This document shows, piece after piece, positions 1-64,000 of a stretch of DNA of 64,000 bases. A program made the position numbers and the translations under genes. The stretch is from Escherichia phage ES12. The notes beneath the pieces were generated by a model. It was not told the origin of the DNA, did no database searches, and worked only from the letters and a program-made list of their open reading frames with translations. The DNA is taken from the sequence record MN508614.1; one strand, given 5' to 3'. Within the stretch, counting starts at the first letter, position 1. Each line of letters opens with the position of its first letter.

Positions 1-575
1 TTTCCTTGAAGAGCTTGCAGTACAGCTTTCTTGACAGAAGAAACACTATGAGGAAGAATGTAAGTTGCATAACCAGTTGCAATACCGGAAACGCCATTAA
101 GAAGAACAGTAGGAATAATAGGCAAATAGAAAGCAGGCGGAATGTGTTCTTTATCTTGATGTACCGGAGCATATTCAGTATCTTTATATACGTTATAGAA
201 ATTTTTACTTACACGAGCAAAAATATAACGACTTGCTGCTGCCTTTTGGACAGTACGAGAACCAAAGTTTCCTTGACCGTCTAACAGAGGAAAGTTATTA
301 TTCCAAGTGTTAGCCATCAAAGCACCTGCGTCTTGCGCAGAGTTTTCACCATGATGATATCCAAGGTCCGCTACACCGCCTGCGATAGAAGCGAGTTTGT
401 GAAACTTATCTTTATTTCCTCGTGCCAAATCAAGAGCTCGAGCAATAACAAATCGTTGAACTGGCTTAAATCCGTCAATCATATTTGGGATAGCACGATT
501 TTCAACCGTGTACATAGCATAAGCCAATGCTTCATTATCAATGATACTTTTTAAATCACGATTATTCAGTTGCAT
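1..575 (-). CDS. 52: DNA topoisomerase II medium subunit gp52, 5' part (gene runs off window start)
   Basis: Hand translation from ATG at ~573-575: MQLNNRDLKSIIDNEALAYAMYTVENRAIPNMIDGFKPVQRF..., GyrA-like N-terminus; open to position 1; not in ORF track (no stop in window); T4 synteny. Confidence 0.8.
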   Translation of the reverse strand, partial: MQLNNRDLKSIIDNEALAYAMYTVENRAIPNMIDGFKPVQRFVIARALDLARGNKDKFHKLASIAGGVADLGYHHGENSAQDAGALMANTWNNNFPLLDGQGNFGSRTVQKAAASRYIFARVSKNFYNVYKDTEYAPVHQDKEHIPPAFYLPIIPTVLLNGVSGIATGYATYILPHSVSSVKKAVLQALQG

Positions 576-579
576 AAAT

Positions 580-720
580 TTACCATACTAGTGAATGTAG
601 TGCCATAATAACATCAGAAATGAAAAGCACGACTTGAATTAATCCGAACATTATTCCGTAATATAATGCTATCAATAAAATAGCAAGGGCTAATGAATAG
701 CCCAAGATTTTCTTAATCAT
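580..720 (-). CDS. small hydrophobic membrane peptide (~46 aa), ac/stp-region ORF
   Basis: Hand translation MIKKILGYSLALAILLIALYYGIMFGLIQVVLFISDVIMALHSLVW; start overlaps stop of upstream peptide ORF. Confidence 0.35.
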   Translation of the reverse strand: MIKKILGYSLALAILLIALYYGIMFGLIQVVLFISDVIMALHSLVW

Positions 721-871
721 TAGTAGATAACAACACAAATGTTAAATATGCACACATACCCTGAGCTAAAGCTTGCGAAAACACACTGCTGGCATCAATA
801 CAGATAGTTAAAACACATGCTACTATCCAACAAATAAATGAAATAACTCCTAATAATTTTGCAATATTCAT
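716..871 (-). CDS. small hydrophobic membrane peptide (~51 aa)
   Basis: Hand translation MNIAKLLGVISFICWIVACVLTICIDASSVFSQ...; GAGGAAA RBS upstream; below ORF-track size cutoff. Confidence 0.35.
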
Positions 872-883
872 ATTTTCCTCACT

Positions 884-899
884 GGCGTCCGAAGACGCC
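884..899 (-). terminator. GC hairpin ggcgtc-cgaa-gacgcc (UUCG loop in minus-strand RNA), terminator or stability element
   Basis: Perfect 6-bp inverted repeat with 4-nt loop between ndd and downstream peptide ORF; T-run follows on plus strand only. Confidence 0.3.
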
Positions 900-958
900 T
901 TTAGTTTTAAGATTATTACGATAGAACTGCATCACGTGTTCGTTGTGGAAATTACTCA

Positions 959-1417
959 TTAATATGCCTGCAAAACGAATTTAAAGTTATCAGCCAACAT
1001 ACGGTTCATTTCTTCAAGTGTTTGATACTCGGAATGATGATTACGGGTAAACGCCAAAGCTAACTGACCTTTACCAAATCCTGTCGTCAGAGGTTTCATC
1101 TTAGAAGCAGGCAGATAAAATACTGTGTATACCATATTGTTATTTGCAATAGTACGTGCAAGCTGAGACCGACGTTGACGAATATGACTTAGAACTGCAC
1201 TGAATCCTTGCTTAGAACGCTGATTACCTACATAAAATCGTGCAGACACACATGGATTACTAAATGGACGACCATCTAATTTACTTACTAAAAAGTAAAA
1301 TCCAGGTTTAGATAAAATATCTTTATGCGGAGTTCCTAAAAACCACTCACCACCCTTGATTGTACCAATAACAGTAGCGCCTGCGTTGTTCAGATCAGTA
1401 ACAGTCATGTATTTCAT
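959..1417 (-). CDS. ndd: nucleoid disruption protein Ndd (~152 aa from internal ATG)
   Basis: ORF 959..1471 trimmed to ATG at 1417 preceded by GAGGAAA RBS; size and position match T4 ndd. Confidence 0.6.
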
Positions 1418-1449
1418 ATTAATTTCCTCTAAATTATTTTCTACTCCAA

Positions 1450-1469
1450 GGCCGCATGAATACGCGGCC
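1450..1469 (-). terminator. hairpin ggccgc-N8-gcggcc between upstream ORF and ndd
   Basis: 6-bp GC inverted repeat with 8-nt loop in the 1472-1418 intergenic gap. Confidence 0.3.
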
Positions 1470-1475
1470 ATTAAA

Positions 1476-1691
1476 TTAATCGTCGCAGTCGACGCTCAAT
1501 TCCCAAAACTCTTCTACAGTATAAGTTTCAGTATCATTTTCAATACAGAAACGTTCATTACTGTTATTTGCTAAAGTAGCATTAACTGTCGGTTTCTCGC
1601 TAGTGCTCTTAAGAGGTGAAATACGAATTAACTGATCACCGTTATCTAAACAGAAAATTTCACCAACTTTTACATCTTTAAAACTTTTCAT
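1476..1691 (-). CDS. hypothetical protein (71 aa)
   Basis: ORF track; compact operon context. Confidence 0.5.
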
Positions 1692-1806
1692 AATTCACCT
1701 CAAGGAGTATAAAATCCAAACGCAGTTGTTGACCATCCCATCCAATATGGAAAATTTGCACCAATGTAAAACATAAGAATATAAAACCAACCGCTCAGCA
1801 AATTCA

Positions 1807-2004
1807 TCATTTTACACCATTCCAAATTGTTTCAACCACAGATTTTAAACCATTTTGATGAATATCAATTCCGACTACTGCCATCAAATAGATTCCAACT
1901 ACAACTGAACCTAAGGCAAAAATCAGCATGAAAATGAATAAAGCCGGAAAAATATTATCGAAAAACCATTCAATAAATGTAAAAGCACTGCGTTTACGCT
2001 TCAT
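1807..2004 (-). CDS. small membrane protein (start taken at MKRKRSAF)
   Basis: ORF 1807..2025; hydrophobic core; internal ATG avoids overlap with upstream peptide ORF. Confidence 0.4.
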   Translation of the reverse strand: MKRKRSAFTFIEWFFDNIFPALFIFMLIFALGSVVVGIYLMAVVGIDIHQNGLKSVVETIWNGVK

Positions 2005-2011
2005 ATTTTCC

Positions 2012-2125
2012 TCACATAAATCCAAAGTAAACGTTTAATACATCAATCATTAAAACGATTGGGAATATACTCAAAACTATTAGTATTATAACTACATTCC
2101 ATATAGCTTTAATAATCTTTTTCAT
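2012..2125 (-). CDS. small hydrophobic peptide (37 aa, MKKIIKAIWNVVIILIV...)
   Basis: ORF 2012..2260 trimmed to ATG at 2125 immediately after conserved promoter leader with GGAGGAA RBS. Confidence 0.4.
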   Translation of the reverse strand: MKKIIKAIWNVVIILIVLSIFPIVLMIDVLNVYFGFM

Positions 2126-2153
2126 TTTCTGTTCCTCCGTAGTTGATAGGGTA

Positions 2154-2183
2154 ATAGTACCACGGAAGAACAGTCTTGTAAAC
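2154..2183 (-). promoter_or_regulatory. T4-type early promoter (GTTTAC -35, 18-nt gap, TACTAT -10)
   Basis: plus-strand atagta at 2154-2159 and gtaaac at 2178-2183; conserved leader to ATG at 2125. Confidence 0.55.
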
Positions 2184-2368
2184 AACTTTTTTAAAAATAT
2201 TCGTAATAAATGTGAATACCAACTACTACCGCTGAAACCTGTGCAACCCACCACGCACAAGCAATAAGTACAGAATTCAAAATTTTCATAATAACCTCAT
2301 TACAAAAGTAAATGTTAAACAAATTACTGGAATACTAATTAACCAAACAAAACACCACCATAATGAAC

Positions 2369-2632
2369 TCATAGTTCAATCTCAACGATTTCCAAGTGTT
2401 TTTGTTTTATTGCCTTTTTAACACAATCATGGACTAAATATGACCATGAATCATTATATTCTCCATTAACTAATCGTTGGAGATCTTCACGTGATGATAA
2501 GTAAGGTTGATCTGATTCCCATTTTGATAAAAATACTGCAGTAAAAATATCTCCTTCATCTGTAGTTGAAGTCGTAAATGCAATAAATTCACCGGTAATT
2601 TTATGTTTAACGTAAAAGAACTTAAATTTCAT
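2369..2632 (-). CDS. hypothetical protein (87 aa)
   Basis: ORF track; ATG directly after conserved early-promoter leader. Confidence 0.5.
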   Translation of the reverse strand: MKFKFFYVKHKITGEFIAFTTSTTDEGDIFTAVFLSKWESDQPYLSSREDLQRLVNGEYNDSWSYLVHDCVKKAIKQKHLEIVEIEL

Positions 2633-2660
2633 TTTCTGTTCCTCCGTAGTTGATAGTTGT

Positions 2661-2690
2661 ATAGTACCACGGTCCTTGTGATATGTAAAC
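2661..2690 (-). promoter_or_regulatory. T4-type early promoter (GTTTACA -35, TACTAT -10)
   Basis: atagta 2661-2666, gtaaac 2685-2690, 18-nt gap; leader ...ctacggaggaacagaaaATG. Confidence 0.6.
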
Positions 2691-2707
2691 TGTTTTATGA
2701 AAATTTT

Positions 2708-3265
2708 TTAAATGGAAAGATACCATCCGCTGTAGTTGCTTTTTCTTACAACTTTACGAAGGTCTTCTCTGTCACCGATGAACTTCGGAGTGTACTGGAT
2801 GACACCTGGATGAATTTCTTTAGTGTTGAATATAATTATACAGTCGGCGACTTGATAATTTAGAATGGGCCCTAGATTTATTCCAGAACCATATGGATAC
2901 TCTCCGCTGCATCCTGTTGTTACAGAAATCCAACGTGAGTCAGTTTGATGTGTCTTAACTTCTACGCGAAGCCCACAGTATTTTGGATGTGCTAAAACAT
3001 CCCATGCATATGTGTACGGATCATCGACATCTTCTTGGCCTTTATTGACATATCCGCTTAGCCAATCTGCCACAAAAAACTCTGCGTACACAGCGATACG
3101 GCATCTTTCGATAACTTCTGCCTTATCCTGATTTGGGTTTTGTTTTAAAGAGTATCTTGCAGTATCAGCAATTTTGACCTTCATTTCACTAGTCAAGTCA
3201 CTGTTCGATAGGGTAAATGACGGAATCTGAAATAGTCTCTGCAAACCCGGATTCGTTTTCTGCAT
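2708..3265 (-). CDS. denB: endonuclease IV DenB-like protein (185 aa)
   Basis: Size identical to T4 DenB and position just downstream of rIIB; no motif verified. Confidence 0.5.
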   Translation of the reverse strand: MQKTNPGLQRLFQIPSFTLSNSDLTSEMKVKIADTARYSLKQNPNQDKAEVIERCRIAVYAEFFVADWLSGYVNKGQEDVDDPYTYAWDVLAHPKYCGLRVEVKTHQTDSRWISVTTGCSGEYPYGSGINLGPILNYQVADCIIIFNTKEIHPGVIQYTPKFIGDREDLRKVVRKSNYSGWYLSI

Positions 3266-3331
3266 TTAAACTTTCCTTTTATGTCTGAATCACTGGTATT
3301 CATATAATAAATCATAATTTCTCTTAAAACA

Positions 3332-3349
3332 AAAGGGCCGAAGCCCTTA
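3332..3349 (-). terminator. intrinsic terminator hairpin gggc-cgaa-gccc (UUCG tetraloop in RNA)
   Basis: aaaagggccgaagcccttatttt; A-run before and T-run after on plus strand, so possibly bidirectional. Confidence 0.55.
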
Positions 3350-3351
3350 TT

Positions 3352-3546
3352 TTATTTGAATTGTGCAATTCTTTTCTCTAGACATTCAGCATAAGATTTC
3401 ATTGAGATGAACTGTGAAAGTAGCAGTTCTTGCTCAACTGCACTAACTGTTAGAAACTTTGCGCTTTCTAAAAATTTGCTCAGTGCATTAATTTTGAGCA
3501 TTAATTGATCGTATTCTTCTTTTACTCGTGCTTGATAACCTAACAT
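3352..3546 (-). CDS. hypothetical protein (64 aa)
   Basis: ORF track; lies between rIIB and denB. Confidence 0.45.
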   Translation of the reverse strand: MLGYQARVKEEYDQLMLKINALSKFLESAKFLTVSAVEQELLLSQFISMKSYAECLEKRIAQFK

Positions 3547-3560
3547 AATTTTCCTTAGTT

Positions 3561-3576
3561 AAGGGCCGAAGCCCTT
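3561..3576 (-). terminator. hairpin aagggccgaagccctt overlapping rIIB stop codon
   Basis: GC stem with cgaa loop directly after rIIB. Confidence 0.5.
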
Positions 3577-4513
3577 ATTTAAATTGTTCAGTAACGTCTT
3601 CAACTACTTCGTATTGGCAGGTACGCATTTTAGCATCGTTGTAATCAATCGGAATTGATACTACATCGCGAGGATGAACCTTAACTTTTACAACTCGGCT
3701 GGTTGAACTGCCAAAGTGACGAATATAAGATTTAGAACACACATGCAGACCACGAGAACAAGTTTGTGTATCATCGTCATTCACACGAGTACGTGGCATT
3801 TTAACTACTTTACCCGGACTGTTATCAAAGGTGTTTGAGTGACAGTCAAAGTAATTGCTGCGAACTACTTTCCAAGCATAGAAGTAGCCATCTTCTGTAA
3901 TTTCAATATCATTTGCTACCAAGAAATCAAAGAGTCGAGATACCGCTTTTTGGCTTGGGTTTTCCAGCAGATTTTCCAAGAACGGAAAATAAAATTCAAA
4001 GTTTTCACCTTTTTCCATCGAGTCGAGAATACGATCAACCAAACCAGATCGCAATTCAATATTTTGATAGAACAAGCTTCCACCTTCAATTCGAACATCA
4101 CCGGAAATATATTTTTCAACAGCGCGACGAACATTAATTTTTTGTGCCGCTTCTTCCAACTTATCCGCTACAAGCAGATTAAGAATTTCCTGGAAGTTTG
4201 AATGAGTATTAGGAGTTGCGTTATAAGTTACACCATCAACAGTAATTGAAATGAATTTTTTAGATGCATTCCAAATAATGTCAGATTTAGCAACTGGAGC
4301 AATAACTGCATCGCTATTAACTTTAACTGTAATATCACCACTAATAGTAACTTTAGGGCGTTTAGCTTCTTCAGCATTTTTCAAAACACGACGGATTGTG
4401 TCAACCGATACATCCTTCCAATAAGCTAATTCCTGCTGAGTGTAATTACCACTTGAATACAGTTTAACAATTTCAGCTTGTTCGTTTTTGGTCAGGCATT
4501 TAATATTGTACAT
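3575..4513 (-). CDS. rIIB: rIIB membrane-associated protein (312 aa)
   Basis: 312 aa exactly as T4 rIIB; directly downstream of rIIA. Confidence 0.85.
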   Translation of the reverse strand: MYNIKCLTKNEQAEIVKLYSSGNYTQQELAYWKDVSVDTIRRVLKNAEEAKRPKVTISGDITVKVNSDAVIAPVAKSDIIWNASKKFISITVDGVTYNATPNTHSNFQEILNLLVADKLEEAAQKINVRRAVEKYISGDVRIEGGSLFYQNIELRSGLVDRILDSMEKGENFEFYFPFLENLLENPSQKAVSRLFDFLVANDIEITEDGYFYAWKVVRSNYFDCHSNTFDNSPGKVVKMPRTRVNDDDTQTCSRGLHVCSKSYIRHFGSSTSRVVKVKVHPRDVVSIPIDYNDAKMRTCQYEVVEDVTEQFK

Positions 4514-4524
4514 AATTTTCCTTA

Positions 4525-6702
4525 TTAGGCCGCAAGGGCCTTCATAGTTTTAGCGATTTGAGAAACTTCATCATCACTTAAAGAGTTGCGATATCCGATG
4601 AAGTCGGAAACAATACGGAATTTCTTGGTAAACTCAGCAACCATTTTATCACTGTTTTTTGAAGCATTATGTGATAATTCATCAAAAAGATTAGTTACTG
4701 TCCAGATGTCATGACCGATGGTATCTTTTCCACCATTAAAATATACACCCTGTAATGAACTAACCATATTAGCGAGTCGTGTATATTCTTCAGAAACTTC
4801 ATCTACACTGAAGTACTTCATCATAAAATCTAACTCAGGATACTTGATAATTTTATCAATATATCGTTTAGCTGAACTTGAATAACCTACATACTTATCA
4901 TAATCTACATCATCAAAAGCATCTACATATAAATCACGCAAAGCTTCAAAAATACATTGGCACTGACCGAGTTCTTTTACCTTTTTCTGTAAAAGCGGAC
5001 GAATAACATAAAATTCATTAATGCCAATAAGATTAGCCATACGAATCAAAATATTCATAGATGGATGACAAAGCGATGTAGTACCATCCATAGAGAAAAT
5101 ATCAGAACGATGCATATACGCTACATAACCAGTAATTTCATCTGCTTCTGATGTGAGCGTAAATAATTCCTCTTTTTCCCAGCGTCCGTCTTTAATTTCA
5201 AACTTAAATGCTGTAGCAGCTTTAGGACGAGGAGCTTTACTTTTAACTACCTTTGGAATATAGCTTTTAACTAAAGCTTCAATTTCTGACAAATAATGAA
5301 TGTTAACTTCATCACTTTCAAACATCGCCATAATATCAGGAAGTAAATCAATCTGTGATTCTACTTCTGGGTTAATAAACAGAAGGCGTTCGTTATGATG
5401 AATATTCAAAGTGTTATTAAATTCACTATCATCTAACGCACGTGCTAATCCACGGACAATATTAACACGATTTTTAATATTATCAATAACGATATTAATT
5501 TTTGTTGCATTAATACCAAACAGACGATAACTTGATGCAACGGCCGAAGTTTCATGGCTTTGTTTAATTCGTTTCAGTCGAGGGTCAAGATTTACTTCAT
5601 ACACAACCCCCGCGTTGCATAACTTACTATCAGGTTCAAACATGCTTTGCATCTTTTTATATGACAGATTTTTAGTCGTAAATTTGACTGAATTACTAAT
5701 CATATAATCTCGAGCAGAATACCCCATCTTCATCAATTCACGATATGTGTGACGAGGAGATGTAGATTCTTTAAATCGTTTTACATCTTCATTAAATGCT
5801 TTCTCACTGAGTTCTTTAACTCGTTCAATGATATTTTTACGAGTGCGATCATCTAGTGAAAGAGCCTCGCGAGATGGAGCAATATCAAGTGAACCCATTG
5901 GAAATTTAATGTAATTCACTTCATTGCGAATGCTTAGCCAGTTACGGTCTCTAATAACACCATCGATAGGATAAACAATACCGCCATAGATAGCATATAA
6001 TCCACCACGATCTGGCCAGTATCTTTCTGGATTTACACCGTAATAGTCATCAAAATCCGGAAAATAATCAATTTCGCGGTCAAGACCATTAATGATAGCC
6101 AAATCTTTGAATGGTCGCATGATATAAGAAACTTCATAAGCAAAGTTTCTAAAGTCTTTTTCTTCAACTGGAACTACGATTTCAATACCAGTTTTATCAT
6201 TTGGACCCATTTCTTTTACGAATGTAGGTTTAATCTGTGGACCATCACCATCCATGTAAGCTACATAACCACGAATTTCACCTTTATGATACGAAGTAAT
6301 ACTAAACGTATCAGTATAACTAAACGGAGATTTAGAACCTAAACCAAATCCGCCAATGAAATCGTTAGATTCAGCCTTAGATGAACTGAAGTATGAATTA
6401 TACAGACCAGGAGAATTATCATCACCTTGAATATCAAAATCACTCATACCCGGACCAAAATCTCGACAAACAAATCGTGGGTCTAAACGTCCTGGAACTT
6501 GTATGATAAATTTTTCAGGATTTCCATTGAGAGCATGGGCATCAATCATGTTAGTAATCAATTCACGGACTACTGCGCGAATCTTGTTTGTATACAAATC
6601 AGATGATAGAATTTTAAATACTTTAGGAGATGCTGTGATGCTAAATGCTTTTGATTTAGAACCATTGCCAAGAATTGTTTCTTTTTCAGTGGTGATAATC
6701 AT
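4525..6702 (-). CDS. rIIA: rIIA protein (725 aa)
   Basis: 725 aa as T4 rIIA; between gene 39 and rIIB. Confidence 0.9.
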
Positions 6703-6712
6703 AATTTCCTCA

Positions 6713-6916
6713 TTAATTCATATTACGTTTAATAACTTCGGCAACTTCTAGTAGTTCATCTTTAGTTGCGGTGTCGGATTGAATTTTATCTCTAATATCC
6801 TTAAAGCGGTTTTTAAATTCTTCGGCTTCTCCCATATCGAAAAAGCGTTGAATGATTCTATATTCTCGATGAACTGCTTTATCAAAAAGTTCTAAATTTA
6901 CTTTATATGATTTCAT
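6713..6916 (-). CDS. hypothetical protein, rIIA.1 position (67 aa)
   Basis: ORF track; GAGGA RBS; own early promoter upstream. Confidence 0.5.
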
Positions 6917-6941
6917 TTCAATATCCTCATTTGCCCAATTA

Positions 6942-6971
6942 ATTATACCACATCCTTGTGGTAAAGTAAAC
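6942..6971 (-). promoter_or_regulatory. T4-type early promoter (GTTTAC, 18-nt gap, TATAAT) with CCACAAGGATGTGG hairpin in spacer
   Basis: attata 6942-6947, gtaaac 6966-6971; block identical to 51156-51185. Confidence 0.55.
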
Positions 6972-8788
6972 TACTGGCTCATCCATTCTTTACGAAGGTC
7001 AGCATTATCTCCCATGAGCATTTCAAAAAGCTCTTTCCAATTCTCAGGAAGTTTAACAACATCATATACTGGGTTTTGAATCATCTCACGATATTCAGAT
7101 TTTTCCAAAGAGCCAAGTCCCTTAATATAACGGATGCTATGTTTAGGTAGAGCATCTTTAGCACTCTCATATTCAGCGACTGTATAAAACCATTCTTGTT
7201 TTTTACCGACCTGAGCGATGATTACAGGAGTTTTGACGAAGCGAATTCTTCCTTGTTCAAACAGTTCTGGCCAATTACTAAAAAATCCGAGCAGAGAAGG
7301 ATAAATGCTTCCTAGACCATCATGGTCAGCATCAGTCATAATAGCGATATTATGATAATTCAAGTTTTCAGCTTTTTCACCGAGAACTAATCCAGTGATT
7401 GCGCAAATATCAAACAGTTCTTTGTTTTTAAGCATGTCAGCATATGACATACCCCAACTGTTGAGAACTTTACCACGTAATGGATAACCACCGTGAAGTT
7501 CTTTATCACGAACATCAATAAGATATCCGATAGCCGAATCACCCTCAGTCAAGAAAAGAGTAGTATCAGCATCTTTACCACAAAGATTCGCTTTAATATG
7601 TTTATGAACCTTAGCTTTAGAAGCCTTTTTAGCTGCTTTAGTTTCTGCTGCTTTTTCTGCCGCTAATTTACGAGCCAAAGCAGCTTCAATAATCGGCATT
7701 AGAATTGCTTCATTATTTAGAATAGCACGTGAAATCTTTTTAGCATCAAGTTGAATATGACTACGGATTTCGCCAAATGGAGAAGTCAAACGCTCTTTAG
7801 TTTGAGAATCAAATCGCATGTTTTTCATATCACGGACAAACATAACGATAGTCAAACATTCTTTAACGCGTGCTTTAGTCACATCAATTTTGAACTTACG
7901 TTTGATTTGTGGAATAAGGTCTTCACAAATATCATCCATAACACAGTCAATGTGATGGCCACCATTCTTAGTGTGAATGTTATTCACATAAGTTAATTGA
8001 CGAAAACCATCCGGTGAACGACCAACCGCAATAGAGCAATTTTCTTGTTCTTGAACAATAGCATGCTCATCATATTGGCGTGCATATTTCTTAAAATTGC
8101 CCTGAACCTTTTTACCATTAAAGGTAAATTGAATATCAGGATAAACTACTGCAAGTGTCTGGAGACGATCTAGTGTAATGTCAAGATAAACTTGGGACAG
8201 CTCATTAGTTTCAAATGACATAAAATCAGGAATGAAAGTAACACGAGTTCCTTTCCATTTTCCAGGAATAGTTTCCCATGATTTATTTTCCATGCCATTT
8301 GAACAACGAACTACAATATTATTTTGACCATCACCAGTTTCACCAACAAACATCACAGAAAAAATGTTTGTCAAACTAGAACCAACACCATTCATACCGC
8401 CAGTGACACGTTCTTTATCATCGCCAAAGTTACCACCTGCTTTTGGAATAGTCCATGCAGCAACAGGACCAGGAATTTCTTCACCGGTAGGTGTTTTAAC
8501 CATCGCCTGCGGAATACCACGACCGTTATCTTCAACTGTTACTTGATTGTTTTTAATAGTAACATTAATTTTATTTGCGAATTTAAACTTAGTACGAATA
8601 CCTTCATCTACTGAGTTATCGATAATTTCATCAATAAGCTTAACAAGACCAGGTACATACTGAACACTTTCCCATTTACCAAACAGAAAGCGCTCATGCA
8701 TTTCATTAGCAGAAGAGCCAATATACATGCCGCTACGCTTTTTGATATGTTCAATATCGCTCAGAATTTTAATTTCATTCTTAATCAT
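6971..8788 (-). CDS. 39: DNA topoisomerase II large subunit, uninterrupted gp39+gp60 equivalent (605 aa)
   Basis: GyrB-like ATPase N-terminus (GMYIGS, IDEIIDNSVDE); 605 aa single ORF; ATG at 8788 after GAGGA RBS (track start 8791 is an upstream GTG). Confidence 0.9.
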   Translation of the reverse strand: MIKNEIKILSDIEHIKKRSGMYIGSSANEMHERFLFGKWESVQYVPGLVKLIDEIIDNSVDEGIRTKFKFANKINVTIKNNQVTVEDNGRGIPQAMVKTPTGEEIPGPVAAWTIPKAGGNFGDDKERVTGGMNGVGSSLTNIFSVMFVGETGDGQNNIVVRCSNGMENKSWETIPGKWKGTRVTFIPDFMSFETNELSQVYLDITLDRLQTLAVVYPDIQFTFNGKKVQGNFKKYARQYDEHAIVQEQENCSIAVGRSPDGFRQLTYVNNIHTKNGGHHIDCVMDDICEDLIPQIKRKFKIDVTKARVKECLTIVMFVRDMKNMRFDSQTKERLTSPFGEIRSHIQLDAKKISRAILNNEAILMPIIEAALARKLAAEKAAETKAAKKASKAKVHKHIKANLCGKDADTTLFLTEGDSAIGYLIDVRDKELHGGYPLRGKVLNSWGMSYADMLKNKELFDICAITGLVLGEKAENLNYHNIAIMTDADHDGLGSIYPSLLGFFSNWPELFEQGRIRFVKTPVIIAQVGKKQEWFYTVAEYESAKDALPKHSIRYIKGLGSLEKSEYREMIQNPVYDVVKLPENWKELFEMLMGDNADLRKEWMSQ

Positions 8789-8815
8789 CACTTATCCTCG
8801 TTTGGTTTCGGGAAT

Positions 8816-8841
8816 ATTATACTCCGGTAATCATAAAGCTA
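8816..8841 (-). promoter_or_regulatory. candidate middle-type promoter (variant MotA box TAGCTTTAT, 11-nt gap, TATAAT)
   Basis: attata 8816-8821; ataaagcta 8833-8841 abutting the terminator hairpin; same module recurs at 38750-38775. Confidence 0.35.
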
Positions 8842-8858
8842 AAGGCCCGAAGGCCTTT
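8841..8858 (-). terminator. intrinsic terminator hairpin aaaggcc-cgaa-ggccttt
   Basis: GC stem with UUCG-type loop, A/T runs on both sides; overlaps stop of 8858..9127. Confidence 0.55.
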
Positions 8859-9127
8859 TATTTAAAACGGATAGTCGAATCTTTGAAGAATAGACCAGAA
8901 CATACTGTTCCTTCTACTTTCTGCCCGGTAGGTCCAATAGCACGAAATCCAGTATGCTGGAAATCATTTTCAGAGCAACCGAACCAATTATATCCAGTGA
9001 TTTCAATATTAGTAAAACCGCTTGATGACAAAATTTTGGTTGCATTATCAGTATCAGTACATCCTGCTAAAGACACTGCTAATACTAATGCTGCGATAGA
9101 ACGATTAATATATTTCATAATTTTCAC
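8858..9127 (-). CDS. putative lipoprotein (89 aa)
   Basis: N-terminal signal peptide with LAGC lipobox. Confidence 0.5.
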   Translation of the reverse strand: MKIMKYINRSIAALVLAVSLAGCTDTDNATKILSSSGFTNIEITGYNWFGCSENDFQHTGFRAIGPTGQKVEGTVCSGLFFKDSTIRFK

Positions 9128-9495
9128 TCAAATTTAATGGCTTGAAGGAGACTAATAACTCTCAAGCGACTTCTTTCATCTTTAACTGTAAAAGAAAGAG
9201 GGTCACCAGATTTCATAGTAATAGTACATTCAAAATCAAAATCTTCGGAAACTTCTTTGAAGAAGTCAAATTCTTCATCATAAATTAGAACATTACTCTG
9301 ACAACTATGAAGAATTTTTCCATCATTTCCAGATGCTGTACTAATCATTGTAACATTATGACCTTTCATATCTTCAACGATAAATTCACTAGTCAATATT
9401 ACAGCATTAATAGAACTATTCCTATTACTAGCAGAAAGTAGATATTTCTGTTCTTCACCTTCACGAATGCGATATTTCTTACCGATTTTAAACAT
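9124..9495 (-). CDS. hypothetical protein (123 aa)
   Basis: ORF track; operon context. Confidence 0.5.
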   Translation of the reverse strand: MFKIGKKYRIREGEEQKYLLSASNRNSSINAVILTSEFIVEDMKGHNVTMISTASGNDGKILHSCQSNVLIYDEEFDFFKEVSEDFDFECTITMKSGDPLSFTVKDERSRLRVISLLQAIKFE

Positions 9496-9497
9496 AA

Positions 9498-9674
9498 TTA
9501 CCCTTTAAGTAAGTCGTAAAATCCACCATTCACATGCTTAGGAGCGGAAACTAACCGAATAGCAATCCGATGACAATCAGGACATACATCAGTATCTCTT
9601 TCAGAAATTTTCTTGATTTTTTCGTATTCTTTTGCACAGTCTTCGGATTGGCATTTATAATCATAAAGCGGCAT
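9498..9674 (-). CDS. zinc-ribbon protein (58 aa; CxxC...CxxC)
   Basis: Hand translation MPLYDYKCQSEDCAKEYEKIKKISERDTDVCPDCHRIAIRLV...; AAGGAA RBS. Confidence 0.4.
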   Translation of the reverse strand: MPLYDYKCQSEDCAKEYEKIKKISERDTDVCPDCHRIAIRLVSAPKHVNGGFYDLLKG

Positions 9675-9676
9675 AA

Positions 9677-10096
9677 TTATTCCTTAAAGTGAGCTTTCAA
9701 CATCTGATACAAGGACCATGCTTGTTCATTATTTTCAATAGTAACTTTCATGATCGGGAATTCTGTGAAATCTTCTATTTGTTCTTGCTCTTCCTGCTCT
9801 TGTTCTTCAGCTGCCTGATATGGATTTTCCACTTCATTAAAGAACTCAGCTTCGCTCGTTGAAAGCCAAATAAAATCTTCATCCAAAATATCTTTACCGG
9901 AGGATAACGCCAATCTTCCAGTAGATGTCACAATTTTAGTAGGACGACCAAGATGGTCAATATCTATAACTTTAAAAGGTTCCATACCTAAACGCCGCGC
10001 ATAGATTCCGTTATCAGTATGGTCTTTAATAAAATTTTCTTGAGCTTGTTTATTTTTAAATTGATACCATTTATTAACTTCGAATTTAATAGCCAT
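9677..10096 (-). CDS. hypothetical acidic protein (139 aa), T4 goF position
   Basis: ORF track; [10 protein letters not shown] acidic tract; synteny only. Confidence 0.45.
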
Positions 10097-10311
10097 TAAT
10101 AAATTTCCTTCCAGTAAGTTGTGCCGTCTTCAGTAATTTCACGAAATACACCGTAAATTGGTTGTTTATCACCGACTTTCTCATACACATAAACTGAAGT
10201 CAAGTGAGTAAACTTGACAGTGTGTTCCTTTTGAACTACTACCAAATTTGGATCAAATAATACATCTTCAAATTCATCATTAGTGCAGTTCTGAACAATT
10301 TTGTGTTTCAT
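10096..10311 (-). CDS. hypothetical protein (71 aa from ATG; T4 cef position and size)
   Basis: ORF track start is TTG at 10323; ATG at 10311 with GGAG RBS gives 71 aa. Confidence 0.45.
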
Positions 10312-10330
10312 TACATTCTCCAAGTTTCTG

Positions 10331-10375
10331 TATCAGTAGTTGATATTGATATAGTACCATAATCAACTACTGATG
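10331..10375 (-). promoter_or_regulatory. 13-bp perfect inverted repeat (atcagtagttgat / atcaactactgat) enclosing a -10-like atagtacca box
   Basis: Read directly; lies in the gap upstream of the 10311 start; no GTTTAC -35. Confidence 0.35.
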
Positions 10376-10404
10376 TATATAGTTTTATGAAAAAATTTTA
10401 AACT

Positions 10405-10896
10405 TTATGCATAGCGAGCTTTGCTGTAGTGTTTAATCCAGCTTTCAGGAATGACTTTGTATGTTCCTAAAAATACAACGTTGTACAACTTAACGCCATC
10501 TTCTACCCATTGATCAGTAATGTATGCACACATAGCGCGAGTACGGCGAGGAAGGGGTTGTCCACCTTCGGTAAATTCAAACTCATAAGGAGCAACGAAC
10601 TTAATAGCTTGACCGAGTTTCCACTTAAAGTCTACACCTACATGCGAAGTATCAATCGTTTCAATTCCTTTAGCGGGAACAGCTTTCAAAAACGCAGGCT
10701 CAAGAAATTTCCATCGAACATAACCAAACTGAGGTTTAGACATTCCATCTTTAGGAATGATACGCACTTTTACTTCAGAATCTTCATCTTTAACACCGTG
10801 TTTAAGCTGAATGCTTACGACTTCAACCAATTTTCCTGCTGCTTTAGAACGGGATTTATCAGATACACGAGCCAATTCACCAATATTAATAATCAT
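10405..10896 (-). CDS. MotB-position protein (163 aa), paralog of 10973..11518
   Basis: Shares C-terminal block ITDQWVEDGVKLYNVV with neighbour; size matches T4 MotB. Confidence 0.45.
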   Translation of the reverse strand: MIINIGELARVSDKSRSKAAGKLVEVVSIQLKHGVKDEDSEVKVRIIPKDGMSKPQFGYVRWKFLEPAFLKAVPAKGIETIDTSHVGVDFKWKLGQAIKFVAPYEFEFTEGGQPLPRRTRAMCAYITDQWVEDGVKLYNVVFLGTYKVIPESWIKHYSKARYA

Positions 10897-10940
10897 AGTT
10901 ATCTCTCACTTGTTAAAAAGATTTTATACTCCACAGGACC

Positions 10941-10970
10941 ATTATACTCTGGTCCCAAGAGTTTGTAAAC
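10941..10970 (-). promoter_or_regulatory. T4-type early promoter (GTTTACA, 18-nt gap, TATAAT)
   Basis: attata 10941-10946, gtaaac 10965-10970; short inverted repeat ggacc/ggtcc flanks the -10. Confidence 0.55.
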
Positions 10971-10972
10971 TA

Positions 10973-11518
10973 TTAATTCAAAATAGCTACCACCGCACTA
11001 CGAGGTACTACGCTAAAATCACCTGCATGAACAACGTTCAGAAGTTCAACACCATCTTCAATCCACTGGTCTGTTACCCAACCACAGATAGGATTATCAA
11101 AAGGACGATGGATAGACACAGCAGCACACAACAGGTCTGTAGGGTCTTGTTCTTCAACTTCTTGGAACAGGATGAACTCATCTTCATAAACCAGGTTTTT
11201 CTTTATTTTGTTATTATCTAACCGGCGACCGTGGATGACGTAAGATTTATCAAACCACTCACTTTTGGCAAATTCTTCAACAATAAATTCGCCTTCGCCA
11301 AAAACATCAGTCAGAGTTTTATGACCAGAAATCAAGGCATTAGTTTTAATTTTAGGTTCAACCAGTTTGTAGGTTTTGCCGATTTCAATAGCGGTAGTCA
11401 TAGTAGGTTCCTTAATTTCCAGTGGTTTAACAGGGCATACATAAGTGCTTACAACATCAAAATCAATCAGTTTAGCTACCGGATTTGGTATGTATTCAGG
11501 ATTATAATTAAATTTCAT
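10973..11518 (-). CDS. hypothetical protein (181 aa), paralog of 10405..10896
   Basis: C-terminal VTDQWIEDGVELLNVV block shared with neighbour. Confidence 0.5.
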   Translation of the reverse strand: MKFNYNPEYIPNPVAKLIDFDVVSTYVCPVKPLEIKEPTMTTAIEIGKTYKLVEPKIKTNALISGHKTLTDVFGEGEFIVEEFAKSEWFDKSYVIHGRRLDNNKIKKNLVYEDEFILFQEVEEQDPTDLLCAAVSIHRPFDNPICGWVTDQWIEDGVELLNVVHAGDFSVVPRSAVVAILN

Positions 11519-11520
11519 AA

Positions 11521-12021
11521 TTATCTCATTTCAATAAAATCTACGAGTTCAGCATGCGATTTGCGGAACATTACTTGGTGCCCACCAATGATAACTTCAT
11601 CTTCAGGAACTTCGTATACAGCGAGATAAAATCCTTTAGAAGATAATTCTTCCCGCTCTTCTCGTGTGAACCATCTCATCATATCATACTCACTAGCGAA
11701 AGCAAAATGATAAAGAGCTATAAACCATCCTGGAATATGATATTCTACTCCAACATAATCTTTCTTGAACTTAGTATTAATTACTATATTAGCGTTTTTA
11801 ACTAATAGTTTATCTTCGTGTGGTAAAGGAATTCTTTTATTATTATCGCTATGATGCATAAAATTAGGTCTGTCATAACCTACGTGTAATAGCCACTCTT
11901 CGCTCCATGAATCTATTATACTCCTGTACGGCGTTATTTGAACACAAAGATTTCGACGTATTGTTATAGCATCTTCATAATCAAGAATACTAAACGATGA
12001 TTCAACACGATAAATTTTCAT
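11521..12021 (-). CDS. hypothetical protein (166 aa)
   Basis: ORF track; GAGGA RBS; early promoter upstream. Confidence 0.5.
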   Translation of the reverse strand: MKIYRVESSFSILDYEDAITIRRNLCVQITPYRSIIDSWSEEWLLHVGYDRPNFMHHSDNNKRIPLPHEDKLLVKNANIVINTKFKKDYVGVEYHIPGWFIALYHFAFASEYDMMRWFTREEREELSSKGFYLAVYEVPEDEVIIGGHQVMFRKSHAELVDFIEMR

Positions 12022-12048
12022 TTTATTATCCTCAGTAGCTATGGTGTT

Positions 12049-12078
12049 ATAATACCATAACTAACCGAGGAAGTAAAC
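12049..12078 (-). promoter_or_regulatory. T4-type early promoter (GTTTAC, TATTAT)
   Basis: ataata 12049-12054, gtaaac 12073-12078, 18-nt gap. Confidence 0.5.
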
Positions 12079-12083
12079 AACTT

Positions 12084-12767
12084 TTATCGTTTTGTTGGAA
12101 GAGATAGAGGATCGCACTCTTCCTCTGATGGAGCGTCTTCAAGACCCATAGCATATCGCAAAGCATACTTCATCATCAGAATGTCTTTCGCACAGTCATG
12201 AATAGAATCATGCGCAACGAATCCATCTAAAGTTCCCTTTGGAAGAGGACATGTGGTCATATCACGAACAAGCAGAAGTGCTTCAATTCTGGTACGAATA
12301 TCACGCTGATTCCAAAATTTACATGGTTCTAACTTAAATGTGTCAAGCTCATTCTCAGATACACCATTAAGACGCTGAATATCACGAATGAGATCGACTA
12401 AAATTGGAAAATCAAATGACATTCCACGACACCAGCCTTGAGATTTCCAAGGATCGATATTATGTGCATTAATGTAATCATTAAATTTTGCAATACCATC
12501 GATAGTGCTTACATCTTCATCGGATGGTGCAATATTTTTTCTAGCTTCAGGAGATTGATTCTTCCACCATTCGATAGTGCTTTTAGTAAAAAGACGATGT
12601 CCTTTTTGGCTTTTTAAATCAAACTTGATTTTAATGCCGCGTGAAACTAATTCATCAAATGTTTCAACTACTTCTGGATTAGGGTCAAAGGCAATAACAG
12701 CCAAATCAATAACAGCTGCCTTTTCACCGCTTCCCATTGTTTCAAAATCTATAATAAAATCAAACAT
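12084..12767 (-). CDS. dexA: exonuclease A DexA (227 aa, DEDD-type 3'-5' exonuclease)
   Basis: N-terminal FDFIIDFETMG acidic motif; 227 aa as T4 DexA; synteny. Confidence 0.8.
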   Translation of the reverse strand: MFDFIIDFETMGSGEKAAVIDLAVIAFDPNPEVVETFDELVSRGIKIKFDLKSQKGHRLFTKSTIEWWKNQSPEARKNIAPSDEDVSTIDGIAKFNDYINAHNIDPWKSQGWCRGMSFDFPILVDLIRDIQRLNGVSENELDTFKLEPCKFWNQRDIRTRIEALLLVRDMTTCPLPKGTLDGFVAHDSIHDCAKDILMMKYALRYAMGLEDAPSEEECDPLSLPTKR

Positions 12768-13009
12768 TAAATTTTCCTCGCTAAATCGCGAATTTGGCCT
12801 ACAGTATAGTCTTGAATATAAACTTTATTAATAGGTTCATCAATAAATTTTGCCATAGATTCAATATCTTTTTGCATCTCTTCAAGACTGTATATTATCT
12901 TTAAAGCTTTTTCGCGAATAGTAATATTTTCAGGACCAGAATTTTTCTCAATGACAGCTTTAACATTTGTCATAAGAGATTTAAACTGACACCAACTTAA
13001 TTCAATCAT
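12767..13009 (-). CDS. small helical protein (80 aa), dexA.1-type
   Basis: ORF track; C-terminal similarity to 13002..13262. Confidence 0.45.
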   Translation of the reverse strand: MIELSWCQFKSLMTNVKAVIEKNSGPENITIREKALKIIYSLEEMQKDIESMAKFIDEPINKVYIQDYTVGQIRDLARKI

Positions 13010-13262
13010 TAATAATCGCCTTATAAAGATAGCTAATTTCGCCTAAAATATAATCATTGATTGTAACAGTTTTCACTTCACCGCAAAAGAATTCTAACGC
13101 AATCAAATCTCGTTCAATTTCTTCCAATTGAAGCATTAACTTGCCTGATTCAATTTTCACGTTTTTGCGATTTTTACTATAAGCTATTTCATAAATTTCG
13201 CTCACTTTATCTTGAAGCAGATAAAACTGGTCTTTAGTTATTTCCACGAATAGCTTCCTCAA
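13002..13262 (-). CDS. small helical protein (86 aa), dexA.2-type
   Basis: ORF track; LEEIERDLIALEFF...INDYILGEI resembles neighbour. Confidence 0.45.
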   Translation of the reverse strand: MRKLFVEITKDQFYLLQDKVSEIYEIAYSKNRKNVKIESGKLMLQLEEIERDLIALEFFCGEVKTVTINDYILGEISYLYKAIIND

Positions 13263-13494
13263 ATTTAATCAGCAGCTTACAGACACTTTCATCTAATGTA
13301 ATTACCGTGTCTGTATTACTATGATATGATTGTTTTTCAATTCGTTTAATTGCTAGTATAGTATCACTTATAAGATTAAGTTTATAAAGGAGCTCAGCTC
13401 CTGTTACCATAACACTGAGGTTATCTTGCTTATCAGTATGCTTCTTTATACCATCTATTAGACGATTTAAATATTTTGAATTGATGTTAATCAT
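13234..13494 (-). CDS. small protein (86 aa)
   Basis: ORF track; translationally coupled to dda. Confidence 0.45.
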   Translation of the reverse strand: MININSKYLNRLIDGIKKHTDKQDNLSVMVTGAELLYKLNLISDTILAIKRIEKQSYHSNTDTVITLDESVCKLLIKFEEAIRGNN

Positions 13495-13500
13495 ATATCC

Positions 13501-14820
13501 TCACACATAAAACACATCATAACGACCACGAGTAACACCAACATAAAGAAGCTGCTGAGCTAGTTCAGCGTCTGCATAATGAATACAAGGCGTATAAATG
13601 AAAGCACGGTCTACAGACATACCTTGAGCTTTATGGAATGTTGATGCAGGAAGTGCTTTCACTTTACTAAACTGTGATTTAGCATCCCAAAAATCACTCC
13701 ATGGAGCTTTTCCGCCTTTGTTCCAATTTTTATAAGTTTCTGCCGTTTTACCTAAAAATAGGTTAAACTTATATAACTCTTCATCAGATGAAATTATTTT
13801 AATCTTTTCACGATAATATTCATCATCGCCGTAAGTTTCTACTGTTAAATCCCAATGACGAATTAAGTATTCTCCAGGAACACCACGAGCTTTAACAAAC
13901 GTCGATGTATACTCTGCTTCTATAATACGAACTAATTGTCCGTTATTAAAAATAATTTCTGACACAGGCTTTCCATCAATTTTATATGTTTTAATTAATG
14001 GTTCCTGCATTACAATAATTTCACCGACAATAAAATCTTTATCAGTTTCAAAAATCTTTTTACGAATAATGCTATTTAACTTGTCAACAGATTTATTTGT
14101 AAATGCCATTACGCGATTTTCAAACAAATCGTCTAGTGATTTTACGATTGAAAAATAATTTACCATAAAATCGCGTAAAGCGGTATCACCAGTAAATCCA
14201 CGTACTCCATGGCCGTCAACAACTTTATCATAAATCCACTTACCGTTGCGAACATCAGTAGCTACATCAATAATAGGAGCATTACTGCGTTTAACTTCAG
14301 TGAGTTCACACTGATAAAAATCTTTATGTGTAAAGAATGGACTGATATAAGCAGTATTTTCTCCTGGGTCAACAGGTCTAATTTGCTTATTATCACCTAT
14401 TCCAATTATAGTACACCACGGCGGGATAGTTGAAAGCAGAATTTTAAATAGCTTTCTATCATACATTGACACTTCATCGCAGATTAATACTCTGCATTTA
14501 GCTAAATCCGGTACTTCCTTCTGCTCAAAGAGGACATTTTCTTCATATGTTACTGGGTTAATTTTAAGAATGCTATGAATAGTACTTGCTTCTTTCCCTG
14601 ATAGTTTTGAAAGAATCTTTTTAGCTGCATGAGTAGGAGCTGCTAAAATAATACCAGTTTCACCCGTAGATATTAAAGCTTCAATGATGAACTTAGTAAG
14701 AGTAGTCTTACCGGTACCAGCAGGTCCATTAATAGTTACATGATGTTTCTTTTCTTTAATAGCCCTCATAACGATGTTAAAGGCATTTTTCTGGCCTTCT
14801 GTCAAATCATCAAATGTCAT
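13501..14820 (-). CDS. dda: Dda DNA helicase (439 aa, SF1B)
   Basis: Walker A GPAGTGKTT, Walker B CDEVSM; 439 aa as T4 Dda. Confidence 0.9.
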   Translation of the reverse strand: MTFDDLTEGQKNAFNIVMRAIKEKKHHVTINGPAGTGKTTLTKFIIEALISTGETGIILAAPTHAAKKILSKLSGKEASTIHSILKINPVTYEENVLFEQKEVPDLAKCRVLICDEVSMYDRKLFKILLSTIPPWCTIIGIGDNKQIRPVDPGENTAYISPFFTHKDFYQCELTEVKRSNAPIIDVATDVRNGKWIYDKVVDGHGVRGFTGDTALRDFMVNYFSIVKSLDDLFENRVMAFTNKSVDKLNSIIRKKIFETDKDFIVGEIIVMQEPLIKTYKIDGKPVSEIIFNNGQLVRIIEAEYTSTFVKARGVPGEYLIRHWDLTVETYGDDEYYREKIKIISSDEELYKFNLFLGKTAETYKNWNKGGKAPWSDFWDAKSQFSKVKALPASTFHKAQGMSVDRAFIYTPCIHYADAELAQQLLYVGVTRGRYDVFYV

Positions 14821-15128
14821 CGGAAAGTCCCTGCAATTGGAATACTAACAATACGCCCAGTATCTAGAATTCGTTGATATAATCTTTGTGTATCTACATC
14901 AGGCTTAACATGTTTAACTTCTATTTTATTAAACCAAAATTTACGTGGAGTCTCAACTAATCTTGGAATTCCTTTACCTAAAGCTAGTCGATACTGCTCT
15001 TTAAGAGTGGTAAATACTTTATCAGCAATCTTCCATTCAAAAAATACAGCAGGACGATGTTCATCAAGCGGAACTGGCGCCGTAAATCCGTCTTTGTCTC
15101 GGTAAACTATCGCATATACATAAACCAT
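14817..15128 (-). CDS. hypothetical protein (103 aa)
   Basis: ORF track; overlaps dda start. Confidence 0.5.
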   Translation of the reverse strand: MVYVYAIVYRDKDGFTAPVPLDEHRPAVFFEWKIADKVFTTLKEQYRLALGKGIPRLVETPRKFWFNKIEVKHVKPDVDTQRLYQRILDTGRIVSIPIAGTFR

Positions 15129-15129
15129 A

Positions 15130-15876
15130 TTATCCTCGGATAAGTTTAAAAATTGAACAATTTAGCGGGTATCCTCTTTTCAGTTTAAGTTTATCAATAA
15201 AAGACAAATTTTGATACCGCTCTACACCTTGAATAATTTTATCACACATATCATATTGCATTTCTGCTTCTGACAGCTTTTTCACAATTTTCCAATCCGA
15301 GCCTTTAAGAAGAACGTTCAATTTAACAACTTCAGCGCCTTCTGCTATGCGAGAACCATCAATACGTGCTTTAAGTGCTATAATCCTTAGCTTAATGTCA
15401 GAGGTCTGTTTTGATTTAGAAAGCTGAGAAATGTGTTCAATTCGGTTTTCACGTTTTTTCTGTATAGCTTTAATTTGATTATAAGTCTTTTTGATTTTAG
15501 CCCATTTCTTTTCATCTAAATTTAGTTTATGAACTTTTTTCGCAGATGAACGACCAATTCGCAAAGCAAATAAATCACGCTTTTCAATCAACTCTTCTAA
15601 AGTATAATCAGAACGAAATGTATTATACTTTTTCTTTACTGCAATAACATTCCCTTTAATGTATCCAACGTTATTATCAAAACGTTCTAATGATAATTTC
15701 TCTCCTTCAATACGATTATCAAAAGGTTCTCCCGAGTAAGCACAAACTTTTTGATCTAAAATGTTCTTAATGTAATTGAAGTCTAAGTTAAAATCTTTAG
15801 AACGTCTTTTTGCAGATGCCTGAGTATGCTCTAGACGACGTTTAATTTTACGAATTTGGTTATTAGACAGCTTCAT
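15130..15876 (-). CDS. Srd-position protein (248 aa)
   Basis: Size and position match T4 srd; basic N-terminus; no motif verified. Confidence 0.45.
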   Translation of the reverse strand: MKLSNNQIRKIKRRLEHTQASAKRRSKDFNLDFNYIKNILDQKVCAYSGEPFDNRIEGEKLSLERFDNNVGYIKGNVIAVKKKYNTFRSDYTLEELIEKRDLFALRIGRSSAKKVHKLNLDEKKWAKIKKTYNQIKAIQKKRENRIEHISQLSKSKQTSDIKLRIIALKARIDGSRIAEGAEVVKLNVLLKGSDWKIVKKLSEAEMQYDMCDKIIQGVERYQNLSFIDKLKLKRGYPLNCSIFKLIRG

Positions 15877-15912
15877 ATTTTTCTCACATCTTACGGACGG
15901 TTAACTACTTAT

Positions 15913-15942
15913 ACTATAACATTTTTACCTTAACTTGTAAAC
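15913..15942 (-). promoter_or_regulatory. T4-type early promoter (GTTTACA, 18-nt gap, TATAGT)
   Basis: actata 15913-15918, gtaaac 15937-15942. Confidence 0.5.
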
Positions 15943-15956
15943 AACTTTATGAAAAA

Positions 15957-15981
15957 TGCTTTAAAACTTTCATGGTATAAT
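15957..15981 (+). promoter_or_regulatory. consensus MotA-dependent middle promoter on PLUS strand (aaaTGCTTTA, 12-nt gap, TATAAT), antisense to modA
   Basis: tgcttta 15957-15963, spacer aaactttcatgg, tataat 15976-15981; no plus-strand ORF downstream. Confidence 0.5.
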
Positions 15982-15998
15982 GAATCTAAGTCCTTCCA

Positions 15999-16601
15999 TT
16001 ATAGATTAAATCCTTCAAAATCAAGAGTATAGATAGTGTATGTTGAATACTTTTTATACTCGTATCTATCCGCAATTCTAAATACACTTCCAGCTGGTAT
16101 CATTACTTCTTGTTCATCTGAAACTAATTCCATATTACGATAGCGATGGCTATCCGGAAACTTAAAGTTTGGATTGTATTCTTTACAGCGTAGAGCTTTT
16201 ATAGCATACTCCTGGAAATTAAACACCATAGGAGCTTTGAATTCAAAAATAACTTGTGTGTTGTATTCTAATCCAGAAGCAAAATGTAGAGCTATATTTT
16301 TATCATATGAAGCTGATACTACTTTATCAAATGTAATAATATCAATTCCTTGATTTAACACCTGTTTAGTCTCAACTGGAACACCTCTCCAAAGAGGTTT
16401 ATCGTTTGGAACCAAACGAGATTTGACTATTTCATTTAACCAAGAATGATCGTCTGGTTTATTAGTAATACAATGAATTAAAAGTTCAATTTCAGATAAA
16501 TTAAATCCTTCAGAAAGTAATTCTTCACGAATAGAAGCACGCACCGATGCATCCATTGATTTGATTTTAAAATCTTTTAATTGCATTGCTGAATATTTCA
16601 T
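15999..16601 (-). CDS. modA: ADP-ribosyltransferase ModA (200 aa)
   Basis: 200 aa as T4 ModA; paired with 207-aa neighbour; R / STS-like / E pattern. Confidence 0.65.
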   Translation of the reverse strand: MKYSAMQLKDFKIKSMDASVRASIREELLSEGFNLSEIELLIHCITNKPDDHSWLNEIVKSRLVPNDKPLWRGVPVETKQVLNQGIDIITFDKVVSASYDKNIALHFASGLEYNTQVIFEFKAPMVFNFQEYAIKALRCKEYNPNFKFPDSHRYRNMELVSDEQEVMIPAGSVFRIADRYEYKKYSTYTIYTLDFEGFNL

Positions 16602-17221
16602 TCAACTACCTCAATATCATACACTTTAAATGTTCCAAATGAATCGTGTAATTTTTCTTTTGAAATAGAAGTTATTCTATACTTTCCAATTGGAATCATC
16701 CATTCTTGTTCACGCACAATCATCATTAAGTTATCAGTACGCTCTGAATCTAATCCATCAGTATCTTCATATGTATACTTAAATTCAGTATTAGGAGAAG
16801 AAAGTATAATATCGCTGATATGGTCAGAATAATTAAAAGCTTTATCAGTTTTTAAGCGAAATATTATTTCAGTGAAATACTCAACATAAGAAAAACCACA
16901 TGCTGTGTGCAAACTAGTAGTAAATGAATCTACTCTGTTCGTTGAAAACACTTCTCCGACTTGTAAATCTTTAATGAGTTCTTTTGTCGATTTTGATATA
17001 CCACGATATAGCTGATAAGGCGATTTAGTTAAATGCTTTTTAACGATTTTATTCAACTGCCGATGAAGAGCTTCATTCTTTTTGGCTTCTATACACTGCC
17101 AAAGAACTGACTGTTCAAAGTCAGTAAATTTTTCACAGACCTTTTTATACATATCATATTGAAAATCAACGCTTTCAGCTTTTATAGATAACTGTTCAAC
17201 ATCTGCAGGATTAATAATCAT
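16598..17221 (-). CDS. modB: ADP-ribosyltransferase ModB (207 aa)
   Basis: 207 aa as T4 ModB; YRG...STN...E motifs; overlaps modA start. Confidence 0.65.
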   Translation of the reverse strand: MIINPADVEQLSIKAESVDFQYDMYKKVCEKFTDFEQSVLWQCIEAKKNEALHRQLNKIVKKHLTKSPYQLYRGISKSTKELIKDLQVGEVFSTNRVDSFTTSLHTACGFSYVEYFTEIIFRLKTDKAFNYSDHISDIILSSPNTEFKYTYEDTDGLDSERTDNLMMIVREQEWMIPIGKYRITSISKEKLHDSFGTFKVYDIEVVE

Positions 17222-17247
17222 GATAGCCTCCGTATACTTCAGAAGCT

Positions 17248-17277
17248 ATCATATCATCGTTAGAAAGGAAAGTAAAC
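17248..17277 (-). promoter_or_regulatory. T4-type early promoter (GTTTAC, TATGAT)
   Basis: atcata 17248-17253, gtaaac 17272-17277, 18-nt gap. Confidence 0.5.
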
Positions 17278-17288
17278 AACTTTTTGAA

Positions 17289-17471
17289 TTATTTTGTCCA
17301 GGGAGCCCAAGGCGGAGGGTCAAGATGGTATGAAGCTAGTTCTTCTAGAAGAGCATCTGGGGCTTCAATTCCATAATTCTGTAATACTATACGGTACTCT
17401 TTCTTATAATCACTAGAATCATTCTGGATATTCGTAGAATGATTATCTTCTAACATCTCAAATAAATCCAT
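17289..17471 (-). CDS. hypothetical protein (60 aa)
   Basis: ORF track. Confidence 0.4.
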   Translation of the reverse strand: MDLFEMLEDNHSTNIQNDSSDYKKEYRIVLQNYGIEAPDALLEELASYHLDPPPWAPWTK

Positions 17472-17479
17472 ATTAATTC

Positions 17480-17950
17480 CTAGCGATAAAAACCAAATTG
17501 ACGATTAGCTTCAATAATCTTTCTTTCTTCTTCGGACATTCTCCAGCGTAGTCCAACATCAAAATGAGCCCAGACCATCCTAACAAATGCATTTATATCT
17601 TTAATATCTTCAATAATGAATGTTTTACTTTTAGAAGGTTGACTCGCTAATTTAACTTTATCGTCTTCAAACATGTCAAAAAGACCATATTCATGAGCTC
17701 TTTTATAGCCTTTAATAGTTAAAGCTTCAGAAGAAGAAAATGGTGAATCTGTATTCTGCAAAATATCTTCAGTATGCTTTATAATTAGAATAACATTTTC
17801 TGGATATTTTCTTTCTTTTATATCTTTAATTAAAATATCCGGATTTTCTGCTAAAGGAATAATTAACGAGCATTTTTTATCAAGTGTATTTACTGATTTA
17901 CCTTCTTTAGACATAAATCCTATTGAATACAGTTTTGCTACTTCAATCAT
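17480..17950 (-). CDS. hypothetical protein (156 aa), mrh region
   Basis: ORF track; synteny with T4 mrh cluster. Confidence 0.45.
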
Positions 17951-18103
17951 GTGATTTCCTCTTGCCTACTAATGGACCATCAGGAATTTTGTTTTCCTGG
18001 ATATATTTCTCATTTTCTTCCATCATTTTACTACCAATTTTAAGAAGCAAATCCATTGCTTCATTTGCTTTTGCTTTGGCCTCTTCTAACGTCATATCTT
18101 TGC

Positions 18104-18307
18104 TCATGATTTATCACCGTAAATATCTCTCATTAATTTAAGAGCTGAGCGCTCTAATTTCTTTTCTTTCTCAGCACTAATCATTGATTTCATCCATTCT
18201 TCCGATTCGTTCTGCATTTCTTTATTTGCCTGTTCAACCCAACCATCATCAATATACATTGAGTTTGGTCTATTGAACCATTCAAGCATTTTCTTCAGAA
18301 CTTTCAT
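18104..18307 (-). CDS. hypothetical protein (67 aa)
   Basis: ORF track. Confidence 0.4.
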
Positions 18308-18779
18308 TTGTTTTACCTAAAACAATAGTAGGAGCATCGTCAAATTCATGAATTTTTAGCAATTTTGGATTTAAATTATTCCATACATAATAAATAAAGT
18401 ATGATAAAGCATCTTCACTCGCAATTATAAATTTATTTCCTTCATTTATTTTCCAGTCATATACTGAATCGTACGAATAAAAAGATAAAGGATTACCATT
18501 ATATTGTTCTGCGCTAACATTAATGTATTCGGATTTAGTAAATGCTTCAATTGCTCTAAACGGACTATTTGGCACAGTTTCAATAATTCCGATCTTTTTA
18601 AGTTTTATTTCAACATCTTCTGGAACTGGCATTGAAACGAAATTTTCTACGAGATACATAGGGTTACAATAACCCTTATCAATCACTACGGCTACAGTAA
18701 TTGGAACATCTTTAGCAAACGACATGCTATTACTGCTAATATACATTTCAAACAAAATCGCTTCCATAATTTTCCTCAA
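18282..18779 (-). CDS. hypothetical protein (165 aa)
   Basis: ORF track. Confidence 0.5.
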
Positions 18780-19117
18780 TCACAAGATGTAGATGAACAA
18801 CTAGAATCACAAGAACTTCCACATGAATCACCTGCCCATACATGAACAGGAACATTGGTGTCATATGAATCAGAACTAGACTGTGTATTCTGTGCATTAG
18901 ATGATGTAGTAGGTACTGACCAGCGCCAAGGATTTTTATAATATTCTTGGGCTTCTTCATAAGTCATAGTAACTGCTTCTACTGTTCCATCTCCCATATA
19001 AACATATTCAACTACAGTTAAAGGAAGATAGTCATTTGAAATAGGAACTACACCTTCTCCCGGAGTTGTAGAGAAAAAATCTGTAAAGAAATTTTTAAAC
19101 CAATTAAAGATAAACAT
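18776..19117 (-). CDS. hypothetical protein with Cys/Ser-rich C-terminal tail (113 aa)
   Basis: ORF track; tail [15 protein letters not shown]. Confidence 0.5.
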
Positions 19118-19329
19118 TACAAAAAGCCTCTTTGAAATTCGACTCTTTGAAATCCACCCCAGTCAGTATATCGCATTTCAGCATTGAACTCGACTGAACC
19201 ATCTGCATGCATCATGAATGAATGCGTGACGACATCACAATCCCAGCTTTTCATACCCCATTTATCAGAGATAGCTTTATCAAGAACCTTCTGAAGGTCT
19301 TCATTTGGTTTAATCCAACGATTTAACAT
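19117..19329 (-). CDS. hypothetical protein (70 aa)
   Basis: ORF track; early promoter upstream. Confidence 0.5.
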   Translation of the reverse strand: MLNRWIKPNEDLQKVLDKAISDKWGMKSWDCDVVTHSFMMHADGSVEFNAEMRYTDWGGFQRVEFQRGFL

Positions 19330-19355
19330 AGTGTTCTCCTCTATAAGATATTTTT

Positions 19356-19385
19356 ATTATACCACACTCATTTTGACATGTAAAC
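19356..19385 (-). promoter_or_regulatory. T4-type early promoter (GTTTACA, 18-nt gap, TATAAT)
   Basis: attata 19356-19361, gtaaac 19380-19385. Confidence 0.55.
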
Positions 19386-19398
19386 CATAAAATGAAAA

Positions 19399-19420
19399 AA
19401 GGAATCCCGAAGGATTCCTT
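19399..19420 (-). terminator. intrinsic terminator after soc (aaggaatcc-cgaa-ggattcctt)
   Basis: 9-bp stem, UUCG-type loop, A6 run on plus strand before hairpin (U-run in minus RNA). Confidence 0.65.
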
Positions 19421-19427
19421 AAATTAT

Positions 19428-19685
19428 TTAACCACCTACACCAGGTGTAGGTGTAACAGTCCAAAGACCTTCATTAGCAGTGATCCATTCAGTACGCTGA
19501 TTTTCTTCATATACTGTAGAATATGCTGCTTTTTCAGAAGGGAATGTCTGATAATGAGCACCAGAAATTTTGTGAACATCAGAATAAAGAGGGAAAGCTA
19601 CAGAAATTTCTTTACCCTGAATTGTACCACCATCAACTGCTTGGTCAAATGTTTTGATATTAACATAACCGCGAGTACTAGCCAT
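19428..19685 (-). CDS. soc: small outer capsid protein Soc (85 aa)
   Basis: MASTRGYVNIKTF...ISVAFPLYSDVHKISGAHYQTFPSEKAAYSTVYEENQRTEW recognised as Soc; late promoter upstream. Confidence 0.9.
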   Translation of the reverse strand: MASTRGYVNIKTFDQAVDGGTIQGKEISVAFPLYSDVHKISGAHYQTFPSEKAAYSTVYEENQRTEWITANEGLWTVTPTPGVGG

Positions 19686-19701
19686 GTAATTCTCCTTTTA
19701 T

Positions 19702-19911
19702 TTAAATTACATGATTATTTATAATAAATTCTCGCGGAACGTTAAAATACCCGATTTTAGTTAATATAACAACATCGCCGTTAATAATTACCGGAGAATA
19801 ATCTTCTGGAGCATTAAATTTCCAATGGGCTCTAATATTATATCCATCAGAACCAAATGCTCGCGTAGCTGGTCTCCCAGCTTTTTGCCATGCGTAGAAA
19901 TCAAATTTCAT
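19702..19911 (-). CDS. hypothetical protein (69 aa)
   Basis: ORF track. Confidence 0.45.
   Translation of the reverse strand: MKFDFYAWQKAGRPATRAFGSDGYNIRAHWKFNAPEDYSPVIINGDVVILTKIGYFNVPREFIINNHVI
19716..19723 (-). promoter_or_regulatory. T4 late promoter box TATAAATA for soc
   Basis: plus-strand tatttata ~30 nt upstream of soc ATG, AAGGAG RBS between; inside 3' end of upstream ORF. Confidence 0.6.
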
Positions 19912-20102
19912 TTTGAATGCTCTATAATTAATTTTAAAGCTTCTTCACTGACAAAAATTTCGTCAGGACCTTCTATAACTTCAACCATACGAAGTTGATT
20001 AGTTAAGAGCTCACATACGAGCTCCTTGTTATAATCTTTAAATAGCTGGTCAATACGTTTCTTGTGGGCTTTCTTAAGCTGGCGTTTATTTAAACGAGCC
20101 AT
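19908..20102 (-). CDS. hypothetical basic protein (64 aa)
   Basis: ORF track; overlaps stop/start with neighbours. Confidence 0.45.
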   Translation of the reverse strand: MARLNKRQLKKAHKKRIDQLFKDYNKELVCELLTNQLRMVEVIEGPDEIFVSEEALKLIIEHSK

Positions 20103-20620
20103 TAATAACCTCGGTCTTGACGAGCGAAGTTTTCAGCATTTTTCAGATAATAAAGTTTAAAGATTTCTTCAGCCGTAAGACCGAGGCCTTGGAACATGTT
20201 CAGAACGAAATGAAGAATATCAATCATTTCGAATTTAATTTCCAACTGGTCTTGTGGAGACAAATCAGTAATCAGAGTTTCACGTCGTTCACCATGTTGA
20301 GCTTTCCAAGGCTTCCATACAGCAGATGCATCTTTTTCACCATTGCTCATACCACCAAGAGAAGTCAATAGTTCGCGGAATTCATCATCAATATAATCTT
20401 TCTGATTACGCAGCCAATCAACAACTTCACCCGCAGTAGCCAAATCATCAGGATGACGGTTATATTCAGGTTTATCTTTAGCTAAACGAACCTGCAGAGA
20501 TTTCTGCATATCAAGCATAACTTGCAACGGGTCTTTTTCATCACCGAGAATATCCCAGTATTCATTTTGAGCTTTATCAGCGCCTTCAATCAGTTGTGAA
20601 CATTCATTAAAGTATGCCAT
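20102..20620 (-). CDS. 56: dCTP pyrophosphatase gp56 (172 aa from internal ATG)
   Basis: MazG-like all-helical NTP-PPase sequence; ORF 20102..20713 trimmed to MAYFNEC start downstream of middle promoter; T4 gp56 is 171 aa. Confidence 0.8.
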   Translation of the reverse strand: MAYFNECSQLIEGADKAQNEYWDILGDEKDPLQVMLDMQKSLQVRLAKDKPEYNRHPDDLATAGEVVDWLRNQKDYIDDEFRELLTSLGGMSNGEKDASAVWKPWKAQHGERRETLITDLSPQDQLEIKFEMIDILHFVLNMFQGLGLTAEEIFKLYYLKNAENFARQDRGY

Positions 20621-20653
20621 TATTTTTCCTTTCAATTCATGGGTTAGTAGATT

Positions 20654-20680
20654 AATTATACAATAAATATATAAAGCAAT
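20654..20680 (-). promoter_or_regulatory. MotA-dependent middle promoter for gene 56 (tatTGCTTTA, 11-nt gap, TATAAT)
   Basis: plus-strand attata ~20654-20659 and taaagcaata ~20671-20680; coordinates +/-1. Confidence 0.6.
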
Positions 20681-20691
20681 AAGGAGGACAT

Positions 20692-20892
20692 ATGGTACAA
20701 AAATTAATGGCACTTGTTAATGCCATCAAAGGTAATAAAAAGCGTATAGCTTTTACTATTTCTGCTATGGTAGGAATTTTACTCTGGAACTTTATTTTAT
20801 CACCTGTTGCAATTGCACATGGTATTAATATTCCAGTAGTTACTCTTGATACATTCGTAGATTTAGCATTTGCTTTGGTTGGGTTAATTTAA
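20692..20892 (+). CDS. small two-TM membrane protein (66 aa) on plus strand, convergent with gene 61
   Basis: ORF track; strong AAGGAGGA RBS; hydrophobic segments; occupies the T4 dam locus. Confidence 0.45.
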   Translation: MVQKLMALVNAIKGNKKRIAFTISAMVGILLWNFILSPVAIAHGINIPVVTLDTFVDLAFALVGLI

Positions 20893-21917
20893 ATCTTAGC
20901 ATATTTAGATAGCCGCATTTTAGCCATCAACCCTTGGGCAATATTATTTTTCATATATTCCATAATTTGTTTAGGGGTTGCACCTTCCTTTCTAATCATA
21001 TCATTAACATCTTTTGATTTCCAGGGAGATTTGTCCCAAAACATAACCCTTTCTCCTGCATCAACCAATTTAGTCATTCGTTTAATAGTGTCAGGGTGAC
21101 GAGGTTCATTATCTAAAACCCATACACGTCTATCTTTAAATGGAACAATTTCTAGGTCTAATTGACCACCCGTAATAGCTATACCATTTTCAATAAAAAG
21201 TGAATCTATAGGTCCTTCTAGAACATATACATCACCATCTTTAACTCGTTCGACTCCATAGATTTTTGTTGCCTCAGGATAAGCTTTAATGGTGATATAT
21301 TTTTGAGGAGCATTTTTCTTTAATGCACGTCCTTGAAAAGACTCAGCTTTTCCATTAGCATTATAAATTGGAATAACAAGACGAGGCTCAGATATTTCCT
21401 TTTTATATGTTCCCGGTGCTATGCTATTAACCAATTTAGGCCATTCGGTTGTAAACCAAAGATATTTCCATTTATCCTTTGGAATACAACGAGCTTTTAC
21501 ATATTTTATAATTGGATGGTCTTCCGCCAGTTTATCTAATCTAACACATGACGGAAGAGATTTAATTATTTTCTTCTCAGGTTGTTTAGGAAGTTCTTTA
21601 GGTTTTTCTACTGGACGACTTTTACCTTTTTCTTTTCTTATTTCAAAGATATACTCACGATATAAATCGGGTTCAAACTCCTTTAAATATATTCCGATTG
21701 GTGCATGATAGTTACAGTTATAACAATGAATATTTCCTTCATTATTATCACCATAATACCATCCACGGGCTTTATTCTGGTCGGTTTTTGAATCTCCACA
21801 CACTGGGCATCTAAACCGTAATTTAAAAGTTGAACTATTATTTACTTGTGTGAATTTAGGTAAATGAGCTAATGCACGATACGCAAACTCATTATCAATC
21901 CAAGGTATTGATGACAT
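20889..21917 (-). CDS. 61: DNA primase gp61 (342 aa)
   Basis: N-terminal zinc ribbon CPVCGDS...CYNCNYH, Toprim-like centre; 342 aa as T4 gp61. Confidence 0.9.
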   Translation of the reverse strand: MSSIPWIDNEFAYRALAHLPKFTQVNNSSTFKLRFRCPVCGDSKTDQNKARGWYYGDNNEGNIHCYNCNYHAPIGIYLKEFEPDLYREYIFEIRKEKGKSRPVEKPKELPKQPEKKIIKSLPSCVRLDKLAEDHPIIKYVKARCIPKDKWKYLWFTTEWPKLVNSIAPGTYKKEISEPRLVIPIYNANGKAESFQGRALKKNAPQKYITIKAYPEATKIYGVERVKDGDVYVLEGPIDSLFIENGIAITGGQLDLEIVPFKDRRVWVLDNEPRHPDTIKRMTKLVDAGERVMFWDKSPWKSKDVNDMIRKEGATPKQIMEYMKNNIAQGLMAKMRLSKYAKI

Positions 21918-22085
21918 TTTTACTCTTCTTTTTCTTTAGATTCCTCTTTTTTCTTTTTAGAAATCTGTTCAGGGCCTTTATTTACTACAGCGCCTGACGC
22001 TGTTCCAGTAGAGATATTTTCAGGATTACCACCTGAATCTCCAGCAACCATATCTTCTTTGATAAATTCTTTATATGTTTTCATA

Positions 22086-22442
22086 TTAACCTCTATTCAT
22101 AAAAGCATTAAAAATTTGGTCATCAATAGATGGAATAGCAACTTTTTCTGCATCATTTAGCAAATCATTAATTTCATCAGATAGCATAACACATGTACCT
22201 TTATTTCCTGTAATTGTTACTGCGCAATTACGAACGTTTTCTTTATTAAATTTTAGGTTAATATTTTCGTAATGAAAATCCTTTAATGCTGAATATATTT
22301 TTAAAATAAAATTGTCTTTTACTACAATAAACCCAACCTCACTATTAAAACGTGGTTCATGGAAACTGTAATAAACCTTTTCATCTATAAAATCGTATGA
22401 AATTTTTTCCATTTTTAAATATGAAAATTCAGAACTATACAT
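22086..22442 (-). CDS. hypothetical protein (118 aa), 61.2 position
   Basis: ORF track. Confidence 0.5.
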   Translation of the reverse strand: MYSSEFSYLKMEKISYDFIDEKVYYSFHEPRFNSEVGFIVVKDNFILKIYSALKDFHYENINLKFNKENVRNCAVTITGNKGTCVMLSDEINDLLNDAEKVAIPSIDDQIFNAFMNRG

Positions 22443-22454
22443 ATTAACCTCTAA

Positions 22455-22748
22455 TTACTCACCTACCACTTCAGCGATGATATTTTTATTATTAAAGTTT
22501 TTATCGCAATACAGAACATAATTATACTGCATTACACCACCAGACTTAAGCTGTTTTTGCACTTCAGCTTTCATTTCAGGGCGATCGCGCTCAACGATAT
22601 TCATAATATCTGCTTCAATTTGAGTTTCAACCTCGGTTTGATCAGCAGTCATAGACCATTCGCACAAATCTTTATCATAACCTGCCATAGCAGGCTGAGC
22701 AGCACAAGAAGCTAAAGCAAAAATTGTGGCAAAGATAAATTTTTTCAT
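22455..22748 (-). CDS. sp: spackle Sp periplasmic protein (97 aa)
   Basis: Signal peptide MKKFIFATIFALASCAAQPAMA; 97 aa as T4 Sp; position between 61 and 41. Confidence 0.7.
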   Translation of the reverse strand: MKKFIFATIFALASCAAQPAMAGYDKDLCEWSMTADQTEVETQIEADIMNIVERDRPEMKAEVQKQLKSGGVMQYNYVLYCDKNFNNKNIIAEVVGE

Positions 22749-22776
22749 GATAATCTCCTCGGTAGTTTATGTTTAT

Positions 22777-22806
22777 ATAGTATCTCAATTTCCAACAAAA
22801 GTAAAT
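22777..22806 (-). promoter_or_regulatory. early-type promoter (ATTTAC -35, TACTAT -10)
   Basis: atagta 22777-22782, gtaaat 22801-22806, 18-nt gap; upstream of sp. Confidence 0.45.
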
Positions 22807-22808
22807 AG

Positions 22809-23108
22809 TTATTTTAAAACTTCTGCGTAATCACATGTTACAAACTGTTTCTCTAGCTTGACGATTTTACGAAAGTATCTTTTGCATTGGCGAATCTGCC
22901 TCTTCGTAGGACGTACAGCAAACTTAATAAATTCCACTCGACCAAATGGAGGACTTTCTTCTGCTGGAATATCTAACACCAATTCCCATGTATCTGCAAT
23001 AAGTGCTTTGAATTGCGTATTTTTCCTGACGTTATACGGAGTAGGTTTAAATAAAACAATATGCATATTATCCTCGGCAATCCACTTCACATACTTTCTT
23101 GTCATCAA
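22809..23108 (-). CDS. hypothetical basic protein (99 aa), 61.4 position
   Basis: ORF track. Confidence 0.5.
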   Translation of the reverse strand: MMTRKYVKWIAEDNMHIVLFKPTPYNVRKNTQFKALIADTWELVLDIPAEESPPFGRVEFIKFAVRPTKRQIRQCKRYFRKIVKLEKQFVTCDYAEVLK

Positions 23109-23250
23109 TGAAAGCTTTAACTAGTGCTTTATTAACTTCAGCATATTGAGTAGTAGCCCATTGAACGTCATCTTTCATCATTGTGATCTCTTTAGTAAAC
23201 ATGCTTTCATTCTTAAACCACCCCATAAAAACTACCTTTACCAATTCCAT
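23068..23250 (-). CDS. dmd: Dmd-position protein (60 aa; T4 dmd/61.5 antitoxin)
   Basis: 60 aa, immediately downstream of gene 41 as T4 dmd; sequence not independently verified. Confidence 0.55.
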   Translation of the reverse strand: MELVKVVFMGWFKNESMFTKEITMMKDDVQWATTQYAEVNKALVKAFIDDKKVCEVDCRG

Positions 23251-23279
23251 AACAATCTCCTCATTTAACCAACAAGACT

Positions 23280-23309
23280 ACTATACCATAGTCTTGTCAG
23301 CTTGTAAAC
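23280..23309 (-). promoter_or_regulatory. T4-type early promoter (GTTTACA, TATAGT)
   Basis: actata 23280-23285, gtaaac 23304-23309; overlaps gene 41 stop. Confidence 0.5.
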
Positions 23310-24736
23310 TAAAATTTTAATTCATTTGCCAAAGCATCTAACTGAGCTCGAGTCGATTCGTTTCTTTGATAGCGATTCTGCTCAGCTTGTATCTGTTGTG
23401 AACCTGCTACCTCACTCACTTCAGTTGGAGTAGAATCTTGTTCAATTTCTACCCATTTCTGATTTCCTTTTTGAACACCCATCAAAAACTTATTCCATTT
23501 GTTCTTATCGCCATATCGTGATTTGATTTGCTTAATGAGTTGCTGTTCAGCAGCTGCTAACTCCTCGGTTTCAATGACCGCAAGCATAAAATCGGCTGTT
23601 GCTGGAAGACCGGCAGATTCTGCGATATCACTCATGTTAACATCAGAAGAATCCCAAGCTTGTTTACCAACCTGTGCTGCGGTCCAAAGAACAGTTTCGG
23701 TTTCAACAGCCAGAGCACGCAATTCCTCTGCGATAGCTTTAACAGTTGTGTAACTATTTTCTGAATAAACTCTAATGCGGCAAGATTTACAAATACCCAG
23801 ATAGTCAACAATAATGATTGTTGGAACAAAATTCTTCTTGAGCTTTAATTCATTTAAAAGTGATCGAAATGTATTAGCGTCTGCTCCACCAGTAGGATAC
23901 TGTTTAACGATTAAACGACCAAGAGTAGATTTCTCACGCCATTTTTCCATTTTTCCTTTATACTCAGCGTAAGAAATATGCCCATCATCAATGTCATCAA
24001 GAGAAACATCAAGCATATTAGCATCAATACGCTTAGCACAGACTTCTTCTGCCATTTCCATGGAAATGTAAAGAACATTATGTCCGAGCTGCAAATAATC
24101 TGCTGCCAATGAACACAGACCTAATGACTTACCAACGTTAACGCCAGCCATTAAAACGTTCAGTGTTCCTGTCTCAGCTCCGCCTTTAGTAATTTTGTTT
24201 AGAATTCTGAGTTTAAATGGAACTTTACGAGCTTTATTCATATAAGATAGCCAGCGTGCTTCGTAGTCATCCATCCAATCATGACCAACGTAGCTATCAA
24301 ATGAAATTGATAATGCTTGACGCATGATATCAGGAATAGCACCTACATCTGGCATTTTCTTATTTCGTTTTTCCGGAGGAAGTTCAGCATTAGTTTGGAT
24401 TTCAATTATTTTAGACGTAGCATTAAACATCGCCCTTTGCTGAACATATTTTTCTGTTTCTTTTACTAACCAACTGTGGTCTTCCGGAGAATCAGCCAGT
24501 TTTGAAATAAGTGTTTTTACACCAGAATATTCTGTTTCAGTAAATGAACTATTTTCTAATGCAACATTTAACGCATTAATAGATGGAACGCTATGATACT
24601 CATTAACATGAGATTTAATTAATTTGAATGTATTTTTAGCTGGACCACTTTCAAAATATTCTGAATCCATATATGGCCAAACTTTTGAAAAATAAGCTTG
24701 ATCAAATATAAGATGAGAAAGAATAATTTCTACCAC
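23309..24736 (-). CDS. 41: replicative DNA helicase gp41 (475 aa, DnaB-like)
   Basis: Walker A GVNVGKS, RecA-like core; 475 aa as T4 gp41. Confidence 0.9.
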   Translation of the reverse strand: MVEIILSHLIFDQAYFSKVWPYMDSEYFESGPAKNTFKLIKSHVNEYHSVPSINALNVALENSSFTETEYSGVKTLISKLADSPEDHSWLVKETEKYVQQRAMFNATSKIIEIQTNAELPPEKRNKKMPDVGAIPDIMRQALSISFDSYVGHDWMDDYEARWLSYMNKARKVPFKLRILNKITKGGAETGTLNVLMAGVNVGKSLGLCSLAADYLQLGHNVLYISMEMAEEVCAKRIDANMLDVSLDDIDDGHISYAEYKGKMEKWREKSTLGRLIVKQYPTGGADANTFRSLLNELKLKKNFVPTIIIVDYLGICKSCRIRVYSENSYTTVKAIAEELRALAVETETVLWTAAQVGKQAWDSSDVNMSDIAESAGLPATADFMLAVIETEELAAAEQQLIKQIKSRYGDKNKWNKFLMGVQKGNQKWVEIEQDSTPTEVSEVAGSQQIQAEQNRYQRNESTRAQLDALANELKF

Positions 24737-24745
24737 ACTTACTCC

Positions 24746-25102
24746 TTAAAAGAATTTAAACTTTTTCTTTGACCTTTTATTAAATGCATCTTGTAGTTGC
24801 ATTGTAATACATTTTTCTACATGAGGAGCTAACTCAGCTTTTCTTTCTTGGTCAAGAACAGCAAAGTCCATTACGACTTTTCCATCAACCCAATCTAATT
24901 TTGTCACATACACAATGTGTGTAGAACCATCTTCTAGTTTAATGACAATCTCCTGGATAACATTTTCCATAGCGGATTTAATTATCTTAAGAGACTTATT
25001 AAAAAGACGTTCTTTTCTTTCTTCTTCCCCCTCCGAAGAGGGGGATTCATCGATAATTTCTAAATCTAAATCATCTTTACTCATTAAATTCTTCCATATC
25101 AC
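24746..25102 (-). CDS. 40: gp40-position protein (118 aa)
   Basis: Size and position between uvsX and 41 match T4 gene 40. Confidence 0.5.
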   Translation of the reverse strand: MIWKNLMSKDDLDLEIIDESPSSEGEEERKERLFNKSLKIIKSAMENVIQEIVIKLEDGSTHIVYVTKLDWVDGKVVMDFAVLDQERKAELAPHVEKCITMQLQDAFNKRSKKKFKFF

Positions 25103-26258
25103 TTAACTGCTCGAGGTCAGTTTCTAAATCAGCTGCTGATTTACTTTTACTTTCTGGAGATTTAAATTTTTCAACCTTTGAGTTAATCAATTCATCAACT
25201 TCAGCTTCAACAATTTCATTACTATCAATAGCACCTAACTGATAAGCACGTTTAATAGCATCTCGGAATGGTTGATGCTTAAATAAAGGACCCCAGAATG
25301 TAGTGCAGTTGGTATCTTTTGCACGCCAAGATTTTTCTTCGCGAATCATCTCGCCGGTTTCTTCATCAAGAAATTCACGAGCATACCAACCATTTTTAGG
25401 TTTTACTACAAATCCTAATTCTAGAGCCATATCTAACAATCCAGAATAAGGATCAATACCACCGTCAAATTTAACATCAATAAAGAATTTACTTTTTTCT
25501 TTAACGGTACGAGATTTTTCTACATTTAGAACAAATTGATACCCCTGAAGATCAGAACCATCTTTAATCTGACGCTTACCGATAATGAATACAGTATCAG
25601 CCGAATACATTACGCCTGTACCACCTGTCATCACGGTTTTACTAAACATTTCAATTGTTTCAATTGTATGGTTAACCGCAACACATGGAATATTTTTAAT
25701 GCTAAAGTAAGGAGTAACAATACGGAATAATGACTTCAGTGATTTAGCACGAGTCATATCTGCCACAGATTTTTCATTCAAGGCATCTTCCGTTTCTTTC
25801 TTAGAAGCCATATTACCGATTGAGTCGATGAATACAATAACTTTTTCACCACGCTCAATAGCTTCAAGCTGATTCACCATATCAATTTTCAGCTGTTCAA
25901 CTGACTGGATTGGCGTATGAATTACTCGTTCCGGGTCAACTCCCATGGATCGCAAATAAGCTGGAGTAATACCAAATTCACTATCATAGAATAGACAAAC
26001 CGCGTCAGGATATTTGTTCAAATATGCCGCAACCATAGTCAAAGACATATTTGATTTAAAGTGTTTAGAAGGCCCTGCGAAAATAGTTAAACCAGACTGC
26101 ATACCGCCATCAATCGCACCAGAAATAGCAATATTCAGCATTGGAATTTTTGTACGGATTACATCCTTTTCATTAAAGAATTTAGATGTAGTCAGTTCAG
26201 CAGTCATTTTAGAAGTGGAAGCTTTAATCAAACGGGATTTTAAATCTGCAATAGACAT
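25077..26258 (-). CDS. uvsX: UvsX recombinase (393 aa, RecA-like)
   Basis: RecA fold motifs (GPSKHFKS P-loop); size as T4 UvsX. Confidence 0.9.
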   Translation of the reverse strand: MSIADLKSRLIKASTSKMTAELTTSKFFNEKDVIRTKIPMLNIAISGAIDGGMQSGLTIFAGPSKHFKSNMSLTMVAAYLNKYPDAVCLFYDSEFGITPAYLRSMGVDPERVIHTPIQSVEQLKIDMVNQLEAIERGEKVIVFIDSIGNMASKKETEDALNEKSVADMTRAKSLKSLFRIVTPYFSIKNIPCVAVNHTIETIEMFSKTVMTGGTGVMYSADTVFIIGKRQIKDGSDLQGYQFVLNVEKSRTVKEKSKFFIDVKFDGGIDPYSGLLDMALELGFVVKPKNGWYAREFLDEETGEMIREEKSWRAKDTNCTTFWGPLFKHQPFRDAIKRAYQLGAIDSNEIVEAEVDELINSKVEKFKSPESKSKSAADLETDLEQLSDMEEFNE

Positions 26259-26335
26259 TCATTTTTTCCATAGGCATCATTATATTTTCCTCACTGGTTA
26301 AAGATAGAGTAATTATAACACAATAAATTTAGGCA

Positions 26336-27184
26336 TTAATCAACTGCTATTGGATGAATAGCATTAAACTTATGAAATGCTTCTGATTTTTCTTTACGTG
26401 AAACGCACATGCGAAGAACCTTTAATGGCTCGTCTTCTTCACCCAACGATTTTCGTTTTTCAATATTCGACGTTTTCCAACGAGCTTGCTCTGGAAACTC
26501 TCTATTGATTTGCTCAAGCGCTCTATTATGTTTAGAATTACTACGAATTGAACTACACCCACCAGGAGCTTGCGCTTTTCCAGATACAACCAGATATTTG
26601 AACAAGGCCAAATGCGGATAACCTTGATTAATTAAATTGAGAAATGCATACATATCTTCGCACAAATCAATTTTTCCATACCCAATTTGTTCTGTCGTAA
26701 GTTTTCCGAGGTCATACCATGTATTCGTGAATCCATATGAATTTTCACGATAATTACCCCAAGATGAAGTAATTTTAAAAATTGGTAGACGAGCATGGCC
26801 ATGATAATACCCGCAATCCATGGCATCCTCAACATATTGAATCAATTCATAGAACTGTTCACGAGTCAATTGATTGACTTTATCTACACAACGACGGTCA
26901 TCTCTTTTTCGCATTGAACTCATACGAATAGTAGTATCATCGTCAATCATCCAGATTCGTTGACCTGCATACATATCAGTAATTGCTTTACGAGTACCGG
27001 CAATTCCGTTTACATCATCAGGAATAGTTATAATTTTAGCTCTAGACCCATAGGCATCATAATAAGCTTTTTCTTCATGTTCACGCACTATAATATGCGG
27101 TTCATAATCAGTCGGAAACATATCAAGGGCAGAAACTGCCCCTACACGCTGATAACTTGGAATTACGAATTGAATCATTTCCAC
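26336..27184 (-). CDS. putative hmC-DNA glycosyltransferase at beta-gt locus (282 aa)
   Basis: Position between uvsX and 42; size differs from T4 beta-gt (351 aa); identity by synteny only. Confidence 0.4.
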   Translation of the reverse strand: MEMIQFVIPSYQRVGAVSALDMFPTDYEPHIIVREHEEKAYYDAYGSRAKIITIPDDVNGIAGTRKAITDMYAGQRIWMIDDDTTIRMSSMRKRDDRRCVDKVNQLTREQFYELIQYVEDAMDCGYYHGHARLPIFKITSSWGNYRENSYGFTNTWYDLGKLTTEQIGYGKIDLCEDMYAFLNLINQGYPHLALFKYLVVSGKAQAPGGCSSIRSNSKHNRALEQINREFPEQARWKTSNIEKRKSLGEEDEPLKVLRMCVSRKEKSEAFHKFNAIHPIAVD

Positions 27185-27915
27185 TCACCATTATAATCTT
27201 TTTTCACAATATGAGTTTCGCCAGTATTCCACCAATGATCAACCAAGTAAAAATGACGAGAATATACATGAAGACTTCCAACATTCCATATAATAGAACC
27301 TGCTTTATATTGACGAGTTGAATCGCCTGCATTCAAATCAGATACTAATTTATCTAATACGTATTTTTGCCATGCATAATCATTACGGAATCCGAAGACC
27401 ACATCATTTGAGCGCATGTTAACAACCGCATTGATTTTCTTGTCACGAATCAGGTATTGTACTGTATTTGTACACATGAAATCTGACATGCCATCTTTAT
27501 TGTAGTCAAACTGCATAGATGGACGAGTATAAATCATGATACCACGTCGAGAATCAGGATTTTGACCAAGTTCAGCTAAACACATGTCATATTGAGCATA
27601 GTTATCTTCTGACCAGATAGCCCAACCATAATTCGAGTTAATTTCACCTTTAGAAGATGCTACTTGTTGCCAAATCTTCGGTGTTTCACCCGGAATATCT
27701 TTAACGAACAAGCTTTTAGATTTATACCATTCAAGTTCACGCTGAATGTATTCATCATTAAGAGCGCCAAAAATAAACGGTTCATCTGCTACAAATGATG
27801 CGCCAATAATTTCAATAGTTTTAACACCAGTTTTATCAACTACGAAATCTTTTTCTTTTAATGCAAGCCCCAAATGAAGACGGATTTCTTCAACTGTCAT
27901 AGAGTCACTAATCAT
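27175..27915 (-). CDS. 42: dCMP hydroxymethylase gp42 (246 aa)
   Basis: Thymidylate-synthase-like fold; 246 aa as T4 gp42. Confidence 0.9.
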   Translation of the reverse strand: MISDSMTVEEIRLHLGLALKEKDFVVDKTGVKTIEIIGASFVADEPFIFGALNDEYIQRELEWYKSKSLFVKDIPGETPKIWQQVASSKGEINSNYGWAIWSEDNYAQYDMCLAELGQNPDSRRGIMIYTRPSMQFDYNKDGMSDFMCTNTVQYLIRDKKINAVVNMRSNDVVFGFRNDYAWQKYVLDKLVSDLNAGDSTRQYKAGSIIWNVGSLHVYSRHFYLVDHWWNTGETHIVKKDYNGEWK

Positions 27916-27922
27916 TTAAACC

Positions 27923-28072
27923 TCAATTGATACATTCATATTTAACTTGTAACAGTAATAAACCCCAACCTAAAATAATAGTTGGAATCATAAGAGGAAC
28001 CGTTACACTATAGTATATACTTATTATAATCATCAAGATTAAAAGCAACACTGTTATAATTTTGCTTTTCAT
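27923..28072 (-). CDS. small hydrophobic peptide (~49 aa) coupled to imm
   Basis: Hand translation MKSKIITVLLLILMIIISIYYSVTVPLMIP...; ATG overlaps imm stop (ATGA). Confidence 0.3.
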   Translation of the reverse strand: MKSKIITVLLLILMIIISIYYSVTVPLMIPTIILGWGLLLLQVKYECIN

Positions 28073-28320
28073 TCCTTCTCTCTGATGATAATTACCTGAT
28101 TTGGCTGCGCAAACTTTTTAGTTTCACCTGCAATTGACCAAATAAATGTAATAAACCAACCAATAATTGACCAGTTAAACAGTAAAGACGTGAAAAAGAT
28201 TCCTACTGTCGATTTTGACCCACGCATCAAGGCGATAAACCATGGAAGCATGTATATAATAATAGCCAACACGCCTGAAACTAAAACCATAAAAATTGAA
28301 CCTGCTACTAAAGTTTCCAT
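28069..28320 (-). CDS. imm: immunity (superinfection exclusion) membrane protein Imm (83 aa)
   Basis: 83 aa two-TM protein adjacent to 42/43 as T4 imm. Confidence 0.75.
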   Translation of the reverse strand: METLVAGSIFMVLVSGVLAIIIYMLPWFIALMRGSKSTVGIFFTSLLFNWSIIGWFITFIWSIAGETKKFAQPNQVIIIREKE

Positions 28321-28327
28321 GTTTTCC

Positions 28328-28708
28328 TCACTTAGTCAAATTTTTTACGCATGAATTATAAGAATTCACTACATACTCCATCGGAGCATTTTTACCAGTA
28401 CGCCATTGGTAATTATTAGCCCAATTAGCCCAAATTTCGGCGCAGTAGTTTTCAATTTTTTCTTCGCGTGTAATTACATCAGAATTACGATATGCTTGAG
28501 CAGATTCATCTGGACGAATAGCTTCGTCAAAATTCGCCTGCATTTGTTCGACTGTTTGCTTTGGAGCTTCTTTATAACACTTGACATTAGGATTATAAAA
28601 TTTGCTTGAACAGTTTACAATTTTTCCTACATCAGACTGATTTACTACCGGTCCTTGAGCTACACAACCAGTAAGACCTAATGCAATAACCAAAATAGCG
28701 ATTTTCAT
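28328..28708 (-). CDS. putative lipoprotein / secreted protein (126 aa)
   Basis: Signal peptide MKIAILVIALGLTGC with lipobox. Confidence 0.5.
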   Translation of the reverse strand: MKIAILVIALGLTGCVAQGPVVNQSDVGKIVNCSSKFYNPNVKCYKEAPKQTVEQMQANFDEAIRPDESAQAYRNSDVITREEKIENYCAEIWANWANNYQWRTGKNAPMEYVVNSYNSCVKNLTK

Positions 28709-28718
28709 AATAATTTCC

Positions 28719-28955
28719 TCAAATGCAAGTAGTAATTACTCCAGTAGTGCTTATGCAGGTATTACCCATTTGCACACCTAAAGATCCATTTGTATTCACA
28801 TGAAGATTATCATCAATTTTAACTGATATTTTACCATTAGTGTGAATAACGGTGCTAGATTCAATCACAGGTTGAGTATCATTTTCAACACTAACAAATG
28901 GAACTGCTGCTAATGCAACTAAACAAACTGCTAAGCATCCCATAACAATTTTCAT
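28719..28955 (-). CDS. small secreted protein (78 aa from ATG after promoter leader)
   Basis: ORF 28719..29147 trimmed to MKIVMGCLAVCLVALAA start with GGAGAA RBS. Confidence 0.45.
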   Translation of the reverse strand: MKIVMGCLAVCLVALAAVPFVSVENDTQPVIESSTVIHTNGKISVKIDDNLHVNTNGSLGVQMGNTCISTTGVITTCI

Positions 28956-28992
28956 TTCATTCTCCAAATCCGTATCAGTAGTTGATAGTTGT

Positions 28993-29022
28993 ATAGTACC
29001 ATAGAAGAACAGGGATGTAAAC
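28993..29022 (-). promoter_or_regulatory. T4-type early promoter (GTTTACA, TACTAT) with conserved leader
   Basis: atagta 28993-28998, gtaaac 29017-29022. Confidence 0.6.
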
Positions 29023-29110
29023 CGTTTTGTGAAAAAATTTTTAATGAATTCTAGAGGTCCAGAATCATCTATTTTTCCTAAGTATAGATTTATATTACTT
29101 GTATGAAAAA

Positions 29111-29126
29111 GGGACCCGGAGGTCCC
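29111..29126 (-). terminator. intrinsic terminator after gene 43 (gggacc-cgga-ggtccc)
   Basis: 6-bp GC stem, A5 run precedes on plus strand. Confidence 0.6.
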
Positions 29127-29139
29127 TAGATTTATTCTA

Positions 29140-31836
29140 TCAGCCAAACAGGAAGTCTAACGAAGCTTTTTCTTCATAGTCCATACCTGCCGATTCACAC
29201 ATACCAGCAAGCGGTTTAACAAACGATTTTTGGAACAAAGTTGAGTAGTCAATCCAAGACAGTACATCAGAACGAATTTCTTTTGGAAGTTCTGTACCCG
29301 ACGGCCAAGCAATGCACTTATCACCAAATGGATTTCCTTCACGCAATGGAAGAACCATTACCTTATTTCCATCCAAAATTGGAGCTACACCTAAACCGCT
29401 AACAGCTCGACGATAAGTTAGCACACCACGAATATGGAACGGACATTTAAATCCTGGCCAACCTTTATCATCATATTTCGCTATATCGTTCGCAGTTTTT
29501 ACTTCAGCAATAACTTTATAGTCAAGTTGACGATATTCTTTCTCGAAGTTCTTGTAATATTCTTGGACAGACTCTTCACCTTCCTGAAGAATACGACGAA
29601 TACTTTCTTCGAGAGCTTCTTGGACCGCTTTAGGCGTTGAACTCTGCTGAGTTTCCATACCCATGATTTTTAGATGCGGTTCAGCAAATCGCTTATCTTC
29701 CATATCATAAACGTTCAGAGCATAACGCTTTTTCGCTTTCCAAAATCCACCAACGCCCTTTGAACCAAGTGGAGGGCAAGAAATAGCTTCACGGTCCATA
29801 TGCATCAGATGCTCGCGGTTATTCATATAATCACATAACTCACGATATGCAACATCAATCATAGGTTCCATCTTTTTCTTACCGAACTGATTCATGAATT
29901 CAACTAAATCGTTCTGCTCTTTGAATCGGTCAAGACCAACTTTTTCAATAACTTTATCTACACAAACATATACCGAATCAGTATCACCTGCTGCGATGAA
30001 ATCTTCGCCATTAGTTCCACATACTTTATTCAGATACTCATTAATTTTACGAGCAATCCACTGAATACCGACTTGACCAAAAATTGTAATAGCAGTAGCA
30101 TTTCGCAAATCATAGTAACGGAAATGAATATTACCAAGAGCACCATAAAGACTGTTAATAAGAATTTTACGGTTCAGCTGATTTGTGTTAGCAAGTGTAG
30201 CTGCTTTTTCACATTCTTCGATCAGACTATTAAGAACAGATTCAGTATAATTCGATAGTTCATTTAAGAAATCATCACTGAACTTAACATATCGTTCAAC
30301 TTCTGGTTTAGTTGAACAAGACCCTGCGCCTTTCATAATAATCTTTTTAATAGCTTCGGCATTCATTTCTTCAGCGAACATTTTCTTTTTCCAGTCTTTA
30401 CGCTGGAAAAATACTTTAGCGATTTCCTTTGGAATGATACCTTCTTGATGCTTATCATACATCCATCCATTCGGAGAACAAGAATATTCATCACTCGGTT
30501 TAGGAGCTGTTCCTGCGATATATTCATGAATTGGATGAACTTTAAATTGTCCACGAATAGTTTCAGGACTAATGTTAACCTGACGAATAATGCTCGGATA
30601 CAGAGACGTCAAGTCAAAACTCATAATATATCGACGAGCAATTGGTTTAGGTTCAAATACAAATGCACCCGGAAAACTTTGTTTAACGTGCGAACCTTGT
30701 TGAGGAATAACCTTATGTTCACCTTTCAATGAGTTAAAAATAATAGCATCCCAAGTTTTAATAGGACTCATTACACCAGAAAAAGGCATTTTAGCATAAT
30801 AAGACATACTTAAAACTAGATCGATAAACCCGCGAATTTTATCAATTGCTTGAACTGATTCTACGTCAATGATGTTATAACTAATGTATCGTTGATGATT
30901 AGTCTCACGGAGTTTATTAATAGGACCGTCGTATGGTAATTTACCTTTTTTGGTTTCATGTTGAGCAACTGATTCCAAAGAGAATGACGGCAAATTAGTA
31001 AAAGCGAATTTCTTGTACAAATCTAAATAATCAAGAATAGATACGCCATCAATAGAATAAATTTCTTTGCTACCGTACATATTTTGAATTAGTTTAGATT
31101 TTACCCGACCGATTGGAGAGAAACGTTTCATACTACGTTCACCTAGAATCATTTTAACGCGATTCATGATATACGGAACGTCAAATCCCTCAATATTCCA
31201 ACCAGTAAAAATAGCAGGTCGTTTCTGTTCCCAGAGATTGATATATTCCATGAGCATATCACGCTCATTATCGAATGGCATATAAATTACTCGGTCAAGA
31301 ATTTCTTGAGGAACTTCATCACCACCTTCACAGTCAAGCTTAGCAGCTAACTTTGCATCCCATTTTGATACTGAACCGTACATTGAATTCAAAAGGTCGA
31401 AAACATAAAAACGATCATCAATTGAATCGTAATGAGTGATAGCATCAATTTCATATTCAGCTTTCATTGGGTCAGGAAATTTATCACCAGTAACCTCAAT
31501 GTCACAGTTAGCTACACGAACAAATTTTCGGTCATAAACAATTTCTGAACCGTATGTATCACTGATATAAGCGAGTTTAAAATCGTTCATACCGAGAGCT
31601 TCGAGACCGATGTCTTCCATTCGTTTCATCCAATCTCGAGCATCTTTCATTGATGGAAATTTTTGAGGAGCACAATTTTTACCATAGATGTCTTTGTACT
31701 TTGACTCTTCCTTACAATGCCTAAACATAGTCGGAAGATATTCTACTTCACGAGTACGTTCCTTTCCGTTTTCATCAATATAACGTTCAACAATGTTATT
31801 TCCGACTGTTTCAATAGAGATATAAAATTCTTTCAT
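29140..31836 (-). CDS. 43: DNA polymerase gp43 (898 aa, family B)
   Basis: Exo motifs (FDIE), pol motifs (SLYPSII, YGDTDS); 898 aa as T4 gp43. Confidence 0.95.
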   Translation of the reverse strand: MKEFYISIETVGNNIVERYIDENGKERTREVEYLPTMFRHCKEESKYKDIYGKNCAPQKFPSMKDARDWMKRMEDIGLEALGMNDFKLAYISDTYGSEIVYDRKFVRVANCDIEVTGDKFPDPMKAEYEIDAITHYDSIDDRFYVFDLLNSMYGSVSKWDAKLAAKLDCEGGDEVPQEILDRVIYMPFDNERDMLMEYINLWEQKRPAIFTGWNIEGFDVPYIMNRVKMILGERSMKRFSPIGRVKSKLIQNMYGSKEIYSIDGVSILDYLDLYKKFAFTNLPSFSLESVAQHETKKGKLPYDGPINKLRETNHQRYISYNIIDVESVQAIDKIRGFIDLVLSMSYYAKMPFSGVMSPIKTWDAIIFNSLKGEHKVIPQQGSHVKQSFPGAFVFEPKPIARRYIMSFDLTSLYPSIIRQVNISPETIRGQFKVHPIHEYIAGTAPKPSDEYSCSPNGWMYDKHQEGIIPKEIAKVFFQRKDWKKKMFAEEMNAEAIKKIIMKGAGSCSTKPEVERYVKFSDDFLNELSNYTESVLNSLIEECEKAATLANTNQLNRKILINSLYGALGNIHFRYYDLRNATAITIFGQVGIQWIARKINEYLNKVCGTNGEDFIAAGDTDSVYVCVDKVIEKVGLDRFKEQNDLVEFMNQFGKKKMEPMIDVAYRELCDYMNNREHLMHMDREAISCPPLGSKGVGGFWKAKKRYALNVYDMEDKRFAEPHLKIMGMETQQSSTPKAVQEALEESIRRILQEGEESVQEYYKNFEKEYRQLDYKVIAEVKTANDIAKYDDKGWPGFKCPFHIRGVLTYRRAVSGLGVAPILDGNKVMVLPLREGNPFGDKCIAWPSGTELPKEIRSDVLSWIDYSTLFQKSFVKPLAGMCESAGMDYEEKASLDFLFG

Positions 31837-31854
31837 AGATATTCCTTAGTTTAT

Positions 31855-31872
31855 AGCCCGAGTTATTAGGCT
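31855..31872 (-). promoter_or_regulatory. gene 43 translational operator hairpin (5-bp stem, 8-nt loop AAUAACUC)
   Basis: Minus RNA AGCCU-AAUAACUC-GGGCU upstream of AAGGAA RBS; loop matches the T4 gp43 operator loop as recalled. Confidence 0.6.
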
Positions 31873-31896
31873 CTTGATATATTATACTCCAAATAA

Positions 31897-31910
31897 GGGG
31901 CCGAAGCCCC
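31897..31910 (-). terminator. hairpin gggg-ccgaag-cccc between upstream ORF and gene 43
   Basis: GC stem with UUCG-type loop downstream of 31915 ORF stop. Confidence 0.55.
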
Positions 31911-31914
31911 TTGC

Positions 31915-32136
31915 TTAAATTAGTACTATTTGCCGGGTGAAAATTATCATTCCATCTGCATTAATTGACTTAACGACTGCAGTAAAATGTTTTTGTTCTG
32001 GGTGAACTAATTTTTGAAATTCTACCTGAAATTTTAATTGGAGGTTTTCTGGTAAATCAAAAAGTGTTTCTGTTGCAGAAAGATTATATTTTTCTTTAAG
32101 AGACGCCATGTATTCTTGTGGAGTTATAGCAGTCAT
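31915..32136 (-). CDS. hypothetical protein (73 aa from internal ATG) between regA and 43
   Basis: ORF 31915..32178 trimmed to MTAITPQEY, which abuts the regA stop. Confidence 0.4.
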   Translation of the reverse strand: MTAITPQEYMASLKEKYNLSATETLFDLPENLQLKFQVEFQKLVHPEQKHFTAVVKSINADGMIIFTRQIVLI

Positions 32137-32137
32137 A

Positions 32138-32506
32138 TTAATTACCAATCGTATATTTAGGAACGAGTTTCCATTCATGTTTTTGTTTAAAAGAAATAAC
32201 TCGGAAGTTATTAGTTAAATCTTTCATAAAAGTTCTTTGACCAGGAACGATTTCAATCAGTCCCCAATCTTCTAACAGCCATGCAATCGAATCACGACGA
32301 ACTTCATCTTCTTCTGTCATTTCAACTTGACGGCCATCCATACGAAGCATTTCTTTAAAATGAACGATATAGTATAGTCCTTTTTTCTGAAGAATATGAC
32401 AGGACTGATACAGAACTTTATCTTTATTATTAGCAATTCCCATACGAGTCAAAGTTTCTTTTACTTTCAGAAAATCTTCAGGTTTTTTAAGAGTAATTTC
32501 AATCAT
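32138..32506 (-). CDS. regA: translational repressor RegA (122 aa)
   Basis: 122 aa as T4 RegA; position after gene 62. Confidence 0.8.
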   Translation of the reverse strand: MIEITLKKPEDFLKVKETLTRMGIANNKDKVLYQSCHILQKKGLYYIVHFKEMLRMDGRQVEMTEEDEVRRDSIAWLLEDWGLIEIVPGQRTFMKDLTNNFRVISFKQKHEWKLVPKYTIGN

Positions 32507-32507
32507 T

Positions 32508-33071
32508 TTACCATTCCAATGCTAGTTTTTTGAGTTGTTTCTGTTCTTTTACGTTCTTAGTCACTTCTTTCAAAAAATCATCCGTGACTAAACCTTTTAG
32601 TTCTTTTAATACTAAAGGAAGTTTTCCATTTTTAGTAAGAATTGATTTATAGTTAATTGCATCATTTGTATTAACTTGATACCGCTTAGCAAGTAACTTA
32701 ATAATCAATACTTCGGTGGAATCTTCAACCAGTTTTGCCCATTTACCATATCTTTTACCACGAGGAACTGCAGCCATTAGATAATTAAAATGAGCTTCAT
32801 CACTTAATCCAGAACCGATTAAATTCATAGCATATACAGCTGGCATGCACTCTGGAAATTGTGATAATGCATTTTCAACCATGAATTTTGAATAATCTTT
32901 TTGAGCAATAGAGCATTTAGTTTTATTATTAATAGCTCCAATTATTTCAAAAAATTCATTTTCAGCTTTTTCTTTAAAAGAATCAGCAGCGGATTGGACA
33001 GCTGTCCAATCTTTTGAATACCAAGCAACTTGATGCTCGTTTAATTGAATATCATCTTCAAATAAGCTCAT
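32508..33071 (-). CDS. 62: clamp loader small subunit gp62 (187 aa)
   Basis: 187 aa as T4 gp62; coupled to gp44. Confidence 0.85.
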
Positions 33072-33072
33072 A

Positions 33073-34047
33073 TCACTTCCACTGCATTTCGCATGCTAAT
33101 TGAATGAAAAGATAAGCTAAATGCAATTCAGTATTAGCTGCAATACCATGATACTGATTATTTTCGCCTACAATTTCGTACATACGAATAATACTCTGCG
33201 GAGTTACACGTGAATAGATTTCTTCGGCAAGTTTACCAACGAACCACGAATAATCAGCTGCATATTTTGGTGCTAAAGCTCTGAGTTGTTTAACATCTTT
33301 ATTTTTGAGAGACTCAAGAACATCATCAATAGCACCACGATCGTTAGTAACCAGTGATAAAATACCAGCATCCAAAACACCTTTAGATGAATAACTATCG
33401 AGCTCGCCAATAGTTTTACGAAAATCAGGAAAATTCTTTTTAACCAAAGCTGCTACAACTTTCATATCAGCTATAGCAATTCCTTCATGCTTACAGATTT
33501 CAGTCAATCGACGAATCATCTGCTTCATCATTTCAATTTTATCTTCATCGGTCGGTTGACCGAACGTAATAACTCGGCAGCGTGACTGAAGTGGTTTAAT
33601 AATACCATCAATATTGTTAGCAGTAATAATAATACTACAGTTTGAACTATAAGCTTCCATAAAGGAACGAAGATGTCGCTGAGACTCTGCTAATCCTGAA
33701 CGGTCAAATTCATCAATAACGATTACCTTTTGACGACCGTCAAATGAAGCTGCACTGGCAAAATTAGTCAAAGGACCACGAACGAAATCAATTTTACAAT
33801 CTGATCCATTCACAAACATCATATCAGCATTTACATCATGACACAATGCTTTTGCTACAGTTGTTTTACCTGTTCCTGGAGAAGGAGAATGAAGAATAAT
33901 ATGTGGAATTTTACCTTTACTTGTAATAGATTTAAAGGTTTCTTTATCAAAGGCGGGAAGAATACATTCATCGATAGTAGATGGACGATATTTCTGTTCA
34001 AGAATGTGTTCTTTTTCATTTACAGTAATCATAATTTCCTCATTCAA
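33073..34047 (-). CDS. 44: clamp loader ATPase gp44 (324 aa, AAA+)
   Basis: Walker [11 protein letters not shown], Walker [12 protein letters not shown] motif (LQSRC). Confidence 0.9.
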
Positions 34048-34064
34048 GTTTTAGTGTAAATTAT

Positions 34065-34082
34065 AAAGGGCCGAAGCCCTTT
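34065..34082 (-). terminator. hairpin aaagggccgaagcccttt between 45 and 44
   Basis: GC stem with UUCG-type loop; overlaps gene 45 stop region. Confidence 0.5.
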
Positions 34083-34083
34083 A

Positions 34084-34770
34084 TTAAAAATCGTGAGTAG
34101 AATCAGCTTCAAGAGCTACTACATAATTCGCATGTTCACCTTCAAATTTAGCAGCACCTTGTTTACCTTTTGCCCAGAGCAGAAGTTTATAATTTCCTGG
34201 TTGCATTTTCATATTTGCCATATTGATAATGAAATTAAATGTATTTTCACCATCATAATCACCAAGAGTCAAAGAATATTTAACACGGGTCAGAGCAGAA
34301 TCTTCTACTTTATTAAAACCGTTAATTACGATTTTACCTTCTTTTACCGTGATAGCAATTGTATCAATTTGCAGACCACGAGATACGCGCAACAGTTGTT
34401 GAAGGTCTTCAGCTTTAATTTCGGTAACAACAGATGCTACCGGGAATGGAATTGGTTTATTAGGAGCAACTACTGTACTCGGATCGGCTGCTGGCCAAAA
34501 AATTGTTGAGCGGGCATCAGCAATTTTAATATTTCCATCTTCTGACTGGGAAATTTCTGCATCATCATTAACTAGAGACAGAATACCGAGAAAACCGTTC
34601 AAATCGTAAATTGCTACATCAAAATCAATAACGTCAGAAATATTTGCTTCCGCATAAGTTGTACCATTAACCGCGCGAGTCATAATAAATTGACCGGATT
34701 TAAGCATAATGCCAGAGTTAATAGTAGCGAAATTTTTCAAAATATTCAGTGTATCTTTAGACAGTTTCAT
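34084..34770 (-). CDS. 45: sliding clamp gp45 (228 aa)
   Basis: 228 aa as T4 gp45; upstream of 44/62. Confidence 0.9.
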   Translation of the reverse strand: MKLSKDTLNILKNFATINSGIMLKSGQFIMTRAVNGTTYAEANISDVIDFDVAIYDLNGFLGILSLVNDDAEISQSEDGNIKIADARSTIFWPAADPSTVVAPNKPIPFPVASVVTEIKAEDLQQLLRVSRGLQIDTIAITVKEGKIVINGFNKVEDSALTRVKYSLTLGDYDGENTFNFIINMANMKMQPGNYKLLLWAKGKQGAAKFEGEHANYVVALEADSTHDF

Positions 34771-34799
34771 GTAATTTCCTTCAATTCAAATGAGATTTA

Positions 34800-34823
34800 A
34801 TTTTATAACTAATTTAATAAAGC
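34800..34823 (-). promoter_or_regulatory. candidate middle promoter for gene 45 (TTGCTTTA, 11-nt gap, TAAAAT)
   Basis: plus-strand taaagca 34817-34823; -10 ~34800-34805. Confidence 0.45.
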
Positions 34824-34825
34824 AA

Positions 34826-35215
34826 TTAACGATTAAAATCAGCCGCAATTGTTTCGGCAACAATTTGAGCGGCAACAATCAGACGTTCATCTGCATTGCC
34901 ACAATATTCATCTTCAAGGCGTTCACCACATGAAGTCATAATAAATTTAGCACCAGCGTTTAGGGATTCTGTAGTATGTTTGCGCATTAGTTCAATCCAT
35001 TTATTACTTACTTCACGATCGATAGCTTCATAATACGCATGACGAGCAGGTGCAGATTTAATTTTGTTCTGAATAACTTCCATTGCGTTATCAGAAAGAG
35101 ACAAAACCCATGCTCGACGAATTTTATTTTGGTTTTGTGGATTTGATTCAGAACGCACGTGTTTTGGCTGAATATCTTTTACATCAACAGTATAATTCAC
35201 AGTAATTTTAGTCAT
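34826..35215 (-). CDS. rpbA: RpbA-position protein (129 aa)
   Basis: 129 aa as T4 RpbA; adjacent to gene 45. Confidence 0.55.
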
Positions 35216-35224
35216 AATACACCT

Positions 35225-35413
35225 TTAGTCATAATAATCAGTAACAGTCCAAGCTTCATTTCTATTGGACATTATTTTTGTATATTCTGCTTTAAATGCA
35301 TTCCTAAGCATAGATTCAGTAACTATATGCTCTTCATTAGAAAAATTATTTCTCAGAATATATCGTTTTATTTCAGGAATAGTTAATAGATGCTGTCCAG
35401 TTGAATATTCCAT
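35225..35413 (-). CDS. hypothetical protein (62 aa), 45.2 position
   Basis: ORF track. Confidence 0.45.
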   Translation of the reverse strand: MEYSTGQHLLTIPEIKRYILRNNFSNEEHIVTESMLRNAFKAEYTKIMSNRNEAWTVTDYYD

Positions 35414-35430
35414 GTTTTTCCTCCATAGAG

Positions 35431-35454
35431 ATTATACTCTAATAAATTAAAGCA
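35431..35454 (-). promoter_or_regulatory. MotA-dependent middle promoter (TGCTTTA, 11-nt gap, TATAAT)
   Basis: plus-strand attata 35431-35436 and taaagca 35448-35454; between gene 46 stop and 45.2 start. Confidence 0.55.
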
Positions 35455-35468
35455 TAATCTCTTATAAA

Positions 35469-37151
35469 TTAAACCATTACAGTAAATCGACCAACTTTCT
35501 TCATTTGAAGATGCTGACCGTATTCTTGCGGGTCATGGTCTTTATGCGAAATTATAAAAACATTAGTGTTTTTCATTGAATTTATAATATTAGCTACACC
35601 TTTAATACCTTCGGCATCAAATGACCCATCAAACACTTCATCGAGTATTAATGTACTAATACTAACACCAGATACAATAGAAGCAATATCACGCCAAGTA
35701 AATAAAAGAGCAATATCAATTCGCGCTTTTTCACCTTCACTAAATGAAGCATAACTAAAATCTTCGCGACCACGGGATTTAATTGTCTCATTAAATTCTT
35801 CATCTAATGTAAACACATAATCCGCTTCCATTATTTTAAGATAATGGTTAATCTGCTTATTAAATAATGGAATGTACTTTTTAATAATAGCACCTTTAAT
35901 ACCAGAATCTTTGAGCATATCAGTCAAAATTCCTCGGTGGTATTTTTCCATTACTAAATTAGTTTTTGTCTTAACAATTTTATCAAGTTCTTCTTGAAGC
36001 AGTGCTATTTCATCAGCATGGTCAATAAACTCAGAAGATGCTTTTTCTATAGCCGCTTTAACTTTTTTAGCTTTATCTACCGTCGTGATTAGAGATTGCT
36101 TTTTATTGCGGATATCATTTGCCAACGACTGTTGGGTTTTAATATTATCTCGGTATTCATCAACAAGAACTTTTAAATTATCACGATGCGTTGAAAGCTG
36201 TTCAAATGAATGTGTGCATTCAGAAACTTTATCTTTAATTTTAGAAACAACTTTATCACCGGAACTTAATTGTGACAAACAGGTTGGGCATAATCCACCT
36301 TCGTGATACATATTAATGACTTTATTATACGAGTCAATTTTTGATTTAATTAAAACTGCTTCTTGACCGATTTTATTAAATGCATCAGTCGGGTCTTCGT
36401 CTAAAACAATATTAACTAATCTTTCATTAGCTTCTTCTATTTCCGATTTTAGCGTTCTAGCTTCTTTTGCCAAATCATCATACATATTTTGCAGACGAGT
36501 AAGGTTGTCACCCGTTAATTTTTTCTGGCGTTCAACGTTATCATTATATATTTTAATTTGTTGGATAATACTATCTTTTTTAACATCAAGCACTTGGTTT
36601 TGTGAATTTAATTCACGTATTAGTGCTTTATTAAGCTTATCCATTTCAGCTAATGTTCCTACCTCAAGCAGGTCTTCCACAAGCTTTCTTCGCGCAGGGG
36701 TCGACAAACCCATGAAAGGGGTATACCCTGCTGTACCAAGGACAACAATCTGCTTGAAACTGGCATATGACATTCCGATAAGCTGTTCAAATTCTGCTTG
36801 GAAATCTTTACTGCTGGCAGATTCATTAAGACGTGTACCGTTAACGGTGATTTCGAAAACGTTTGGTTTTTGTCCTCTTTTGATATAGTACTTTTTCTCA
36901 TCATATTCCATCCACAGTTCAACTAAAAGTTCTTTCTTATTTGTGCTGTTTATTAATTGGCCTTTCTTTACATCACGAAATGGCTTGCCAAAAAGCCCAA
37001 ATGTGATGGCTTCTAACATAGTAGACTTACCACCGCCATTTCGTCCAGTAATAAGAGTTTTTTGAACCTTATCTAATTGAATGTCAATCCCATTTTGACC
37101 AACTGACATTATATTTTTATATTTTACTCTATTAAGTTTAAAATTCTTCAC
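35469..37151 (-). CDS. 46: recombination endonuclease subunit gp46 (560 aa, Rad50/SbcC-like)
   Basis: Walker A GRNGGGKST, zinc hook CPTC, signature SGGEK-like and D-loop; 560 aa as T4. Confidence 0.9.
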   Translation of the reverse strand: MKNFKLNRVKYKNIMSVGQNGIDIQLDKVQKTLITGRNGGGKSTMLEAITFGLFGKPFRDVKKGQLINSTNKKELLVELWMEYDEKKYYIKRGQKPNVFEITVNGTRLNESASSKDFQAEFEQLIGMSYASFKQIVVLGTAGYTPFMGLSTPARRKLVEDLLEVGTLAEMDKLNKALIRELNSQNQVLDVKKDSIIQQIKIYNDNVERQKKLTGDNLTRLQNMYDDLAKEARTLKSEIEEANERLVNIVLDEDPTDAFNKIGQEAVLIKSKIDSYNKVINMYHEGGLCPTCLSQLSSGDKVVSKIKDKVSECTHSFEQLSTHRDNLKVLVDEYRDNIKTQQSLANDIRNKKQSLITTVDKAKKVKAAIEKASSEFIDHADEIALLQEELDKIVKTKTNLVMEKYHRGILTDMLKDSGIKGAIIKKYIPLFNKQINHYLKIMEADYVFTLDEEFNETIKSRGREDFSYASFSEGEKARIDIALLFTWRDIASIVSGVSISTLILDEVFDGSFDAEGIKGVANIINSMKNTNVFIISHKDHDPQEYGQHLQMKKVGRFTVMV

Positions 37152-37363
37152 AAAAGATTCCTTTTAATGTATCTTTTAGACCATTCTATCATATCATCAT
37201 AATCTAAAAAGTATTCATCAAATTCAGCCATGCAAACAACACCTTGTGCTGTTTTTGATGTAATATAAATTATTCCAACATATCTAGAATCTTCTTCGGT
37301 ATAATCAATGTTTGCTATGAATTCATCATTAATGTCAAATGTCGAAAACTTCACAGTATGCAT
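37148..37363 (-). CDS. hypothetical protein (71 aa from internal ATG), 46.1 position
   Basis: ORF 37148..37411 trimmed to MHTVKF. Confidence 0.4.
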   Translation of the reverse strand: MHTVKFSTFDINDEFIANIDYTEEDSRYVGIIYITSKTAQGVVCMAEFDEYFLDYDDMIEWSKRYIKRNLL

Positions 37364-37598
37364 CCTTAATACAAGATACAGCCATATCTTGTAATGATTT
37401 AGGTGTGTCATTATCTAAAATGTTGAAGTTAAAAGATACAGCCCAGTCAGTGCAGACTGTAACCTTTTTAATACAATTATCTTCAACCTCTAACGGTTCA
37501 AACCAATATTCAATAATTTCTTTATGCCCAATATCATCTTTTACTTCGCATTCAAAATGCTGACTCATCATAACATTTTTAAATTCATCAAAAGTCAT
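37335..37598 (-). CDS. hypothetical acidic protein (87 aa), 46.2 position
   Basis: ORF track. Confidence 0.45.
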   Translation of the reverse strand: MTFDEFKNVMMSQHFECEVKDDIGHKEIIEYWFEPLEVEDNCIKKVTVCTDWAVSFNFNILDNDTPKSLQDMAVSCIKDAYCEVFDI

Positions 37599-38614
37599 TG
37601 TGTTGCCTCTACATATAGCTGATTTGCATATTGAATAAGTGCTTCACGATCAGAATCAGTGATGTCTGGAATTGCATTAATATACTCTTCCATTAATGTC
37701 TGAAGCGATTGAACTTCAACTTCTTCACTGTCATCTGACTCGACAGAGTTATCAATCTTTGACACAACTCGTAACGAATGCACAACTTTCTCTAGTTCAG
37801 ATTCGAACTTCGTCAGATTTTTGTCTACTTCAGTTACTATAACACGTACTGATAGATTTGTAAAATCTTTATAGTCAATTTTTCCTTTAAATGGATAATG
37901 AATTCTACGATGCCAGGTAGTATTGTTTGGAATAAATTCCATTCGTTCTGTTTCTGTATCAAACATCCAGAACCCACGAGGGTCATTCTCGTCACCTGCA
38001 GTTAGTGTCCATGGTGTCCCAATATATCTGACGTTTGCAGCCTCAGAGATAGTATGGAAGTGACCAGACCACACTTCTTTATAAGTCTTAAGGAAATCAG
38101 GTTCAAGACCGTGAGATTTCATTCCTTTATAAAAATAAAATCCGTTCAGTTCCCAGTGACCAACGCAAAAAGAAGCAGATGAAGTTTTGATGTGTTCAAG
38201 AATTTCACCAGTATTTTCTTCACACATCCAAGGAATTAAATCAATTAAACATCCGTCAAAATCTACTGTAGTAGGCTTATCATATACTTTAACATTAGGA
38301 TATTTAGCCAAAAGCTCAGTAGAGGCATTTGGAGTTAAAGTATTTTTAAAGTGCATATCATGGTTTCCTACAACAGTATGTAGGGTAATACCAGCATCAT
38401 CAAGCATTTGAACTATTTCACGAGCGAACTCCATAGTTTTATGCGTGATTGCTTTTCGCACATCAAAAATATCGCCGTATTGAATCCAGGTAGTAATTCC
38501 ATTTTTCTTAGAATATTCTATTGCTTGTTTAATTCCATCCAACTGAATGGATTGAACCCACTCATCATCGGCTTTAACGCCTAAATGCCAATCACCTAAA
38601 TTTAAAATTTTCAT
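37595..38614 (-). CDS. 47: recombination endonuclease subunit gp47 (339 aa, Mre11/SbcD-like)
   Basis: Calcineurin-like phosphoesterase motifs (GDWH, GNHD, GHWE); 339 aa as T4. Confidence 0.9.
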   Translation of the reverse strand: MKILNLGDWHLGVKADDEWVQSIQLDGIKQAIEYSKKNGITTWIQYGDIFDVRKAITHKTMEFAREIVQMLDDAGITLHTVVGNHDMHFKNTLTPNASTELLAKYPNVKVYDKPTTVDFDGCLIDLIPWMCEENTGEILEHIKTSSASFCVGHWELNGFYFYKGMKSHGLEPDFLKTYKEVWSGHFHTISEAANVRYIGTPWTLTAGDENDPRGFWMFDTETERMEFIPNNTTWHRRIHYPFKGKIDYKDFTNLSVRVIVTEVDKNLTKFESELEKVVHSLRVVSKIDNSVESDDSEEVEVQSLQTLMEEYINAIPDITDSDREALIQYANQLYVEATQ

Positions 38615-38751
38615 ATATCAAGAACCGTCATTGAAATGCAAAATAAAATTATTGAAATAAACCCATCTGGCGTGCTAAAGAACCCAATCCAACATGCTCT
38701 AGTGAATAGATAAAATGCAAGAAAAAGTATCACATATCCAAGAAATATCAT
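38611..38751 (-). CDS. possible small hydrophobic peptide (~46 aa), 47.1 position
   Basis: Hand translation MIFLGYVILFLAFYLF...; its ATG overlaps the -10 of the candidate promoter, so may not be a gene. Confidence 0.25.
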   Translation of the reverse strand: MIFLGYVILFLAFYLFTRACWIGFFSTPDGFISIILFCISMTVLDI

Positions 38752-38775
38752 TATATCAAACTCCGTATAAAGCTA
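38750..38775 (-). promoter_or_regulatory. candidate middle-type promoter (TAGCTTTAT, 11-nt gap, TATAAT)
   Basis: attata 38750-38755; ataaagcta 38767-38775; same module as 8816-8841. Confidence 0.35.
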
Positions 38776-38792
38776 AAGGGCCGAAGCCCTTT
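38775..38792 (-). terminator. intrinsic terminator after alpha-gt (aaagggccgaagcccttt)
   Basis: GC stem with UUCG-type loop and flanking A/T runs. Confidence 0.55.
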
Positions 38793-39993
38793 ATTTTGTA
38801 ATAATGTCAAACTGTTCTTTAAAGCAGAAGCTTGAATCTTGATGCTGATACAAAAATTCATAAGCTTTTTCGCGTTCACGGTCATAAAGAGTTCGGTCAG
38901 ATGACAGTTCTTTAATACGTTCAAATGTTGATTCCATGTCATTTTCATCAAACCAAATGATACCGCTATCATGTGAGGTCAAAGGAGTATTATCAACACG
39001 GAATTTTAAATTTTCGCCAGTAGATTTCCAAAATACCGGAATTGTTCCACATGCACCAAGCTCGAGATGAGTATATTCTAAAGAACGTTGTAGATATTTT
39101 TTGTCCAACTTACTCAGCTGATAACCAAATCCGGATTTACTCATGCGTTCAAGCATTTCGCTATTTACATAACGGTCAAGAATTTGCGTTGGCAAATTAG
39201 GAGCAATTTTAATTTGGTCTACTTGATGAAGACGATAATACTCGTATGGAATTCCTTTTTCTTTAATAGGAATGAACGCTGGAGAACGTTCCAGACCTTC
39301 CATAATAGTACTTAGTCCTGCAGGTTTAAGATGTTTTTCGTGAAAATCAAACATCTGATAAAAACCTTTCCATGTAGTCGTACGACCAATCCAACGGTTG
39401 ACATTCATGTTAATTTCAGAAACATCTTTCCAGTAGGTTGACCGAACCTTCGCAATATCCATAGGAGGCTGAAAGTTATATACTGTCGGTGCTTCTTCAA
39501 TATCATCAAACAGAGAAACAGTTTCTGGATACCATTCTTTCATCAGAACTTTATTAAAATCACCATTATCAGAATGGCTAAAAATAACATCAGCTCGACG
39601 AACAGTTTCTTCTAATCCCAAATTTCGACGCAAAGAAAGAGAAGAATGGTCATGCTGATAAACTACAACACGAACCGAAGGTTTAATGTTATCAATAATT
39701 TTTTTATAGTTATTAATAGTGTCTTCTTCAACCGAAGTAGCAGGAACTGAATTGATAATTAGAATATCACAATCATTTACCAGCTTAAGTGTTTTATCAT
39801 ATTCTTTTGCCAATAAAACCGGAATTGAAAATGATTTATAATCATGCGCGCAATTACGAGTAAATGATTTATCTTTAGCATAAACCAAAGTCACTTCATG
39901 ACCATTTTTAATAAACCAATCACGTTGCTCGAGTGAGAATTTTGTTACACCACAACCTTCAAGACCTCGAGCCATAAAAATACATACTTTCAT
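38791..39993 (-). CDS. agt: alpha-glucosyltransferase (400 aa)
   Basis: 400 aa as T4 alpha-gt; between 47 and 55; identity by size and synteny. Confidence 0.75.
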   Translation of the reverse strand: MKVCIFMARGLEGCGVTKFSLEQRDWFIKNGHEVTLVYAKDKSFTRNCAHDYKSFSIPVLLAKEYDKTLKLVNDCDILIINSVPATSVEEDTINNYKKIIDNIKPSVRVVVYQHDHSSLSLRRNLGLEETVRRADVIFSHSDNGDFNKVLMKEWYPETVSLFDDIEEAPTVYNFQPPMDIAKVRSTYWKDVSEINMNVNRWIGRTTTWKGFYQMFDFHEKHLKPAGLSTIMEGLERSPAFIPIKEKGIPYEYYRLHQVDQIKIAPNLPTQILDRYVNSEMLERMSKSGFGYQLSKLDKKYLQRSLEYTHLELGACGTIPVFWKSTGENLKFRVDNTPLTSHDSGIIWFDENDMESTFERIKELSSDRTLYDREREKAYEFLYQHQDSSFCFKEQFDIITK

Positions 39994-40017
39994 TTAATAT
40001 CCTCTTTGTTTTGGTTT

Positions 40018-40041
40018 ATTTTACCAAAAATTTATAAAGCA
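40018..40041 (-). promoter_or_regulatory. MotA-dependent middle promoter for alpha-gt (tatTGCTTTA, 11-nt gap, TAAAAT)
   Basis: plus-strand taaagca 40035-40041; -10 at 40018-40023; GAGGA RBS. Confidence 0.5.
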
Positions 40042-40043
40042 AT

Positions 40044-40063
40044 ATAGGAGCCGAAGCTCCTAT
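40044..40063 (-). terminator. hairpin ataggagc-cgaa-gctcctat
   Basis: 8-bp stem with UUCG-type loop immediately upstream of middle promoter. Confidence 0.5.
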
Positions 40064-40236
40064 CCGCATAATACGCCATACAGAGGCTCGTTAGAACTTT
40101 TAAATTTTATGCGCTTATATTTTATAGTTCCTTCTGCTTTAGCTTTATCATGAGACTCTTTAAAGCGTCTCATCATTTCCTCTTTAGAGGAACGAATTTT
40201 ATTATAATCTATTTCAGAAGTCTGGGTGTTCATCTT

Positions 40237-40443
40237 TCATAGTTGCCACCATTTTTTGACTTGATAGGAATCAACCCACACTTTCATATTAGGGTCTGCT
40301 CTTACAATAGGAGGATTAACTTCTTTAATTGAACTATCATGGTATTCTTTTTCAGAAATTTTCACACAAAGATGACCATTCAAAGATTCAGTAAATCCTG
40401 CATTAATTTTAAGACGCTTGAATTTTACGTGTGTAAGCATCAA
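40237..40443 (-). CDS. hypothetical protein (68 aa)
   Basis: ORF track. Confidence 0.4.
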   Translation of the reverse strand: MMLTHVKFKRLKINAGFTESLNGHLCVKISEKEYHDSSIKEVNPPIVRADPNMKVWVDSYQVKKWWQL

Positions 40444-40726
40444 TCATATCCTCAATTTGCGATCTAGTAGTCTTCCAAAGAATACTGATGAGTTCATCGT
40501 TATATGGCTGTTTTAGAATATCCCGACTTTTCTTGATAGCATATTCGTATTGAGCAAAATTATTGTTTTCAGCTGCGATCTGAGCGTGCTTATAAAGACG
40601 ATTCAGTTCGCGTTTGTTTTTAGACAATAACTTATTTGCTTTTCTTTCTGCTTCAAGACGGTTCTTTTCTTCAATAGAAGAAATAAGCTTTTCCACTTCA
40701 TCATTAATTTCGGGTTTATCAGTCAT
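40409..40726 (-). CDS. hypothetical coiled-coil protein (105 aa)
   Basis: ORF track. Confidence 0.45.
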   Translation of the reverse strand: MTDKPEINDEVEKLISSIEEKNRLEAERKANKLLSKNKRELNRLYKHAQIAAENNNFAQYEYAIKKSRDILKQPYNDELISILWKTTRSQIEDMIDAYTRKIQAS

Positions 40727-40727
40727 A

Positions 40728-40946
40728 TTATTTCTCTAATATAAAATAAAAATCATCATCTGTTAAATGATACCGATAGTTTAATTCTACACCATTAGAT
40801 TTAAAAGCGGTATCATACGGATTTTCTGGATCAATATCAATGTCAAGAGCTAAAACTTCCCTGAGATACATTTTAAGTAAATAGGGAATAGCTTCAACTT
40901 CAGGTATTTCTTCCAAGAATCCGGAGAGGTTAATCGTTAGCCTCAT
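40728..40946 (-). CDS. hypothetical protein (72 aa)
   Basis: ORF track. Confidence 0.45.
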
Positions 40947-41487
40947 ATAAAAAATCCAAACTAGGAGAATCGTCTACAACACTTTTCTTTTCAGCCCCCG
41001 GTGTTCTATAGGTTGATTCTTCGTAATGCGTCATTTTATCGTAGATGTCTTGAATAAAAGTTTCATCTACTAACGCAACCATATCGTCGTCACGACTGTC
41101 ATAGACATTGTGAACGAAGTAACTATATTTCTTTGCAACTTCCTTACGTTCTTTTTTAATACGCTGGACGAATGCATTAAAACAAGCTTGAGTTATATAC
41201 GCATGTGGGTTTTTATATTTCGTTTCATCAAAATTATGAAGCCCCTTAATAGAAGCTTCTATACCATCTGCAATCATTTCTTGTTTCCAAGACTGGGTGT
41301 ATCCTGAAAAGTTGAAACGTTTAGATAAGCCTTCTGCAATAAGCATAATGGCTAATCCGATAGTATCATTCTGACGAACTACTTTATTTGGGTCTTTATT
41401 ATTTGCTAATTCTGTTTTCCAATCAATAATAGCTTGTAAAAGCTCTTTATTGTTTACGTAATTATATTTAGGCTTAGTTTCTGACAT
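40930..41487 (-). CDS. 55: late sigma factor gp55 (185 aa)
   Basis: ORF trimmed to [14 protein letters not shown] (track start is an upstream GTG); 185 aa as T4 gp55; GAGGTG RBS. Confidence 0.85.
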
Positions 41488-41565
41488 TTTCACCTCTTAG
41501 CTCAATTCATAGATCTATTATATCATAATATTTGAAGATCTATCTTAAAGCATAGAGGATATCAG

Positions 41566-41835
41566 TTATCTAAGTAAACAGTATGCTTGGAACACTTTTT
41601 CCATCATCTTTTTAAATTCATGAATATCTATGTAATGACTAGTTAAATCAGCATGATATAAAAAGTCTAAAAACTTTTCATGTGTACTAACATATTCACT
41701 TTCATTTAATTCAGAAACATGGCTTTCCCAATATCCAACACCAGTCTTATTTGGGAAAAATGAAATTTTCATGTATTGGTCAACATAGAAAATGCCATAA
41801 TTTTCAATAGTAATAGAAATATTAATAAATTTCAT
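41566..41835 (-). CDS. hypothetical protein (89 aa)
   Basis: ORF track. Confidence 0.45.
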   Translation of the reverse strand: MKFINISITIENYGIFYVDQYMKISFFPNKTGVGYWESHVSELNESEYVSTHEKFLDFLYHADLTSHYIDIHEFKKMMEKVFQAYCLLR

Positions 41836-42047
41836 ACATTCATCAACTTAGCCGCTTCAAGAGCTGCATCTAATGAATCAAATTGATCAACATATTCAAT
41901 CAATTCGCCGTAATTGGCATATAACCACCATTGGCTAAATTCATACTCAAGGATGAATCCGTTTCCTTCAATTTGAGTTAAACCAATGCCATTTGTATTT
42001 ACTTCATACCCAGCAAGACGTAAATCGTTAATAAGAGCTTCGTTCAT
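41832..42047 (-). CDS. hypothetical protein (71 aa)
   Basis: ORF track. Confidence 0.45.
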   Translation of the reverse strand: MNEALINDLRLAGYEVNTNGIGLTQIEGNGFILEYEFSQWWLYANYGELIEYVDQFDSLDAALEAAKLMNV

Positions 42048-42049
42048 AA

Positions 42050-42376
42050 TTATACCTTAGTAATTTTCAGGTCTGCAAATTTTTTCTTGCGTTGATTTTT
42101 CATGCGACGAATAGTTTTATCGGAAATTTCATGCTTTTGATAAGCTTTAGATTCTACGCCAAAAGCTTTAACATCAAATTCCGACAAGATATATTGAACC
42201 AGCAATTCACGGACAGTATTACGTCCAATCTTCTGATCATTCTGTTTCATCGTCTGATGAAGCTCTTTTTCCCATTTATCCAAAATTTGAGGAGTTACAA
42301 TATCGCCTTTTTCTAGCAAAGAAACTACTTTATCATATGCGTAAGAATTAATGACGTTTTTAATTTGAATAGTCAT
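42050..42376 (-). CDS. hypothetical protein (108 aa)
   Basis: ORF track. Confidence 0.5.
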   Translation of the reverse strand: MTIQIKNVINSYAYDKVVSLLEKGDIVTPQILDKWEKELHQTMKQNDQKIGRNTVRELLVQYILSEFDVKAFGVESKAYQKHEISDKTIRRMKNQRKKKFADLKITKV

Positions 42377-42414
42377 ACATTATCCTCAATTACGTTAAAA
42401 TTTTATTATCCAAA

Positions 42415-42430
42415 AAGGGCCGAAGCCCTT
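42415..42430 (-). terminator. hairpin aagggccgaagccctt
   Basis: GC stem with UUCG-type loop, A5 run precedes on plus strand. Confidence 0.55.
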
Positions 42431-42629
42431 AGCTAAACTTTTTGGCACCCTTCCAGCCTTCATACATCATTGCGGCTGATATTAATATTGCTCCTGAGCA
42501 ACTTGAATATTTGTGATTCCAAAACCAGTTTAGAAAAACTTCGTCATCAATACCTTGTGCTATCATATTTTCAAAGAACTGACGACGAGCTTCGGCAATT
42601 CGCTGCGATAATTTAGATTCAGGATTCAT
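42429..42629 (-). CDS. hypothetical protein (66 aa)
   Basis: ORF track. Confidence 0.45.
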   Translation of the reverse strand: MNPESKLSQRIAEARRQFFENMIAQGIDDEVFLNWFWNHKYSSCSGAILISAAMMYEGWKGAKKFS

Positions 42630-42761
42630 TTAAATTTCCCAATTACCATTTTCATCAATGAATTTAATCCAGTCATTTACTGACCACTTAGTTGTATCGC
42701 CTTTTGGAGTAACATTTAAAGTATATAGCCCTTGCTTAAAAAGCATTCGTTTGATATTCAT
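42630..42761 (-). CDS. small protein (43 aa from internal ATG)
   Basis: ORF 42630..42845 trimmed to MNIKRMLFKQ with GAGGAAA RBS, just after upstream stop. Confidence 0.35.
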   Translation of the reverse strand: MNIKRMLFKQGLYTLNVTPKGDTTKWSVNDWIKFIDENGNWEI

Positions 42762-42768
42762 AATTTCC

Positions 42769-43062
42769 TCAGCTGTAACGATAACACTCGTTTGATTTAC
42801 GTTTAGCAACTCGTTGAGAAGTATTATAATCAAAATCATCGTCAATGTAAACTGATTTTTTCAACTTTCTTACTTCACCACGTAATTGGCGATTTAGCTC
42901 ATCTTTAACTTCTGAATCAATACCTTTCATTCTACGCCATTTATCTGAGCGAAAAATGTTTTCAACCATATCTTTATGACTTACACCATCAGGAGCTTTA
43001 CGCTTTCCGAAATAGTCATAATCACGCACTTTTAAGTCTTTACGACGATACGTTTTACCCAT
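42769..43062 (-). CDS. highly basic small protein (97 aa from internal ATG)
   Basis: ORF 42769..43101 trimmed to MGKTYRRKDLK; Lys/Arg-rich. Confidence 0.4.
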   Translation of the reverse strand: MGKTYRRKDLKVRDYDYFGKRKAPDGVSHKDMVENIFRSDKWRRMKGIDSEVKDELNRQLRGEVRKLKKSVYIDDDFDYNTSQRVAKRKSNECYRYS

Positions 43063-43237
43063 GGAGTTTAATTTCCTTAGCAACTGAACTAAATGCAGCA
43101 CGATCGCAAATCATGCGTTTATGTAACTTGAGTATAATATAGCAAACTTCAAAACTATTTACATGAGTAACACGAACAGCATTACCATTAATGAGATAAT
43201 ACTGTCCCTTTTTAATTTCTTTATCAACCACAACCAT
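43055..43237 (-). CDS. hypothetical protein (60 aa)
   Basis: ORF track; early promoter upstream. Confidence 0.45.
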   Translation of the reverse strand: MVVVDKEIKKGQYYLINGNAVRVTHVNSFEVCYIILKLHKRMICDRAAFSSVAKEIKLHG

Positions 43238-43267
43238 ATCAATTCCTCAAAGGTAATTCATATGTTA

Positions 43268-43297
43268 ATAATACCACGGTTTGAACTTGTTGTAAAC
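43268..43297 (-). promoter_or_regulatory. T4-type early promoter (GTTTACA, TATTAT)
   Basis: ataata 43268-43273, gtaaac 43292-43297. Confidence 0.5.
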
Positions 43298-43378
43298 AAC
43301 TTTGTGAAAAATATTTTAGGGAATGACAAGAAGGGAACGATAGCTTAGAATGGTAATATACAGAATGTAAGAAAGAAA

Positions 43379-43392
43379 GGCCCAGAGGGCCC
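43379..43392 (-). terminator. hairpin ggccc-aga-gggcc after nrdH
   Basis: GC stem preceded by A-rich run on plus strand. Confidence 0.5.
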
Positions 43393-43395
43393 GTC

Positions 43396-43722
43396 TTAGT
43401 CTTCTATGATATCTCTATCATATCCAAGTGAAATGAGAGTTTCTTTGAAGTGTTTAATGTTCTTTTGTCTAGAATCATTGATGAAAATGACTGGATAACG
43501 AATGTTAAGAGATGTGAATCCAGCGCGTTTAGCAAGAGATACAATCAGTGGACGATCATACTCAATCTTACCATTATTTGTAAGAACTTTATAGAAAGTA
43601 AAAGGAGCATTAAGCTCCTTTAGAAGTTTTGTAACTGATTGACATCCAGGACAACGACCTACTTCATCTGGAATTCCATAGACTTCAATCTTATTCTTTA
43701 AGTTCGAGTTTTGTTCCACGAG
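43396..43722 (-). CDS. nrdH: NrdH-like glutaredoxin (CPGC active site); start uncertain
   Basis: ORF 43396..43848 contains CPGC redox motif; start either GTG ~43722 (AAGGAA RBS) or ATG 43767. Confidence 0.5.
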   Translation of the reverse strand, partial: LVEQNSNLKNKIEVYGIPDEVGRCPGCQSVTKLLKELNAPFTFYKVLTNNGKIEYDRPLIVSLAKRAGFTSLNIRYPVIFINDSRQKNIKHFKETLISLGYDRDIIED

Positions 43723-44002
43723 AAATAATTCCTTGATAAGCCCAGTATGGCGGGTTAACAGAATCATCGCCAGAATTTTCTTCAGGAAAATAAACCTGGA
43801 TAACAAATCCAGATGCATCAAAGGTAAAATAAACCGTAGGTAATTCACCTAACAATTCAGCGCGGTTATTAATTTCTTCAAGTTCTCGTTCTCGTCCAGC
43901 CCAAAAACTAGGATTTAGACTACATTCATAGAAATAATAGTCATTACCGAACATATCAAAACCCTTCCAACTCTCTACCACATATCGCTCAAAACTAATC
44001 AT
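43691..44002 (-). CDS. hypothetical protein (103 aa)
   Basis: ORF track. Confidence 0.4.
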   Translation of the reverse strand: MISFERYVVESWKGFDMFGNDYYFYECSLNPSFWAGRERELEEINNRAELLGELPTVYFTFDASGFVIQVYFPEENSGDDSVNPPYWAYQGIISRGTKLELKE

Positions 44003-44004
44003 AA

Positions 44005-44220
44005 TTAGGCCTTTTTATCAAGAACAGCATTCAGTTTGTTAGTAATTTTATCCAGACGCTCATTGAACTCGCTAGAAGATAAGCCTTTTTCTGGAGAAAT
44101 TAAGCTAATCACGAAAAATATAGCAATAAAAGGAATAAGAAAAATAGCACCAACTGCCATAAACAAAAAGAACGTTACAGTTGTAAGAAAATCAGCTAAA
44201 CCTTTACGAAATTTATACAT
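44005..44220 (-). CDS. small membrane protein (71 aa)
   Basis: ORF track; one long hydrophobic segment. Confidence 0.45.
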   Translation of the reverse strand: MYKFRKGLADFLTTVTFFLFMAVGAIFLIPFIAIFFVISLISPEKGLSSSEFNERLDKITNKLNAVLDKKA

Positions 44221-44335
44221 ATTTTACCCTTAATTGATTAACCAAGCATTGATAAGCACTAAACTATATTGCGAATAAAATTCTGGACCAAAATGAAAAA
44301 TCATATCATTTATAGTATCCATAATGTAATTCAAT

Positions 44336-44806
44336 TTAATCATGTGTCCACACCCCATCGGTATTTGACCAAAGTCGCTGATTATCTGATCCTCGCCACA
44401 GCTTTTTGGTCGGAAGATTTTTCTCATACTTCCCATCAATAATAACATCAACATATTTAAGCATTTCTAGTTGTTTAATATCTTCAAACTTATATCCTGT
44501 CCACAACCAAATGCTTTTATTGGGATAAAGATTTTTAATAGTTTGAACCACAGAGTGAATCACGTCTCTGTTATCAGGATAGAGAGGGTCACCTCCGGTT
44601 ATAGTCAATCCTTCTATATAATCATTATTCAAACATTCAATTAATTGTTCTAGTGTTTCACCAGTGAATGGAACACCATTTCTAGCATTCCATGTTGATT
44701 TATTATAACACCCTTCACATTTATGCAAACAACCTGTAACGAAAAGAACGGTCCTGCAGCCAGGACCATTAACAAAATCGCAAGGATAAAATCTATCATA
44801 ATTCAT
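44336..44806 (-). CDS. nrdG: anaerobic ribonucleotide reductase activating protein NrdG (156 aa, radical SAM)
   Basis: Cys cluster CLHKCEGC; 156 aa as T4 NrdG; coupled to nrdD. Confidence 0.85.
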   Translation of the reverse strand: MNYDRFYPCDFVNGPGCRTVLFVTGCLHKCEGCYNKSTWNARNGVPFTGETLEQLIECLNNDYIEGLTITGGDPLYPDNRDVIHSVVQTIKNLYPNKSIWLWTGYKFEDIKQLEMLKYVDVIIDGKYEKNLPTKKLWRGSDNQRLWSNTDGVWTHD

Positions 44807-46620
44807 TGGTGCTTAACCCTATGCATGATTTCTTTATTTTTGCCGAGATTAAATCCGCGTTCGTTCGGATTTCCCAAATAACCACATGTTCTTCTTATTG
44901 TGTTCATCTTTTTAGGATCAGTTTCTCCACAAATAGAACAAACAAATCCGTTTTCAGTAGGAGTCATTTCATGGGTACTTCCACATGTAAAACATTTATC
45001 TACTGGCATATTAACACCAAAATAATCTAAATGTTGTGCAGCATAATCCCAGACAGCCTCAAGACCTTTTAGGTTATTTTTCATATCAGGAAGTTCAACA
45101 TAAGAAATGTGACCACCTGTCGCAATGAAATGATATGGGGCTTCGCGAGAAATCTTTTCAAACGGAGTAATATTTTCTTCTACTGAAACATGGAAACTAT
45201 TAGTGTACCAGCCTTTATCAGTAACATCTTTTACACTTCCATATTTTTCAGTATCAAGTTTACAGAAGCGATAACAAAGGTTTTCAGCGGGAGTAGAATA
45301 CAAGCTAAAAGCAAAACCGGTTCTTTCAGTCCACTGTTTAAGACGAGCATTCATTTTAGTTAAAATTTCCTGTCCAATATCACGACCGACAAGAATATTC
45401 AATTCGTGAATACCAATGTATCCTAGGGACACTGAACTTCTACCGTTTTTAAATAACTCAATTATGTCGTCATCAGGTTTAAGACGAACCCCGAATGCAC
45501 CTTCTTGGTAAAGAATAGGAGCAACAGTCGCTTTAACTCCTTTTAATGAACTAATTCTACACATCAAAGCTTCAAAACATAAATCCATTCGCTCATTGAA
45601 CAATTCGATAAATTTCTGTTCATTGAACTGTGTTCCAATATAAGAATCTAATGCGATACGAGGAAGATTCAGTGTTACAACACCAAGATTATTACGTCCA
45701 TCAAGAATTTCATTACCAGTCGAATCTTTCCATACGCTCAAGAAACTACGGCAACCCATCGGAGAAACAGGAATAGATGAACCGGTGATAGCTTTATTGT
45801 TCTTAGCTGAAATAATATCAGGATACATTCTTTTGCTTGCGCACTCTAGAGCAAGCTGCTTAATATCATAGTTCGGATCGTCTTTATAAAGATTAACACC
45901 TTCTTCAACAAACATAACAAGCTTAGGGAAAATAGGAGTTATCCCATCACGACCAAGACCTTTAATACGATTTTTCAGAATTGCTTTCTGAATCATTCGT
46001 TCAGTCCAGTCAGTTCCCGTACCAAATGTAATTGTTACAAAAGGCGTTTGTCCGTTTGAACTAAAGAGAGTGTTTACTTCATATTCATAAGCTTGAAATG
46101 CATCGTATACGTCTTTTTCTGTTTTAGATTGAGCATAATTCAACGCATCAGCGATTTGCCATTTTTCTGCATCCTCAATATGTTTTGCATAGGTGCGTTT
46201 AACATAAGGAGAAAGTACTTTATCTACATTCGCAAAAGTCGTTCCGCCGTATTGATGGGAAGCAACTTGCGCAGTAATTTGCGCCATAATTGCAGTAGCA
46301 ACGCCAATTGATTTAGGAGTTTCAATCTGTGCATTACCAAGCTTAAATCCGTTTTCAAGCATTCCTTTTAAATCTACTAAACAACAATTAGTAAATGGAA
46401 GAGCAGGGGAATAATCAATATCATGGAAATGAATAATTCCGCTTTCATGCGCTTTCATAATAAAAGACGGGACCATATTTTTGGCAATGTGTTTAGACAC
46501 AATACCAGCCATAAGGTCCCGTTGAGTTGGAAAAACACGAGAATCTTTATTAGCATTCTCGTTTAAAAGGTCTTTATTAGTTTTATGAATCAATCCTTCA
46601 ATTTCTTTTTCAATTGTCAT
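44803..46620 (-). CDS. nrdD: anaerobic ribonucleotide reductase NrdD (605 aa), uninterrupted
   Basis: C-terminal glycyl-radical and CxxC zinc motifs (CSICG...RTCGYLG); 605 aa; no intron. Confidence 0.9.
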   Translation of the reverse strand: MTIEKEIEGLIHKTNKDLLNENANKDSRVFPTQRDLMAGIVSKHIAKNMVPSFIMKAHESGIIHFHDIDYSPALPFTNCCLVDLKGMLENGFKLGNAQIETPKSIGVATAIMAQITAQVASHQYGGTTFANVDKVLSPYVKRTYAKHIEDAEKWQIADALNYAQSKTEKDVYDAFQAYEYEVNTLFSSNGQTPFVTITFGTGTDWTERMIQKAILKNRIKGLGRDGITPIFPKLVMFVEEGVNLYKDDPNYDIKQLALECASKRMYPDIISAKNNKAITGSSIPVSPMGCRSFLSVWKDSTGNEILDGRNNLGVVTLNLPRIALDSYIGTQFNEQKFIELFNERMDLCFEALMCRISSLKGVKATVAPILYQEGAFGVRLKPDDDIIELFKNGRSSVSLGYIGIHELNILVGRDIGQEILTKMNARLKQWTERTGFAFSLYSTPAENLCYRFCKLDTEKYGSVKDVTDKGWYTNSFHVSVEENITPFEKISREAPYHFIATGGHISYVELPDMKNNLKGLEAVWDYAAQHLDYFGVNMPVDKCFTCGSTHEMTPTENGFVCSICGETDPKKMNTIRRTCGYLGNPNERGFNLGKNKEIMHRVKHQ

Positions 46621-47090
46621 TTTAAACTCTTTCTAAGCTGCTTCTTAAATGAAGCTATTAACTGTGTTTTGGTGTCAGATTCATTATATTCAAATCCTCT
46701 TTGAAGCATCTCGGCCATCATTTCCTCTTTTCCTAAACGAGAAAATTCCTTTGATTTATCTCCAACAAAGTTAGGGTGAATATTATTTTGGGTGTAATCG
46801 GATTTTAAATAAGTAAGTAAATTTTCTAACCATTCAAGATAATCAACACCTTGTCCCTTTAATCCAGAACGATTAAATTTATGCTTCATTTGACCTTCTG
46901 CGGCATTGCAGAGATTACAAAGCAATCCACGTACCTTTCCTGCTTTTGGTCCATTTAATTCATGGTCATGATCAAGATGATTAGCTTGAACATCAGGATT
47001 TAGTTCTCGTTGGCAAATTAAACATTTACCGTTTTGTGCATCATAAAATTTCTGTTTTTCTTCTTTATATAATTTGCCAGTCAATAACAT
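46617..47090 (-). CDS. 49: endonuclease VII gp49 (157 aa)
   Basis: N-terminal CLICQ zinc motif and HLDHDH; 157 aa as T4 gp49. Confidence 0.8.
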   Translation of the reverse strand: MLLTGKLYKEEKQKFYDAQNGKCLICQRELNPDVQANHLDHDHELNGPKAGKVRGLLCNLCNAAEGQMKHKFNRSGLKGQGVDYLEWLENLLTYLKSDYTQNNIHPNFVGDKSKEFSRLGKEEMMAEMLQRGFEYNESDTKTQLIASFKKQLRKSLK

Positions 47091-47131
47091 AATAAAACCC
47101 TTACCTTAAATAGATAAGGGTATTTATTATT

Positions 47132-47308
47132 TTTAAGTATTGTAAAACATTCGATGCAATCGTTTATACTGTCGAATCATCTTTTTAGTAGGACGAGAAT
47201 AGGTTCCTACGCAAGTGGTCATATGAGGGTCCGTAGAATGTCCTTTAATAAAAAGTTTCCAAACCTTACCGCCATTTAACTTTTCAGTATAAACCAATTC
47301 GGTTTTCA
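47132..47308 (-). CDS. small protein (~58 aa) sharing the pin C-terminal tail
   Basis: Hand translation MKTELVYTEKLNGGKVWKLF...KKMIRQYKRLHRMFYNT; tail duplicated from pin. Confidence 0.3.
47134..47180 (-). repeat. direct repeat unit A (~45 bp, encodes MIRQYKRLHRMFYNT tail)
   Basis: aagtattgtaaaacattcgatgcaatcgtttatactgtcgaatcat vs unit B, ~5 mismatches. Confidence 0.6.
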
Positions 47309-47345
47309 TTAAAATGCCTTGTCAGAAAAAGAATTTTGAGTTTTT

Positions 47346-47394
47346 TCAAGTATTATAAAACATTTGATGCAATCGCTTATATTGCCGAATCATT
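47346..47394 (-). repeat. direct repeat unit B (3' end of pin)
   Basis: aagtattataaaacatttgatgcaatcgcttatattgccgaatcat. Confidence 0.6.
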
Positions 47395-47831
47395 TGGTCA
47401 GAAAAAGAATTTTGTGTTTCAAGCCATTCAATATATTCTGCCGCAGCTTGCATCAGGTTACCTTCATAATCATCAATATCTTTTTTCAATGCCACTTTAG
47501 CTAATGCATATGAAATACGTTCACCTTGAAAAGCGGCTTTAGGCTTCTGAACATCTTGGCTAGTTCTCTCTACAACTTCTTCAATTTCGCCATTTTCAAC
47601 GGATTCAGTATTCCACAAGCACCAATACGTAATTGGCTTATCATAGATGTTAATAATCTTTCCGTCGGAAAGTTCAATTTCAATAATTCCAGTATCAGGC
47701 TCTATATCATCTTCACATTCTTTTGTAAGTTCACGAACTTTAAAGACAGTACCTGCACTAAGTTCCGGCCAGTAATTACATAGCCCTGTATCAACACGAT
47801 TAATTCTAAACCACTTATCTACTGTAATCAT
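47346..47831 (-). CDS. Pin-position protein (161 aa from internal ATG; T4 protease inhibitor)
   Basis: ORF 47346..47849 trimmed to MITVDKW with GGAG RBS; 161 aa as T4 Pin; early promoter upstream. Confidence 0.5.
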   Translation of the reverse strand: MITVDKWFRINRVDTGLCNYWPELSAGTVFKVRELTKECEDDIEPDTGIIEIELSDGKIINIYDKPITYWCLWNTESVENGEIEEVVERTSQDVQKPKAAFQGERISYALAKVALKKDIDDYEGNLMQAAAEYIEWLETQNSFSDQMIRQYKRLHQMFYNT

Positions 47832-47871
47832 GTCCCATCTCCATATCAATTAAGTCATTTATCGTTGGTTC

Positions 47872-47901
47872 ATTATATACTGTTTCTTCATCAGTGTAAA
47901 C
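47872..47901 (-). promoter_or_regulatory. T4-type early promoter (GTTTAC, 18-nt gap, TATAAT)
   Basis: attata 47872-47877, gtaaac 47896-47901. Confidence 0.5.
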
Positions 47902-47953
47902 CGGTTCTTCCGGCTCTGGCTCTACAGTTTCCCATCTAGCCGCCCACCAGGGT

Positions 47954-48124
47954 TTAACCCCGAAGCTTATTAAGTTCTTCATAATCAATCCAGGATTCTA
48001 GTCCTGATGGCAAATCAGATTCAATTTCCCAAAGAAGCTCTTCAATTTTCTGAAGACGATCTAGTTCTTCAGCTGGAATAGTAACCATTGATGGAGTTCT
48101 TGATACACTAATATCGTAAATCAT
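47954..48124 (-). CDS. hypothetical acidic protein (56 aa from internal ATG)
   Basis: ORF 47954..48163 trimmed to ATG just after upstream stop. Confidence 0.35.
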   Translation of the reverse strand: MIYDISVSRTPSMVTIPAEELDRLQKIEELLWEIESDLPSGLESWIDYEELNKLRG

Positions 48125-48126
48125 AT

Positions 48127-48342
48127 TTACCCCAGTTTGACCATGCAATCGCCGTATTTCCACTTAGAAATAGACTTTTCGCCATTAGAATAATAAACTT
48201 CGAGTTTAGCACGGTTATTTTTAATTTGAATAACCTTGGCTGTCATTAAAGTTCCATACCCATAGTAAACTGCAACTTCATCACCTACATATACCGCGCT
48301 TCCGCGGTAATCATGGATATAATCAGTTCCTTCGAGCATCAT
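48127..48342 (-). CDS. hypothetical protein (71 aa)
   Basis: ORF track; overlaps nrdC start. Confidence 0.45.
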   Translation of the reverse strand: MMLEGTDYIHDYRGSAVYVGDEVAVYYGYGTLMTAKVIQIKNNRAKLEVYYSNGEKSISKWKYGDCMVKLG

Positions 48343-48602
48343 TTAAAGTATTCCCGCAATTGGTCAAATCCACCAATATGACTTCCATCAGGAGCAAATA
48401 CCTGAGGCACTGTTAAGCCGATTTGAGTATCACGACCTAGTTTAGTCAGAAGCTCAGCGATTTTCTCATCATCAAAAACACCTTTTTCCGGCATAATGTT
48501 GATAAATTCAAACGGCTGTTTCTTCACGGTCAAAAGACGTTTTGCATTATCGCAATACACGCATTTATGAATGTTGCTATCATAACCATATACTTTAAAC
48601 AT
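48339..48602 (-). CDS. nrdC: thioredoxin/glutaredoxin NrdC (87 aa)
   Basis: CVYC active-site motif; 87 aa as T4 NrdC. Confidence 0.75.
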   Translation of the reverse strand: MFKVYGYDSNIHKCVYCDNAKRLLTVKKQPFEFINIMPEKGVFDDEKIAELLTKLGRDTQIGLTVPQVFAPDGSHIGGFDQLREYFK

Positions 48603-48603
48603 A

Positions 48604-48846
48604 TTATTCCTTAATTCCTAATACTTGTTTAAAAGTCTCGTCGTAATCAAGACTTTGGCCTGTTTGTTCTTTATGTTTGTATATAATATCACTTACTTCT
48701 GATAGCATATTTTTATATGAACGAGTTAAAGCAGATTTAAGCACGCTGTATCTATCAGGAAATTTACCGTGTTCATTATAATAAGCTATTGCTAATTCAC
48801 GGACTGCCTTTTCAGCAGCCTCCATATATTCTTTACGCTTTGTCAT
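48604..48846 (-). CDS. hypothetical protein (80 aa from internal ATG)
   Basis: ORF 48604..48987 trimmed to [10 protein letters not shown]. Confidence 0.4.
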
Positions 48847-49147
48847 TTTCTTCTCGGTCAAATCGGTGTTTACAATGGCGACATTTATAACGAAGATTAC
48901 TAGTCTGCCAATGGACCAATTGCACCTGTTCAGTTCCACATTCAGGGCAATTAGGAACGTTTTTAGAAGCACGTTCGCGGCGTTCAACCATGACCGTTAC
49001 AGAATCCCAATTAATAGGGCTGCTATAATCATCACAACCATGAATCTTTCCACGCATTTCCAAATCGTCTTCTTCACCGGCCATAATAATTTTAATTAAA
49101 CTGGAATTACTTGAAGCTGCAATGTCTTCTAATAGACGCTTTTTCAT
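48833..49147 (-). CDS. zinc-ribbon protein (104 aa; CPECG...CRHCKH)
   Basis: ORF track; two CxxC pairs. Confidence 0.5.
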
Positions 49148-50073
49148 TTCAATACCTCAATAGCATTACGTAAACCATTTGCTTTTGCATTAAGAGCTTT
49201 TAACAATTTGGTGTGTTCTGCAATTTGGGCTTCAACTTCAATCAAACGAGCATTGAGATATTCGCGTTCTTCACTCAGATTATCAGCCTTTTCTGCTTTA
49301 GGTTCTTTTACAACTTGCTTATATGTATTAGGGTTCTTCAGTTTAATTAGAATGCGTGAACTGTACAGCATTGAACCATTATCTTCGGTTTCGTCATACA
49401 TTTCCACTACGTCCATCATCTCCACCATCGTGCAGAGTTTATAAGACAACGAACGAATAATTTTGTTGTGCTTATTAATTTCTCTAGCTGTCATGGTGCC
49501 GAGATTACGTGAGTAATAATAAGGAACCTGGATATTAATTAATACTGATGAACCACCTGGCTTGTGTGTTACTTCATCAGCAATAACCCAATCCTTAACA
49601 TGAACTGTATTTGTACGGTCATCGCCCGCGGTAAATAGTTTACGAGCATGCTTAAAAAGCATATTCACTTGGTCATTGAATTGACAAGCGAATTTATCAG
49701 CAAATTTAGTTTCGGGAATGGTAGATAACCAATCAGCCAAATGAGTCTTTTTAACATCGTTAACAATAGTAAATTCAACCAAATCGGTTATAGATGTCTC
49801 AGATTTAATGAAGCTCGGCTTCATAAAGTTTTTAATGTTATCGCGAGCTACAGTAGAAGATAACATACGAGAACGTTTAAACCATTCAAGCAAATTGCCT
49901 AACGAATGAGAATAAGCGTTTTGAGTATCTTTACAGATATGATTTTCCTGGCCAACATATTGAAGGAAATCACGAAGAATATTATTGATTACTGCTCTGT
50001 GTCCTATCTGATAATTACGATGTTTAGTAATAAGACTGTCAAAATAATCAATATAATGTTTACGAGTTTTCAT
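49144..50073 (-). CDS. paralog family member 1 (309 aa, C-terminal coiled coil)
   Basis: ORF track; shares central LCxM block and coiled-coil tail with 50126, 51185, 52213. Confidence 0.6.
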   Translation of the reverse strand: MKTRKHYIDYFDSLITKHRNYQIGHRAVINNILRDFLQYVGQENHICKDTQNAYSHSLGNLLEWFKRSRMLSSTVARDNIKNFMKPSFIKSETSITDLVEFTIVNDVKKTHLADWLSTIPETKFADKFACQFNDQVNMLFKHARKLFTAGDDRTNTVHVKDWVIADEVTHKPGGSSVLINIQVPYYYSRNLGTMTAREINKHNKIIRSLSYKLCTMVEMMDVVEMYDETEDNGSMLYSSRILIKLKNPNTYKQVVKEPKAEKADNLSEEREYLNARLIEVEAQIAEHTKLLKALNAKANGLRNAIEVLK

Positions 50074-50125
50074 GTTCTTCTCACTTGGTTAATGATTTAT
50101 ACTCCGAGCCATCCTTGGCTTTAAA

Positions 50126-51127
50126 TTACTTAATTAACTGTAAAGCTTGTTCAAGACGATCCAGGCGATTAACAGATTCTTCCCAAATCCTTTTAGCCTG
50201 CTCATATTCTTTCTGCGCTTTATTAGAAATTTCTAGAACTTCTTTATAAGCTTTTTCTAGTGCAATAACTTCTGGACGAATTTCTACCGGTTCAGGTGAA
50301 TCATCAAGACATTCCATTAGTTCCTCAAGGGTAGTTTCTTCTTTAGGAGTATTCACAATTTCATCACATTTTTGTTGGTAAATTTCTTTACTAGTAGGTG
50401 AATAAGTACATTTCACTTCACGAAGACTAACTACAATTTTATATCCTTCCCAACCGCATATATTCTTAAAAGGATATGTATGAATATTTTCTACTGTTTC
50501 CATACAAAGTAATGCGGTCTCTAATTGACGAGTTATAGTGCTAGCAATTGAGAAAAATTTATTAATGTTCTTTTGGTTAGTTTCTGGTGTAAAAAATCCA
50601 TAATTCACAAAAATAGCTACTTTATTTTTATCAAGTTCATATTCTTTTATGATAATCATATCAGAAGCCAAAGGATGAATTTGACGATAATCGCCATAAC
50701 ATAATTTAGAAGCTGATTTTAGAATTTGCTTCTTGAAAAGTCTGAAATTACTAATCCAACGACGAGTAAAAATATTCTCAGGGTCTTCTTTATTATTGAG
50801 ATGATAAGAATTAACATCACCGAACCAATTATATCCTACTACATCTTTAGTTCGTTTAATTTCTTTCCCAAAATTACCAAGAATATCCCGATTAACCAAA
50901 TATGAAAGAAGACGAGACTCTTTAAAGGTTTTCTTGATAACATCTTTATCTACACGGCTAGAAATTTTACGAATTTCATGAATAAATTTAGTAGAAGAAA
51001 CAATACTTGCATCAACACTATTGAGCCATTGATTGATAATAGAAAGAACGATATTTTGACCAAACATCGGTATAGCTTTATCATCAATAACGCTATTGAA
51101 TGATTTGATATATTCGTTACGAGTCAT
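50126..51127 (-). CDS. paralog family member 2 (333 aa from ATG MTRNEY)
   Basis: FKKQILKSASKL motif matches FRKQLKQILSTASRL of member 3; promoter upstream. Confidence 0.6.
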   Translation of the reverse strand: MTRNEYIKSFNSVIDDKAIPMFGQNIVLSIINQWLNSVDASIVSSTKFIHEIRKISSRVDKDVIKKTFKESRLLSYLVNRDILGNFGKEIKRTKDVVGYNWFGDVNSYHLNNKEDPENIFTRRWISNFRLFKKQILKSASKLCYGDYRQIHPLASDMIIIKEYELDKNKVAIFVNYGFFTPETNQKNINKFFSIASTITRQLETALLCMETVENIHTYPFKNICGWEGYKIVVSLREVKCTYSPTSKEIYQQKCDEIVNTPKEETTLEELMECLDDSPEPVEIRPEVIALEKAYKEVLEISNKAQKEYEQAKRIWEESVNRLDRLEQALQLIK

Positions 51128-51155
51128 AATAATCTCCTCAGTAGAAAGTAAGAAC

Positions 51156-51185
51156 ATTATACCACATCCTTGTGGTAAAGTAAAC
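51156..51185 (-). promoter_or_regulatory. T4-type early promoter identical to the 6942-6971 block
   Basis: attata 51156-51161, gtaaac 51180-51185; 31-bp identity attataccacatccttgtggtaaagtaaact. Confidence 0.55.
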
Positions 51186-52204
51186 TAGTTCAGTGCATTT
51201 AATGCATTGTTCAGTTTAGAACGTTGCTTCGTGAGATTTTTGACTTTTTCTTGTGCTTTTTCTAGCATCTTTTCAGCTTCTAACACTTCATTGGTCGCTT
51301 TAACGAGTTCATCATCTACTGCCTTAAGGGACTTCTCAATCGCATCCGCGTGCCATTTTTCAACAGGTTTAAGACTCGGATTTTCAATAGGAAGAAAATT
51401 CACTTTATTGAATTTCCATGCATCTTTATTACCTGAACTATACATCCAAAATTTAGGATCATTTGACGAGTAATTAGATAAATTTAAGGTATCTTGTACT
51501 TCCTGCTTTTTCTCTTGTGTAACTTCGTCCTTTCTCAAAAAATCGTATTTAAATGAAACGATCATATCAAGTTCATATGTTGTTGTGTCTAATTTAAATC
51601 GTTCGAAATGCTGTGAAATCTTAGACTGAACTGCAGCAACAACATCCATATACTTAAATGCTTCTGTCAGCTGTGATTTAAGGCATTCACAAATTGAAAG
51701 AGAATTTTTTGTATTAGGTTTAAAGCTAATTCGTGCAGTTCTATTATTTTCTTTTAATGGTCTTACTTCCATCTGAAGAGTATAACCATCAAATTTCAGA
51801 TTCTTTAAGTTAATATCAGAGCCTTTTAATCGACTAGCCGTCGACAAAATTTGCTTTAATTGTTTACGGAATAGAGCAATAAATCTCCACTCAAGACGAT
51901 AATGATTTGGATTAAAAAATCCAGATGATAAATCGACCTTACTCTGACCAACACCTTGAACAAACAGAGGATTTTTATAATCAATAGTTTTACAGAAATC
52001 GGTGAGCTGCTCACGAGCAGTCATTTGTGTAATATACCCCGCTTTACTAAAATGACGTAACCATTCACTGCTATTCATATATTTAAAGTGAATATCACGA
52101 TTAACTTTATCAGGGTCTAAATTATTTTCACACAAAAATGTCATAACATCACGAGTATAGCTGGCATTACGAACCATATCTTCAATTTGAGAACGAGTTT
52201 TCAT
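51185..52204 (-). CDS. paralog family member 3 (339 aa)
   Basis: ORF track; coiled-coil C-terminus. Confidence 0.6.
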   Translation of the reverse strand: MKTRSQIEDMVRNASYTRDVMTFLCENNLDPDKVNRDIHFKYMNSSEWLRHFSKAGYITQMTAREQLTDFCKTIDYKNPLFVQGVGQSKVDLSSGFFNPNHYRLEWRFIALFRKQLKQILSTASRLKGSDINLKNLKFDGYTLQMEVRPLKENNRTARISFKPNTKNSLSICECLKSQLTEAFKYMDVVAAVQSKISQHFERFKLDTTTYELDMIVSFKYDFLRKDEVTQEKKQEVQDTLNLSNYSSNDPKFWMYSSGNKDAWKFNKVNFLPIENPSLKPVEKWHADAIEKSLKAVDDELVKATNEVLEAEKMLEKAQEKVKNLTKQRSKLNNALNALN

Positions 52205-52212
52205 GGTGTTCC

Positions 52213-53121
52213 TTAAGATTTAAGTAAATCAACAATTTTAATTAACTTTTCACGCTCAGATTTAGCTTTACTACTCAATCCAGATAGTCTGAAAATTTCA
52301 TCATCATATTGTTGAATAGAAATATTCAGCTCTTCAATTTGCTCATTAAAATAATCAATTTGCTCAGAATGTTTTTCGTTACTACGAACTGGTACAGGTT
52401 TTGTAGGTAATTTAGATGAACTGGATTCATCCGGGCGATAAATTAAAATACAACTTGAACCAATTGGACATTTTGCACCAGATGAATATTCTAACGTTCC
52501 AGCTTCTTTTAAAACTTCAAAAGCTAAACAGAGATGATGCCCCATATTAACATAATCTGTAGAGCGAGCTCTGATATAATAATCATCGCCGCGAATACTA
52601 AATTTAAAGCATTTAAGGTCTTCTGTATTATTGGTCTTAAAAATCATTTGTTTATCTAGACCTTTAGCTAATCGAGCGCCTAATGCTAATAATCGTCGTT
52701 GATTTTCCCACAAATCTGCGATCATTTGGTCAAATGATAATTTCGGCATTAATCGACCATAAAGGTCATATCCTTTATTATAATTGCGAAGGATTTCACT
52801 CGCATTAATACGAGACAACGCTCCAATTTTATTAAGGGCTTTCATGATGCGATTAGATAAACCCATTCCAGACCCGTTTGTTCGTTGTAAATGTTTATCT
52901 AATCCAAACCCAATATCAACTTTAAATTTATCTAAAATTTCAGCATGAACATCTCTGTCAATAACATTCAAATCCAAAGTTGGGTTAAATCTATGAAAAA
53001 ATTTATCTGGCTCTCCACGACGAAGTACAGTCCATTCATTCAATTTTTTATTAACTAAAGATTTAATTACTGCATTGACATTATTAATTACTACTGACAT
53101 ATTTTCCTCACTCAATTTCAA
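52213..53121 (-). CDS. paralog family member 4 (302 aa)
   Basis: ORF track; QRRLLALGARLAKG block and coiled-coil tail. Confidence 0.55.
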   Translation of the reverse strand: MKLSEENMSVVINNVNAVIKSLVNKKLNEWTVLRRGEPDKFFHRFNPTLDLNVIDRDVHAEILDKFKVDIGFGLDKHLQRTNGSGMGLSNRIMKALNKIGALSRINASEILRNYNKGYDLYGRLMPKLSFDQMIADLWENQRRLLALGARLAKGLDKQMIFKTNNTEDLKCFKFSIRGDDYYIRARSTDYVNMGHHLCLAFEVLKEAGTLEYSSGAKCPIGSSCILIYRPDESSSSKLPTKPVPVRSNEKHSEQIDYFNEQIEELNISIQQYDDEIFRLSGLSSKAKSEREKLIKIVDLLKS

Positions 53122-53515
53122 TTTTACTAAATATACAGAATAAGATGGAACAGACTATATAAACACCACACACAGATTGAACTAATACCATTCCAAAGAA
53201 CCAAACAATATTATCAAACAATGTCTGTTTTACGTCGAAAGGACGTAAACTTACAGTAATATTATCGCCTTTTTCTATTGATGAATACATCTCTGGTGAA
53301 ATATATTCGCTAAATCTATAACCGTCTTTGAGTTCATATACAGCAATAAACGATAAACTAGACCCCTTTCCTTGAGTTCCTGTAAAGGTATTAACTACAG
53401 TAACATCATAATCTTTATAATGCATATAATCATTAATTGCGTAATAACCATATGCAACTACTACACATAAACAACATATCAATAAATTCAATCTTTTAAT
53501 TATCAACTGTTTCAT
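53108..53515 (-). CDS. membrane protein (135 aa, N- and C-terminal TM segments)
   Basis: ORF track; hydrophobic ends. Confidence 0.5.
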   Translation of the reverse strand: MKQLIIKRLNLLICCLCVVVAYGYYAINDYMHYKDYDVTVVNTFTGTQGKGSSLSFIAVYELKDGYRFSEYISPEMYSSIEKGDNITVSLRPFDVKQTLFDNIVWFFGMVLVQSVCGVYIVCSILFCIFSKIEIE

Positions 53516-53544
53516 AATAATCTCAATTAAAAGGGCTTAGAACC

Positions 53545-53569
53545 ATTATACCATCCTTGGTATAAAGCG
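53545..53569 (-). promoter_or_regulatory. candidate promoter (CGCTTTA box variant, 12-nt gap with CCAAGGATGG, TATAAT)
   Basis: attata 53545-53550; degenerate copy of the 6942/51156 cassette. Confidence 0.35.
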
Positions 53570-53570
53570 G

Positions 53571-54098
53571 TTATGCGAGTACCGTCTTTAACCGTTCTTC
53601 AAACTTCCGAAGAGTATTTTGGCGTTCAGCTCTTTGCTTTTTGTAAGTTTCAATACGCTCTGAAATGAGAGTGTATCGTTCATTTACTGATTCTTTCATA
53701 AAATCAGGAATTTCACGAGAAGCTTTAATCTCATCAAATTTATCAATAACAGCTTGCTCTTCAGCAATTAAGTTATCATACATCAAAATATCTTTCTTGA
53801 TGAACTCAATATCTTCTTGAGTTACACGAGATAATTTAGATGCTTTATCCTTTTTGTACTGTTCGTTAGTATCACGAGACCAGTGTAATGTACGATTTTT
53901 ATTCGTATTCTTGTAAATTTCTACAATACCAATCTCATCGATAATAACGATCCAATTCCAACGAGATTTGTAAATTTGTCCTCCGTCAACCACGATTTCA
54001 CCTCCGATTGAGATGTCATTAAAGAACTTGCTTTGTGCTTCAGATTTAAATTTACCATCATTGTAGTTTACCAAGTTGAAAATATCTTTAGCATTCAT
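53571..54098 (-). CDS. hypothetical protein (175 aa from ATG MNAKDIF)
   Basis: ORF 53571..54158 trimmed; ATG follows conserved promoter leader. Confidence 0.5.
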   Translation of the reverse strand: MNAKDIFNLVNYNDGKFKSEAQSKFFNDISIGGEIVVDGGQIYKSRWNWIVIIDEIGIVEIYKNTNKNRTLHWSRDTNEQYKKDKASKLSRVTQEDIEFIKKDILMYDNLIAEEQAVIDKFDEIKASREIPDFMKESVNERYTLISERIETYKKQRAERQNTLRKFEERLKTVLA

Positions 54099-54125
54099 TT
54101 TTGTTCCTCCGTAGTTGATAGTTGT

Positions 54126-54155
54126 ATAGTACCACAGAGGAATGGTCTTGTAAAC
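54126..54155 (-). promoter_or_regulatory. T4-type early promoter (GTTTACA, TACTAT) with conserved leader
   Basis: atagta 54126-54131, gtaaac 54150-54155. Confidence 0.6.
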
Positions 54156-54157
54156 CA

Positions 54158-54472
54158 CTAAAAGAAACTTCTTTCACAATTTTTTCCACTGAACCAAGCG
54201 CTCACTGCTTTCTTAGTCTCAGGAGCAGTGTTATCCATAAACCATTCAAAAGCAGCCTTTTTATGATTCTGGAGGGCTTCTCGGGCTTTAATCTGCTCAC
54301 GGTCTATTAACACTAACATATGAGCCTTTCTTGTCACCAAGGGCTTCTTATGATTCTTGGAGTATTCCCAGTCATTTGTCCAACGCATTGTCGTTGCGAA
54401 CTGATGAACCGCGTCTTTAATTTTAGTTTCGTAAATTTCACGAGCCTTTGAGTATAACATCACTACCTCCAT
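54158..54472 (-). CDS. hypothetical protein (104 aa; likely starts at M5 after GGAGG)
   Basis: ORF track. Confidence 0.45.
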   Translation of the reverse strand: MEVVMLYSKAREIYETKIKDAVHQFATTMRWTNDWEYSKNHKKPLVTRKAHMLVLIDREQIKAREALQNHKKAAFEWFMDNTAPETKKAVSAWFSGKNCERSFF

Positions 54473-54561
54473 TTACCAGTTTAATTCTAATCATCTTTTT
54501 GATGGCAGTCCATATAATCTATTTCTGAACTGCCTTTTTGTCATAGAAGGCCTCTTATGAA

Positions 54562-55530
54562 TTATTTCAGAAGAGTAACCTCAGCGATTTCTTCCCAACC
54601 GTTTTTGTCGGTCATAATAAAGTCAGCAAGATAAAGTGCAGTACGCAGTGAAACATTGCGTAAACGATTAACATTGACTTTCATCCATGATAATGCTTTA
54701 TAAGTTTCTTCATCAGAAAGACCGCGTTTTTGCATCATGTCAGTTGAAAGAATAACATCTTCAACCCTGACCATAATTTCTTCATTAGTGTGAACACCCA
54801 AATCTAAATAAACTGAGCGGGACACTAATGCTTGTAAATGTGGAGCAAGTTTAGTACCACGGTCTAATTCGCGGTCAATGTCAACGTTTGTGATAAAAAC
54901 AATCGTTCCTTTAAATTCAAACTCACGCTCAATGCCTTTTTCTTCTAAGTAAGAAGATGCAGTGCTCCAGCAGACTTTACGGGTCTCTCCAGTGTCCAGA
55001 GCAGCTTTCAGAAGATTAAGAATGTCCATATCAGAGAAAACATCCACATCATCAATCAAAAGGACAGAATTCTCTTCACGATTATTCCAAAGCTGCTCAT
55101 AAAGACCAATACCAGAGATTTTACCATTAATGCTTTTATATTCAATGTATCCAATATCATTTGCTTTATTTAAAGCTTTATCTAAAGAATACGTTTTACC
55201 AATACCTGCTGCGCCAGAGATAATTAATGAACGAATATTTCCGTTAATAATACCATTCGTCATCATTCCCATAACATTAAATCTTTTATTAATGCGGGTT
55301 TTCATATCTTCATACGATTCTTTAACTTCTTCAACTTTTACACCATCATATGAAATGTCTGATTTGTAAACCCAAACACCGCGACGCTTACCGTCAATTT
55401 CAACAAAAACTTTACCATCTCCTTGTGCATCTACCGGAGCATTATCTGGGAACCATTCACCTAAGAGCTCAAAAGTTCCAGAGATTTCTTTACCGAAGTA
55501 GATACCCTTATTGATAGTTACAGTTTTCAT
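54562..55530 (-). CDS. P-loop NTPase / AAA-like ATPase (322 aa)
   Basis: Walker A GAAGIGKT, Walker B VLLIDDVD; ORF 54562..55650 trimmed to MKTVTINKG after promoter leader. Confidence 0.6.
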   Translation of the reverse strand: MKTVTINKGIYFGKEISGTFELLGEWFPDNAPVDAQGDGKVFVEIDGKRRGVWVYKSDISYDGVKVEEVKESYEDMKTRINKRFNVMGMMTNGIINGNIRSLIISGAAGIGKTYSLDKALNKANDIGYIEYKSINGKISGIGLYEQLWNNREENSVLLIDDVDVFSDMDILNLLKAALDTGETRKVCWSTASSYLEEKGIEREFEFKGTIVFITNVDIDRELDRGTKLAPHLQALVSRSVYLDLGVHTNEEIMVRVEDVILSTDMMQKRGLSDEETYKALSWMKVNVNRLRNVSLRTALYLADFIMTDKNGWEEIAEVTLLK

Positions 55531-55564
55531 TTTATTCTCCAAATCCGTATCAGTTGATAGTTGT

Positions 55565-55594
55565 ATAGTACCACAGTATGCTTTGGTTGTAAAC
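55565..55594 (-). promoter_or_regulatory. T4-type early promoter (GTTTACA, TACTAT) with conserved leader
   Basis: atagta 55565-55570, gtaaac 55589-55594. Confidence 0.6.
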
Positions 55595-55626
55595 CGTTTT
55601 GTGAAAAAAATTTTTGAAATAAAAAA

Positions 55627-55644
55627 GGGAGCCCGAAGGCTCCC
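55627..55644 (-). terminator. intrinsic terminator (gggagcc-cgaa-ggctccc)
   Basis: 7-bp GC stem, UUCG-type loop, A6 run precedes on plus strand. Confidence 0.65.
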
Positions 55645-55646
55645 TA

Positions 55647-56660
55647 TCATTTATAATAACTTCGGTGGTTTTCAAGATAAACCCTCTCAAGGAAGTCATC
55701 CCAGAAACCCATGTCTACTTTTTGCTGCATACCGTTCTTAGAAGCTTCAATGGATGCTGCTTCTACTTGATCGACCACATCTTCCAAAAACTCTTGAACA
55801 GTTTTAAATGGATGTTTACCCAACTTCACGTCGAGAATAAATGGAGCGTCTTGAAGTGGATAGACTAAGTCACCAGTTTTGTAAATTTCCAATAGTTGGA
55901 GTCCACCACGGCAAGCATGACTCAGAGCTTTCCAGTCAATGCCCTCATTCGCTTCAGCCTTACGAGCACGTTCGCCGTATTCAGCATCAAGTTTATTCAA
56001 AGATTGCTTAAGCTCAATAAGAGAAAGTGTTGTTTGATATTTACGACCCAACACAGTGTAGAACGTTTGTGGGCCTGTTTTCTCATGATTATGGAATACC
56101 CATTCACAGAATTCGTTCTCTGGAAGACGATGCTTAATATCTTCAACTTTAGTTCGACGCTGCTTAATGGAACCGTCTTCTTGGTAATCAACCCATTGCT
56201 CAGGGATTTGATTAACTACTTTCAATACATCACGTAATGCGGCCAAACGAGAACCCTTAACACCGTATTTAGAAGCTTGCTTGCGAACATATCCTAAATA
56301 GGATTTCATGTTAGTCGTATAAAAACGAGAACGATTATCTTGGATAAACTTCCATACATCAGGCAAATCAGATTTAACCACTAGTTCAGGCGGAGTGTGA
56401 AGCATATCCAATGCTACAGTTTCACCATCTGCCGCTAATTTAAAGAAATACTTAAGACTGTATAGTTCATGGTCAATATCATCTTTAGTGTTTTTAGATG
56501 ATGTGTTGTTAGTGTTTTTGCTCATATGCTCTTTAACATTTCCGATAAGAATATCGCGAGCAGGAGGAACAAAAATTTCTTTAAAATCTACATCAGATTC
56601 TGGAGTAGAAGTTCCATAAAGATGACTACCAAAATAGCTTTTCATTACTGTTTTCATCAT
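55647..56660 (-). CDS. nucleotidyltransferase-fold protein (337 aa)
   Basis: N-terminal GSHLYGTSTPESDVDF (GS-x9-SDhD Pol-beta-type NTase motif); ATG overlaps stop of upstream membrane protein. Confidence 0.55.
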   Translation of the reverse strand: MMKTVMKSYFGSHLYGTSTPESDVDFKEIFVPPARDILIGNVKEHMSKNTNNTSSKNTKDDIDHELYSLKYFFKLAADGETVALDMLHTPPELVVKSDLPDVWKFIQDNRSRFYTTNMKSYLGYVRKQASKYGVKGSRLAALRDVLKVVNQIPEQWVDYQEDGSIKQRRTKVEDIKHRLPENEFCEWVFHNHEKTGPQTFYTVLGRKYQTTLSLIELKQSLNKLDAEYGERARKAEANEGIDWKALSHACRGGLQLLEIYKTGDLVYPLQDAPFILDVKLGKHPFKTVQEFLEDVVDQVEAASIEASKNGMQQKVDMGFWDDFLERVYLENHRSYYK

Positions 56661-57118
56661 TCAGCCTTATATTCAATAACAGGACATACTTTAGCTTTAC
56701 GAGCTTTTAAAAATTCAACGATAACCGATTTCTTTGGTTGAATAGGAGGTAAACCTTTATACGCCCTATCAATATTTTCTACGTGTAAAGCATAATCCTT
56801 TTTCCATTTATAATCTTTATATTTTTCACGCAAATGTGCAGGAATAACAAATGAACCGATAATAAGTAAAACAACCAAAAGTGCAAGTATAAATGCTGAT
56901 GGAATAAGAGTCCATAAACTACCAAAAATAAGCCATTTCTGTATGATTTCTGCACAGATAATAGTTAGACCTGCGAGTATAGTACATCCGAAAAAAGAAA
57001 CGAAAAATGTAGGGATAACAATAGACCAAAAGTATGCACACAGTGTCTTAGGTCGTTTCCATTCGTCGTTAAACAGTTTGAATAATTTATAGTGCCAAGA
57101 GTTTTCATTAATAATCAT
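56657..57118 (-). CDS. multi-pass membrane protein (153 aa)
   Basis: Three hydrophobic segments; translationally coupled to NTase. Confidence 0.5.
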   Translation of the reverse strand: MIINENSWHYKLFKLFNDEWKRPKTLCAYFWSIVIPTFFVSFFGCTILAGLTIICAEIIQKWLIFGSLWTLIPSAFILALLVVLLIIGSFVIPAHLREKYKDYKWKKDYALHVENIDRAYKGLPPIQPKKSVIVEFLKARKAKVCPVIEYKAE

Positions 57119-57120
57119 AA

Positions 57121-57642
57121 TTATCCTTTCATTGAAGGTGTAACAGTTGTTAAATACTTAATCATAGCTTCAGCTTCTGATTTTGATAATGAAATTTCTT
57201 CATTGTTTTGACGAATAGAAATAAAATCCGGATGACGGTCACCACCAGCTTTTAAAACACACATATAAGTATCAGTTTCATCTTCAATATCTGAAATGAT
57301 TGAAGCAGTTCCACATGAATGTGGTTTTTGATAAATCAATACAGCTTTTCTTCCACCGTTTGACTGTTCATAAACTTTTAACACATCAAACAAATCGCTT
57401 CTTTTATCAATAGCTAAGATGTTGTTTTCATCTTCAATATTAAATCCTTCGGATACTTCATAAAGTGTCACCCATAAATCACCAATATCAATAACAGCGT
57501 TCACTTTTCCATGACTTTCAAGAGCATTACAAATTTTCTTAATTTCATCATAACTCATTTTAATAATATCATCTCCTTGAATAAGGAAGATGTCATTTTT
57601 AAATTCAACACGAATTAAACCACTTCCACTTGAAATAAACAT
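57121..57642 (-). CDS. hypothetical protein (173 aa), paralog of 57649..58182
   Basis: Shared C-terminus SKSEAEAMIKYLTTVTPSM vs TKDEAIALKTYLDSVIPTM. Confidence 0.5.
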   Translation of the reverse strand: MFISSGSGLIRVEFKNDIFLIQGDDIIKMSYDEIKKICNALESHGKVNAVIDIGDLWVTLYEVSEGFNIEDENNILAIDKRSDLFDVLKVYEQSNGGRKAVLIYQKPHSCGTASIISDIEDETDTYMCVLKAGGDRHPDFISIRQNNEEISLSKSEAEAMIKYLTTVTPSMKG

Positions 57643-57648
57643 ATTTCC

Positions 57649-58182
57649 TCACTTTGAAATCATAGTTGGAATGACAGAATCGAGATAAGTCTTTAGCGCA
57701 ATAGCTTCGTCTTTGGTAAATGTGACAATATACGATCGAAAATCATCAATTTGACGAATAGTTAAGACATCACCATCTTCATAGCATTTTGATACGTTTA
57801 AAACAGTTTCATCATTCTGATTGCAAGCGTTAGTAATAATAGCATTGCAATTTTTGAGCCATTTTAAACTATGTTTTCTTTCATTAGAATAATAAAAATA
57901 TTTAATCTTATCTATAAAACTATCCCAATGGATAACTGATAAACACATTGACTCACTTTTAATATTAAATCCTGGGCATGAAGAATAAAAATGAATTTTG
58001 TGCTCATCATTGATGCTTACTATTTTATCAGTATAAGGATATTCAATTTGGGTTAAATGAATGATTTCACTAGGCGTAAAATATAGCATATCGTCTTCTT
58101 GTGTCAAACGATACATATTATTTACTTTTTCTATAGCTAATTCACCAAAAAGCGGACTAACTTCTAATACTAATCGTTTCAT
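57649..58182 (-). CDS. hypothetical protein (177 aa from ATG MKRLVLEV)
   Basis: ORF 57649..58206 trimmed (track start is GTG). Confidence 0.5.
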   Translation of the reverse strand: MKRLVLEVSPLFGELAIEKVNNMYRLTQEDDMLYFTPSEIIHLTQIEYPYTDKIVSINDEHKIHFYSSCPGFNIKSESMCLSVIHWDSFIDKIKYFYYSNERKHSLKWLKNCNAIITNACNQNDETVLNVSKCYEDGDVLTIRQIDDFRSYIVTFTKDEAIALKTYLDSVIPTMISK

Positions 58183-58351
58183 ATTGATTCTCTTCGACTC
58201 ACCCACAATTACATACTCCTTTGAATAATATCAATAATGTTGTTCACCAGATTATAAGTAAACATTGGATAATTATATTGAATCATCACATACACAACAA
58301 ACAAAACTTTCATTATCTTCTCCTTGGCAGTTGACAAGATTACTATACCAT

Positions 58352-58381
58352 AACCTTGCCAACTTGTAAACCGTTAAATGA
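58352..58381 (-). promoter_or_regulatory. T4-type early promoter (GTTTACA, TATAGT)
   Basis: actata 58352-58357, gtaaac 58376-58381. Confidence 0.5.
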
Positions 58382-58536
58382 CGTTTTCGATAAAATTCTG
58401 AAGCTTTGTATGAGCATCAACCATGATTTTCATTTCTTCTTTGGCAAAAGCTGTGCCTCTTTCACGAGAAGAACATTCATAGTCAGAAACTGCATTAGCA
58501 TATTCTTCAATTAGCTTCATTAAAAACATCTGCTTT

Positions 58537-58731
58537 TCAGTTTTCATTATTCCACCTAATCATTTCAAGATATTGAACTAACTTAGCTTTGGATTTATCC
58601 AAATCCTTTTTAGCTGCTTCTATACCGTCGTATGAATATCCTTCACAATGCTCAACTGCTAATTGGTATGAATCTATTTCAATATCACGTGCTAATTTAA
58701 TGATTTTTTCAAACTGTTCACGTGTTAGCAT
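58537..58731 (-). CDS. hypothetical protein (64 aa)
   Basis: ORF track. Confidence 0.45.
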   Translation of the reverse strand: MLTREQFEKIIKLARDIEIDSYQLAVEHCEGYSYDGIEAAKKDLDKSKAKLVQYLEMIRWNNEN

Positions 58732-58733
58732 AA

Positions 58734-58937
58734 TTAAACTCTCGTATTATGATCGATAATTTCATCAAGAAACATATCTAACGCTTCTAAAGCATTATCA
58801 ACTTTAGCTTCAAATTTTTCAATACCTTTATTTGCAATGCCTGCCGAAAACCAAGCAAAGTCACTAAGTTCCTCATCTGCTTTGCGAATTAAAGCTACCA
58901 ATTCTTTAATTTTATCTGCTTGTTCAATTCTAGTCAT
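58734..58937 (-). CDS. hypothetical protein (67 aa from internal ATG)
   Basis: ORF 58734..58973 trimmed to MTRIEQ; ATG overlaps upstream stop (TAATG). Confidence 0.4.
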   Translation of the reverse strand: MTRIEQADKIKELVALIRKADEELSDFAWFSAGIANKGIEKFEAKVDNALEALDMFLDEIIDHNTRV

Positions 58938-59125
58938 TATTCCACCACATATGAAAGAGAGAATATTGCACACGCCATATGAGTTGCAGCTTCATCACAC
59001 ATATCATAACGTTTCTTAAGAAGTTCTACAAGTTCTTCACTAGTAACTTCATCCATGTCGACGAAAAAATCACCATTAATGATGACGTAGATATTTCCTT
59101 CTTGATTAAGTGCTTCAATTTTCAT
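58937..59125 (-). CDS. hypothetical acidic protein (62 aa from [11 protein letters not shown])
   Basis: ORF 58937..59170 trimmed to ATG after conserved promoter leader. Confidence 0.45.
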
Positions 59126-59153
59126 GATGTTCTCCTCTTTATCCGATAGTTGT

Positions 59154-59183
59154 ATAGTATCACAGCTCAAATGGAAAGTAAAC
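59154..59183 (-). promoter_or_regulatory. T4-type early promoter (GTTTAC, TACTAT)
   Basis: atagta 59154-59159, gtaaac 59178-59183. Confidence 0.55.
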
Positions 59184-59198
59184 CGGTAAAATGAAAAA

Positions 59199-59216
59199 AG
59201 TCTCCCGAAGGAGACT
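59199..59216 (-). terminator. intrinsic terminator (agtctcc-cgaa-ggagact)
   Basis: 7-bp stem, UUCG-type loop, A6 run precedes on plus strand; after rI.-1. Confidence 0.6.
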
Positions 59217-59220
59217 AATG

Positions 59221-59607
59221 TTATTCGAGAGAAAGAAGATACTTACTCTGGTAAAACATTCCAGTAATATCATCTATCGTGCTTTGAATGGCTGGAGGCA
59301 TTTCTTTATAAATGCTGTTAGATTGGTCTAGTATGCGATCAATCATTTTAATTGTGTCGGTAGGAAGTTTACTGGCATCTGGAATTGAAGGCGTGTATTT
59401 TCTACCAGAATACCCCAAATATTGCTCACCAAATTTATCAATCAAATCTGGCAACTCGGAGAAAATAAAATCGTATGCTTTGTGTCTAGCATAACTTTTA
59501 GTTTCAAAATGTGCAGAATGAAAATAAGCTTGTGCAGCCATTAATAAACCTAAGTATTCATCTGCCTTTGAAGGTTTTCCACTTTGTGAAAAGTCGCTGA
59601 ATTTCAT
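59221..59607 (-). CDS. rI.-1-position protein (128 aa)
   Basis: ORF track; directly downstream of rI. Confidence 0.5.
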
Positions 59608-59897
59608 TCAGTCTCCAATTTAATGTTCATAATTCTAGCGTATGATTGTGCCATCTCCGCGCCTCGTTCTATACATTCAAAATCAGAAGAGCACGGGTCA
59701 TTTTTATAGGTCGTTCTCATAAAACTATAGAATTGTTCAGACGATTCTACGCTTTTATTTTCAAAAAGTGTATAAACGTGCCTAATACCAGATTCCATAA
59801 ATTTATCAAAATGAGGATCGACATTCGCTTCAATTGATGGAGATAAAACAAATGACAATCCTAGCATGGCAAAAAGTGCCGTTGCTTTTAAGGCCAT
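59604..59897 (-). CDS. rI: lysis inhibition regulator RI (97 aa, periplasmic)
   Basis: Signal-anchor MALKATALFAMLGLSFVLSP; 97 aa as T4 RI; adjacent to tk. Confidence 0.75.
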   Translation of the reverse strand: MALKATALFAMLGLSFVLSPSIEANVDPHFDKFMESGIRHVYTLFENKSVESSEQFYSFMRTTYKNDPCSSDFECIERGAEMAQSYARIMNIKLETE

Positions 59898-59909
59898 AAA
59901 GGCCTCCTA

Positions 59910-60122
59910 TCATTTTTGTCCTGTATTTACTTTATGCCGATGCACGGCCTTAACTTTATCAAGGTATTTTTCAAAATTTCGCAATCTAGTATAGTCTGCC
60001 GGAGATTGGTTGAGTGATACTTCTCGACGCAAAGCTGAAATGATATTTCCAACTTCCCTACGAATTTCATCTAATTGAAGAACAGTAAGATTGCGAAGTT
60101 GCTTTTCAGTTAATTGTAGCAT
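59910..60122 (-). CDS. hypothetical protein (70 aa), rI.1 position
   Basis: ORF track; late promoter box upstream. Confidence 0.45.
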
Positions 60123-60147
60123 ATATACCCCTTTAGTTAGATAAACC

Positions 60148-60155
60148 TATTTATA
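60148..60155 (-). promoter_or_regulatory. T4 late promoter box TATAAATA upstream of rI.1/rI
   Basis: plus-strand tatttata ~26 nt upstream of ATG at 60122, AAGGGG RBS between. Confidence 0.5.
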
Positions 60156-60164
60156 ACTTTTGCA

Positions 60165-60746
60165 CTAACCGAGCTTTTTAGTTAATTCATTCCAATGTTT
60201 TCTACACAAAGAAACATAAATTTCATCACCAATACAGATTTGATTACCTTCTTTAATTGGTGTTCCATCTTCCATTAATCGAGCTGTCATAATAGCTTTT
60301 TTACCACAATGACAAACTGCCTTTAGTTCAATAAGTTTATCTGCAATCGCCAAAAGTTCTTTAGAACCTTCAAATAATTTTCCAGCGAAATCAGTCCTTA
60401 GCCCATAAGCCATAACAGGAACATTATATGTATCAACAATTCGACTTAATTGATGCACCTGTTCAGTTTTTAAAAACTGAGCTTCATCTACAAATACACA
60501 ATGAATATCTTTTTGTGCTTCAGCCCATTTATAGAACTCGAAAATATCCATATCATCTGTAATAATATTCGCTTCCTGTTTAATTCCAATGCGAGAAACA
60601 ACTTCACAGACAGAATCGCGAGTATCAATAGCAGGCTTAAGAACTAATACACTCATTCCACGTTCTTTATAATTATGTGCAGCAGTCAAAAGAGAAGCAG
60701 ATTTTCCAGCATTCATTGCTGCATAAGTAAAAATTAAACTCGCCAT
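60165..60746 (-). CDS. tk: thymidine kinase (193 aa)
   Basis: P-loop AAMNAGKS near N-terminus, C-terminal zinc Cys pairs (CHCG, CRKH); 193 aa as T4 Tk. Confidence 0.9.
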   Translation of the reverse strand: MASLIFTYAAMNAGKSASLLTAAHNYKERGMSVLVLKPAIDTRDSVCEVVSRIGIKQEANIITDDMDIFEFYKWAEAQKDIHCVFVDEAQFLKTEQVHQLSRIVDTYNVPVMAYGLRTDFAGKLFEGSKELLAIADKLIELKAVCHCGKKAIMTARLMEDGTPIKEGNQICIGDEIYVSLCRKHWNELTKKLG

Positions 60747-60755
60747 ATCACCTTC

Positions 60756-60941
60756 TTAAAGCGTATTCACATAAGCTATTAATTCATTTTCTTTCTTATC
60801 AAACCGATCAGCAAATTCTTCCTGCTGTTCGGGAGATAGCGGGCCGTATTCATCATAAAAGGTGTTTGCTTCTGTATGCTCATCTAGAAGTTCATGGATA
60901 AGCTCAAACAATTTATCTTTTTGTTCTTTGCTTAGGCTCAC
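60756..60941 (-). CDS. hypothetical acidic protein (61 aa; GTG start)
   Basis: ORF track. Confidence 0.4.
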   Translation of the reverse strand: MSLSKEQKDKLFELIHELLDEHTEANTFYDEYGPLSPEQQEEFADRFDKKENELIAYVNTL

Positions 60942-61110
60942 AGTATGTCAATCCCCAAAAGTTTTAAAATGACTCGTTTCTGATTCATAACCGCTACGAT
61001 TGAATGACCGTTGGGGTCTTTTTGACCTGATCCAATTATAAATCCTTTTTGCGCAGAAAGTTCAATCAAAACATCAAGTTCACGTAATAATTGATATTTT
61101 AAATCATCAT

Positions 61111-61317
61111 TCATTTTGGTTTACCTTCTTTAACGAAATCAGGATAAGGATAAAATCCCGAATAAAATCCTTCACCTTTATGATTGATGCATCCTTTATT
61201 AGAACAATAGCACCAATAATCGAAATCACAAGCCATTTCATCGTTGCATAAAGCAAAAACAACCGGCCACTTACACTTTTCACAGTGGGCATTTTTAAGA
61301 ATATTAGTTTGGCTCAT
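61111..61317 (-). CDS. Cys-rich small protein (68 aa from internal ATG)
   Basis: ORF 61111..61338 trimmed; CEKCKW...CYCSNKGC. Confidence 0.4.
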   Translation of the reverse strand: MSQTNILKNAHCEKCKWPVVFALCNDEMACDFDYWCYCSNKGCINHKGEGFYSGFYPYPDFVKEGKPK

Positions 61318-61526
61318 AACCATGTAACCTTTAAGCAATATTCTTCTACATGTTGTTTACGACCTTTCTTATCAATAAAGGTATATTCAACGAATGTTCC
61401 AATGTAGTCTTTATCTACATCGTGTGGACTATTAATTGGACATTTAGTACGGCAAATGCGTTCCCATTGACGAATAATTACTGCTTTGTTTTTAGGATCA
61501 AACGGATGCGGGTAATGTACTTTCAT
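61314..61526 (-). CDS. hypothetical protein (70 aa)
   Basis: ORF track. Confidence 0.45.
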   Translation of the reverse strand: MKVHYPHPFDPKNKAVIIRQWERICRTKCPINSPHDVDKDYIGTFVEYTFIDKKGRKQHVEEYCLKVTWL

Positions 61527-61977
61527 AATCCACCACTATTAAATCAATATCAGGAGTAAACATGTCGATTAATTTAGAAACCTTATCCCAATCTCCGCCA
61601 GCAATACCACAACCTATGCGTGGAATGTAAATTACCGGTTTAAACAAAAGGGTTTCTGCCTGTAGATTTAATTCTATCATGCAGTTTACTAAAGCACCAT
61701 AATCAAGATTAGGACCTGGTTCGTATTGCGTATACAGGTTATAGCATATACCAAAACCATTAGGTTTATGTTTAAAAACAATAGACATATCGCCTAATTT
61801 ATCACGAGAACCGTACTCAGTAGTGGTTTTATCTATTTCTAAAATTTTGGGATAGGCTCTTGCTAATTGACCAGCTACACCACTGCCCATTGTATGAAAA
61901 CAGTTACACCCATGCGCAATAATATTACCTTCAAGAAAGAGGGCGACAATATCGCCCTTGATATATTTTACAATCAT
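61498..61977 (-). CDS. macro-domain protein (159 aa; putative ADP-ribose binding/hydrolase)
   Basis: Macro-like motifs NCFHTMGSGVAGQLA and IGCGIAGG. Confidence 0.55.
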   Translation of the reverse strand: MIVKYIKGDIVALFLEGNIIAHGCNCFHTMGSGVAGQLARAYPKILEIDKTTTEYGSRDKLGDMSIVFKHKPNGFGICYNLYTQYEPGPNLDYGALVNCMIELNLQAETLLFKPVIYIPRIGCGIAGGDWDKVSKLIDMFTPDIDLIVVDYESTLPASV

Positions 61978-62315
61978 CTAGTACTCAATCCTCGATTATA
62001 AGAATCTACCAAACGGTCAACCATTGAATGACAAGCGGCTTTATCTTTCTCCTCCGCAACTGAACATTCTAAGGTATTCCACTTTTTAGCATATCGTTTT
62101 AACAATGTATCATTTTTGTATCTGCTTGATTTATCTCTTTCTCCGTCTTTATATGCATATATTAATTTCTGCGCAAATTCAGCTTGACATGTTTTATTTT
62201 TCCCGCAATAATCCGCTGCAGTACGGTTTACATACTCTCTAATTTCAGTATATGATGTATCTGCTAACGCAGAAAATGAAATTAATCCTATACATAAAAC
62301 CAAAATTTTAGTCAT
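61974..62315 (-). CDS. secreted protein (113 aa) with signal peptide
   Basis: MTKILVLCIGLISFSALA signal peptide. Confidence 0.5.
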   Translation of the reverse strand: MTKILVLCIGLISFSALADTSYTEIREYVNRTAADYCGKNKTCQAEFAQKLIYAYKDGERDKSSRYKNDTLLKRYAKKWNTLECSVAEEKDKAACHSMVDRLVDSYNRGLSTR

Positions 62316-62853
62316 TTACTATTTCCAAAAGTTTATTATTTTTAAGGTAATTAGCCTTTTCTAGGACTTCAGAAGCATATTTAGAACCTGCTTTAACATT
62401 CCATCCCGAATTATAAGAGGATATTGCTTTTCTTATATCGCCCTTATGTATATTTAACCAATAAGAAAGTTCAATGTACGCCCAGGAAGCTGAATTGGAC
62501 CGTTTATTCAACATTCTTTTTATTTCAGCATCGGTCATATTATAACCAAGTTCCTTAACTCTTGCTCGCATAGTAGGCAAATAATTTTGGAACATTCCGT
62601 AGGCGTGATGCTTTGGTTTAGATTTTAAATTAACTCCGCCAGAGCTTTCTTGCCATAAAATGGCAGCCATTATATGACCTAATCCGCTCTTGTGGATATT
62701 TTTATGTGTTTTATATTTTCCATCCTTAGAAAATTGTTCCCCGAATTGATACGCGTAACGCATGTTATCGAGTTGGACATTACTGAAAGTATGCTCGGAG
62801 CTATGTGCCATCATTGAAATGGCCAATAGACCAGCGAGTAGTGCTTTTCTCAT
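62308..62853 (-). CDS. secreted lytic transglycosylase-like protein (181 aa)
   Basis: Signal peptide; Slt family-1 motifs LWQESS, YGMFQ, SSYNSGW. Confidence 0.55.
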   Translation of the reverse strand: MRKALLAGLLAISMMAHSSEHTFSNVQLDNMRYAYQFGEQFSKDGKYKTHKNIHKSGLGHIMAAILWQESSGGVNLKSKPKHHAYGMFQNYLPTMRARVKELGYNMTDAEIKRMLNKRSNSASWAYIELSYWLNIHKGDIRKAISSYNSGWNVKAGSKYASEVLEKANYLKNNKLLEIVND

Positions 62854-62860
62854 GTTTACC

Positions 62861-63322
62861 TCATTGAGTTTTAATTACTGCTTTAGAAGCCTTTCCTGGT
62901 AAACGACGACTGTTGATAATTGCCATCCTGCATTGAAGTGACGGGTTTTTGAACTTCTCATTAGGCTTACAAACTGTAAATCCAAGCCAAAGATTTCCAT
63001 CTGTGATTTCTAAACGTCCAGGACGATATTCAACCCCATCAATAAAATCCTCGTCAATGTCAGGACGCGGAGGCATACTCAGGAATTCATTAACTTCTAA
63101 AACATGGTCTTTTATTTTATGGAATAATTCAAAAACATATGTCTCATCAATCTCCCGTTGAATTGCACGATCAAGAAGATGCTGAGAATATTTTAGATGA
63201 AACGATGAGACTCCTGCTGCTTTTGATGCCTCACGAATCTCATTGTTAATTTGACGAAACTCCGACTCAAAGTGACGACGAAGCTTATTTCGACGGATAA
63301 AAACTTCTGTATTGATAGTCAT
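62861..63322 (-). CDS. regB: RegB-position endoribonuclease (153 aa)
   Basis: 153 aa as T4 RegB; position in tk-vs-regB block; TATAAT early promoter upstream. Confidence 0.6.
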   Translation of the reverse strand: MTINTEVFIRRNKLRRHFESEFRQINNEIREASKAAGVSSFHLKYSQHLLDRAIQREIDETYVFELFHKIKDHVLEVNEFLSMPPRPDIDEDFIDGVEYRPGRLEITDGNLWLGFTVCKPNEKFKNPSLQCRMAIINSRRLPGKASKAVIKTQ

Positions 63323-63349
63323 GTTATTCTCCTCTTAACTGATAGAAAA

Positions 63350-63379
63350 ATTATACCACAGTCAAGAGGAAAAGTAAAC
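63350..63379 (-). promoter_or_regulatory. T4-type early promoter (GTTTAC, 18-nt gap, TATAAT)
   Basis: attata 63350-63355, gtaaac 63374-63379. Confidence 0.55.
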
Positions 63380-63381
63380 AG

Positions 63382-63660
63382 TTATTCTTTAAATCTAATC
63401 AATTTATTCATAGACTTTGAAACTTCTGCACGAACCTCATGTAAGTTTTTAAGCTGTTCAAGACGCTGCTCATAGTAAGCAATTTCATCTTCTTCGAGAC
63501 AGTCCTGTGAATCTTCTTTAAGATAACGTGCATAGTCCTGAAAAGCTTTACGGACTACTTCCTGGAAGTCATCAAGACTTTGAATTTTCTTAGGAGCGGC
63601 AGATACACGACGAGGGGCAGTATAATACTCATAACCAAACCCTGCGCTTAATTGAGCCAT
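63382..63660 (-). CDS. small protein (92 aa from internal ATG), vs.3/vs.4 position
   Basis: ORF 63382..63702 trimmed to [13 protein letters not shown]; ATG overlaps upstream stop. Confidence 0.45.
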
Positions 63661-63962
63661 TAGTATTTTTCCTCTGGTTGGAACACTGCACGACAAGCCC
63701 ACATACTGGCTTCTTTGAGTTTCGTTTTAGCAATAGTTAACTGATCGAGACTTTCAGCATAATTCTTCGCGAGTTCATAGTCTTCACAGCTATCAAATGC
63801 TTCCCAAAATTCATCGTATAAAGCATCAAAGATAAGTCCTAAACGAACTTCAGCGTCTTTGATAGCATTCACTTTACCGATTTTCTCTTCAGTATGCGGC
63901 TTATAACCTTTAATGTCTTCAATCATATTTGACTTCCTCACCAGTACATAAATCATATTCAA
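63660..63962 (-). CDS. small helical protein (100 aa), vs.4/vs.5 position
   Basis: ORF track. Confidence 0.45.
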
Positions 63963-64000
63963 CTAAACGAATAGGTTCATGAATGCCATATCCTTGAACC

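Follow-up and report, generated by a model that had tools for sequence, protein, structure and literature searches.

Bacteriophage T4 is the reference system for phage transcription, and its middle promoters follow the consensus (a/t)(a/t)(a/t)TGCTT(t/c)A, then, after 12 +/- 1 bp, TAtaaT (Hinton 2010, PMC2988021). The mapped ones read as minus-strand promoters, and those of the prereplicative gene block drive genes in the direction of early transcription. Two of them are the closest described relatives of the element considered here. PuvsY, whose start was mapped at T4 position 115371 (Hinton 2010 Table 1, PMC2988021), is the promoter of oriF; it lies on the coding strand, serves also as the promoter of the uvsY mRNA, and has a demonstrated unwinding element and origin downstream. 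P34i, the promoter of oriG (also ori(34)), is of the MotA type, lies inside a late gene, belongs to a proven origin, reads on the minus strand like the other mapped middle promoters, and yields a transcript opposite to the gene that it crosses, and is thus a T4 precedent for an antisense middle promoter. More distantly comparable are the cis antisense RNAs of the type I toxin-antitoxin style, which are short, structured and terminated, and whose promoters lie at the 3' end of genes toxic to E. coli, on the strand opposite to these, and the PeSL and PmSL cassettes, short repeats that sit between genes, bear a promoter and occur several times in a genome, of which PmSL, the version with a Mot box, was described in vibriophage nt-1 (PMC4122927).

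The DNA analysed here, a 64,000-nucleotide stretch of Escherichia phage ES12 (MN508614.1) referred to below as the window, is that of a Tequatrovirus, and it contains a promoter of the middle type that points against the surrounding genes. All genes near this promoter, including dda, dda.1, srd, modA and modB, are on the minus strand. Open reading frames and the T4 annotation place modA, encoding an RNA polymerase ADP-ribosyltransferase of 200 aa, at 15999-16601 and modB, encoding an ADP-ribosyltransferase of 207 aa, at 16598-17221; modA would be the first gene crossed in antisense, and modB would be crossed as well by a transcript of about 1.2 kb. On the other side of the spacer lies srd (248 aa, 15130-15876, identified in the same way), whose promoter, of the sigma-70/T4-early type (TTTACA-17-TATAGT with TG, 10/12 matches in a consensus scan), occupies 15913-15941 on the minus strand. 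This early promoter is divergent from the antisense middle promoter and back to back with it, and its upstream (UP-element) zone overlaps the MotA box of the latter. The record of phage DalCa annotates a minus-strand early promoter in this spacer and no other. Over the 1.3 kb tested, the modA/srd region is 100% identical to that of Escherichia phages ES19, ES21 and ES26 and 95-99% identical to that of about 500 Tequatroviruses. The genes motA and asiA lie outside the window; T4, in which the promoter is identical, encodes both. A separate observation concerns the 5' leader of srd, which contains a 10-nt motif at 15890-15899 (CTTACGGACG on the plus strand, CGTCCGTAAG on the sense strand) that recurs in six of nine genera, with G>A in one Jiaodavirus, and that could fold into a small hairpin, CGTC-CGTAA-GAYG; in Jiaodavirus it falls within the spacer of the antisense promoter.

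On the plus strand the antisense promoter reads, in order, aaaTGCTTTA, aaactttcaTGg, TATAAT, gaatct and AAGTCC. Its MotA box, aaaTGCTTTA at 15954-15963 (AAA at 15954-15956, the TGCTTTA core at 15957-15963), is an exact consensus match centred near -30. The spacer of 12 nt (15964-15975), within the required 12 +/- 1, ends in TGg at 15973-15975, and since the TG stands at 15973-15974 the -10 element is an extended one; the hexamer TATAAT itself (15976-15981) is a perfect sigma-70 element, and TGgTATAAT as a whole spans 15973-15981. In MotA box, -10 element and spacing alike the site thus has the properties of a T4 middle promoter. The sequence, gap and positions given in the earlier note are correct, and its description of a textbook middle promoter of the MotA-dependent consensus, antisense to modA and modB, is borne out by the exact match and also by the identity with T4, the occurrence in nine genera and the paralogy with PuvsY set out below.

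The window has three occurrences of the pattern TGCTTTA-N11-13-TATAAT, where 0.04 would be expected, and none of 100 shuffles reached three. The other two exact matches, at 20655-20678 and 35431-35454, are on the minus, coding strand, and the antisense promoter is the only one on the plus strand; the claim that it alone on that strand has TATAAT at the right spacing therefore holds for the window. What is rare is TGCTTTA combined with TATAAT at this distance, not TGCTTTA itself, which is present 35 times in the window; 20 of these copies are on the plus strand, not the four or so that had been counted there in the regions first scanned. The match at 20655-20678 on the minus strand is a promoter of the P56/oriA type upstream of gene 56 (ATG at 20619), with an exact TGCTTTA-N11-TATAAT, where T4 has TTGCTTACA. 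In that part of the window soc.1/soc.2-like ORFs stand in place of segF/gene 69, and dam appears to be absent, as the primase gene follows directly after gene 56.

In T4 the promoter is identical, with the box at 11866-11872, the -10 element at 11885-11890 and the predicted start at 11897, which corresponds to 15988 of the window. The T4 records AF158101 and M30001 carry no annotation at the site, and none of the 58 promoters in the table of mapped T4 middle promoters (Hinton 2010 Table 1) starts near 11897, the nearest entries being Pdda.1 at 11138 and P56/69 at 16813. When the 58 positions were compared with the sequence of AF158101, nearly all led to a plausible minus-strand middle promoter; a few with evident coordinate typos did not. 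Among these misfits, the entry for PnrdD+, printed '6440', should read about 46440, and that for P52, printed '65227', about 165227; there is no promoter at the position given for Pcd ('132839'), and a consensus site gives a start near 132780. The pattern GCTT[TC]A-N11-13-TATAAT has nine matches on the minus strand of T4 and two on the plus strand. Seven of the nine coincide with listed start sites, the one at 46441 fits the PnrdD+ entry printed '6440', and the one at 132780, just upstream of cd, is probably Pcd, so that all nine appear to correspond to mapped promoters, two of them through the reading of a typo. Both plus-strand matches are unmapped; one is the site between mod and srd, the other a sister copy located between genes 3 and 2. 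Although searches guided by the consensus went on for decades, the mod-srd site is absent from the mapped list, which may mean that it was tested and silent, or that it was ignored for want of a following gene. For T4 in general, the NAD-cap preprint reports 150 phage transcription start sites from dRNA-seq (GSE255091), 22 of them antisense, and antisense transcription is not a subject of a T4 omics paper of 2022. In phage RB69, a supplementary table of Nolan et al. 2006 contains two computational predictions, 'Pm:12081 (+)' and 'Pm:79256 (+)', which that paper neither discusses nor backs with an experiment and which, judged by strand and approximate coordinates only, look like the homologous sites between srd and modA and between genes 3 and 2.

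The resemblance to PuvsY extends well beyond the consensus. From -15 to +14 the antisense promoter matches the oriF promoter in 27 of 29 bases; 21 identical bases (TGGTATAATGAATCTAAGTCC) are common to both, and the stretch from -15 to +6, TGGTATAATGAATCT followed by AAGTCC, is the same in the two. They thus have in common the MotA box, a spacer of 12-13 nt and TGGTATAAT, which implies the same context of the start site; the site between mod and srd differs from PuvsY in being antisense and without a gene to serve. As the PuvsY start was mapped and the sequence around it is identical, A15988, 11 nt outside the modA stop codon, is the likely start of transcription, in agreement with the start at about 15988 proposed beforehand. 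The initial transcribed sequence from this position, AAGTCCTTCCATTA at 15988-16001, is common to a subfamily of PuvsY-type promoters, whose signature, TAnnnTG[AG]nT[CT]T[AG][AG]G.., is present at four T4 sites: the mod-srd site, the gene 3/gene 2 copy, PuvsY and PnrdC.7. Related initial transcribed sequences follow the gene 3/gene 2 copy and PnrdC.7 of T4 and the PuvsY, gene 3/gene 2 and rnlB promoters of a Mosigvirus, a phage that has at least four related promoters: PuvsY, one in the spacer of genes 3 and 2, one before rnlB and one behind modA. P34i is outside the TCTAAGTCC subfamily, unlike the promoter described here. The window has its own copy of PnrdC.7, TGGTATAATGGTTCTAAGCCC at 53533-53553 on the minus strand, which belongs to the subfamily. 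Paralogues within one genome are alike just past the -10 element, where two of the T4 copies have GAATCTAAGTCC and two of those in Mosigvirus have GGTTTTAGGTC, and this resemblance hints at gene conversion or co-selection among promoters of the PuvsY type.

The sister copy is a second orphan consensus promoter, located outside the window on the plus strand of T4 (AF158101, approximately 75965-76020) between the late genes 3 and 2, with a start at about 76000. Its sequence is TGCTTTA-13-TATAATGGGTCTAAGTCCCTTCCATTC, its MotA box abuts the ribosome-binding site of gene 3, and it is kept in Mosigvirus L019 at 6698-6755 on the plus strand. It shares with the mod-srd promoter the subfamily signature TGCTTTA-13-TATAATGGGTCTAAGTCCCTTCCATT and the orphan, antisense, intergenic placement; it differs in facing the late genes 2 and 4, and for that reason would make an antisense, 'anti-late' RNA.

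A scan of IMG/VR for ModA returned six near-identical loci only, and GenBank phage records were therefore used for comparison. These covered nine genera of Tevenvirinae (Tequatro-, Dhaka-, Mosig-, Jiaoda-, Kanagawa-, Gapriver-, Gelderland-, Teguna- and Winklervirus), with ModA proteins in the relatives from the ModA search 26-35% identical to that of the window. All nine genera share the gene order mod-srd-dda.1-dda, and in all nine the spacer between mod and srd contains GCTTnn-N11-13-TATAAT in the antisense orientation, never in the sense orientation, at a chance of 0.0007-0.0026 per spacer. The distance between the two elements is 12-13 nt in five genera and inside the scanned 11-13 in all nine. 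GCTT is present in every one of the nine genera, and TATAATG is invariant in each genus examined. An alignment of the spacers of five genera has 24 invariant columns, 17 of which make up TGCTTT, TATAATG and some bases beside them, the other seven being mostly the srd start codon and ribosome-binding site; the promoter spacer varies in sequence between these genera. The predicted start lies 6-40 nt outside the mod stop codon in every one of the nine. In four genera with short spacers the MotA box begins 14-17 nt from the srd start codon, and srd must therefore be transcribed across the promoter. A function on the opposite strand was considered and rejected: TGCTTT and TATAATG at 12-13 nt are found only on the plus strand, and the reverse complement has neither an early nor a late promoter consensus. 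Since mod and srd always stand side by side, conservation beside the one gene is not separable from conservation beside the other. In a Krischvirus, which has srd and no mod gene, the spacer upstream of srd lacks the motif, and this group, that of RB49, is reported to be without motA and middle promoters (PMC1524935).

Constraint is visible within a single genus as well. Among about 500 Tequatrovirus genomes, the 50-nt half of the spacer that contains the promoter shows no change in 321 records and falls below 95% identity in a single one; for the remaining 73 nt, which comprise the early promoter and the srd leader, the corresponding numbers are 91 and 263. The variants are located in the promoter spacer, upstream of the box, or at a degenerate position of the box itself, a T>C change at this degenerate consensus position being the sole variant seen inside the MotA box. 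Being identical in T4, kept in nine genera and a near-copy of the oriF promoter, the antisense promoter is almost certainly real.

The earlier note had seen no plus-strand ORF for the promoter to serve, and the comparison agrees: only short GTG/TTG ORFs follow downstream on the plus strand, and none is conserved between genera. There was no Rfam match at E <= 1 over 15700-19600, and a small protein or a known RNA downstream was rejected on both grounds. No canonical plus-strand terminator was found between 15988 and approximately 19400; the plus-strand hairpins in this interval are weak and none has a proper T-run, which leaves a defined short antisense RNA unsupported. The downstream sequences are unalignable between genera, and a conserved RNA structure was not found. 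With neither a conserved ORF, an Rfam match nor a canonical terminator, the predicted RNA would be non-coding and of undefined length. The first strong structure that a long plus-strand transcript from 15988 would meet is a perfect 9-bp GC-rich hairpin, AAGGAATCC-CGAA-GGATTCCTT, at 19399-19420, just downstream of soc; it is followed by a good T-run on the minus strand only and has a poor T-tail on the plus strand.

These features are best explained by an active, MotA/AsiA-dependent promoter whose non-coding RNA is antisense to modA and modB and probably helps to silence these early, toxic genes, a reading to which we give about an even chance. Host RNA polymerase, with AsiA and MotA attached (sigma appropriation), would from about the early-to-middle switch onwards bind the -30 box and the extended -10 element, initiate at A15988 and transcribe the plus strand head-on into modA and, if unstopped, into modB as well. 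The length of the RNA would probably be set by Rho or by collisions, in keeping with the lack of a defined intrinsic terminator. Its role would be to help shut off the ADP-ribosyltransferase genes once their job is done, through interference of convergent transcription with polymerases coming from the early mod promoters, through pairing with the mod mRNA and subsequent double-strand-specific decay, or through both; to block translation, the RNA would have to extend as far as the modA ribosome-binding site, at least 600 nt from its start. Firing in vivo, dependence on MotA, the start site and the silencing role are all what we infer from the DNA. As expected of a cis-antisense system, the promoter stands opposite its target and points into modA, and its product has no coding capacity; a defined 3' end or a conserved RNA structure was not seen. 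The arrangement thus resembles that of the type I-style antisense RNAs, with an opposite-strand promoter at the 3' end of a gene toxic to E. coli and a non-coding transcript, but the mod site has no such structure or terminator, and the gene that it faces is an early phage gene with a timed shut-off, in contrast to a stable toxin mRNA. For an RNA that has no terminator, no conserved structure and no Rfam family, silencing is suggested as a role purely by inference. Deletion of modA is reported to be without effect on early shut-off (PMC2988021), and the regulatory stakes may therefore be small.

Beside an antisense RNA, the earlier note had raised an R-loop primer transcript as at oriF/oriG. 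The main rival to silencing is accordingly that the promoter is of the origin type, forming a persistent R-loop just downstream as PuvsY does at oriF and P34i at oriG, and priming a rightward leading strand or creating a recombination hotspot, with no role for a regulatory RNA. The antisense promoter does have the middle-mode promoter character of the R-loop origins, its 27/29 identity is with the oriF promoter itself, and it is one of four PuvsY-type members in T4. Moreover, the primer RNA of oriG also runs opposite to a gene, the late gene 34, and oriF and oriG need just a middle promoter and an easily unwound downstream region whose sequence is not specific (PMC3016281). The region from +1 to +60 is 72% A+T and the 8th least stable of 59 promoters, a measure that ranks oriF 16 and oriG 45; since known origin promoters are not separated from ordinary ones by it, this ranking carries no weight. 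Neither annotations nor published accounts put an origin at T4 11.9 kb, however, and in reviews and records the five active origins lie elsewhere; a literature search for the positions of oriB and oriD found none. Closest is oriA in the gene 69/56 region (T4 15.6-16.8 kb), whose priming proceeds from P56/69 in the minus direction. The antisense promoter converges on it instead of diverging from it, and PnrdC.7, a fellow member of the subfamily, is an ordinary gene promoter. We regard an origin function as unlikely on this balance. Coincidence of the site with oriA itself was rejected, as the latter, annotated at T4 16763 and at gene 69/56, is minus-primed and 3.7-4.9 kb away. A broader proposal, which we consider a rather doubtful one, is that the PuvsY-type cassette (MotA box, TGGTATAATG and a start region of TCTAAGTCC..TTCCATT) marks a special set, and that the two plus-strand orphans would be unrecognised R-loop or primer sites launching rightward replication or recombination near oriA and oriE; if so, they would add new elements to the origin map of T4.

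Alternatively, the site might act mainly through the protein bound to it and not through an RNA, as a traffic element at which polymerase with MotA/AsiA, whether parked there or initiating, occludes the upstream zone of the srd early promoter and blocks read-through from mod into srd-dda at middle times, that is, as an insulator. The overlap of the MotA box with the UP-element zone of the back-to-back srd promoter and the distance of 14-17 nt between box and srd start codon in the four short-spacer genera would suit such a role. So would the fact that dda.1-dda are served by a middle promoter of their own inside srd, on account of which read-through into them would be dispensable at middle times. 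The perfect TATAAT, the extended -10 element and the conserved initial transcribed sequence nevertheless exceed the needs of a mere binding site, and the insulator is quite improbable as the main function, although the sequence alone does not separate it from the antisense model.

It is very improbable that the site is a silent or nearly neutral relic, a PuvsY-type cassette copied into the spacer by recombination and functionless or kept off in vivo. In favour of a relic, repeated promoter cassettes (PeSL, PmSL) are known to have spread among T4-type phages (PMC4122927), the mapped T4 list does not contain the site, and modified T4 DNA is known to leave some sequences that resemble the middle consensus without promoter activity (PMC2988021). 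Such a relic nevertheless fits the conservation poorly: place and orientation are the same in nine genera with otherwise unalignable spacers, TGCTTT and TATAATG are invariant, constraint within the genus is much stronger than in the half of the spacer next to it, where there is a real early promoter, and the inactive cases in the literature have GATT boxes, not GCTT (PMC2988021). The mod-srd promoter is like the PeSL and PmSL cassettes in being repeated within the genome (four PuvsY-type copies in T4), but it has no terminator stem-loop directly upstream, no terminator-like hairpin having been found in 15877-15957 on either strand, and its position is conserved across genera and does not mark the boundaries of indels. 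Both the insulator and the relic are less likely than silencing or an origin function.

The middle-promoter class is itself known; what is new is a conserved promoter of the MotA type that is unmapped and antisense. If it fires into modA and modB, a very well-studied genome would gain a new regulatory element, a strong middle promoter in the opposite direction to the mapped ones, and with it a concrete candidate, open to test, for a share in the shut-off of early genes, which still lacks an explanation; alternatively, the promoter would be an extra R-loop or origin element related to oriF.

Follow-up and report, generated by a model that had tools for sequence, protein, structure and literature searches.

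Early and middle transcripts of phage T4 share one polarity, while late transcripts can have either (PMC2988020). Late promoters carry the consensus TATAAATA at positions -13 to -6 (PMC2988020, PMC1524935); A is found at -13 in 9 of the 50 T4 late promoters listed (PMC2988020), and related phages show poor conservation of the T there (PMC1524935). The gene soc has been published as a "late gene which maps in an early region," in the words of a reference given in PMC2988022. The 309-bp gap between the T4 genes dam and 61 contains an ORF and stands without annotation in the T4 reference records (NC_000866/AF158101). In the T4T record (HM137666), the same ORF is annotated as dam.1 (T4Tp032), the name also used in UniRef, and the RB69 counterpart is annotated as RB69ORF029w in the genome record of that phage. 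Nolan et al. predicted that RB69ORF029w has one transmembrane segment (residues 21 to 41) and no signal peptide, and their HMM scan of RB69 for late promoters (Nolan et al. 2006) returned no site upstream of it. The orthologue of phage Bas37 (bas37_0144; MZ501089) had insertions at 20 of 24 TA sites in a HIDEN-SEQ preprint (10.1101/2025.11.20.689424), which classified it as "Non-essential." In two conditional comparisons of that preprint, it showed no phenotype (log2 fold changes of +0.33 and +0.20; q = 1), and main-text passages on the highlighted hits do not name it (10.1101/2025.11.20.689424).

We analyzed a stretch of 64,000 nucleotides from Escherichia phage ES12 (here, "the window" means this whole stretch of DNA), a Tequatrovirus sequence that is 100% identical to phage ES26 and ca. 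98% identical to Sf21. Positions 20692 to 20892 of its plus strand form an ORF of 66 codons with an ATG start, as read from the sequence and the ORF list. By homology, the ORF is a conserved gene of T4-type phages that was already known, annotated elsewhere as dam.1 or RB69ORF029w, and yet is uncharacterized. The window protein matched PHROG 2024 ("unknown function") with an E value of 1.4e-31 (residues 2 to 66 against profile positions 1 to 65 of 65); all 36 aligned family members match this profile too. The first-pass annotation of this DNA, made from the sequence alone, had proposed conservation in close relatives, including the RB genomes, as a check, and this was borne out: the T4 copy of the ORF is 98.5% identical to the window protein, and copies are present in RB69, RB32, and Bas37. 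RB32ORF030w is the same gene as the window ORF and belongs to the dam.1 family, and both T4 dam.1 and bas37_0144 (94% identical) are like the window ORF in length, in strand, and in the 4-nt overlap with the primase stop. The features of the locus are as follows.

20692..20892, plus strand: coding sequence of the dam.1/RB69ORF029w orthologue, 66 amino acids, PHROG 2024 (ORF and profile match), MVQKLMALVNAIKGNKKRIAFTISAMVGILLWNFILSPVAIAHGINIPVVTLDTFVDLAFALVGLI
20681..20688, plus strand: Shine-Dalgarno sequence AAGGAGGA (read from the sequence)
20662..20669, plus strand: late-promoter-type motif AATAAATA, an A(-13) variant of TATAAATA (sequence and conservation)
20655..20678, minus strand: MotA-type middle promoter of gene 56, with TGCTTTA at 20678..20672, an 11-nt spacer, and TATAAT at 20660..20655
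20704..20729, minus strand: terminator-like hairpin followed by TTTTTGT, within codons 5 to 13 of the ORF (terminator scan)
20889..20892, both strands: TTAA, shared by the overlapping stops of the ORF (plus strand) and of the primase gene 61 (minus strand)
20102..20620, minus strand: gene 56 (dCTPase), the upstream neighbor on the opposite strand
20889..21917, minus strand: gene 61 (DNA primase), the convergent neighbor
18390 (plus), 19716 (minus), 20663 (plus), 47121 (minus), and 60148 (minus): copies of ATAAATA in the window

With the window protein as the query, tblastn hit 890 phage records, with identities of at least 90% in about 500. A profile search retrieved 115 clusters (at 90% identity), whose full-length members all have 62 to 69 amino acids and whose named members all belong to T4-like phages or their enterobacterial hosts. 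Orthologues convergent with the 3' end of the primase gene, on the gene 56 side, were found in Mosigvirus, Gaprivervirus, Dhakavirus, Kanagawavirus, and Jiaodavirus, and the same opposite-strand position is occupied in T4, T4T, Sf21, RB69, and Bas37. The frame, the strong ribosome-binding site (RBS), and the adjacency to the primase 3' end are conserved across six genera of Tevenvirinae. Pfam and NCBIfam searches with the window protein gave no family, and neither the PDB sequences nor a fold search of BFVD returned anything outside the dam.1 family. An exhaustive HMMER search of 1.84 billion representatives yielded family members or fragments, plus three long repetitive proteins and nothing else; these three matches (with PQQ-like "LLWNY..SSPAVANG," SH3-like, and eukaryote-like repeats) were judged to be spurious short-motif matches.

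The first-pass annotation had reported, in the gap between genes 56 and 61, a plus-strand gene that encodes a small membrane protein, and the ORF and the signals that it listed around it were confirmed. The gap, claimed to be about 270 bp, measures 268 bp, since gene 56 starts at 20620 on the minus strand. The RBS had been called strong and is: AAGGAGGA ends 3 nt before the ATG, with 4 nt from its GGAGG core to the ATG, and each of the 14 orthologous loci has (A)AGGAG(G) at -10 to -13 relative to the ATG. It had also been placed beside the MotA-box promoter of gene 56, and TGCTTTA of that promoter directly abuts it. At the other end, the convergent overlap reported with the gene 61 stop was found as described, the TAA of the ORF occupying 20890 to 20892 and the minus-strand stop of gene 61 occupying 20889 to 20891, with TTAA common to both; the identical 4-nt overlap occurs in T4, Mosigvirus, Dhakavirus, and Bas37. 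An ATG-initiated ORF of at least 66 codons arose in 0.3 to 0.7% of shuffled or random 272-nt segments of the same composition. The ORF is also the sole plus-strand ORF of at least 40 amino acids in the window that combines an ATG, a Shine-Dalgarno sequence, and an upstream ATAAATA, in agreement with the claim that it is the only well-supported plus-strand ORF in the 64 kb. Along similar lines, a single CDS out of 90 is on the plus strand in the first 50 kb of the Sf21 RefSeq annotation, and it is the orthologue of the ORF.

Codon comparisons indicate that the amino acid sequence is under purifying selection and that the ORF is a real protein-coding gene. Values of dN/dS ranged from 0.07 to 0.35 where synonymous sites were not near saturation, and reached 0.75 against the Dhakavirus copy, which is the most divergent and near saturated. 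Synonymous sites between genera were near saturation; the differences between the window and Mosigvirus copies were distributed over codon positions 1, 2, and 3 as 29, 12, and 39, position 2 changing least. Among 36 diverse family members, W32, N33, P38, and G44 were invariant, and P48 and G64 were conserved in at least 90% of the sequences. The window protein has every residue of the resulting motif, W-N-x4-P-x5-G-x3-P, which extends from the hydrophobic helix into the sequence that follows it.

The first-pass annotation had located the ORF where T4 carries dam. This turned out to be incorrect, as T4 has both, the ORF lying between dam and 61. Because T4 carries dam together with the same ORF in the dam-61 gap, the ORF is no stand-in for dam. 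Where T4 has ca. 920 bp comprising dam and the region upstream of it, the window has ca. 40 bp, with the junction immediately upstream of the RBS of the ORF, and gene 56 with its middle promoter directly abuts the ORF, dam being missing. The absence of dam itself, also claimed, was borne out: no Dam homologue was found anywhere in the 64-kb window, and no SegF homologue either. A further claim, that the gene 69/oriA region is absent, stood in part. Gene 69, the segF of today's nomenclature, indeed has no homologue in the window, and the T4 records place segF in the interval from soc to 56 rather than in the 56-61 gap. The same records place oriA at the 5' end of gene 56 and its promoter, and since this region is retained in the window, the absence of oriA is unsupported. 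Gene 56 is directly beside the ORF also in Mosigvirus, Gaprivervirus, Dhakavirus, and Jiaodavirus. Because these four other genera share the arrangement, the dam-less layout is probably the older one, and dam would be an insertion in some Tequatrovirus genomes. As corrected, the regional map shows dam as a difference of the insertion type, segF beyond gene 56, and the oriA/gene 56 promoter region still in place.

Two other observations concern the surroundings of dam and segF. Between soc and gene 56, the minus strand of the window has two small ORFs at 19702 to 20102 (69 amino acids, Pfam DUF7422, and 64 amino acids), which occupy the place of the homing endonuclease gene segF in T4. Some Tequatrovirus genomes have an extra ORF of 186 amino acids directly upstream of dam (IMGVR_UViG_2974787500_000001, locus L008, 1841-2401). 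Its similarity to the DpnII restriction endonuclease family is weak and below threshold (E = 0.004), and it may represent the remains of a GATC restriction-modification cassette; going by its flanking DNA, Bas37 seems to retain no more than a 61-amino-acid piece of it (bas37_0143, L027, 1469-1654).

A conserved late-promoter motif upstream of the ORF had been overlooked in the first-pass account of the signals. In the window, AATAAATA is followed by tataaa, fitting the A+T-rich segment after a late box, and NATAAATA is found 19 to 29 nt upstream of the ATG in 14 of 14 loci from six genera. At -13, the boxes of T4 and Gaprivervirus show the rarer variants G or C. The heptamer ATAAATA is about eightfold depleted in the window, with 5 copies on both strands versus 40.7 ± 6.1 expected. 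Four of these five copies lie 23 to 31 nt (to the last A of the motif) before starts on the same strand, namely, that of the ORF and, at 26 to 31 nt, those of soc, gene 49 (endonuclease VII), and rI.1/rI, three cases in which late expression is known or expected. The plus-strand copy at 18390 was set aside, being not conserved in T4 and having no convincing downstream ORF. No sigma-70-like plus-strand promoter was found near the ORF. Given the conservation of AATAAATA, the depletion of ATAAATA and its link to late genes, and the lack of a sigma-70-like promoter nearby, we infer a gp55-type late promoter, from which a plus-strand transcript would start at ca. 20675. Against this, the HMM scan of RB69 called no late promoter ahead of RB69ORF029w.

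If so, the late expression of the ORF follows from this promoter: the gene would stay off early in infection and come on once replication has begun, in the manner of soc, gene 49, and rI. These three genes resemble the ORF in having ATAAATA shortly before the start and in lying inside the early/middle gene block. They differ in that they belong to the early (minus) strand, where early/middle transcripts from upstream can also cover them, whereas the ORF, being on the strand opposite to those transcripts, depends entirely on its own promoter. Within the long early/middle block of the T-even phages, no gene except dam.1 lies on the "late" strand. The literature searched yielded no strand-specific expression, ribosome-profiling, or transcript-start data for the ORF or dam.1.

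The gene 56 promoter is divergent from the late-promoter motif of the ORF and interleaved with it. The MotA-box consensus is well established, and the elements in the window fit the middle-promoter pattern. They also align with the upstream region of T4 gene 56, with identical spacing, and for the orthologous position of RB69, Nolan et al. (2006) predicted a middle promoter with a high score (Pm:16038). The position of the NATAAATA box relative to the minus-strand promoter differs between genera, the late box of the window lying within the spacer of the gene 56 promoter and those of Mosigvirus, Gaprivervirus, and Dhakavirus flanking the MotA box. In T4, unlike the window, where AATAAATA is within the spacer, the late motif (GATAAATA) is upstream of the dam promoter region, and dam separates it from the gene 56 promoter. 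The minus strand also has the hairpin at 20704 to 20729 (-12.4 kcal/mol; z = -3.2 in the window), which is weaker in T4. Located ca. 160 nt downstream of the gene 61 stop, it may act as a weak terminator for gene 61 transcripts, before dam or gene 56.

Residues 19 to 42 of the protein are the only segment of transmembrane strength (Kyte-Doolittle 19-residue mean of 2.0); the N-terminal 18 residues have a net charge of +5 and the C-terminal 24 residues a net charge of -2. The AlphaFold model built from the 36-sequence alignment (mean pLDDT of 77) has helices at residues 2 to 12, 16 to 42, and 52 to 63, the last two being joined by HGINIPVVT, a conserved stretch in extended conformation. The protein has a single long tryptic peptide, which is extremely hydrophobic, and routine proteomics would probably overlook it. 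The first-pass annotation had described two hydrophobic segments. Both are present, but the second is not of transmembrane strength; it is a 12-residue helix in the AlphaFold model and, as modeled, is too short to decide between one and two membrane spans. The transmembrane prediction that had been proposed as a check gave one segment (ca. 16 to 42), from hydropathy, AlphaFold, and the 21-to-41 segment of RB69ORF029w together. A transmembrane-length helix with positive charge on one side, the generic criterion for a small inner-membrane protein, is what these predictions show.

The product would thus be an inner-membrane peptide of 66 amino acids with a basic N terminus, predicted to be cytoplasmic because of the positive-inside rule, and one transmembrane helix (ca. 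16 to 42). A conserved turn, (H/Q)G-x-x-x-P, would follow the membrane helix, and the C terminus would be a short acidic amphipathic helix, either periplasmic/interfacial or folded back into the membrane. Where an invariant Asn sits midway along a membrane helix, it typically drives association between helices, which makes oligomerization or docking on a partner plausible here. The invariance of the mid-membrane Trp-Asn pair and of the Pro six residues on suggests self-association or docking on a membrane partner.

Other short accessory proteins of the T4 membrane or periplasm, to which Dam.1 may be likened, are the RI antiholin, Imm, and Spackle. RI has an N-terminal membrane segment and a periplasmic C terminus, and its periplasmic domain is far longer than the ca. 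24 residues of Dam.1 past the membrane helix; Imm and Sp are early genes, unlike the predicted-late Dam.1. No sequence similarity of Dam.1 to RI, Imm, or Spackle was detected.

Taken as a whole, the ORF is a real dam.1 orthologue, probably with gp55-type late expression, an inner-membrane peptide as its product, and an accessory role at the envelope. A late-expressed inner-membrane peptide is the most likely reading of the gene. No resemblance to a characterized family points to any particular function. We can only tentatively propose that Dam.1 tunes, as a non-essential factor, a late envelope event such as lysis timing, lysis inhibition, or late superinfection exclusion, a guess based on its timing, location, and dispensability and on the scattered lysis genes of T4. 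That dam.1 is an unrecognized late envelope effector, acting as a lysis-inhibition partner of T, RI, or RIII, as a late exclusion or anti-defense factor, or as a dual element that also silences the primase mRNA, is a doubtful but conceivable extension.

A direct effector of lysis, that is, a holin- or pinholin-like pore former or an antiholin-like partner of the T holin, would likewise be small, membrane embedded (as predicted here), and probably expressed late. One orthologue bears the automatic UniRef name "Holin," 6 of the 36 family members weakly match PHROG 11161 "holin" (best E = 8e-4, over ca. 23 residues), and the T4 lysis genes are scattered, with rI of the window (59604..59897) sharing the upstream motif. 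However, the window protein itself has no holin match in Pfam, NCBIfam, or PHROG, and the weak matches are short and hydrophobic and come only from Jiaodavirus-like sequences among the members scanned individually. The neighbors are dCTPase and primase, with no adjacent endolysin or spanin gene, and the Bas37 orthologue is dispensable. Lysis by T4 is, moreover, accounted for by T, E, and the spanins, and we regard a holin-type function as unlikely. A type I toxin-like peptide (e.g., Ldr) was also considered and rejected, as one of the 36 members matches Ldr_toxin at an E value of 0.1 and no dedicated antisense RNA gene is evident. A different possibility is that the element acts mainly as RNA, an antisense transcript shutting off primase or early messages or the use of the late promoter occluding that of gene 56, with the peptide being secondary. 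The ORF is convergent with gene 61, with overlapping stop codons, and there is no plus-strand terminator-like site for ca. 4 kb downstream of it, so that late RNA may run antisense into gene 61; the late motif sits within the middle-promoter spacer of gene 56, and several T4 sites are known to be transcribed from both strands, at different times (PMC2988020). On the other hand, an antisense role needs neither the purifying selection nor the RBS that is conserved in all genera, a G+C-rich hairpin (Jiaodavirus) or a 108-nt spacer (Gaprivervirus) intervenes between the ORF and primase, and the position of the motif relative to the minus-strand promoter is not conserved. An action mainly through RNA seems to us quite improbable, although an RNA role could exist alongside that of the protein.

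It would be surprising indeed if the ORF were non-functional and open only because its DNA is kept for minus-strand signals (the gene 61 terminator and the dam/56 promoters). The terminator-like hairpin does fall inside codons 5 to 13, the gene 56 promoter abuts the RBS, and the T4 reference annotation is without the ORF. Nevertheless, the hairpin is absent in the five other genera, being found in Tequatrovirus only, and cannot for that reason account for the conservation of the ORF; as a cause of it, the hairpin was rejected. The frame, the length of 62 to 69 amino acids, the motifs, and the RBS persist despite the saturation of synonymous sites, and a chance ORF of this length is expected in <1% of such segments.

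Annotated since the RB69 and T4T records and now in hundreds more, dam.1 is a conserved yet uncharacterized T4 gene. The T4 gene tables of CRISPRi-ART (PMC11879866) and HIDEN-SEQ (10.1101/2025.11.20.689424) skip it because the T4 reference annotation lacks it, and it has been scored only in the Bas37 library. Its absence from the T4 annotation, and from the genome-wide T4 screens that rely on such gene lists, may be why the gene has gone unstudied. Should dam.1 modulate lysis, exclusion, or defense evasion, it would be a new component of a much-studied phage system; otherwise, the practical outcome is its addition to T4 gene lists.

Several related loci showed peculiarities of their own. In Escherichia phage PSD2001 (Gaprivervirus, L010, 2694-2804), an out-of-frame 3' remnant lies between a full-length dam.1 orthologue and the primase stop. 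The remnant reads WNLLVVPIAATQGVHLPQVTMEHIHSIIGYFTGIPS followed by a stop, corresponds to an allele of the Dhakavirus/Slopekvirus type, and begins exactly at the WN motif, with the same layout in a second locus (L015). This arrangement suggests allele replacement by recombination at the dam.1 locus, a pattern seen for genes in phage-phage or phage-host conflict, which hints at a similar setting for dam.1. In Klebsiella phage vB_KpnM_17-11 (MW239157.1, L013, 2471-2662), the 192-bp CDS is inverted from ATG to TAA with respect to its flanks (compared with L012), the RBS has been left behind in the opposite orientation, and all genes there are annotated on one strand. Given that the inversion runs exactly from ATG to TAA, we consider this same-strand orientation most likely a record or assembly artifact rather than biology. 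Lastly, in Enterobacter phage vB_EhoM-IME523 (NC_070777.1, L011, 2468-2677; the Kanagawavirus RefSeq), the dam.1 orthologue is unannotated, has a perfect TATAAATA upstream, and overlaps the primase gene with its 3' end by 24 nt.

Follow-up and report, generated by a model that had tools for sequence, protein, structure and literature searches.

A partial tandem duplication beside pin in Escherichia phage ES12 and the probable origin of the C-terminal tail of the Lon inhibitor Pin

The stretch of DNA analysed here, called the window, comprises 64,000 nucleotides of Escherichia phage ES12 (MN508614.1). The region around pin belongs to Tequatrovirus, with positions 46900-47900 matching Escherichia phage ES26 at 100% identity and many other phages at 97-99%. 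The genes nrdD, gene 49, a 58-aa open reading frame (ORF), pin and a 49.1-like gene lie on the minus strand, as do the repeat copies R1, R1', R2 and R2' described below (Table 1). The gene that an earlier note on this DNA had placed at the position of Pin was confirmed as pin by the profile PF10465, which matched with 155.4 bits against a cut-off of 27 (1e-45) and spanned aa 10-146 of the 167-aa ORF. The protein was 91% identical to T4 Pin. The PF10465 model leaves out roughly the last 20 residues of Pin, which include the C-terminal tail. The ORF lister began pin at TTG 47849, giving 167 aa, whereas T4 and all homologues begin at the ATG at 47831 (MITVDKW..., 161 aa). This ATG had a Shine-Dalgarno match of -7.1 kcal/mol and is most likely the start of pin.

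The promoter-like site upstream of pin is the likely source of a putative early transcript over pin and the small ORF, and a scan for terminator-like sites between the two found none. A terminator-like hairpin (47121-47097) lies before gene 49; in T4 it follows directly after the pin tail, and the sequence of the whole element is identical in T4, RB32 and G50. The content of homing elements around nrdD differs among the window phage, T4 and T6. In T4, nrdD is split by a group I intron carrying I-TevII, with mobC adjacent, and T6 has segH at the corresponding place.

Table 1. Features of the pin locus, with positions counted from the first letter of the window.
Feature	Position	Strand	Basis or remark
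nrdD	44803-46620	-	uninterrupted, 605 aa
gene 49 (endonuclease VII), downstream neighbour anchoring synteny	46617..47090	-	PF02945 and PF09124; annotation of T4, RB32 and others
AAATAATAAAT late-promoter-like box and 10-bp hairpin before gene 49, downstream of the repeat	47097..47132	-	sequence scan
R1', probable native DUF7279 tail and source copy of the repeat: helix residues 44-58 and TAA stop	47133..47180	-	repeat family D1
58-aa ORF, DUF7279 (PF23945), phrog_3272	47133..47309	-	Pfam 3e-17
R2' and relic, probable non-coding remnant of the ancestral pin 3' end, 35 nt	47309..47343	-	AAACTCAAAATTCTTTTTCTGAC AAG GCA TTT TAA
duplication junction, A-run TGAAAAAAC	47341..47346	-	between CTTGAAA after the tail and (CTTG)AAACTC of pin
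R1, probable captured pin tail: junction codon CAA, 15 codons and TGA stop	47346..47396	-	repeat family D1; alignments with T4, RB32 and G50; codon table
R2, pin codons ...(E)TQNSFSD, last original pin stretch before the fusion junction	47397..47419	-	repeat family D2; G50 alignment
pin (Lon protease inhibitor PinA), fused T4-type, 161 aa from ATG 47831, ending in ...SFSDQMIRQYKRLHQMFYNT	47346..47831	-	PF10465, phrog_2167, similarity to T4 Pin
sigma-70-type promoter-like site TTTACA-17-TATAAT, upstream of pin	47872..47900	-	11/12 consensus match only

The earlier note had described a direct repeat of about 45 bp with about 5 mismatches, covering the 3' ends of pin and the small ORF. The repeat proved to be real, and the repeat finder, the sequence and the ORF list agreed on its extent. 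R1 (47346-47393) and R1' (47133-47180) were identical at 42 of 48 bases and lay 213 nt apart. The mismatch count is corrected to 6 over 48 nt. The two encoded tails read QMIRQYKRLHQMFYNT and KMIRQYKRLHRMFYNT, as had been stated, and the shared gtcagaaaaagaattttg segment recurred as R2 and R2' (47397-47419 and 47321-47343) with 22 of 23 bases identical. Among 20 windows simulated with a Markov-1 model, no pair of 48-mers at offsets of 48-1000 did better than 30-33 of 48, and the similarity of R1 and R1' is therefore far beyond chance. Six-frame translation of the window found the tail motif at these two sites only.

The arrangement of these segments is that of a partial tandem duplication. The features follow one another in the order R2, R1, junction, R2', ORF and R1'. 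The direct repeats stand head to tail at a period of 213 bp, and the window holds about 1 1/3 copies of this unit. T4 differs from the window by exactly one such period. Alignments with G50 and T4 placed CTTGAAA at both ends of the duplicated unit, which defines a junction at a microhomology. The claim that a partial tandem duplication gives the two adjacent genes a common C-terminal tail was thus borne out by the structure of the repeat. The same junction was present in 114 independent GenBank phage records, each time within one aligned piece, so it is not an assembly artefact. The A-run at the junction counts 6 A in the window and 11 in phage L14, and is prone to slippage. Between this junction and the small gene, the relic reads QNSFSDKAF in the old pin frame, and its old stop overlaps the ATG of the small ORF (TAATG).

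The 58-aa ORF matched PF23945 with 62.7 bits against a cut-off of 24.5, and the alignment covered profile positions 1-53 of 53 over aa 7-56, including the tail. Orthologues were found in five genera (Tequatrovirus, Dhakavirus, Gaprivervirus, Mosigvirus and Gelderlandvirus), all with the tail conserved. The ORF was 100% identical to RB32ORF078c, 78% identical to the JS98 orthologue and 59% identical to that of RB69. The order pin, DUF7279 ORF and gene 49 was shared by RB32, G50, JS98, VR26 and RB69; RB32ORF078c, RB69ORF087c and JS98 orf76 belong to the same DUF7279/phrog_3272 family and occupy the same position upstream of gene 49. In the Gelderlandvirus S16, the DUF7279 ORF was present, and pin and gene 49 were not annotated in the 2-kb stretch examined. 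All of the orthologues from RB32, G50, JS98, VR26, RB69 and S16 end in ...IRxxKRxxRxF. The residues I45, R46, K49, R50, R53 and F55 were invariant across genera, and H52 was invariant in one alignment set but replaced by N in S16. The pN/pS ratio was 0.16-0.45 for the ORF and 0-0.24 for the tail within it, which was the most constrained part. Judged by these comparisons, the small gene appears to be a real gene under purifying selection, although it may be dispensable.

The family itself is small. An exhaustive HMMER search of 1.8 billion representatives returned 9 matches at E<=1e-3, among which only the short ones (29-61 aa) were family-like, and no larger protein carrying the tail was found in it. 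A word-indexed protein search returned 10 proteins, all of 43-61 aa, and a scan of IMG/VR for additional loci found only 5. NCBIfam gave no match for the 58-aa ORF. The DUF7279 family therefore seems to be tiny and confined to Tevenvirinae. The best AF2 model of the protein (pLDDT 81.7, the other four models being lower) showed three β strands followed by a C-terminal helix of residues 42-56, and the S16 orthologue has a model in BFVD that agrees with it (TM 0.75-0.80). According to the model, the tail would be the C-terminal helix of DUF7279. A Foldseek search of the model against PDB gave nothing significant (best E-value 0.27). Several chains of dsRNA-binding domains stood among the weak matches and serve as a lead only. 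Against BFVD, the S16 orthologue was the only significant match. The 58-aa protein is strongly basic, its net charge being about +9 when counted from the sequence.

In contrast to DUF7279, Pin does not carry the tail in all phages. The Pins of G50 and phage 132 end in ...SFSDRAF, that of JS98 in ...FSDEAF, and those of RB69 and phi25-307 in ...ERRLS. Thirteen metagenomic Pin clusters of 148 aa also lack the tail, and the tail-less Pins of G50, phage 132, RB69, phi25-307 and many metagenomic clusters measure 148 aa or 136-141 aa. Because the orthologues of the small gene keep the tail across genera while these Pins lack it, the tail is probably native to DUF7279, with Pin having acquired a copy. 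Looked at in the window alone, the locus would suggest a duplicated pin 3' end, in which the tail would be original to Pin and the 58-aa ORF a young chimeric by-product that may not be a real gene. Such an origin would fit the absence of the ORF from T4 and the weakness of its Shine-Dalgarno pairing, about -3 kcal/mol where pin and gene 49 reach about -7. Full-length, tail-bearing orthologues in five genera beside tail-less Pins contradict it, however, and the pN/pS values, the end-to-end coverage of the ORF by DUF7279 and phrog_3272 and the consistency of the predicted fold with the S16 model also speak against it. We consider this origin very unlikely and retain the view that DUF7279 was the donor.

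The Pin alignment further revealed two sharply different alleles at residues ~113-122 (window 47466-47495), VALKKDIDD and LAAQENNDG. Both 10-residue alleles occur in tail-bearing as well as tail-less Pins, and LAAQENNDG is common to Mosigvirus Pins. Since the two alleles cross the divide between tail-bearing and tail-less forms, and one of them is shared with Mosigvirus, Pin can be regarded as a recombination mosaic. In Dhakavirus (JS98, locus L004, 429-904) and Gaprivervirus (VR26, locus L007, 459-901), Pin is encoded by two genes whose order is permuted. The first, of 57 aa, covers Pfam positions 88-136 (the C-terminal helical part) and ends in ...FSDEAF; it is followed by a 100-aa gene (positions 3-74, the N-terminal part) and then DUF7279. 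This suggests an old tandem duplication of pin with reciprocal partial deletions.

Comparison of the locus with that of relatives distinguished four junction types. In type A, represented by G50, a short pin is followed by the ORF. Type B, found in the window, ES26 and RB32, has a fused pin, the relic and then the ORF. Type C, represented by T4, T2, T6 and AR1, has a fused pin and no ORF, and type D, represented by phage 132, has a short pin with the ORF cleanly deleted at TTTTAAT/TTTTACAAT. Among 438 matching records, type B was counted exactly (114 records), while A (~65) and C (~250) were extrapolated from evenly spaced rows. The number for D (perhaps a few dozen) was likewise extrapolated from rows of BLAST tables, and coverage in such tables is unreliable for typing A, C and D because the pieces flanking an indel were sometimes joined. 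The 194 ORF matches at >=80% identity are consistent with the sum of A and B. The comparison with T4, T2 and T6, which the earlier note had suggested, gave a uniform picture, in which the tail is on Pin in all three and the ORF is absent. Since these three phages lack the small ORF, expression of both tail-bearing genes, which the note had envisaged, is not the general state.

The alignments of G50 and T4 point to the way in which Pin obtained its tail. G50 reads GACCGA GCG TTT TAA TG...AAAAAG/ATGATT and T4 reads GACCGA/ATGATT; the 3' flank TGAAAATAATAAATACCC is identical in both, and the hairpin of gene 49 follows. The pin of G50 ends in QISFSDRAF, its stop overlapping the start of the small gene (TAATG). 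An ancestor of type A would likewise have had a pin ending in ...SFSDRAF with its stop over the DUF7279 start (TAATG), and its small gene would have ended in a helix reading ...MIRQYKRLHRMFYNT. An in-frame deletion would then have joined codon 146 of pin to codon 44 of DUF7279, yielding a 161-aa Pin with the helix of its neighbour (type C). The captured tail R1 would accordingly derive from codons 44-58 of the neighbouring gene. As T4 joins pin codon 146 exactly to codon 44 and shares its flank with G50, T4 Pin appears to be such an in-frame deletion fusion, with the rest of the small gene lost, and the same would hold for T2 and T6. Every sampled Pin tail had the same junction, and all but the recombinant copy of phage PST carried a derived R-to-Q change (LHQMF). 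Because the junction and this change are common to the sampled tails, they point to a single fusion event within Tequatrovirus.

The window and RB32 have the fused pin, then TGAAAAAA, then a copy of the old pin 3' end and then the intact small gene. Type B would thus combine a fused pin, an A-run junction formed at the CTTGAAA microhomology, a 35-nt relic overlapping the ATG and a complete small gene. Two routes to it are conceivable, in one of which genomes of types C and A underwent unequal exchange, whereas in the other a type A genome was first duplicated at this locus and then suffered the deletion. The B-type allele of the ORF (>=99% identical, ~110 records) was present in no sampled type A genome. 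Given that this allele is distinct from the sampled type A alleles, type B does not seem to be a recent recombinant of the sampled lineages. We noted a further difference in the relic. At 47312-47320 (minus strand, GAC/AAGGCA/TTTTAATG), 6 nt lie between R2' and the relic stop, and 4 of these 6 differ from the CGAGCG of type A. The same 6 nt vary between sublineages of type B (AAGGCA in the window, AGGACA in RB32), although the adjacent R2' is nearly identical to R2. The idea that the relic had evolved a stronger Shine-Dalgarno sequence after the stop/start overlap was lost was rejected. Type B gave anti-Shine-Dalgarno duplex energies of -3.0 and -4.0 kcal/mol and type A one of -3.3, which is no improvement, so the AAGGCA/CGAGCG difference is not explained by ribosome binding.

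The two 48-nt copies are live recombination substrates. The Pin tail of PST (type C) carries R1 sequence at its 5' end (GAC CAA AAG ATT) and R1' sequence at six of six diagnostic sites downstream, including the TAA stop. This composition shows that the PST tail comes from a type B genome in which the two repeats recombined and the small gene was deleted. The Pin tail of PsgM02F also ends with a TAA stop. In BCPEco001 (type B), the tail of the ORF has the AAT CAA variant that is otherwise found in AR1-type Pin tails, which indicates gene conversion. Exchange between the copies thus has two effects: it converts type B to type C by loss of the small gene, and it moves variants from one tail to the other.

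A different reading of the repeats would make them a target duplication around a mobile cassette, either a PeSL-type promoter/stem-loop element or a homing endonuclease, with the small ORF as its cargo. The gene is indeed polymorphic in presence within a hyperplastic region, and direct repeats flank a variable segment, but these flanks are the coding sequences of pin and the ORF themselves. A PeSL-type cassette has an early promoter and a stem-loop flanking its gene. A scan of 47310-47345 found neither a promoter-like site nor a stem-loop, the only hairpin being the conserved one before gene 49, and the neighbouring genes in the window include no homing endonuclease. In 355 of 357 records, the ORF occurred at a single place, and it was not seen with the same repeats at unrelated positions. 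Its identical position in all genera examined implies vertical descent with repeated loss. A mobile cassette is extremely unlikely on this evidence. Fusion, partial tandem duplication and repeat-mediated loss explain the repeat better, and we assign a probability of about 80% to this account together with its functional corollary, discussed below, that the Pin tail is a passenger.

Similar events were seen in other phages. In a Mosigvirus-like contig, a deletion at an ACGTTT microhomology has given Pin the 9 C-terminal residues of the DUF7279 gene that lies downstream of it (...YLERR/FHRDFYNVY). This fusion is independent and shows that events of this kind recur. In phi25-307, the downstream gene is cleanly deleted, and this phage, like those of type D, has neither the tail nor the small gene. 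In Mosigviruses, another DUF7279 paralogue lies directly upstream of pin. In RB69 (locus L005, 300-476), it appears frameshifted and is annotated as the 38-aa ORF089c; in a Logan contig (locus L024, 629-799), it is intact with 56 aa; and in a third case (locus L025, 801-1376), it is fused in frame to pin, on a contig of 0.7x coverage that may contain a sequencing error.

We then asked what the tail might do on Pin. The AF2 model of Pin was poor, with a mean pLDDT of 60 and about 50 in the tail, and the packing of the tail could not be read from it. Relative to the inferred ancestor, the Pin tails have undergone 5 nonsynonymous and 2 synonymous events over 38 and 10 sites, respectively. The nonsynonymous changes were the R-to-Q change at the junction codon, M44K, R46Q (T4), H52N (AR1-like) and R53Q, the last occurring in every Pin tail except the recombinant copy of PST. 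Three of them (R46, H52 and R53) hit residues that are conserved across DUF7279. Under a constraint like that on the ORF, at least 5 nonsynonymous events among 7 would be expected with a probability of ~0.06 by our own binomial estimate, which rests on 7 events only. The pattern in the Pin tails fits neutrality and fits ORF-like constraint only marginally, in this small sample. No truncated or frameshifted Pin tail was found in the sample. The tail on Pin is most likely a tolerated passenger helix, we infer, and not a conserved tag.

The earlier note had proposed that the tail might be a common interaction or degradation tag, relevant to the inhibition of Lon by Pin. A tag of this kind should be conserved wherever Pin is conserved, and we found tail-less Pins in G50, phage 132, RB69, phi25-307 and the metagenomic clusters. 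The comparison of homologues lends the proposal no support: because the Pin copy has lost residues that are invariant in DUF7279 and tail-less Pins are common, and because the tail seems to belong to DUF7279, the Lon-tag hypothesis appears unsupported.

The tail might nevertheless be a shared functional module, in which the DUF7279 helix acts as a docking or degron-like element that binds to Lon or to Pin and is under selection in both proteins. The Pin-borne copy of T4-type phages would then stand in for the lost small protein. Several features would agree with such a role. The pin and DUF7279 genes are adjacent in four genera, often with overlapping stop and start codons, and Mosigviruses have paralogues on both sides of pin. 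The two have been fused independently at least twice, and possibly three times, although the third case is the low-coverage L025 contig, and chance fusions are to be expected when deletions remove a gene that overlaps the stop codon of its neighbour. The two proteins differ in charge, the small one being very basic and Pin acidic. The Pin tail, hydrophobic, aromatic and C-terminal, also resembles known Lon degrons by analogy, and the sampled tails are not truncated. Against this, the tail-less Pin is ancestral and widespread, the type D phages and phi25-307 do without both the tail and the small gene, and the Pin tails alter R46, H52 and R53. The S16 gene, moreover, has no recognised pin in the 2-kb stretch examined. 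We judge this shared-module reading unlikely. The overlapping stop and start codons of pin and DUF7279 suggest possible translational coupling. Pin and the basic DUF7279 protein could also be functional partners with the C-terminal helix as the contact element, in which case this synteny, the flanking paralogues and the recurrent fusions would together form a 'Rosetta-stone' signal; we hold this reading to be unlikely. If it were true, the tail of T4 PinA would be a built-in partner helix that modulates the engagement of Lon by PinA.

The passenger reading bears on T4 PinA (UniProt P07068; peptidase inhibitor family I24, PF10465), the textbook phage Lon inhibitor, on which biochemical and structural work has been done. 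Like the Pin of the window, T4 PinA is 161 aa long and ends in the fused tail, and its gene likewise lies between 49.1 and gene 49. In contrast, T4 has no small ORF after pin, while the window keeps the ORF and the relic of an older pin 3' end. For T4 PinA only, it has been shown that the protein binds Lon and inhibits ATP-dependent proteolysis (PMC8835725 and references therein). PinA was reported not to be degraded by Lon and possibly shares a Lon binding site with HspQ; the same paper contains nothing on the C-terminus of PinA (PMC8835725). Our comparison shows, as far as homologous sequences can tell, that the last 15 residues of the studied T4 PinA are not part of the ancestral Pin family. 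They would represent a helix taken over from the gene next to pin, which is no longer present in T4. The 148-aa and 161-aa Pins would therefore offer a natural experiment, and a guide to construct design, for mapping the interface of PinA and Lon.

C-terminal Lon degrons, such as the sul20 tag of SulA, are short peptides rich in hydrophobic and aromatic residues. The sul20 tag is mentioned as FolA-Sul20 in the work on PinA (PMC8835725). The Pin tail and sul20 are both short, hydrophobic and aromatic C-terminal peptides, but they have no sequence similarity, and the analogy may serve as a lead only.

Deletion, duplication and fusion at short direct repeats or microhomologies are familiar in the hyperplastic regions of T4-type genomes. 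The locus follows this pattern: its junctions lie at short homologies (CTTGAAA with the A-run, TTTTAAT/TTTTACAAT and ACGTTT), the indel is exactly 213 bp, and the chimeric tails show homologous exchange. It differs in that a structured helix has apparently been grafted onto a protein of known function, and in that the reference phages carry the fused form. The repeat is an ordinary evolutionary scar and represents neither a new mechanism nor a new kind of system, but it provides a clean and datable example of how T4-type genomes may create and erase small genes through short repeats. The GenBank note on RB32ORF078c, 'similar to ... pin', was the sole earlier trace that we found; in the literature on DUF7279, RB69ORF087c and the PinA C-terminus, we found no paper that explains the similarity of the ORF to pin or describes the pin/DUF7279 fusion scar.

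The window contains a second direct repeat, at 2118-2170 and 2625-2677, with 42 of 48 bases identical and a spacing of 507 nt. Read along the minus strand, it gives ...CCGTGGTACTAT..CTATCAACTACGGAGGAACAGAAAATGAAA, and it looks like a shared cassette of leader, ribosome-binding site and start codon preceding two neighbouring minus-strand genes.

Follow-up and report, generated by a model that had tools for sequence, protein, structure and literature searches.

The nrdC.11 locus lies in a 64,000-nt window of the genome of Escherichia phage ES12, the window being the whole stretch of DNA that was analysed, and this window showed 100% DNA identity to Tequatrovirus phage ES26. On the minus strand the unit runs from an early-type promoter through a 34-aa ORF, two paralogs of 177 and 173 aa, a 153-aa membrane protein and a 337-aa protein to a hairpin terminator. 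All the features of the original prediction were found on this strand, in place or a few bases off, and the nucleotidyltransferase gene of this phage indeed abuts the genes for the membrane protein and the two paralogs and shares a transcript with them. As co-transcribed neighbours of nrdC.11, these three genes belong to a variable block of early genes.

At the head of the unit, a T4 early-type sigma-70 promoter (58342-58370, minus strand) was predicted by a consensus scan (10/12 matches plus the TG) and a GTTTAC search; from 58370 to 58342 it consists of GTTTACA, a 17-nt spacer and a TG-extended TATAGT. Directly 3' of the nrdC.11 stop codon, a terminator scan gave a candidate intrinsic terminator hairpin (55626-55645, minus strand), which reads AGGGAGCC-TTCG-GGCTCCCT and is followed by a T-run, with an 8-bp stem that includes 6 GC pairs and a UUCG loop. 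The early promoter and terminator that had been proposed as the unit's own were thus recovered as consensus matches only (58370-58342 and 55645-55626); terminator-like sites were above shuffle expectation (9 vs 3.0), and promoter-like sites were not enriched over the shuffles (30 vs 27.5). A search for MotA-box middle promoters within the unit gave imperfect candidates only, for example at 56794.

Genes upstream of nrdC.11

Between the promoter and the first paralog there is a 34-aa ORF (58209-58313, minus strand) that had been missed originally. It is preceded by the Shine-Dalgarno sequence AAGGAG and was assigned with tblastn as the ortholog of T4 MobD.2 (91% identity to mobD.2), and its identity to syntenic ORFs was 62% in Mosigvirus and 54% in Karamvirus.

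The next two genes encode paralog A (57649-58182, minus strand; phrog_1502), with 177 aa from the ATG or 185 aa from an upstream GTG, and paralog B (57121-57642, minus strand), with 173 aa. They had been recognised as paralogs that share a C-terminal block, and the first part of this description stands. Their similarity, however, is not confined to the C-terminal block, because both proteins match T4_y05I_N (E 3.6e-39 for A, 1e-34 for B) as well as T4_y05I_C (E 1.4e-20 for A, 1.6e-23 for B), and they align over their full length with 27% identity (E 1e-9). The scores of the pair were 119.6 and 133.8 bits for the N domain (cutoff 24.9) and 83.3 and 73.8 bits for the C domain (cutoff 27). On the basis of these end-to-end domain matches we assign both to the MobD.1/y05I family, which Pfam describes as a 'y05I-like putative transcription factor'. 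Paralog A is 86% identical to T4 mobD.1 and was assigned as its ortholog, and paralog B had no match in the T4 region, so that ES12 has two diverged copies whereas T4 has one MobD.1. The literature search found no function for the MobD.1/y05I family; mobD.1 was named in one paper only, as a flanking gene (PMC2988022).

The gene directly upstream of nrdC.11 (56657-57118, minus strand; phrog_944/phrog_22816) encodes a small protein of 153 aa. Its description as a membrane protein agrees with the hydropathy and charge profiles, with residues 27-94 or so forming a single uninterrupted hydrophobic stretch and with a net positive charge at both termini. The AlphaFold2 (AF2) model has two long helices at low confidence (pLDDT 64, pTM 0.26). 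One hydrophobic stretch and a two-helix model, even of low confidence, make two transmembrane helices more likely than the three predicted earlier. The alignment shows conservation of the motif SWHY...PKxLCAYFW in the N-terminal part; the C-terminal tail is basic and ends in KAxKxKVCPxIE. Matches to the protein were present in 867 phage records, and it fell into no curated Pfam, NCBIfam or PADLOC family; the Pfam matches to DUF4153 and DUF1189 were weak, below the cutoffs, and were rejected. None of the five proteins of the unit had a match in NCBIfam or PADLOC.

In five genera a homolog of the membrane gene was located upstream of nrdC.11, at a distance of 0-2 kb. The membrane gene was missing beside nrdC.11 in T4, where the HNH homing endonuclease gene mobD takes the place that in ES12 is occupied by the membrane protein and the second MobD.1/y05I paralog (PMC2988022). 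It was also missing within flanks of about 5 kb of nrdC.11 in Pseudotevenvirus, Angelvirus and phage KPN8, and was found at none of the 80 cellular loci described below. Co-occurrence of the nucleotidyltransferase and its membrane partner, which had been put forward for checking, is thus not conserved, and the membrane gene is a lineage-specific neighbour of nrdC.11 and not an obligate partner. T4 retains nrdC.11 although it has neither the membrane gene nor paralog B, so the nucleotidyltransferase does not depend on these genes.

NrdC.11 and the RlaP family

The 337-aa ORF (55647-56660, minus strand) starts with MMKTVMKSYFGSHLYGTSTPESDVDF. Its first ATG (56660-56658) overlaps the TGA stop codon of the 153-aa ORF (56659-56657) as ATGA, in line with the overlap described before, and is directly followed by a second ATG, at which the T4 annotation starts (336 aa). 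The protein was 98.2% identical over 337 aa to T4 NrdC.11 (NP_049709), and orthologs of nrdC.10, nrdC.9, nrdC.8, mobD.1 and mobD.2 flank the gene in T4 order, with the position in the nrdC-rI block kept. Because of this identity and synteny, the sequence identifies the protein as the ortholog of T4 NrdC.11. As in ES12, the T4 gene is situated between nrdC.10 and a mobD.1-family gene in the same orientation, with a terminator-plus-promoter boundary towards nrdC.10.

The original prediction had not recognised the protein, whereas it is a named T4 ORF with a Pfam family (RlaP) that has carried a nucleotidyltransferase annotation since at least 2006 (PMC1524935). A 2025 preprint on RlaP biochemistry cites T4 NrdC.11 by name, in cluster 5 of the PF10127 sequence similarity network (SSN) (PMC12776372). 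That NrdC.11 is a nucleotidyltransferase and a member of RlaP was therefore already known. The view that it is not a core replication gene was correct, as a viable genome-reduced T4 had lost the nrdC.11-mobD.3 block (PMC9825161).

The Pol-beta-type nucleotidyltransferase fold was borne out by the Pfam RlaP match, the AF2 model and the structural matches. In the AF2 model (pLDDT 95.2) a Pol-beta nucleotidyltransferase core (residues 3-68) is followed by a helical region, a beta-rich subdomain that forms an insert (about 155-209) and, towards the C-terminus, a helical domain (helices 214-336). The GS/SDhD motif from which the fold had been deduced is not a chance resemblance: the protein matched PF10127 with 43.8 bits (cutoff 23, E 3.3e-11) and phrog_388 with E 7e-137, and across 112 homologs G11 and S12 were invariant and S22, D23, D25 and D63 were conserved in at least 90%. 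The third catalytic acidic residue, which remained to be located, is predicted to be D63 at the head of the beta-strand 62-68, and with D23 and D25 it would form an intact triad.

Among the matches listed, 120 of 120 close homologs had a precomputed PF10127 match. The match of NrdC.11 itself covers only residues 7-135, corresponding to profile positions 23-142 of 249. In a profile-profile comparison the NrdC.11 clade matched canonical short RlaP with 94.7% probability (E 6e-8), and D23, D25 and D63 were aligned with the invariant D37, D39 and D73 of the short form; hhalign gave no homology past column ~132. Membership in the RlaP family is therefore established, at the level of sequence profiles, through the N-terminal 120-130 residues or so, and for the C-terminal half and the beta insert of NrdC.11 no homology to canonical RlaP could be detected in sequence. 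Searches of PDB sequences with NrdC.11, its A1 profile and the short-RlaP profile gave nothing useful.

The characterised Pseudomonas enzymes PfRlaP and PaRlaP resemble NrdC.11 in the Pol-beta core, the GS motif, the three aligned aspartates and, according to the AF2 model, a helical C-terminal domain after the core. In the crystal structure of PfRlaP the terminal helix packs back on the nucleotidyltransferase domain and so forms the substrate cleft (PMC12776372). NrdC.11 differs from them in being about 80 residues longer, in its beta-rich insert, in being alignable over the N-terminal 120 residues or so only, and in its SSN cluster (5, as compared to 1a for the Pseudomonas RlaPs).

Genomic context of NrdC.11 homologs

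We compared 80 cellular loci that encode full-length NrdC.11 homologs (32-54% identity). In 35 of them RtcB, Pnkp/Hen1, Ro60 or a canonical short RlaP adjoins the long homolog, and in 25/80 the short RlaP gene comes next on the same strand, directly downstream. RtcB was present within about 6 kb of the homolog at 11 of the 80 loci, Pnkp at 8, Hen1 at 7 and Ro60/TROVE at 5. Of the 48 loci whose flanks extended for 3 kb or more on both sides, half (24) had at least one repair partner. The gap to the RNA-repair neighbour is only 0-14 nt in several loci, which argues that the homolog and the repair gene form operons there. RNA repair (RtcB, Pnkp/Hen1, Ro60, short RlaP) is thus the conserved context of the long NrdC.11-type family. 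The occurrence of the long and short forms together argues that they are non-redundant, and they may catalyse different steps.

RlaP-family genes, including those for the NrdC.11-type cellular homologs, are found in RtcB and Pnkp/Hen1 repair operons, whereas phage nrdC.11 is not adjacent to a ligase gene. ES26 encodes Pnkp (92% identity to T4) and Rnl1 (99%), in the same genome as nrdC.11 but about 75 kb away, and nrdC.11 was not linked to pseT or rnlA in T4-like phages. The numbers of records with NrdC.11, Rnl1 and Pnkp were almost the same within each host genus (286/287/286 for Klebsiella, 83/83/83 for Shigella, 69/69/70 for Acinetobacter and 56/56/56 for Enterobacter), a pattern to be expected of any gene that is widely conserved in Straboviridae. 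In Vibrio phage 11895-B1, tRNA genes are found near the homolog, and a CCA-adding enzyme is encoded two genes upstream of it.

The gene for the AAA ATPase NrdC.10 follows nrdC.11 in five genera. It was rejected as a true conserved partner: it has its own promoter beyond the terminator and was missing from the flanks in Bragavirus, Pseudotevenvirus, Angelvirus and KPN8 as well as from all the cellular loci.

Proposed role in RNA repair

RNA repair was discovered in phage T4, whose Pnkp and Rnl1 reverse the cleavage of tRNA-Lys by PrrC. Nucleases of the RloC type also excise the wobble nucleotide, a lesion that has been considered irreversible by phage repair (PMC2610378, PMC3458546). We consider it reasonably probable that NrdC.11 is a long-form RlaP that restores one or two nucleotides at broken RNA 3' ends during phage tRNA repair. 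With D23, D25 and D63 and a divalent metal (Mn2+ in characterised relatives), it would add 1-2 NMPs to a broken RNA 3'-OH. As its substrate we propose the 5' half of a tRNA whose chain has been cut, with removal of a nucleotide, by an anticodon nuclease of the host such as RloC. Phage Pnkp and Rnl1, encoded elsewhere in the genome, would then heal and seal a full-length anticodon loop. NrdC.11 would accordingly act as an accessory, early-expressed counter-defence enzyme of RNA repair. An anti-defence function had been among the earlier suggestions, and it is now the leading hypothesis.

The most likely substrate, product and role of NrdC.11 in the phage are suggested by analogy with the enzymology of the short Pseudomonas members PfRlaP and PaRlaP, which belong to an SSN cluster other than that of NrdC.11. 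Pseudomonas RlaP extends the 3'-OH of RNA by 1-2 NMPs and does not act on DNA or protein; the characterised RlaPs favour Mn2+ and, in a cleaved-tRNA mimic, the end at the cut (PMC12776372). They also rescue aminoacylation of a tRNA that is short of one anticodon-loop nucleotide (PMC12776372). Because the addition has little base selectivity (PMC12776372), how efficiently true repair is achieved is uncertain even for these enzymes. The literature search found no report of Mn2+-dependent NMP addition by NrdC.11.

NrdC.11 could also act on RNA 3' ends outside anticodon-loop repair, with a long-form substrate distinct from that of short RlaP, for instance by restoring damaged tRNA 3'-CCA ends or by tailing host or phage RNA and so altering its stability. 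The tandem of long and short forms suggests a division of labour, the C-terminal half and the beta-rich insert are unlike short RlaP in sequence, the Vibrio phage homolog lies near a CCA-adding enzyme, and in vitro RlaP also labels full-length tRNAs and rRNAs (PMC12776372). However, the cellular neighbours belong to ligase-based repair (RtcB, Pnkp/Hen1) and not to decay or CCA maturation, and no specific alternative RNA substrate is favoured, so we regard this reading as unlikely. We give still less credence to a combined proposal, in which the long NrdC.11 type is a distinct second RNA-repair nucleotidyltransferase that in T-even phages works with the membrane protein in a HalB/HalA-like manner, for example as an oligonucleotide counter-measure or mimic against channel-based defences. 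That such a second enzyme may exist is suggested by its tandem occurrence with canonical RlaP in cells and by its own C-terminal half and beta-rich insert.

The arrangement in ES12 resembles that of Hailong, a two-gene operon of the transmembrane HalA and the nucleotidyltransferase HalB (PMC13434031). The membrane-protein gene overlaps the start codon of the nucleotidyltransferase gene and stays within 2 kb upstream of it in five genera, so the pair could form a similar module, or a phage mimic or antidote of one, in which template-independent oligonucleotides gate a membrane channel or replace its ligand. HalB (PDB 9dbh) is a protein of 217 aa that makes tyrosine-primed oligo-dA, and its likeness to NrdC.11 is at the level of the fold, with 16% identity and no detectable sequence relationship; the A1 profile search of the PDB did not return HalB. 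HalA forms a tetrameric channel that bears a cytoplasmic crown, whereas the 153-aa protein is small, belongs to no curated family and lacks a large cytoplasmic domain of that kind. Moreover, the membrane gene is found neither beside nrdC.11 in T4 nor within about 5 kb of it in Pseudotevenvirus, Angelvirus and KPN8, nor at any of the 80 cellular loci, where the context indicates RNA repair, and since T4-like genomes are broadly syntenic, proximity is weak evidence. We find a Hailong-like function very improbable.

Slightly less credible is an MNT/KNTase-like activity of NrdC.11 on a protein or small molecule, for example an AMPylation that neutralises a HEPN-type toxin of the host. Kanamycin nucleotidyltransferase ANT(4') and other aminoglycoside nucleotidyltransferases (1kny, 6nlt) combine an N-terminal Pol-beta nucleotidyltransferase with a C-terminal helical (HEPN-like) domain, as NrdC.11 does. 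This likeness is generic, with low Z and TM scores; the characterised RlaPs left E. coli proteins unmodified (PMC12776372), and the neighbourhoods of the homologs contain RNA repair systems and not toxin-antitoxin pairs. A CD-NTase/cGAS-like or CBASS-like synthase of a cyclic or linear nucleotide messenger, which the original prediction had also entertained, shares only the GS...DxD motif of the Pol-beta superfamily and can practically be set aside: no CD-NTase, SMODS or OAS match in Pfam and no PADLOC match was found, no cGAS- or DncV-like chain was among the structural matches listed for the NrdC.11 model, and family and context are those of RlaP and RNA repair.

The tRNA-repair idea is not new in concept, because the same role for NrdC.11 had already been put forward (PMC7824862, PMC12776372). 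Our additions to it are modest, namely an RNA-repair context that holds for the long clade in particular, its frequent tandem arrangement with canonical RlaP, the predicted third catalytic residue D63, and a membrane neighbour that is not obligate. If NrdC.11 does restore the missing nucleotide, a third phage repair enzyme would complete the story of this arms race, and the large RlaP family would gain an in vivo role.

Identity and fold of NrdC.11

Based on profile searches the 337-aa protein encoded at 55647-56660 (-) matched Pfam PF10127 (RlaP) with 43.8 bits against a gathering score of 23 (residues 7-135) and phrog_388 'nucleotidyltransferase' end to end, so that the nucleotidyltransferase call of the original prediction was sound. 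Mapping of the window ORFs onto the annotated T4 genome identified it as T4 NrdC.11 (98% identity, product 'nucleotidyltransferase'). Previously, a COG3541 nucleotidyltransferase match was reported for nrdC.11 orthologs (Nolan et al., 2006; PMC1524935), and T4 NrdC.11 was assigned to cluster 5 of a PF10127 similarity network in a December 2025 preprint (PMC12776372). We regard the assignment of the protein as NrdC.11 of the RlaP family as practically certain, and NrdC.11 is as such already known, being a T4 ORF that has long been annotated, bears a name and belongs to a curated family. Its orthologs are widely entered in GenBank as 'thioredoxin', a product name apparently taken from that of the locus, nrdC; in one entry the product is 'putative HNH homing endonuclease'. 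The annotation 'molybdopterin-guanine dinucleotide biosynthesis protein MobD' is given to MobD.4-like ORFs, and a further small ORF is annotated as 'helicase loader'; all of these look like name-propagation errors.

With E<=1e-3 as the cutoff, an exhaustive HMMER search gave 3421 cluster representatives; with E<=1e-30 it gave 830. Most aligned over the full length. In an alignment of 112 homologs (35-55% identity) G11, S12, Y132, K244, H248, R251, P268 and K279 were invariant, and S22, D23, D25, D61, D63, D85 and K131 were conserved in at least 90%. The AF2 model was confident (pLDDT 95.2, pTM 0.85) and showed a Pol-beta nucleotidyltransferase core (strands 3-10, 24-31, 45-49 and 62-68), followed by a long helix (119-151), a beta-rich insert (~155-209) and a C-terminal helical domain. 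The metal-binding triad is intact: D23 and D25 align with the DxD motif of canonical RlaP, and D63, at the head of strand 62-68, aligns with its invariant third Asp. Alignment and model thus predict D63 as the third catalytic acidic residue, which had been left to be located. Matches to solved structures were weak but consistent, with kanamycin/aminoglycoside nucleotidyltransferases and, for the C-terminal domain, HEPN-domain chains; no RlaP structure or sequence was found in the PDB. Among viral models, the matches were to proteins called 'nucleotidyltransferases' from numerous phages and giant viruses.

When profiles of the long NrdC.11-type proteins and the canonical short RlaPs (255-277 aa) were compared with hhalign, the N-terminal ~120 columns aligned (94.7%, E 6e-8) and no homology was detected between the C-terminal halves. 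As the alignment is limited to these columns, NrdC.11 is, judged from the profiles, a divergent long branch of the RlaP family. The insert at ~155-209 is missing from the short RlaPs and also from the NrdC.11 of phage Phi1 (L090 5004-5702), which is truncated to 232 aa.

Gene unit and relation to T4

The minus strand carries every gene within 53.5-60.7 kb of the window. An early-type promoter (58370-58342, -; GTTTACA-17 nt-TG-extended TATAGT, from consensus and reading of the sequence) is followed on the same strand by a 34-aa ORF (58313-58209; T4 MobD.2, 91% identity), a 177-aa ORF (58182-57649; T4 MobD.1, 86% identity), its 173-aa paralog (57642-57121), a 153-aa hydrophobic ORF (57118-56657) and nrdC.11 (56660-55647), whose first ATG shares bases with the TGA of the ORF before it (ATGA). 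A terminator signal, consisting of a GC-rich hairpin with UUCG loop and a T-run (55645-55626, -), lies one base past the nrdC.11 stop. Within the 177-aa coding sequence lies the region's highest-scoring match to the sigma-70 consensus (58080-58107, -; TTGACA-16-TATATT + TG, 11/12), which may be an early promoter internal to the unit or may have arisen by chance.

The original prediction had this anatomy correct except for three points. The 34-aa ORF was missing; the paralogs, said to share a C-terminal block, are alike from end to end (27% identity, E 1e-9); and the membrane protein, described as having three TM helices, more likely has two, because it contains a single hydrophobic stretch (residues 27-94), carries net positive charge at either terminus and is given two long helices in a low-confidence model.

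Past the terminator, nrdC.10 (T4 NrdC.10, AAA-type ATPase, 99% identity) has its own GTTTACA promoter (55593-55565, -). Its mechanically called ORF (54562-55650, -; 362 aa) extends too far upstream, across this promoter and also across the terminator of nrdC.11; the true start codon is the ATG at 55530 with GGAG ahead (322 aa). NrdC.10 is an AAA/STAND-like ATPase (phrog_1250, weak AAA_14 and nSTAND3 matches).

The 2.8-kb region matched Escherichia phage ES26 (Tequatrovirus) at 100% identity and ~500 T-even-like phage records at 90-99%. In the T4 genome no counterpart was found for the 153-aa membrane protein or the 173-aa paralog. T4 mobD (56429-57208; 14430-15209 of T4 locus L001), a free-standing HNH homing endonuclease with an insertion site given as 'nrdC.11/mobD.1' (PMC2988022), fills exactly the interval of these two genes (window 56657-57642), which suggests that resident genes, ~1 kb in all, were displaced in the T4 lineage when mobD inserted. 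Part of the membrane-protein gene (residues 28-153) is still present in T2.

RNA-repair neighbourhood of the long clade

We asked whether the long NrdC.11-type branch shares the association with RNA repair by which RlaP is defined. A scan for full-length relatives, with one genome per species, gave 80 cellular loci (32-54% identity) from Desulfobacterales, Nitrospirota, Alphaproteobacteria, archaea and others, and their neighbours were confirmed by Pfam. A canonical short RlaP lay immediately downstream, on the same strand and 3-290 nt away, in 25/80 loci; RtcB was found in 11/80, a Pnkp ligase domain in 8/80, Hen1 in 7/80 and Ro60/TROVE in 5/80, with gaps to RNA-repair neighbours of 0-14 nt in several loci. 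At least one of these neighbours was present in 35/80 loci; among the 48 loci flanked on each side by 3 kb or more of sequence, 24 had one or more. Since each neighbour gene is at most single-copy among thousands of genes per genome, we infer that this frequency is far above chance, and the long clade itself is therefore tied to RNA repair.

The short partners (255-277 aa) matched PF10127 at 175-218 bits. The frequent long-plus-short tandem suggests that the two forms are not redundant. Tandem loci include L014, L024, L043, L047, L059, L060, L062, L077, L078 and L086, and the pairs often lie inside RtcB, Pnkp/Hen1 or Ro60 operons, giving two paralogous nucleotidyltransferases per repair module. 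T4-like phages carry the long form only; phage matches to short RlaP came from Mycobacterium, Pseudomonas jumbo and other non-T4-like phages. The non-T4-like Vibrio phage 11895-B1 (L091 3275-6921) encodes a NrdC.11 homolog (29% identity) with an interrupted 'tRNA nucleotidyltransferase' (CCA-adding enzyme) gene two genes upstream and tRNA genes a few kb away, a context that, by gene content, looks like tRNA repair.

Proposed role and alternatives

In the first biochemistry on RlaP, two Pseudomonas RlaPs, both preferring Mn2+, added one or two NMPs (or dNMPs) to the 3'-OH of RNA and not to DNA or protein, preferred the cut end of a cleaved-tRNA mimic, and partly rescued aminoacylation of a tRNA from which one nucleotide of the anticodon loop was missing (PMC12776372). 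A literature search found no experimental work on NrdC.11 itself. By analogy, the most plausible substrate of NrdC.11 would be a tRNA half shortened by a nucleotide-excising anticodon nuclease such as RloC, after which Pnkp and Rnl1 could regenerate functional tRNA. Pnkp and Rnl1 (92% and 99% identity to T4, respectively) are both encoded in the same phage genome, ~75 kb from nrdC.11; per-genus phage record counts of NrdC.11, Rnl1 and Pnkp were nearly identical, which fits the repair model without being discriminating. We consider this tRNA-repair mechanism moderately probable, and another role at RNA 3' ends rather unlikely.

A Hailong-like oligonucleotide or membrane module, in which the nucleotidyltransferase would act with the membrane protein, appears improbable. 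Sampled genomes of five genera carry a membrane-gene homolog in the same orientation as nrdC.11 and 0-2 kb upstream of it (Mosigvirus, where it is adjacent with 50% identity, Jiaodavirus, Karamvirus, Bragavirus and Lazarusvirus). Given the broad synteny of T4-like genomes, this closeness counts as weak evidence for a shared function, and the same applies to NrdC.10, conserved 3' of nrdC.11 in five genera, and to the paralogs, which both match Pfam T4_y05I_N and T4_y05I_C ('y05I-like putative transcription factor'). Phage records with the membrane protein numbered 867 versus 1517 with NrdC.11; the gene was not found in the ~5 kb flanks of nrdC.11 in T4, Pseudotevenvirus, Angelvirus and phage KPN8, nor in any of the 80 cellular loci (0/80). 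The nucleotidyltransferase clearly persists without it. The membrane protein was assigned only to PHROG families of unknown function and matched no curated family. Two strongly conserved motifs, both predicted to be cytoplasmic, stand out in its alignment: NSWHY...PKxLCAYFW in the N-terminal part, with the invariant cysteine C27, and KAxKxKVCPxIE in the C-terminal part, with the invariant cysteine C145.

That NrdC.11 nucleotidylates a protein or small molecule in the manner of MNT/KNTase enzymes seems very improbable. CD-NTase-type signalling has hardly any likelihood, no CD-NTase or cGAS-type chain being among the solved-structure matches listed.

The nrdC.11-mobD.3 block is lost in a viable genome-reduced T4 (PMC9825161), so nrdC.11 is accessory on laboratory hosts. 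The earlier idea of an accessory, possibly anti-defence function is sound. The role predicted for its family is already published and, through biochemistry on relatives, partly supported. The interest of NrdC.11 lies in its putative part in phage RNA repair and in the long/short RlaP tandem.
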